A stretch of 20,000 nucleotides of DNA, taken from Penicillus capitatus. Taxonomy: Eukaryota; Plantae; Chlorophyta. Within the stretch, counting starts at the first letter, position 1; every line of letters starts with the position of its first letter. This document shows positions 1 through 20,000 of this stretch, in pieces. A program made the position numbers and the translations under genes. The notes under the pieces were generated by a model. The model made no database searches, was not told where the DNA came from, and worked only from the letters and a program-made list of their open reading frames with translations. The stretch is taken from NCBI GenBank assembly GCA_965649825.1, contig OZ287711.1, positions 25,101 to 45,100 of the forward strand, written 5' to 3'.

Positions 1-3000
1 GGCGGCGGCGGCGGCATGTGTCTGGTGTACAGCGTCCTGCCAGAGAGCTCGATCGGCGACGTCATCGTCACAGGAGTGGCCTTCGATGGCAACGTCGCTT
101 CCATAGGAGGTATGCCTGTTCGCAGACCGAAACCACTCGTCGAGGCGTCCTTCCAGGCGGTGCCTCCGTGCAAGTGGCCGGAGACGGCTGGAACCGACAT
201 CTTCAGAATAACTGTCCGGAGATCCGACCAACGACGGAACCCTGTCGACTCTTTCGGCTGGTGAACGTCACCGCGACGGGAAACGTCGCCCAGTACGGAG
301 CGGGAGGATGGTTTGTCTCCCATCCAGAGTCCGTTCTCGTCGGCTGCCACGAGTTCAATCCAGAGGGATGGGTGGATCTGCTGTCCGCGTCGACGTCTGA
401 TCGGCTGTCAGAAGAGTACTGTCTGCGACTCCGGAACAACACTGTTCTGGTGATGATCGCCGATCGCACTTCTGAGTCTCCTGTTGATCGCTCGTATGTC
501 TTTAGGACGCGGATGGAGAGTACGGAAACGACATGGCGAGCGGCGTCTACTCGCTGAAGCTGCTGAACCCAACCTCTCCAATCGTCAACCATACGGGCGG
601 AAAGACGCTGATTCCTCCGTGTCCCAGTCCCGAAGATTGCAGCAAGAGCGAATCGGATGGCATCAGAATCGCCGTCAAGGATGCCTTCAATCAGACAATC
701 ACTGGCGGCATTCCTGATGCAGGTGAGACTCTGAGTGATGGGCACCGTCTTACAGAGATTTATTGACAGAACTGCAAGTGCTCTTGGTGTCAACTGCGAT
801 CCTTGGAGAACAGGTCTATTTAGCAGAAAAGGGAGTCATCCATGTGAACAACACTCAGGGGGTTGGTGTTAACCGCACTTCTGAAATCCTATTCCGGTAT
901 GGAGAGTTGGAGACAAACTTGACATTCTCTACCAGGGAATGCTTTCCTGGAGAGATCGAGGCAAGCAATGAGTGCCAGCTCTGTCAAACAGATCAGTATT
1001 CCTTCAATACCTCCAGCATCTGCAGTGACTGTGAGAATCGTGCCAAATGCAGTGGTGGATCCAGTCTTGTCCCAATCGATGGTTATTGGCACTCGACTCC
1101 CTTCTCTCCGCAGTTTCACGAATGCATCATTAAAGAAGCTTGCGAGTATAAAAGCCGAAAGGACGTCGACATTGAACGAGAGAATGTTCTGAAACAGTAC
1201 TATGAAGACAGCAGCAAGATATCCGCTGAGATTGCCGAACTGGATTTGTATCTCTTAACACGGGGTACACAGCCTGTATACAATGAATACTTTCAATGCT
1301 CCGACGGATACAGTGGTATTCTGTGCGGTTCTTGTGAAGCAGGTTATGGGCACTTTGCTGGAGGTGAATGTATCAAGTGCCCAAAAAATCGAGGATGGTC
1401 TATCATACTAACAATCTTTGCAGCACTTATCGCGTTTGTATTACTGGCTCTCAACATCTTCTTAACATTTAATTCGACAAGAAAGCAGATCTGGGTCGCC
1501 AATGCAAAGAGAAGCCAAGCTCAGCAAGCCTCACCTTCACGCAGTGCTGATGGAGTGGCGGACTTCAGCAGCGATTTAGATCAGAGCAAAAGGCCCTTGA
1601 CAGGAATCACTCGCTTGAAACTCAGTGAGGCATAGACATTGTGTCCGTCTATGATTGCGAGTGTGGTTTTTGGATCTCAGGACATCCAACGCAATCCAAC
1701 GGCGGAAAGAATCAACGCGATCCTCTAATCACCGATCACATCATTGCCATCGAAAAACTGACAGAGATCGCCAAGGTTCACATTCTCTTCCATTCATCAG
1801 CTTGTAATCACCCTTTCTTCCATCCTGCAGATTCTGGTCAACTATGTTCAAGTGACGACTTTGGGGTTGAGTATCAATACGAAGTGGCCGCTGAGTATCA
1901 AGCAATTCCTGTCATTCCTGAGTCATATCTGTGAGTCATGCTGTCGCATACTAATGGAGATGTGTCTATAGATTTGCTGGTGGCTACAACGAGCGGGACA
2001 TACTATGCCCCTCTTGAGTGTACTTTTGAGGAAAACGTTGAAGACGGAGCAGAAGGACCTGATACAATCAAGGCCCTCTGGTTACGCGTCTTCTTTCCAT
2101 TCTATTTCTGGGCAGCTATCATCACTGGACGACGCCTGTTACATCATTTCCTCTCCTGGTATCAACACAGAAATTCTCCAGGACCGAATAGAACAAGTAT
2201 CCAGAATAACGCAAACAAGAAATCAGCAAATGGTGATGCTGGCGACAATGATGTGCACAGAACCACATACATCGTTGTTGTTACACTTGTCACCTTTTAT
2301 TTTTCTTTCATTGACTTTGCATCTGAGTTCATGAAAACAGTGAACTGCATTCGAGTGGACAACGACGCACCAGACCCGCCAAATGATTATGATCGTTATG
2401 CTTTGGAAACGGATTCTGTCTGGGGAGAGGATACCAGTCTCCGTTGCTTTGAAGGCCGTCACATCGTTACTGGAATCCTCGGAATCTTTGGTTTGTTGGT
2501 TCTTGGAGCGCTCATTGCTTTGATGATCGTATGGATATGGGTGAGTCAGAGAAGAGTCAGCAATAGAGATCCGTCAAACAAGACAGACTGGTCGATCACA
2601 GAAGATCCCGATTTCATTGCCCGCTACGGTTTCATCTACCAAGGGTACAGACACGAAGGTCTGGCCATGTGCTGGGAAGCCGTTATCACAATGCGAAAGG
2701 GACTCGTCGTGGCAGCTGTTATCTTTGCCTCGAGGAAAGGGCCAAACCTCCAGGCCGCTCTGGGATTGGGAGTCCTTATCGTCGCCGTGACGATGCACTG
2801 GCTGGTCATGCCTTACATGGTGCACGAACCTGCACACCCCAATGTTCCAAACTACGCCGAGAGTTTGTACCTTGGACCAGAAAACGGCAGTGCCTCAGTG
2901 CCTAACGACAGCAGACCATCTCGCACGTTCTGTTCTGCCTTGTACGTTCAATGGGTGAAGTGGCAGAATCGCATCTCGCACAACACACTGGAAGCTGGAT

Positions 3001-3392
3001 CGCTGCTCATGTCCATCTCGATCTTCTATTCTGCCATTGTCTTCGGCGATTCTGGAACAACGAGCGCTGGAAAGGTGACGTTGGCAACGGTCGTTTTCAT
3101 TCTGAATCTGCTGTTTGTCATCTACATTCTCTATCGCCTCTACGCTGGGTTACATTTGGTTCTGGATATGCATTTCGTATTCATTGAGTCTTCTCCCGAT
3201 TATGCCGAGCTGGACTTTCCCTTTACCAAAGGAGGAGGGCTGTTTGCTTTCATTCACAAGATCAGCGATGCTTTCAGATTCCAACGTCACCATGGCGATC
3301 TGGTGCAGAAGTACACAGAATATAAGTTCTCTGAGCCTGACCAACGTACGAATGAAACCGAGCACGAGCTTCAAATCGTAAGCCAAGGATGA
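1..3392 (+). CDS. 5'-partial large membrane protein: Pmp/pectin-lyase-like FxxNxAxxGG repeats, Cys-rich (GCC2/GCC3, EGF-like) stalk, C-terminal multi-pass TM region
   Basis: ORF fragments join in frame via GT-AG introns 110-156, 450-505, 723-769, 1625-1680, 1776-1830 and 1931-1971; stop TGA at 3390-3392. Motifs seen: VAFDGNVASIGG, ATGNVAQYGAGG, YGNDMAS, VKDAFNQ, CQLCQTDQYSF..CSDC..AKCSGG..GYW, CSDGYSGILCGSCEAGY..C, ILVNYVQ..WP, WGEDTSLRCFEGRH, RYGFIYQGYR..CWEAV, NTLE. Several hydrophobic helices. This architecture is typical of a large uncharacterised family in algae and protists. Confidence 0.85.
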
Positions 3393-3459
3393 ACAGAGAG
3401 GCATGTATCGTTTATCTCATGTACATATTTGGGTTAAGACATTGCTTGATGACTTTCTG

Positions 3460-3464
3460 TGTAA
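3460..3464 (+). promoter_or_regulatory. Candidate chlorophyte polyadenylation signal TGTAA (gene 1)
   Basis: TGTAA about 68 nt after the stop at 3392. UGUAA is the established near-upstream poly(A) element of Chlamydomonas/Volvox and many Chlorophyta. Confidence 0.5.
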
Positions 3465-3954
3465 TGCTCTCCTTTGTGTTAAGGTTAAGGTGCTGTCTAT
3501 GCACAGCACACATGCGCGCGAATTTGTTGTTTGTCCTTCCTGTCAATGATTGCATAGCAATGTCAAAGGAGGACGCTGCAAAGCAGAGCTTTTAGTGGGG
3601 TTTACGACGTCTGTGCACCTCGTATCAACAATCATCACAATTCGTTGACAGAACAGTGGATGTTAGTAGCGTCACTGAGAGTAAAGTGCATCCATCTCTT
3701 AAAAACAGTGTATCAAGCAAAGTGAACAACAAACACCTCCAAACTGTTCAATGATCCATCGTGGCAGAGAATCTAGCCTGTCCATGTTCTAAACGAAAAT
3801 TTGAACGTGGAAACGGCAGATGTACAGAGTTCATTCTTACGAAAGACGGACAGCGACTCCACGAGATGAACCAACAGGTAAATAGATGTCTGACAGAAAC
3901 TGCTGTCATTCGAAGGCATCGCGTGATGGAAACACGCCCTGTCTGGTGGTCTCT

Positions 3955-6750
3955 TTAAGTCATGCTTTTGCTGAAGACGAGATCTCTTTTTTTGCGGAGG
4001 CTCTCTTTGTACAGTTCCTTTCTGTTATGGGATGGAATTCTGGTCGATCGTGCTCCTTTTCCGGCATCGATTCTTGGCTTTTTGGGAGTCATCGTGACAC
4101 CCAACTTCAAATCTCCGCCAAGGAGCATGCGACTCGCCTATTGCACGACACAAGAGTGAACAAACATGATTATACTCAACGAAAGAAGGAACCATCTCAT
4201 AGATATTGTTCTCGAGCGCCTTGGGCACTGTCCCCGGTCTTCGCTTCTTCAGAGACTGAAATGCAATTTCCAGCATTCTGGGTTGGCATGCCAACGAAAA
4301 GATGTCTTCATAACTGTCACCATCCTTCTTGTACTTCTGCAATTCTTTCAACATCCATGGATCGAAGTCCTTTCGGGATGGCTGATGCAACAGCTGATTC
4401 TGGGGTCGGTTTTCTGGCGTATCTGGACACAGACAGCAGTTGGCAAACAGACACGGAAAGAAAAAAAAACATGGTGGATGGAAACGCACCTGGTTGGTTC
4501 AGCTTCGCTAAGGACTGCAGCCGTTCCTCCACACGCGGATACATGACTGGCAGTTCATCACTCAGCTCATTCGTGAACATATCCCGATAACGACGTTCTG
4601 CCTTCATGATCCGGTGCAGTGCCTGGGTATTCACCTTACTGTAGTACCTCCTGTGATCCCAACAATGCGAATCATTCTCTTTTGCGAGGATCGATGCACG
4701 TACTCAGACCCGTTGACCTCCTCGAATTCCTTCATCGCTTCACCATCGATCTTCTCGGGGGGCTGAAGGCCTTCGAGGACTTTGATTCGTTCCAGTCTTT
4801 CAGCCGACGGTATAGGTATTCGATTGATCCGTGTAACATAACGCTCTAGCTTACCATAACCATCTAATCGCAACAGGGCTGCAAGCAGAGGCACATTTTT
4901 GAGAGAGGGATCTGAAAGGCAGTGCGTTACGGCTTACTCTTAGCATCGTCCACTTCGCGCCCTGCCAGTGATGGATCCGTCAGTCGATTGTAGCCGTCCT
5001 CATACACGGAGGGTGTCTCGTAAAGCCACCCCTTGATTTCTTCACTATCCAAGTTCGTTTGTTGATCATCTGAAAACGGCCCGTGAATGGCACGAGTCAG
5101 CAGCGCGAACGTGCAGTGCACCTTTATCAATTTCGTATCCGGGGACCACTTTGCCTTCTACTCGCAGTGTCTTTCCGCTTAACCTCACCGACTTGGTGTA
5201 GGGATCGGCATGGGTCCCATTCATGGAAAAGAGCTTTCTTTCATTGAAACGATCAAGTCTCTTCGAAGGAGGGTCGAAAAAGTTGGGATAGGTCCTTCTC
5301 TCTGGGATCGTGAGCTTCGAAATTGTACCATCTTCTTCCACGAAGTGACGCGGAATCTCCGGATCAAGATCCTTGTGCTTGTCATCCAATATCTAAGACG
5401 CACGAATAAATGTAGATAGGAGAGATGAAGAAACCCCAAACCTCCGGCGCTCCCTCGTCCTCTTCGTAATCGTACTTCTCCATGAGCATCGGTCTTGCCA
5501 CCCAGTATTCCTGACCGTATAGTTTGTGTCTGTTAGACTTGCCTGGATCTTGTCCTGGATCTTCGAATGTATTGGCTGAAGATTTATTCCAGAAGTCCTG
5601 GTCCCCTGTACCGGGAATGAAATCGTTGTACTGTCGTTGAGGAGGCGCCCCAACACAGTCTCCATCAGGCGGTGTCAACCATCTGCCCGACATTTCACAC
5701 GAGGATTCACAGCCAAGGAGGGTCTCACTTTGGCCGAGGTGGATTATAGTCATACGTCGGTGGATCATCATCCGGTGGAAGAAATGCCTCTTCAGAGAGC
5801 TCTTCCATGACAAGACGTCCAAAGACAGCTTCTTCTAATGCCTCGTCCCCGTCCAATCTCGTAACCTTTTGGGTGTTCTCTGTCTGCAGCGTGATCTCTT
5901 CTGGCTGGCCCCCAGTCGACACAGGGATCTCCGATGCTGATGCGTTTCTTTCATCCGGCACAGTAGAGGACCGCCCCGCTTGAGATGCATTCTCCCTCAT
6001 TGTTTTCATAAAGTCAACAAAACCATCCATCTGTGCTGGCGGATCCTTAGCCACCGATCTGCCTGATTTCTGATCGAGATACGCATCAACATCTTCATAA
6101 CTCTCCGCCGACTGTCCAGGAGATCCGCCTACAGGAACATCGCCATCTGCACTTCAACACAGGCGTCGTGCATGGCGCGTACTTTGATGCAGCCAGTCTC
6201 CTTGCCAGTCTCCACTGTACCCCGGCCGATTGTACTGTCGAAATGTCGAGTTCTTGATGGAATTCGGTGTAAAGGCACGGGAGACTTTTTGACCTGGTAT
6301 GTTTCGTGGCCGCTCGACTCTTCTGGGATCCATATCATGTTCGATATGTCGTGCCATTCTTCGAAATTCGCGACTGTGTGTAATCAATGGCTGTCGACCT
6401 CTTGTTTGGTTGTCGCCAAAATTCAGCCATTTCCTCTCGGCTTCGATATCGCCGATCGGCGGCGCGTCTTCCTGCTTTTCAAGAACTTCTTCTGGCTCGG
6501 GCAGTCTTCTCAACAACCACTCCTTCTTCGGCTGAGGCGCCGGAGGCTTTGGCGCCGGCTTGTGCTTCTGGAAAAATTCCTTAACCTTGAGCAGACTCGT
6601 GGAAGGTCGATCTTCTTCGGCCGCTTCGAATCTCTCCTGAAGTTGATAATCGGATGCAGAGCTGTCGTCATCTCCGACATATTCGTTGCTCAAAAAACGA
6701 CAGACCACATCGCAACGCCGCACGCAGATCAGCCTTCGGCGTAGCAACAT
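3955..6750 (-). CDS. Uncharacterised ~792-aa protein: Arg-rich N-terminal presequence-like segment, acidic/Pro-rich low-complexity middle, C-terminal region resembling group II intron maturase RT0-RT1
   Basis: Nine exons join in frame via introns 6147-6182, 5683-5728, 5393-5441, 5070-5121, 4879-4937 (acceptor uncertain), 4651-4703, 4423-4489 and 4138-4192. CDS 2379 nt, stop TAA 3955-3957. The N-terminus MLLRRRLICVRRCDVVCRFLS is Arg-rich and nearly acid-free. An upstream in-frame ATG at 6798 is an alternative start. Gene structure is well supported; the maturase-like call is inference. Confidence 0.75.
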
Positions 6751-6796
6751 ATTCGTTTCATTGATGACAGAAAATGCACTACATCTGTGCGCATCC

Positions 6797-7087
6797 ATGG
6801 CCTCGACGGGTCAAGACCACTTCAAAGGCAGAGATGCCATGCAACTCGCGCAGCTCGCTCGATCTGTACGCGATCAGGCAAAGTCGACGAAGAATGAGAA
6901 GGAAGCGTCGGCGAAGCCGGATCGAATTGGAGAGGCAGAGCATCGCGAATCAAGAACCAGTGATGTCCTCGGAGATAGCGGAACGGATAGGTGGATAGAA
7001 GAGCTCGCGCAAAGCTTATCCATGACGCCCCAAAAGCGAAAGAAGCTGCCGTTTCCACAACTGTTCGACAATGAACTGCGTTTTTGA
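6797..7087 (+). CDS. Hypothetical 96-aa charged protein (possibly the first part of a longer gene continuing in the +1 frame to 7301 or beyond)
   Basis: ATG in good context (gcatccATGG), coding-like composition (KNEKEASAKPDRIGEAEHRES, TPQKRKK NLS-like). No recognisable family. ATG lies only 46 nt from the divergent ATG at 6750. Confidence 0.3.
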   Translation: MASTGQDHFKGRDAMQLAQLARSVRDQAKSTKNEKEASAKPDRIGEAEHRESRTSDVLGDSGTDRWIEELAQSLSMTPQKRKKLPFPQLFDNELRF

Positions 7088-7384
7088 TTTCTCCCTGGAG
7101 CAGATGACGCATCCCTGGTATCGCCAACGTGAAATCACTGACCCATGTTTACCTCCTCTGTGGCGACCCGCAGCAATGAAGCTACCGTCTGCCATTCTGA
7201 GACGGACATACATCGATTTGAATGCCTCTTCCAGGAGAATCGGCAGACACGTGTCCCGCTTTCGCAAAATGTTGCGGCAGACAATAGACGTATCGCATTG
7301 AATGTGCGTGAACACGCTTCTGGCTTTGAAGTCTTTTGCACATGTGTCCTAGATCTACAAGAAGAGTATCTCATTCCACCAGTT

Positions 7385-10094
7385 TCATGTCCTGCGTCCA
7401 CCACTGGCTTCTTTCTCTTCCATATACTTCTGTCTTTCGATTTCTAAACACAGATAGATGCATTCTACCAACAGACGTATCCCTGACATGCCCATACTGA
7501 GTTGGACAGACTCGGGCACGTCTGGACAGACTTCCAGGATCAAGAACATGATCGCTCCAAGCACATGCTCCAAGACCAATACGCCGATACAAAAGCAACC
7601 AACCTCATAAGACAAACACCGCCATGAAGTCCCTCCATCTGTTCATCTGTTGACATCTCAATGAAGATACCTGCGGTGTAGACATCGATGCGCACCAGTT
7701 CTTCATGTGGTCGGAGCTCAGGACAAACATCAGAATATTTGTGATAAGAGAGAGCCATGCCTGCAAGCCATCACACATACACGTGTCTCTTGACGAAGTG
7801 ACGCCGACTGCACCTGAATTTGAAGCACAACCTGCCATGATCCGATGCCGTTTGCTCGAACGACGGGGGGTCTCTGCACGACGAAGCAGAGCTTGTACAC
7901 ATCGGACTTCATTTCGATCAAATTGTAGAGGATTTGAATGAAGGCTGCCAAAGGAAAGGCACTGGCAAACATCGTCACATACCCAAAAGCGATCACCATC
8001 TCCACGAAATCGTCAAACTCTGCAGATAGAGATTCCTCTCAACGAATAGAAGACGGTTGTGCGTATTGCAAGTCTCCACCTTCGTAGGCATCCAGACGTG
8101 CATCCCTCACTGCCTGTTCATGGACTGCTCGCTCGCCCGATTCCCGTTTCAGCTTCTCCAATGCCTGGCGAGATGCTCTGTCTGCAATCCATGGGTGTCA
8201 TCTCGAAGGAGTGATCCATCAGACCACACTTGTGAAGAACTGAAGGATGAGTGGCAGTAACAGTTCCGTCCCAACACGGCGAAGACAGTCCACTGTATAG
8301 AGAGAAGACAGTTCCTTGCGCACCTAAACACTCAATACGATCCAATCCTGTCCAGCGAAGAATTCGATGTCGAGTGTACTCGGAAGATGTCTCTTTCCAC
8401 AAATGCCAGGTAGAAGATGGCAATGTAGCAATCAAATGCTTCGAAGCAGACCCGTTTCAGAATCAAAGACGATTCGTGGGACTAAAGAAACAAGATGCAT
8501 GATTATACCACCGATATCGGGAGAAGGCAACCTGTTCGGTCTTGTGGTTTTCCCAGGCTGTTAAATTCTCAGCAATCACTCGGTAGATCCTGTTCAGCAG
8601 CTGAATGGTGATGACGTGAAGGACGACGGGCACAAAACACATCACTTGACTGTTGGGATCAAACAGAGCACCTGTCACAGAGGTCCGTAACGATAAAGTC
8701 TCAAGCATCTGCTTGTCTTCGCACCTGGCTGAGCGTACTGAGACAAGCTGTGGATGTAGAATAGCGACGATTCTGAGTGCACATATCCTTGGAGATTCAA
8801 ACTGAATGCCATGGCGGCCACAGCAGGGACGAGGAGGATGGTACTGACCACAACAGAGACACTGTACTTTAGAAATCGCATACTCTTAGGATAGTGGAGT
8901 TCCTCATGTCCCGTCACCGGATTCTTCCTCAATGTCCCTGAAGAGCACCATTGTGTTCTGGCTATTCACCCATGCACAGCGCTCGGGGATCACCTTTGAA
9001 GCCAGGACGCACAACTTCTCTCTTGGCGATATCAAATGTGTCCCACTGACATGCCAACTCCGATGCCTTCCGTCGCCACATTTTCAGAAATGTCACTGAC
9101 CAGAGGACCATGAAAAAGGAGAAGTAGGCAATGTATGGACTGTCCTCCACTGTGTAACCTGCCAGACAAGTGTGCATCACCATGGGGAATCTTTTTCTTT
9201 CCATGACTGCGGGGTACTGCAGTCGTACCGAGTGCTGTATTATAAGCGAATAGACTGCCTCCGGCGATGCCCGGGATCAACAGACACCAGGTGTAGAAAT
9301 TCATCCAGGCAGTGTAGTAAGCAACCTGTTCGCCAAAGTAACGGCGAAGACTGTTCACAGGAACAAACAGACGACGCCTTCGCATCACACATTCATCACA
9401 TTTCGAGAGTTTATCAGGAGAGTGGCCCTGTCTGTCTACTTGGCACGATTCCAAATCTCTCGAGAGGACTGTGGATTGTGAATGGGTGTTTGCAACTCGA
9501 GGATACCATGTCTACAGCAGAAAGGCCACCGATATACACCTTGGCGAGAGGTCTATTGCGGAAGATGGGACGACAGACCTCTTGCATGTCAGCAACAATG
9601 CATCCGATGTGTCCATCGTGGCAGAAGCCTCTCCACGTTTTTGCATCAAAGACAGGAATTCCTGGTCCACCTATCGAACATCACACTTTTCATTTTTCTC
9701 GTCGATGCCCATTCGATTCGGGACACATGAAGTCTGTCTAGCAATGAACCGAGCAAGTGCTGTTTCTCAAACGGCATCAGAAAGTCGTCGCTGTTGACGT
9801 TCTTAAAGGACTTTCTCTTTGAAATGTCAAACTCTCTGAATTCTCCATCGGTTCTCTCTTTCTTCAGACCAAATGTCGACGCCTCCTCCAACAATCGCTC
9901 CGCCGTCAATTCAACCGTCAGCATGCCTGGACGTCAGTGGTCGCATGCGGGGAGACAAAGCAGACACCATCCATACGTTGAGGCTGGTCGAATTTCTGCA
10001 CCATACATCCCGCCTTCTCGATGCGTCGCTTCAGATACCCAATCACGTCCTCTCTTTCACTGCCTTCTTCGAAAACGAGCACGTACTGCTGCAT
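7385..10094 (-). CDS. TMEM16: Anoctamin / TMEM16 family Ca2+-activated channel or scramblase (TMEM16K/ANO10-like)
   Basis: About 14 short introns join fragments with anoctamin hallmarks: GILELQTPIH, YFGEQVAYYTAWMNFY, FLKMWRRK..LACQW, RPGFKG..NPVTG, LTAWENHKTE, LILKRVCFEAFDCYIAIFYLAF, EFDDFVEMVIAFGYVTMFASAFPLAA, NLIEMKSD..QRP..RANGIGSW, VLEH..PDVP. Acidic Ca2+-site residues in TM6-8 appear retained. Start ATG 10094 is probable; stop TGA 7385-7387. Confidence 0.93.
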
Positions 10095-10253
10095 GACGAC
10101 AATAAGCACACTATAGAGTCGTTTGCTCTAGACGCTTCTTTCTTTTTAAACAGAAAAGCAGATGAAGAATTGCTGTAACATGACGGCAATGCGTCGTCAG
10201 ATGCTTTGGAATGGATGCGAATATCCACCGACGTGTCAGTGGCGCTAATAGTT

Positions 10254-10258
10254 TTACA
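10254..10258 (-). promoter_or_regulatory. Candidate polyadenylation signal TGTAA (SLOG/DprA-like gene)
   Basis: Forward TTACA is TGTAA on the minus strand, about 29 nt after the stop at 10287. Confidence 0.55.
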
Positions 10259-10286
10259 GGTGTCCAAAATGTCGTGGACGCTCGAG

Positions 10287-11304
10287 TCAGTCCAGATAGA
10301 ACAAGGTCACGATTTTCCGCAACTTCCGTGCCTCTTCACACGTCTCCAACATCAATCGCGAATCGTGAAACACAAAGCAAATGACCTGTCACGTGCAGAC
10401 ATCACACAAGGGTCACCACGCAGACATCATCGCTAACCGACACCACGCACTTGCTGCACTTTCATCAGGATGTTCTGATTGCACAGCTTGCTGGCATCGA
10501 ACAGACTCAGATCATTATTCCAAGGCATCTCAACGATGTTCTGCACCTTAAAGCCAAAAGAGAATCTCACTCTTTTCCTTCTCTATATCTGGAGCATTGC
10601 GTTCGATTACTTGCTTCAGAAGTTCTTGAGATTCTTGCGGTTGTTTGCGCAGGCTTTGTGGTAACACGACGGTGAGCTTTTCTGGCTTCTCTGCCCTCAG
10701 AGCGCCACGAATCACTGCAGCGTTTGTTCCAATGGCACCAGAGGTGTAGACATGATTTCCCTTGACCGACACAACAGCCTCGCCACGAAGCAGTGCGATG
10801 CCAAATGTGTTGACGTGTGTACCGTGAGTACCAATGCATAACTAAGAATCTCCACCAGTTTCTGATGCGTTACCCCCATGTTCCGGGTGCCAAAGAAACC
10901 AACAGCCTTAGGACCGTTCTGCTGAATGGCCAACAACTCCTAGATTTCACCAAAGGCATCGCCAATGAGACACCTGTTCTTCGTGCCGATCGCCATGGAC
11001 GCACCGAGAGGTACTCCAGATCGGCAGATTGTTTCTTTTCGGGATCGCTTTTCTCTCTCAGCTGTACACCTGCCACGGCACTCTGTCCTTGTGTCGGCAG
11101 GTCCACCTTCTCTTCGGGCGATTGCAGTCCTCTGATGATGTTCTTCTGTCCAGATGCATCGCATATTCGATATCTGGTCAGCGACGGGACGACGCGTCTT
11201 CTGGAGACGTAACCGGTGAAGGGACTTCGGATGAATTTTTTCGAAACACTTTTGCGAGGAATCGTTTCGTACACGGCATTTGATAAGTGAACAGGTCTGT
11301 TCAT
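10287..11304 (-). CDS. Plastid-targeted conserved protein of cyanobacterial type, SLOG (Smf/DprA/LOG) Rossmann-like fold
   Basis: Five exons, four GT-AG introns. Ser/Arg-rich transit-peptide-like N-terminus (MNRPVHLSN..FTGYVSRRRVV), then ADLEYLSELLAIQQNGPKAVGFFGTRNMG..HQKLVEILSYALVLTGNHVYTSGAIGTNAAVIRGALRAEKPEKLTVVLPQSL..QP.ESQELL..CN..VQQVICFVFHDSRL.LETCEEA..LRKIVTLFYLD*. I recognise this as a conserved plant/cyanobacterial family. TSGAIGTNAAVIRGAL parallels the DprA SG.A.GID.AAH.GAL motif. Confidence 0.85.
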
Positions 11305-11868
11305 CAAAAACCTCTTCGAGCAACCGCACAGTAACAAATACTCAAATGGAAGCTAGATGCTCATCAAAATTGAAGAGATCCCATACAATCCATCCCACAC
11401 AGCCAACACTGCTCAACCACAAGCAGACCGAGAAGCGCAAACATTGATCTTATGCGCATCCCCTGTCGAGGAATGTGTCAAGAATCATCTCATCGGGTTG
11501 CTATCGGAATGCCGTCGGTAAGGAGACGATAAAGGAGCTAGCTGTCGATATCTCGGCCGCGGCGTTCGTCTCGTCGGATCTCGGTATTGAGTTCCGTTGT
11601 GTGTTTGCATATTAGGTTAGAGTGCTATACTTTAAGGCAATGCGTGTGTTGTGTGCGACAAGAATCTTTGGTGCTGCGGTCATGGCATCCGCACGAACAC
11701 ACACTTGGTGGTCGGCATTGTGCGTCTGCGTCTGCCACCGACGACCTTCCAATTGCGTCATTCCAAGCTTAACACCCGCCAGTCCATTCTTCGCGATCTT
11801 TACAGCGACAAGACATCGATTACATCGAGCAGTTTGAATCGAGTACCCCATAAGGCCTGAAGGACACC
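11305..11868. promoter_or_regulatory. Divergent (bidirectional) promoter / 5'UTR region
   Basis: 564 nt between head-to-head start codons of the SLOG-like gene (11304, minus) and UFM1 (11869, plus). Inferred from gene orientation only. Confidence 0.5.
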
Positions 11869-12432
11869 ATGTGAGCGAAAGAGAAGGAAATGTGAACCGC
11901 AGCGAGCCGAATGCCGTGTTCGTGTGTGCTGTCCAGGAGCGAATCAAAGGTCACATTCAAGATTACGTTAACTTCAGACCCAAAACAGCCATTTCGAATG
12001 TGAGTGCAACACGGTGCGCCGTCGTCGTTTATCCGGGATGCTGGTCTGCAGTCTCAGCGTACCGGAGGAAGCGCCCTTCACTGCCGTCTTGAAGTATGCC
12101 GCCGAAGAGGTGGGTGCCACACCATTTGGCGCGTCCATCTGTCTCCATTCGTGTGTGTCTATCTTCGCAGTTCAAGGTCCCTGCTGCCACGAGTGCCATT
12201 CTGACGAAAGGTAATGCGCGTCGTGTGACATTGAGTTGGTCGGTCCCTTAAGAGGTCGCTGTTTAGATGGAGTGGGCATCAATCCTCGACAGAAAGCAGG
12301 TCGGTGCACGTTTGTTCTGAAAACTCCGAGGCGAAACAGGAAAGGAATGGTACAGGAAATGTTTTTCTAAAGCATGGAGGAGAGCTGAGTCTCATTCCGC
12401 GGGATAGAGTGGGCAGCACAATGCATGCATGA
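11869..12432 (+). CDS. UFM1: Ubiquitin-fold modifier 1 precursor (90 aa)
   Basis: Exons 11869-11870, 11937-11999, 12052-12109, 12171-12210, 12267-12299 and 12356-12432 give [90 protein letters not shown]. This closely matches the UFM1 consensus including the C-terminal RDRVG. Confidence 0.97.
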
Positions 12433-12731
12433 TAGGAACTGAGCCGTGATATGAAGCTGCTATGAAGTCCGGCGACCCTTCTGTCATTGGATGTTTTATT
12501 GCCTCATTTAAAGGAATCGCTCTCACACGTGTGACAACAAGAACGCGAAGAATGACGGGTGGAGTTATAACCAGAGACATCGTCTTCTCATCCAATTCGA
12601 AGAAGAAAGAGTAATAACGCGAACAAAGACGACATCTTACTGCATCGTTCGTTCTCCGTTTCCAAAAGACACTCTCGATCAAGATTCTCGGTATCCGAGC
12701 GGACACAGCGCTTCGCCTGAAACGAAACATC

Positions 12732-13970
12732 ATGGCACATCCAGCGAATATCCTTATCGAGAATCCACGATACATCGAGGTCTTATTCCGTATGCATCCG
12801 TCACGGGCGTCAAATGCGATGGGCTATGTTTAGGTGGAAAGATTGAGTGAGAGAGCACGGACGGTTGTCCTCAAGGCACAGGACACATCCCCGGTCGCGG
12901 CGGCAATGAACGCAGACAGGACGCCATTTCGGACGATAAGATGTTATAGAAAGCCACTCACCGTACACCATTGACTGTACCGTATGCATTCCCTGAAAGA
13001 GAAGTGGATGGTGTATAGGACGACTTCAAGCATAGGCTCTTTCGAGCGAGTTCGGTGCACAGGCAGACGAACGACCCCTGTATTTCGCAATTCTACGAGG
13101 TCTTTGATACGCGTCATTATACCTGTTACGTCATGGAATACGCTCCCGGGGGAAATCTGTTTGACTACGTAAGAGAAGAAGTTATCCAGACAGGTCGCGG
13201 ATTGCCAGAGAACGTCGCATGCTCGTTGTTCTGCGACTGTATCCACGCCCTTCGCCATCTCCATTCCCAAGTGCGCCGCCATCCATTATTCACATTTCGT
13301 CCATGTTGTGTTGGAATGGATAACAGAGTGCTGCGTATCGACAGCTGACACTGGATACGGTGCTGCTGAGTCATGACCGCACGAGAGCAAAGCTAAGCGA
13401 TTTCCTCCTGGCGCGATACTCTCATTCCTTTTGCCTCACGAAGCTGAATTTGTCTCACTACACGCCGCCAGAAATGTGTGCACTATTGCAGAATCCCGCC
13501 GACGAAAATGCCTTCTACGACGGAAAGGTATTCTCGACGACCGCCTTCTCCATATATCCATCCTTGTTCGTTTTAGATGGTCGATGTGTGGAGCTGCGGT
13601 GTGACGCTCTACTGTATGGTGTATGGAAGGTTCCCCTTCAACGTAGAACACGACGGGCATCAAAATGCGGCAGACGCAAATGCAGCCTTGATAAATGTAC
13701 GTGACGCTTGCTGGCGCCTTGTTGACGAACTCAGAGTTCTGTCGTGCTGTGCAGAAGATTTCTCAGATGGTCGTCGAATATGACGGTGCGGAAGTGAGCC
13801 AAGAATGTGTGGAACTCCTCAGGGACATCCTCTGTCCGTTGGAAGACAGAATCACGATCGCTGACATCATGCGGAGGCCATGGTTCATTCGAGGAGACCG
13901 TTTTCGCCAATTCGGCACTGTCAATCCTTATCATGTCCAGGCATGTTCAAATTATGATCTCGATTTATGA
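12732..13970 (+). CDS. SnRK2/CAMK-like protein kinase fold with degenerate catalytic motifs (pseudokinase), 321 aa
   Basis: Exons 12732-12779, 12834-12962, 13019-13270, 13327-13527, 13577-13696 and 13755-13970 (966 nt). C-lobe motifs are clear: [54 protein letters not shown]. Gly-loop, VAIK, HRD and DFG motifs are altered. Confidence 0.88.
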
Positions 13971-13995
13971 AACACACTGCTGATACAATGGTGTG

Positions 13996-14000
13996 TGTAA
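13996..14000 (+). promoter_or_regulatory. Candidate polyadenylation signal TGTAA (pseudokinase)
   Basis: TGTAA about 26 nt after the stop at 13970. Confidence 0.55.
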
Positions 14001-14506
14001 TCAGACGACGGACAGCATTGCAAACGTCATCTTCAACTGACGACACGGACCGGGCTGACATCTCGAAGACGTCGTCGATTCCGTTTATTTGTCCATGTCT
14101 GCGCGATCCCATACGTGGATAGAGAGACAGATAGGGTATCTACACCGTGATCTGTCATTCATCACTTCATTCGTCTATACGACATGTATTCTAAGAAGAC
14201 TCTTTGAGCCTCCGTCTATCACCCTGTAAAAACACCTTCACACATCACGCCTTCTCCTGGTCACACATTCGGTTTTTCACACACGTCACATCACGTATAG
14301 ATGCGCCTGCAGGACGTTGGAAAAGGAAGTTAACCATGTCTTGGCTCAGCAACACAGCAGGGCACCGTTTCCCTGACAATTATGAAATGTCCGTCCACTG
14401 AGTCATTGCTCAGTGGTCTGGTATAACAGCAAACAAGGATAGATACAATGTCAACAATGTCCACGAAAACACACATCAAAACTGTAGGTATACTGTACAG
14501 TCGTCG

Positions 14507-14511
14507 TTACA
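14507..14511 (-). promoter_or_regulatory. Candidate polyadenylation signal TGTAA (117-aa gene)
   Basis: Forward TTACA is TGTAA on the minus strand, about 37 nt after the stop at 14548. Confidence 0.55.
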
Positions 14512-14547
14512 GGACAGCAGCGACCGCTTATTCATTGAGTACCAATC

Positions 14548-15011
14548 TCACTTTTCTTTGTCATGAGGGAAACAGATCTTACACTTCCACACCCCATGCT
14601 CACAGTACTGCCCGGGCTTGCGTTTCTCTCGATGTTCCAACTAGCATCACAGAACAACGGTCAAGGACACTCAGACACACATAAAGACAGATAGTAGAAC
14701 ATACATGTCTCACATCCTTCTGCGCTCTCTTGCTGTTCGGATTCTGTTTCAGTCTCAACACCTTTAACTCATGCGCCGCTGCGGCTTTCTCTTCCGTCTT
14801 CTCGTGCTTCTTTGAATCGCGCACCTCTTTCAACGCCGCCTTAATCTCTGCCTGTCTTTTCTTCGACTCGGCCAACTTGTCTAACACACCGCCGCCACTG
14901 CCGCCTGTTCTCCTTCGTTCTCCGCTGTCTCGATGGCAGACCTTTCTTTCCAGTCGGACCTCCGTTCCGTCTGGACTGTCGTTCGGATACGAGTGTTTTG
15001 TAGTCCTCCAT
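14548..15011 (-). CDS. Small basic coiled-coil protein (117 aa) with C-terminal CxHx4Cx2C putative zinc knuckle
   Basis: Exons 15011-14942, 14904-14714 and 14640-14548 (introns 37 and 73 nt) give MEDYKTLVSERQSRRNGGPTGKKGGSGGGVLDKLAESKKRQAEIKAALKEVRDSKKHEKTEEKAAAAHELKVLRLKQNPNSKRAQKDLEHREKRKPGQYCEHGVWKCKICFPHDKEK*. Followed by a TGTAA signal. Confidence 0.78.
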
Positions 15012-15344
15012 TCCAACAGTTGATCGGTCCGTCTCGTACGTGCCGTGCGTTTGTTAGATGATGAAAATGGCGCATCCAATGGGAACGATTTCGTCCCGTC
15101 GTCGTCCTCTCCATCATCATTTCTTTTTGTTCTCGCTGGTTCTCACTCAGCGAGTCGTCCACTGCCATCTTCACGCGCGTCCACGTTTTTAAGACTCTCT
15201 CCATTAAGCAGCCATACATTGCGTTCTCTCTCGAGTGCTGTTTATGAAAAGACGGCTCGGGGAGGACCGAGAGCACGCAGCAGAGAGACAGCTGTTACCT
15301 TCCCCACTCTGTCGTCCTCTTCCTTTTCGAAAGAGACGTCTTTC
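15012..15344. promoter_or_regulatory. Divergent promoter / 5'UTR region
   Basis: 333 nt between head-to-head ATGs (15011 minus, 15345 plus); CT-rich on the plus strand. Confidence 0.5.
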
Positions 15345-17481
15345 ATGGCGGAAGAGGAGATCGCACGACTGACTGCCGCCGTCAATCGTTTTGCCATTCA
15401 AAAAGGCTGGGTGCCCAATTCGCATGATGAGATGGTCTGGGAGACATGGAAAGCATTCAGTACGGGACAGGGACATCGCGTATCGACGGCGTCCTCTTCG
15501 CGCTGCTCCGATGAAATGCTGCCCGTCTGGGAGCAATGCTCTACGATTCTAAACGGGCTGCTGCGAAACGGAAATGCCTATCTGTTCTCGAGGCCAGTCG
15601 ATCCTAAACGCGATGGCGTCCCTAATTATTTTGAAGTTATCAAGAAGCCGATGGATTTGGGAACGGTCAAGCAGAAACTGGCTCTGAATGCGCGACGCCG
15701 TCATGAGCCACTCAAAGCGGCCATGTATAAATGTCCTAGTGAATTTAAGGCAGACATGGATTTGATATGGGAGAACTGCTTTCTCTATAACCCCCCTGGA
15801 TATGAAGCGCATGACATGGGTGCGGCATTGAAGGCAGAATTCGAACGGAGATGGAAGGCACTGCGAATCGAAGAGAATATCCGAAAGATCCACAGAAAAG
15901 TGAGATACCTTGACAGCTCTGAATGGTGGTCCATCAGATATGTATGGTATGGCCTTTCTCTCAGTCGCAAGCCAGAGATGGATCGGGACACGAAGACTCG
16001 TCGAGAGCATTAAATTCGTCGATCGGCAAAGAATTCAAGAAGCGGAAACCTGGGATGCACGATACAGGCATCGCCTCTGGAAAAGAGAAAATGAATGATC
16101 AGTCGTCTGCTCGAAATTCGTTGCTCGAGCGACGAACGGATATGCATAATAATTTGTCACGTGACCACCATCCACCACACCAATCCCTTCCAGCTGCGAG
16201 AAAGGAGCGGGGGAAACATGGTGTCCTCGGATCGACTGCCAAGAATAATGCAAAAGTAGACAACATGCCATTGTTTGAGATGCGGGGGATGGATGGTCGT
16301 CATTGTGCTCAGAGAGTGGCTGATGTGACAGCACAACGAAGAAAGATAGATACAGTGTCGAAAGGAGGGATCAAGAAAACGCGTGCGGAGGGCGGCCAGA
16401 ATATGAAGAAAGGGACATTGGCTTCTCGAAAAGCGAATCGAACAACAACAGAAGGGCAGAAAGTGAAGAAACTATTGCAGTCTTGCAAGATGACCAGCAC
16501 CACCACCACCCCTAAAGAGCCTTCTTCCGCCAATCAGGGACACAGACAGCCGCCAAGGGAATGGATACCTCCGATCGAACGAGGCGGGGCGGATGGCACA
16601 TCACACAGGAGTATTCCAAGTTGCAAGCCTGTGGAGAAACCGCCGCCGCCGCCGCCACAACAGCAGCAACAGCAAGCGTCTCCCGAGCCAGTCGTACAAC
16701 AAGCGCCGCCGGCGGCGACGGTGGCGGTGCAAACACATGACGTCAAGCTGCAGAAATGCATTGCGTTGAATGAGCATTTGCAGAGATCTCTGAAAGGCCT
16801 CGAACGGAAAAACGAAAAACAGATGTCAGATTACGAGGCTCGGAGACGCCTGTCTCTCTTGCTGGAGACCATAAACTTGACACCTTTGAGTCTCGTCGTC
16901 GAGCATCTGATCGGCAAAGATCCTTCTGTTAGAGCAGGAACACCGTCAAGTATAGATCAGTTAGAAATCGAGACAGTGCGCCGAGCACTTAGAACGATCG
17001 GTGCCGCCAACAAAAGTGTGCACTGTCTTGCTGTCTTCCGATGGCGACAACAGATGCATTGTAGAGTCAAAGGCAGAGCAGCAGCATGTGGTCGAGGAGA
17101 ATCCACCTTGTTCAAAGAAACCGCCGCTCTCTTGCATGCAGCGTGTGACTTCGCCGATCCGGAGAGTCGATGCCGAGCAGGCTGCCAAGAGAAAGAGAAC
17201 AGAAGATGAAGGATGCCGTTTGGCGACCAAGACACCAATGGTAGGCGAAAATTGTGGCCTGTCCATCTGATGCATGGTTCTAGGTGAGTCCTCCCTCGCC
17301 TCCGTGGCATCGGCGTCTGACGCATAAACGTGAAGTGTGGGATAATGCTGTGGGTCTCTGTGGTGTGACACCCGGACAAGATGGTTCAGATTTAGGATTG
17401 ACACCTCGACAGGAATCAAATGAGAGCAGTTGGGAGGAGGCAGTGCCGGACGATTTAGAAGATGGGGAGATACTTGATTGA
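15345..17481 (+). CDS. GTE: BET/GTE-family transcription cofactor: one bromodomain plus extra-terminal (ET/NET) domain
   Basis: Bromodomain: AYLFSRPVDP..VPNYFEVIKKPMDLGTVKQKL..Y..F.ADMDLIWENCFLYNPPG, with the acetyl-Lys-binding Asn present. ET-like region: KQMSDYEARRRLSLLLETINLTPLSLVVEHL..DPS..IDQLEIETVRRAL. Introns 15900-15964, 17001 (or 17016)-17064 and 17241-17283; stop TGA 17479-17481. Confidence 0.88.
16640..16675 (+). repeat. CCG / CAG-CAA trinucleotide run encoding PPPPPP-QQQQQQ
   Basis: Seen directly within the GTE CDS (ccgccgccgccgccgccacaacagcagcaacagcaa). Confidence 0.8.
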
Positions 17482-17495
17482 CAGCTGTTTGTGTG

Positions 17496-17514
17496 CGTTC
17501 GTTCGTTCGTTCGT
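17496..17514 (+). repeat. (CGTT)4 microsatellite in the GTE 3' flank
   Basis: cgttcgttcgttcgttcgt seen directly. Confidence 0.8.
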
Positions 17515-17944
17515 GCGTCCAAGCGAGGGAGCGAGCGAGAATGAGCACCACGCATGCAGCAGCAGAGGCAGGAGGCGACGGCAGCAGCATCTGATCTGCG
17601 TTTTGTCGTCATGTCTCATAGATGACAAAGATGTTGCATCTCAAACGCTTCTTGCGGCAACGTGTTTCCATCTCTCGCGCTCGTGTTGAATGAACGGTCA
17701 GCTGAAGACAAAGGCAAAGAAAACCGCATTCAAGCAGAAAACACGCGCTTTGTCAACGACACAGCAACACAACGATGCAGAAAGCCGCTCACGTCATTCC
17801 ACACTTCACGATGGTCGAAACACACGATGGTGTGACGAGACGCGCGAGGAGAGAAGGGTAAGAGGCATTGTGGCAAGGGGCCCAGCCGCACGACCGACGG
17901 TGCGTTCTTGCAAAGCGCTTCCCTCACTCATTTACGAGAGCGAA

Positions 17945-17963
17945 CGCACGCACGCACGCACGC
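17945..17963 (+). repeat. (CGCA)4 microsatellite upstream of the RNF10-like gene
   Basis: cgcacgcacgcacgcacgc seen directly. Confidence 0.8.
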
Positions 17964-18097
17964 GGGTATCGTCTGACACGGTGACGACACCTGTCTTGTC
18001 TTCCTAGGCGCGTCCGACAGCAACGCAGCAGCCACAACAGACGCCTTCAAGAGGGAAGAAGAAGAACGCCGTTGCAGCTAATCCGCCGGCAGCGTCC

Positions 18098-20000
18098 ATG
18101 ATCGACCGTTACTTCATGAGTGAGATGAAGTGTGTGACCAGCAGTTCCAGCAAGAATGTGGACACGTGATAGGTTTACAACCAATGCCAAGACATGAGAG
18201 AATCAGACCACAAGATTGTCTGAACTTCCATTTCAGAAGCAGAAGATTTGAAGTGCAGAGAACGCAGAACGAAAGGGACAACTGTCGAAAGTCTGTTTTT
18301 AGACTGAAGATGGACAACAGAGAAGGCAGCCCAATGACAGGCTACAGCAGCAGAGAAGAAAGCATCTCAATCACAAACCACAACGCCATCCGCCCGCCTT
18401 TGATCGCGAAGCATTTCTCCAAGCGAATTTCAGATTTGCTGTATCTGGTGAGCCATACATGATCAGGCTTAGTCGTGATCTTGATGTGACATTAGATGCT
18501 GTGGATATTGCCACTTTTCTCTCTAATCCAAATCAACCCTTTGCTTGGGAAGACGTTCTGCAGGTGCAGATGTTTACATCGGAAAACACCATGTGCCCCA
18601 TTTCGCTGGACAGTCCTCCGATCTGTCCGCATATCACGCCATGCGGTCACATCTTCTCATTCCCCTCGATCATGCGCCATCTGGTAGACGACCGACAGTC
18701 GATGCTCAGAAATGGATGGCGTGGTTCGCAGATGACAGCGGCTGCTAAGGGTACACCGGCACTCTGTCCTCTATGTTATACCAAGTTTGACGCACAAACG
18801 TTGCGTTGGGTGCATCTCGTTCCACAAAAGGTGCATTCAGATCTCATCGACGAGTGCCATTGACATGTGGTGTCTTATCAAAGGCACCCGTGCGTGGAGC
18901 TGAATGGAGGTTCTCTCTGATGAAGAAGACGAAGAATGGCGTTACTCCCGTTTGTGCATCGAGTAAGAAGTCCATGGTGTGCAGTGCGGCCATACATGAT
19001 GTGTTTGTCAGGTATGGATACACAGAAGCCTGCAGGGACATTCTCAATCGTCGACGATGTCAAATCTCATTTCCTCAATGTATCTTCGGAGTTGGCAGCC
19101 GCTGTTCTCTCGGTATCATCTACGGAGAGAAAAGAGAGAGCGATGGGCGTGTGTTGCCAGATTGGAGAGGATTCAGAAATGGAGGTCGAACTGGAAGCAT
19201 GCTTCGAGTGTTCTGAGAATCTGTGCCAGAGAGCCAAAGGTCCTCGCGCCTGAATAACAGGGTGTCCTGCATCTTTGTGTTTTCTAGATTTCGAACAGCG
19301 GCGATTGCAGCAGCTTGACAGCCAAGGCATCGTTCAGAAGACAGAAGTGCAGATCGTCGGCGCGGCAGAAAGCATCGAGAAGTCGATTCGACAGGTTTGG
19401 CAAGAGAGGGCGATACCCATAACTAACACATGTTTCTTTGCTGCTTTCTCCAGAATTTCTACAAACAACTCGAAAGGAAGGACACAGAAGAGCAGACATG
19501 TCATCACACATCAGACCTTCCGGCATCATCATCGCACCAGCAAGATTGGCCACCTCCAAGCGAAACACCAGATATGTTTGACGATGATCCGTGGCCCGAG
19601 GATGAAGAAACAGGTAAAGAAGCCTCTATGTCTGACACGAGTGGCAAGGATGTCACCTTCCCAGCTACTTTTGAGTTCCTTCCGATGATATAAAAATCGT
19701 TTTGGTTCATTTCTGAGCCATCTGAGCCTCTGTTTGATACATACGAGAGAGACCACACACATCCCTTCTCCAACGATACATGACATCGTCGCTGTGTCTT
19801 TGTAGAGTATCTCTCGTTTCAGTTCGGATCCTTCAGTCTCTTTCCGTTCCAAGGTCCGTCGGAGCAGACGGTCCCTGAAGAGACACCTAAGGATGTGGAA
19901 GTCGGTGAGTATTTCTACCAGTCTGAAGATGGACAGTGGCTGTTTCTGGATCCTGTCAACGTGCAATGTCTAATGACGCATTATGGCTCAGCCAAAGATT
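18098..20000 (+). CDS. RNF10: RNF10/Mag2-like RING protein, 3'-partial; start uncertain (ATG 18098, or an upstream extension through acceptor 18007 to ATG 17690)
   Basis: Introns 18120-18172, 18253-18302, 18448-18495, 18831-18883, 18963-19011, 19240-19287 and 19395-19453, plus at least one more near 19.6-19.8 kb. RNF10 signature blocks: QDCLNFHF, FDREAFLQANFRFAVS, NPNQPFAWEDV, CPISLDSPPICPHITPCGHIFSFPSIMRHL..CPLC, YFYQSEDGQWLFLDPVNVQCLMTHYGS. Confidence 0.9.

Follow-up and report, generated by a model that had tools for sequence, protein, structure and literature searches.

The window that we analyzed, 20,000 nucleotides of the Penicillus capitatus contig OZ287711.1, contains a nuclear gene on the minus strand. 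It has nine coding exons and encodes a protein of 786 amino acids, with a conserved module of ~105 residues at the C-terminal end. The features of the gene are as follows.

3955..6750, minus strand: whole gene, from start to stop codon; nuclear, nine coding exons, 786 amino acids
6750-6183, 6128-5729, 5682-5442, 5392-5122, 5069-4938, minus strand: exons 1-5
4878-4704, 4650-4490, 4422-4193, 4137-3955, minus strand: exons 6-9
6679..6750, minus strand: presequence-like N-terminus, MLLRRRLICVRRCDVVCRFLSNEY; Arg-rich, followed by an acidic stretch (putative targeting, judged by eye)
4226..4354, minus strand: RT0-like segment, MLKELQKYKKDGDSYEDIFSLACQPRMLEIAFQSLKKRRPGTV (MLKEL...RRPGTV), 43 residues; three short predicted helices
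4138..4192, minus strand: last spliceosomal intron, 55 nt, GT..AG; position conserved among relatives
4090..4137, minus strand: last-exon portion of a predicted fourth helix, ASRMLLGGDLKLGVTM; A(S/A)R(M/I)L conserved in six species
4030..4089, minus strand: basic Gly-rich tail, TPKKPRIDAGKGARSTRIPS; conserved in six species
3955..4029, minus strand: non-conserved end, HNRKELYKESLRKKRDLVFSKSMT, and stop codon; different in every orthologue, including the closest (L004)

The gene model was assembled from open reading frames and GT..AG introns. The eight introns are 46-67 nt each. We consider the model confirmed because it is collinear with a Caulerpa protein (P0001, 41% identity) across 95% of its length. 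In addition, tblastn found the same exon layout at three related loci (L003, L004, and L097), and the splice junctions are also found at these loci and at L001. That conserved intron positions interrupt a conserved frame agrees with the first-pass annotation, which had described a nuclear, intron-containing gene. It had also placed a spliceosomal intron at 4138-4192, within the C-terminal region. This intron is real: the annotated Caulerpa protein is continuous over the junction (FEQ/ASRILL, with the slash at the junction), and five further relatives have an intron at the identical codon. Once the intron is removed, the minus-strand translation is exactly the peptide that had been quoted from this region. 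The protein does stop where it was said to, at 3955-3957, which is 24 residues past ...RIPS, and it has no YADD motif or X region.

The protein represents an undescribed family, without described relatives, that is known only from siphonous green seaweeds; the host is a relative of Caulerpa and probably belongs to the Bryopsidales. The first-pass annotation had proposed a search for orthologues in other chlorophytes, and Caulerpa is the one named relative in which the family occurs. The sole full-length homologue, 41% identical, is Caulerpa lentillifera g3043.t1 (P0001). When 1.84 billion proteins were searched exhaustively with HMMER, there were 21 matches, all of them exon-sized fragments of the family (40-222 amino acids); no reverse transcriptase (RT) was among them. 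The Caulerpa protein and exact exon translations served as input, and of the exon fragments four clean ones were kept in the alignment (A6), as MAFFT scattered the weaker ones. The whole protein has no match in Pfam, a scan of metagenome contigs with the module's profile found no relative, and an Rfam scan of the whole window found nothing.

The C-terminal module is conserved and under purifying selection. It is recognizable in 6-7 species, at identities as low as ~54%, and relative to L004 its two exons have dN/dS of 0.14 and 0.21 (the latter for the last exon, exon 9) at dS of 0.42-0.68. We considered whether the region might be non-functional, either as a pseudo-exon in decay or through an error in the modelled 3' end, given that conservation is lacking in its extreme tail (3958-4029) and that the frame at L003 continues for about 60 codons more. 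However, the selection on both exons, the shared intron position and module across these species, and an independent annotation of the Caulerpa gene with the same end point effectively refute this explanation.

The first 18 residues of the protein include six arginines and are followed by an acidic region. A start of the form ML.RR(R/Y) is conserved in five orthologues; Caulerpa, P0122, P0125, and P0132 share it. By inspection, then, the N-terminus is presequence-like, as had been noted; the start codon is the ATG at 6750 and not the one at 6798. Chloroplast and mitochondrial presequences of green algae resemble each other. Judging from these sequence features, the protein is probably targeted to an organelle, most likely the mitochondrion.

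The protein is very hydrophilic (GRAVY -1.03) and is predicted to be mostly disordered. AF2 modelled the whole Caulerpa orthologue with a mean pLDDT of 45.6, and 545 of its 777 residues were below 50; in this model, the module contains short helices. Short islands along the disordered chain, such as GQEYWVA.PML.EKYD and IKVLEG.Q, are strongly conserved. The whole protein has an acidic pI of 5.65, but the pI of its last exon is 11.1. No PPR or mTERF family in Pfam matches the protein. By eye, tandem helical hairpins of 35-40 residues, the repeats of OPR, PPR, and mTERF proteins, are not evident; there is only one hairpin-like unit.

The module has several parts. AF2 places helices within the 43-residue segment at pLDDT 57-66, and another at residues 70-80 of the Caulerpa module fragment. 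This fourth helix appears to begin in exon 8, at about 4193-4219 (ALENNIYEM), so that the last intron splits it. These helices are predictions from a low-confidence model (mean pLDDT 55.1 for the module alone). The tail that follows keeps the pattern PKKP..(D/H)(A/S)G.GARS..I.S in six species. After the tail, conservation ends: in place of NRKELYKESLR, the sequence is NRRELNKEKTPER in L004, AIKRERK* in L001, and QPEKAKSRRE* in Caulerpa.

The first-pass annotation had read this region as an RT0-RT1 fragment of a group II intron maturase, based on three motif-like elements in order. Just the first of them (MLKEL...RRPG) scores above shuffles. The segment aligns with the helices of the N-terminal extension (NTE)/RT0 of group II intron RTs; hhalign probabilities are 27-81% and P is between 1e-5 and 1e-3, varying with the template set. 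For instance, one comparison gave a probability of 74.5% and P = 2.7e-5, with the alignment on residues 7-50 of LtrA. The hhalign scores of the segment were 26-34, versus 10-12 on average and 17-22 at most for shuffles, and no column shuffle reached the observed score in sets of 400, 200, and 300. A reversed profile and an RT1-RT4 decoy stayed within the noise range (10-22). When we slid windows across the whole protein, just 2 of 22 scored, and these were precisely the two that contain the RT0-like segment. With HMMER, all seven family members were positive against an HMM of the RT N-terminus (6-13.3 bits, per-sequence P of 4e-6 to 7e-4), versus -2.3 to 0.3 bits for the same sequences reversed.

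Other comparisons were less favorable. The signal emerges only with more diverse templates and with 6-7 orthologues: a narrow LtrA-like profile (120 sequences, at least 67% identical) gave 0.6 bits against a two-sequence query in hmmsearch, with 88 of 1,000 shuffles as good, and P = 0.4 in hhalign. The diverse RT templates came from plasmid tblastn lists, excluding matches to plasmids of B. anthracis, Shigella, and C. perfringens; a scan of genome contigs for RTs found only close relatives of LtrA, which were left out of the template sets. As templates were added, P went from 1.4e-5 (13 templates) to 5.5e-5 (21) and 8.4e-5 (26). Eight newly fetched RTs as the sole templates gave P = 0.02, and three RT subclasses gave no signal as hhalign templates. 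Unrelated proteins in PDB reach 13-19 bits against the RT0 profile (MDA5 19.1, phycocyanin 16.2, SRP68 14.7, annexin 13.3), and a true but distant group II RT reaches only 21 bits. Expressed database-wide, the signal corresponds to E of roughly 0.2-2. At the sequence level, we would call this a weak and borderline resemblance, in the twilight zone.

The other two elements did not hold up. The middle helix (M.SRMLLGG) added no measurable score against RTs. The proposed RT1 element (RSTRIPSHNRK..E.LR) scored 10.4, and 61 of 200 shuffles were as good; already in the closest orthologue, its second half is different. The RT1 block of group II RTs has the pattern R-P-L-G-I-P-[ST]-x-x-D-K-x-x-Q. In the last exon, the P, L, and G of RPLGIP are unmatched, and the half that would correspond to D-K..Q-E differs in every orthologue. 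An RT1-RT4 profile scored 10.7 against the module, which is noise. More broadly, Pfam's RVT_1, RVT_N, and maturase families do not match the protein, PF00078 has no match at E ≤ 10 to the whole protein or to six C-termini, and Intron_maturas2/GIIM (the X/thumb domain) was not found anywhere in an 802-residue model. A PDB sequence search with the family profile found no RT at E ≤ 10, and at the same threshold the module's profile matched only family members among 5.8 billion proteins, with no intermediate RT. Foldseek of the low-confidence module model against PDB gave a best E of 5.9 and TM ≤ 0.29, with no RTs among the matches, although a model this poor carries no weight as a negative. With RT1 at chance level and no RT returned by the Pfam, PDB, and protein-database sequence searches, the description as an RT0-RT1 fragment does not stand. 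Group II intron RTs are defined by the blocks RT1-RT7, with the YADD palm motif, and by the X/thumb (maturase) domain. Here the module is the end of the protein, and neither these blocks nor X/thumb is present; judged by the features that define a maturase, the protein is not one.

What the module would share with the NTE/RT0 of group II RTs (LtrA, 5G2X; GsI-IIC RT, 6AR1; RVT_N in Pfam) is three short helices in the same order and with the same spacing, along with the pattern F..L(F/Y)....P..L..A(F/Y)..(L/V)..(N/R)(K/R).G. The element is N-terminal in RTs, whereas the module is at the C-terminus of an unrelated chain of 680 residues. In RTs, the RT0 region lines the path of the RNA template or acceptor, and the conserved G.DG anchor of its loop packs on the fingers (PMC8363836). 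The module lacks this anchor and has no fingers, palm, or thumb to pack on, and its likeness is at twilight level.

Among known descendants of group II RTs, the nuclear maturases nMAT1-4 have kept both a complete RT domain and X, the maturase domain. MatK has lost its N-terminal RT motifs and kept RT5-7 and X, which is the domain most closely tied to maturase activity. The present protein has neither an RT nor an X domain, and no sequence search connects it to the nMATs; the likeness is that both are nuclear encoded and organelle targeted (presumably so here), and that splicing in trans is the role that the first-pass annotation had proposed. Relative to MatK, the module would be a mirror image, keeping the piece that MatK lost, and without X. 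The nMATs of land plants descend from the RTs of group II introns and serve several mitochondrial introns in trans, and MatK is a truncated descendant that is still active in splicing (PMC8393795). Group II RT folds have also been reused for host functions, as with Prp8 (PMC8393795) and bacterial G2L4 (PMC11761039). Those proteins keep the whole RT fold, whereas at most ~40 residues are recognizable here.

It is possible, at about one chance in three, that the C-terminal module has RT0 ancestry. The fuller scenario, which we consider somewhat unlikely, is that an ORF from an organellar group II intron passed its 5' end to the nucleus, where this was captured as terminal exons, with just the NTE/RT0 helices still recognizable, and that the product aids splicing or RNA folding in trans for the many group II introns that lack maturases in siphonous-alga mitochondria. 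The best RT0 profiles (probability 74-81%, P of 1e-5 to 4e-5), the seven positive members and near-zero reversed sequences, and a match that spans positions conserved in both families (F..LF....P..L..AF..L..(R/N)(R/K).G) argue for this descent. Locally, the last exon matches best at the RPLGIP motif, in a collinear position, and a presequence-like N-terminus is also in favor. The host lineage has mitochondria rich in group II introns with few RVT ORFs, with 47 introns in Ostreobium mtDNA (mostly group II, and just four RVT ORFs) and 29 in Caulerpa mtDNA (PMC6944098). However, more templates did not strengthen the signal, unrelated PDB proteins equal or exceed the family's score against the RT0 profile, and the reverse searches of PDB and of 5.8 billion proteins returned no RT at E ≤ 10. 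The chance-level, unconserved RT1 and the missing G.DG anchor and fingers also count against descent, as would the empty Foldseek result if the model were better, and the hypothesis arose from the very resemblance that was used to test it. Less probable still is a new kind of trans-acting cofactor, in which the NTE/RT0 helices alone were captured, fused to a long disordered organelle-targeted protein, and now serve dozens of maturase-less group II introns in inflated mitochondrial genomes. Any splicing role for the protein would be purely conjectural.

No more and no less probable than the capture scenario is that the resemblance is coincidental, as a helix-Pro-helix with a basic tail is common to many families. 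The protein might then be an extended, lineage-specific subunit of some large complex in an organelle (the mitoribosome, the respiratory chain, or the import machinery), or a factor in the assembly of one, and would bind mainly by protein contacts. Supernumerary subunits that wind around a complex are typically long disordered chains with short conserved islands, the protein is acidic overall, and real proteins reach scores against the RT0 profile as high as the family's. In PDB, the family profile is best matched by a complex III subunit from Toxoplasma that is itself lineage-specific; the match is marginal (15.7 bits, E = 0.13), and we treated this QCR9-like subunit as noise. Conversely, there is no significant match to any solved subunit of a mitoribosome or respiratory complex, and the RT0-like score lies well above what shuffles and reversed profiles reach, and above the 20 windows without the segment.

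The explanation that we tentatively prefer, at a little short of an even chance, is as follows: a nuclear-encoded, mostly disordered protein would be directed to an organelle, most likely the mitochondrion, where its conserved C-terminal module would dock it on RNA or on a ribonucleoprotein. The basic, unstructured tail, rich in Lys, Arg, and Gly (PKKP..AGKGARS.RI.S), could make non-specific contacts with the backbone, and the helices could provide a specific contact surface. The acidity of the protein as a whole is atypical of RNA-binding organellar proteins and counts against docking on RNA. For such a tail, a membrane or the acidic surface of another protein would be just as plausible a docking site.

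The mitochondrial genomes of siphonous algae rank among the most intron-laden of green algae, and we know of no nuclear factors that splice these introns. As a protein confined to this lineage, with a presequence-like start and a conserved end that might stem from a maturase, the present one is a concrete, testable candidate for a splicing factor. If RT0 ancestry is false, the family is still undescribed, selected, and specific to this lineage, and it would be a useful warning about how far motif-level resemblance can mislead. If RT0 ancestry is true, then the NTE/RT0 helices can persist and serve without a polymerase, which, to our knowledge, is not the case for any domesticated RT.

On the minus strand, the open frames from 6798 to 3955 are joined by eight GT..AG introns into a single uninterrupted coding sequence of 2409 nt. 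The last intron lies exactly where the first-pass annotation had placed it, and the C-terminal peptide quoted there is obtained once this intron is spliced (...ALENNIYEM joined to ASRMLLGG...). The full-length homologue from Caulerpa lentillifera (P0001; EukProt EP00210, g3043.t1) runs unbroken over every modelled junction, including the last one (FEQ followed by ASRILL), and has the same end point. Called mechanically, the ORF begins at ATG 6798 (MDAHRCSAFSVINETN...). However, P0001 and three further orthologous ORFs (P0122, P0125, and P0132) begin at a methionine that matches ATG 6750, so the predicted protein is 786 aa rather than 802 aa. All orthologues share the ML.RR(R/Y) start that matches ATG 6750, L004 (the contig with the closest relative) has no upstream methionine, and the first 16 codons (6751-6798, minus strand) are probably 5' untranslated region. 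The gene and its neighbours are as follows:

763-3392, plus strand: convergent neighbour gene, with a Cys-rich extracellular exon (763-1632) and then a multi-pass membrane region (1938-3389)
3955-3957, minus strand: stop codon of the studied gene
4138-4192, minus strand: last intron of the studied gene (55 nt, GT..AG)
3955-6750, minus strand: studied gene, with introns of 54, 46, 49, 52, 59, 53, 67, and 55 nt
about 7000-11000, minus strand: anoctamin/TMEM16 gene (exon ORFs 7733-8005 and 9035-9454; PF04547, E = 1e-23 and 3e-9)
15045-16010, plus strand: bromodomain protein (PF00439, E = 1e-18)
18459-18860, plus strand: ORF with a weak RING/U-box match (21 bits, under the cut-off)

The anoctamin gene has this upstream position in L004 too, and the two species are therefore syntenic at this locus. 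The membrane region of the convergent neighbour matched a TRP-channel family (PF06011) below threshold, at 25 bits versus a cut-off of 28.5, and the gene's orthologue in L004 had faint matches to Beta_helix/Chlam_PMP. Across the window, no Rfam family reached its gathering score. The introns of the studied gene, at 46-67 nt, are all very short; the last one is identical to that of L004 at 47 of 55 nt (about 85%) and is no more diverged than the adjoining coding sequence, which may stem from splicing constraint in such short introns.

When 5.8 billion proteins were searched by word index, P0001 was the sole homologue returned (E = 8e-164, 41% identity, 95% coverage). An exhaustive HMMER search of 1.84 billion representative proteins (E ≤ 0.001), with a profile built from P0001 and the exact exon translations from the window, found 21 proteins of 40-222 aa. 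All 21 are exon-sized ORFs of this same gene on eukaryotic DNA (metagenomes or read-set assemblies), and none is a reverse transcriptase (RT). Contigs with relatives include the close, syntenic L004; the divergent L003, with the whole gene present; two short contigs (L001 and L002); and a second Caulerpa-like species (L097 and L098). This is an undescribed, lineage-restricted gene family; on the strength of these searches, it seems to occur only in Caulerpa and a few uncultured relatives, which suggests a siphonous green alga as the origin of the window. A word-indexed search with a profile of the conserved C-terminal module returned five family fragments yet missed P0001, which contains the module, so true members can escape the word prefilter. 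Neither the whole model nor six C-termini matched Pfam at E ≤ 10, and sequence searches of the PDB gave chance-level matches only.

On sequence grounds, the C-terminal module is real and under selection: the comparison of the window with L004 gives dN/dS values of 0.14 in exon 8 and 0.21 in the last exon (dS 0.42-0.68). When we read the last two exons from six further members, on contigs bearing family fragments, the intron after (Y/F)E(M/L/Q) was at the identical position in all six. Across the seven species, the consensus is D(F/Y)D.W..EL.K......(Y/F)ED.F.L.C.P.MLE.AF.SL..RRPG..P...(E/D).....E before the intron and A(S/A)R(M/I)L......K.......(K/R)K.P...(A/S)G.GARS..I.S after it. Beyond ...I.S the sequences diverge completely, ending in HNRKELYKESLRKKRDLVFSKSMT (window), HNRRELNKEKTPERTLSSSRQA (L004), HAIKRERK (L001), QPEKAKSRRE (Caulerpa), or QPEKLKERKE (L097), each followed by a stop. 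In L003 (8147-8420), the frame continues for about 60 codons past GARSRRIFS, while other members stop within 8-24 residues; this could be due to an extra intron (GTAATC after ...NAIR) or a genuinely longer tail.

The first-pass annotation had read this module as an RT0-RT1 fragment of a group II intron maturase. A first profile of 120 LtrA-like proteins, in which the LtrA N-terminus is 100% identical to database entries, scored just 0.6 bits against the window and Caulerpa sequences (equalled by 88 of 1000 shuffles; hhalign P = 0.4). With diverse templates (twelve group II RTs, drawn from various classes and encoded on non-pathogen plasmids, plus LtrA, GsI-IIC, and four LtrA-like proteins) and a six-species module profile as the query, hhalign gave a probability of 27% (P = 7e-4, score 26.3, 40 columns). 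Column shuffles averaged 11.7 with a maximum of 21.6 (none of 400 reached the observed score), and reversal gave scores of 13.6 for the query and 14.2 for the template. If the templates were cut to the N-terminal extension (NTE) and RT0, the probability rose to 74.5% (P = 2.7e-5, 42 columns), with MLKEL...RRPGTV aligned to LtrA residues 7-50; a decoy of RT1-RT4 from the same RTs scored 10.7. When 70-column windows were slid along the family alignment over its full 806 columns, only two, both containing YEDIFSLACQPRMLEIAFQSLKKRRPG, scored (probability 75-81%, P = 1-3e-5), and the remaining twenty were below 0.5%. An HMM of the RT N-terminus (HMMER) gave 6.0-13.3 bits for 7 of 7 members (per-sequence P = 4e-6 to 7e-4), versus -2.3 to 0.3 bits for their reversed sequences.

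The RT0-like signal lies wholly within exon 8 (score 25.8, 0 of 200 shuffles as good). There, the similarity proposed for YEDIF..P.ML..AF..L is real, localised, and above shuffles, but at twilight level only. The last exon scored 10.4, which was matched by 61 of 200 shuffles, with its best local match on RPLGIP. M.SRMLLGG is a conserved helix, but no RT signal is measurable in it, and the resemblance of RSTRIPSHNRK..E.LR is at chance: only R...I.S is conserved, the invariant P, L, and G of RTs have no counterpart, and the second half lacks conservation even at about 80% overall identity. Therefore, calling the module an RT0-RT1 maturase fragment is too strong; what the comparisons show is a helical segment that resembles RT0 and whose origin is uncertain.

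We do not claim homology even for this segment. Among template subsets, the LtrA/mitochondrial-like RTs gave P = 0.009, RTs mixed from other classes gave P = 0.0014, and the two together gave P = 1.4e-4; RTs with a long W..I.W N-terminal extension gave no signal, nor did the Bacillus-type or class-C-like subsets alone. Eight further RTs, retrieved after the subsets were chosen, reached P = 0.02 by themselves, and pooling diluted the signal rather than strengthening it (P rose from 1.4e-5 for 13 templates to 5.5e-5 for 21 and 8.4e-5 for the full 26). True remote homology is usually sharper with better profiles. Against 177,635 PDB sequences, the RT0 profile found the expected RTs (LtrA, 108 bits; GsI-IIC, 49; three others, 34-37; TeI4h, only 21) and also MDA5 (19.1), a designed protein (16.3), phycocyanin (16.2), SRP68 (14.7), a VSG (13.6), and annexin V (13.3), so the family's 6-13 bits are within the noise from real proteins in a database-wide search. 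In reverse, the family profile found no RT at E ≤ 10 in the PDB or, by word-indexed search, in 5.8 billion proteins. Scaled to about 20,000 families, P = 1e-5 to 1e-4 corresponds to E of roughly 0.2-2, which is weak significance database-wide, and the maturase hypothesis arose from the same resemblance that is under test.

Structural comparison does not decide the matter. The four helices predicted in the module are ordered like NTE alpha-helices 1-4, which is compatible with RT0 but non-diagnostic. The RT0 loop of the GsI-IIC RT is held on the fingers by its conserved hydrophobic/G.DG element (PMC8363836); the module lacks both this anchor and the fingers. Foldseek with the AlphaFold2 model of the module (pLDDT 55) found no RT (best E = 5.9). 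In the PDB, the best match to the family profile is with a QCR9-like, lineage-specific subunit of Toxoplasma gondii complex III (9g9t, chain I; E = 0.13 at 15.7 bits), at module residues 10-54 (window about 4263-4395, minus strand). Enlarging the profile from 2 to 6 sequences raised this match from 13.1 to 15.7 bits; this sole non-RT lead is probably noise. Overall, RT0 ancestry of the module seems to us possible but doubtful, and it is unlikely that the module is both RT0-derived and acting in group II splicing.

The mature chain as a whole is very hydrophilic (GRAVY -1.03) and acidic (pI 5.65, versus 11.1 for the last exon's product). AlphaFold2 gave the Caulerpa protein a mean pLDDT of 45.6, with 545 of 777 residues below 50, and the conserved positions cluster in short islands. 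The N-terminal 18 residues include six arginines and precede an acidic stretch, a pattern that, judged by eye, is compatible with an algal transit peptide or a matrix presequence. Our preferred reading makes the protein an organellar factor, most likely mitochondrial, whose long disordered acidic body would bear short conserved contact islands and whose conserved basic helical C-terminus would dock it on RNA or a ribonucleoprotein. The architecture would suit an extended supernumerary subunit of some large complex about equally well.

A role with RNA, perhaps affecting splicing, would be attractive in the mitochondrial intron context: the mtDNA of Ostreobium carries 47 introns, most of them group II, and only four RVT-domain ORFs, and that of Caulerpa has 29 introns (PMC6944098). 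In land plants, the nuclear maturases nMAT1-4 are the answer to the same problem (PMC8393795). The evidence for the RT0 link is suggestive but not sufficient. If the link is true, then this protein would be a mirror of MatK and a new variant of RT domestication, in which the NTE/RT0 alone was retained.
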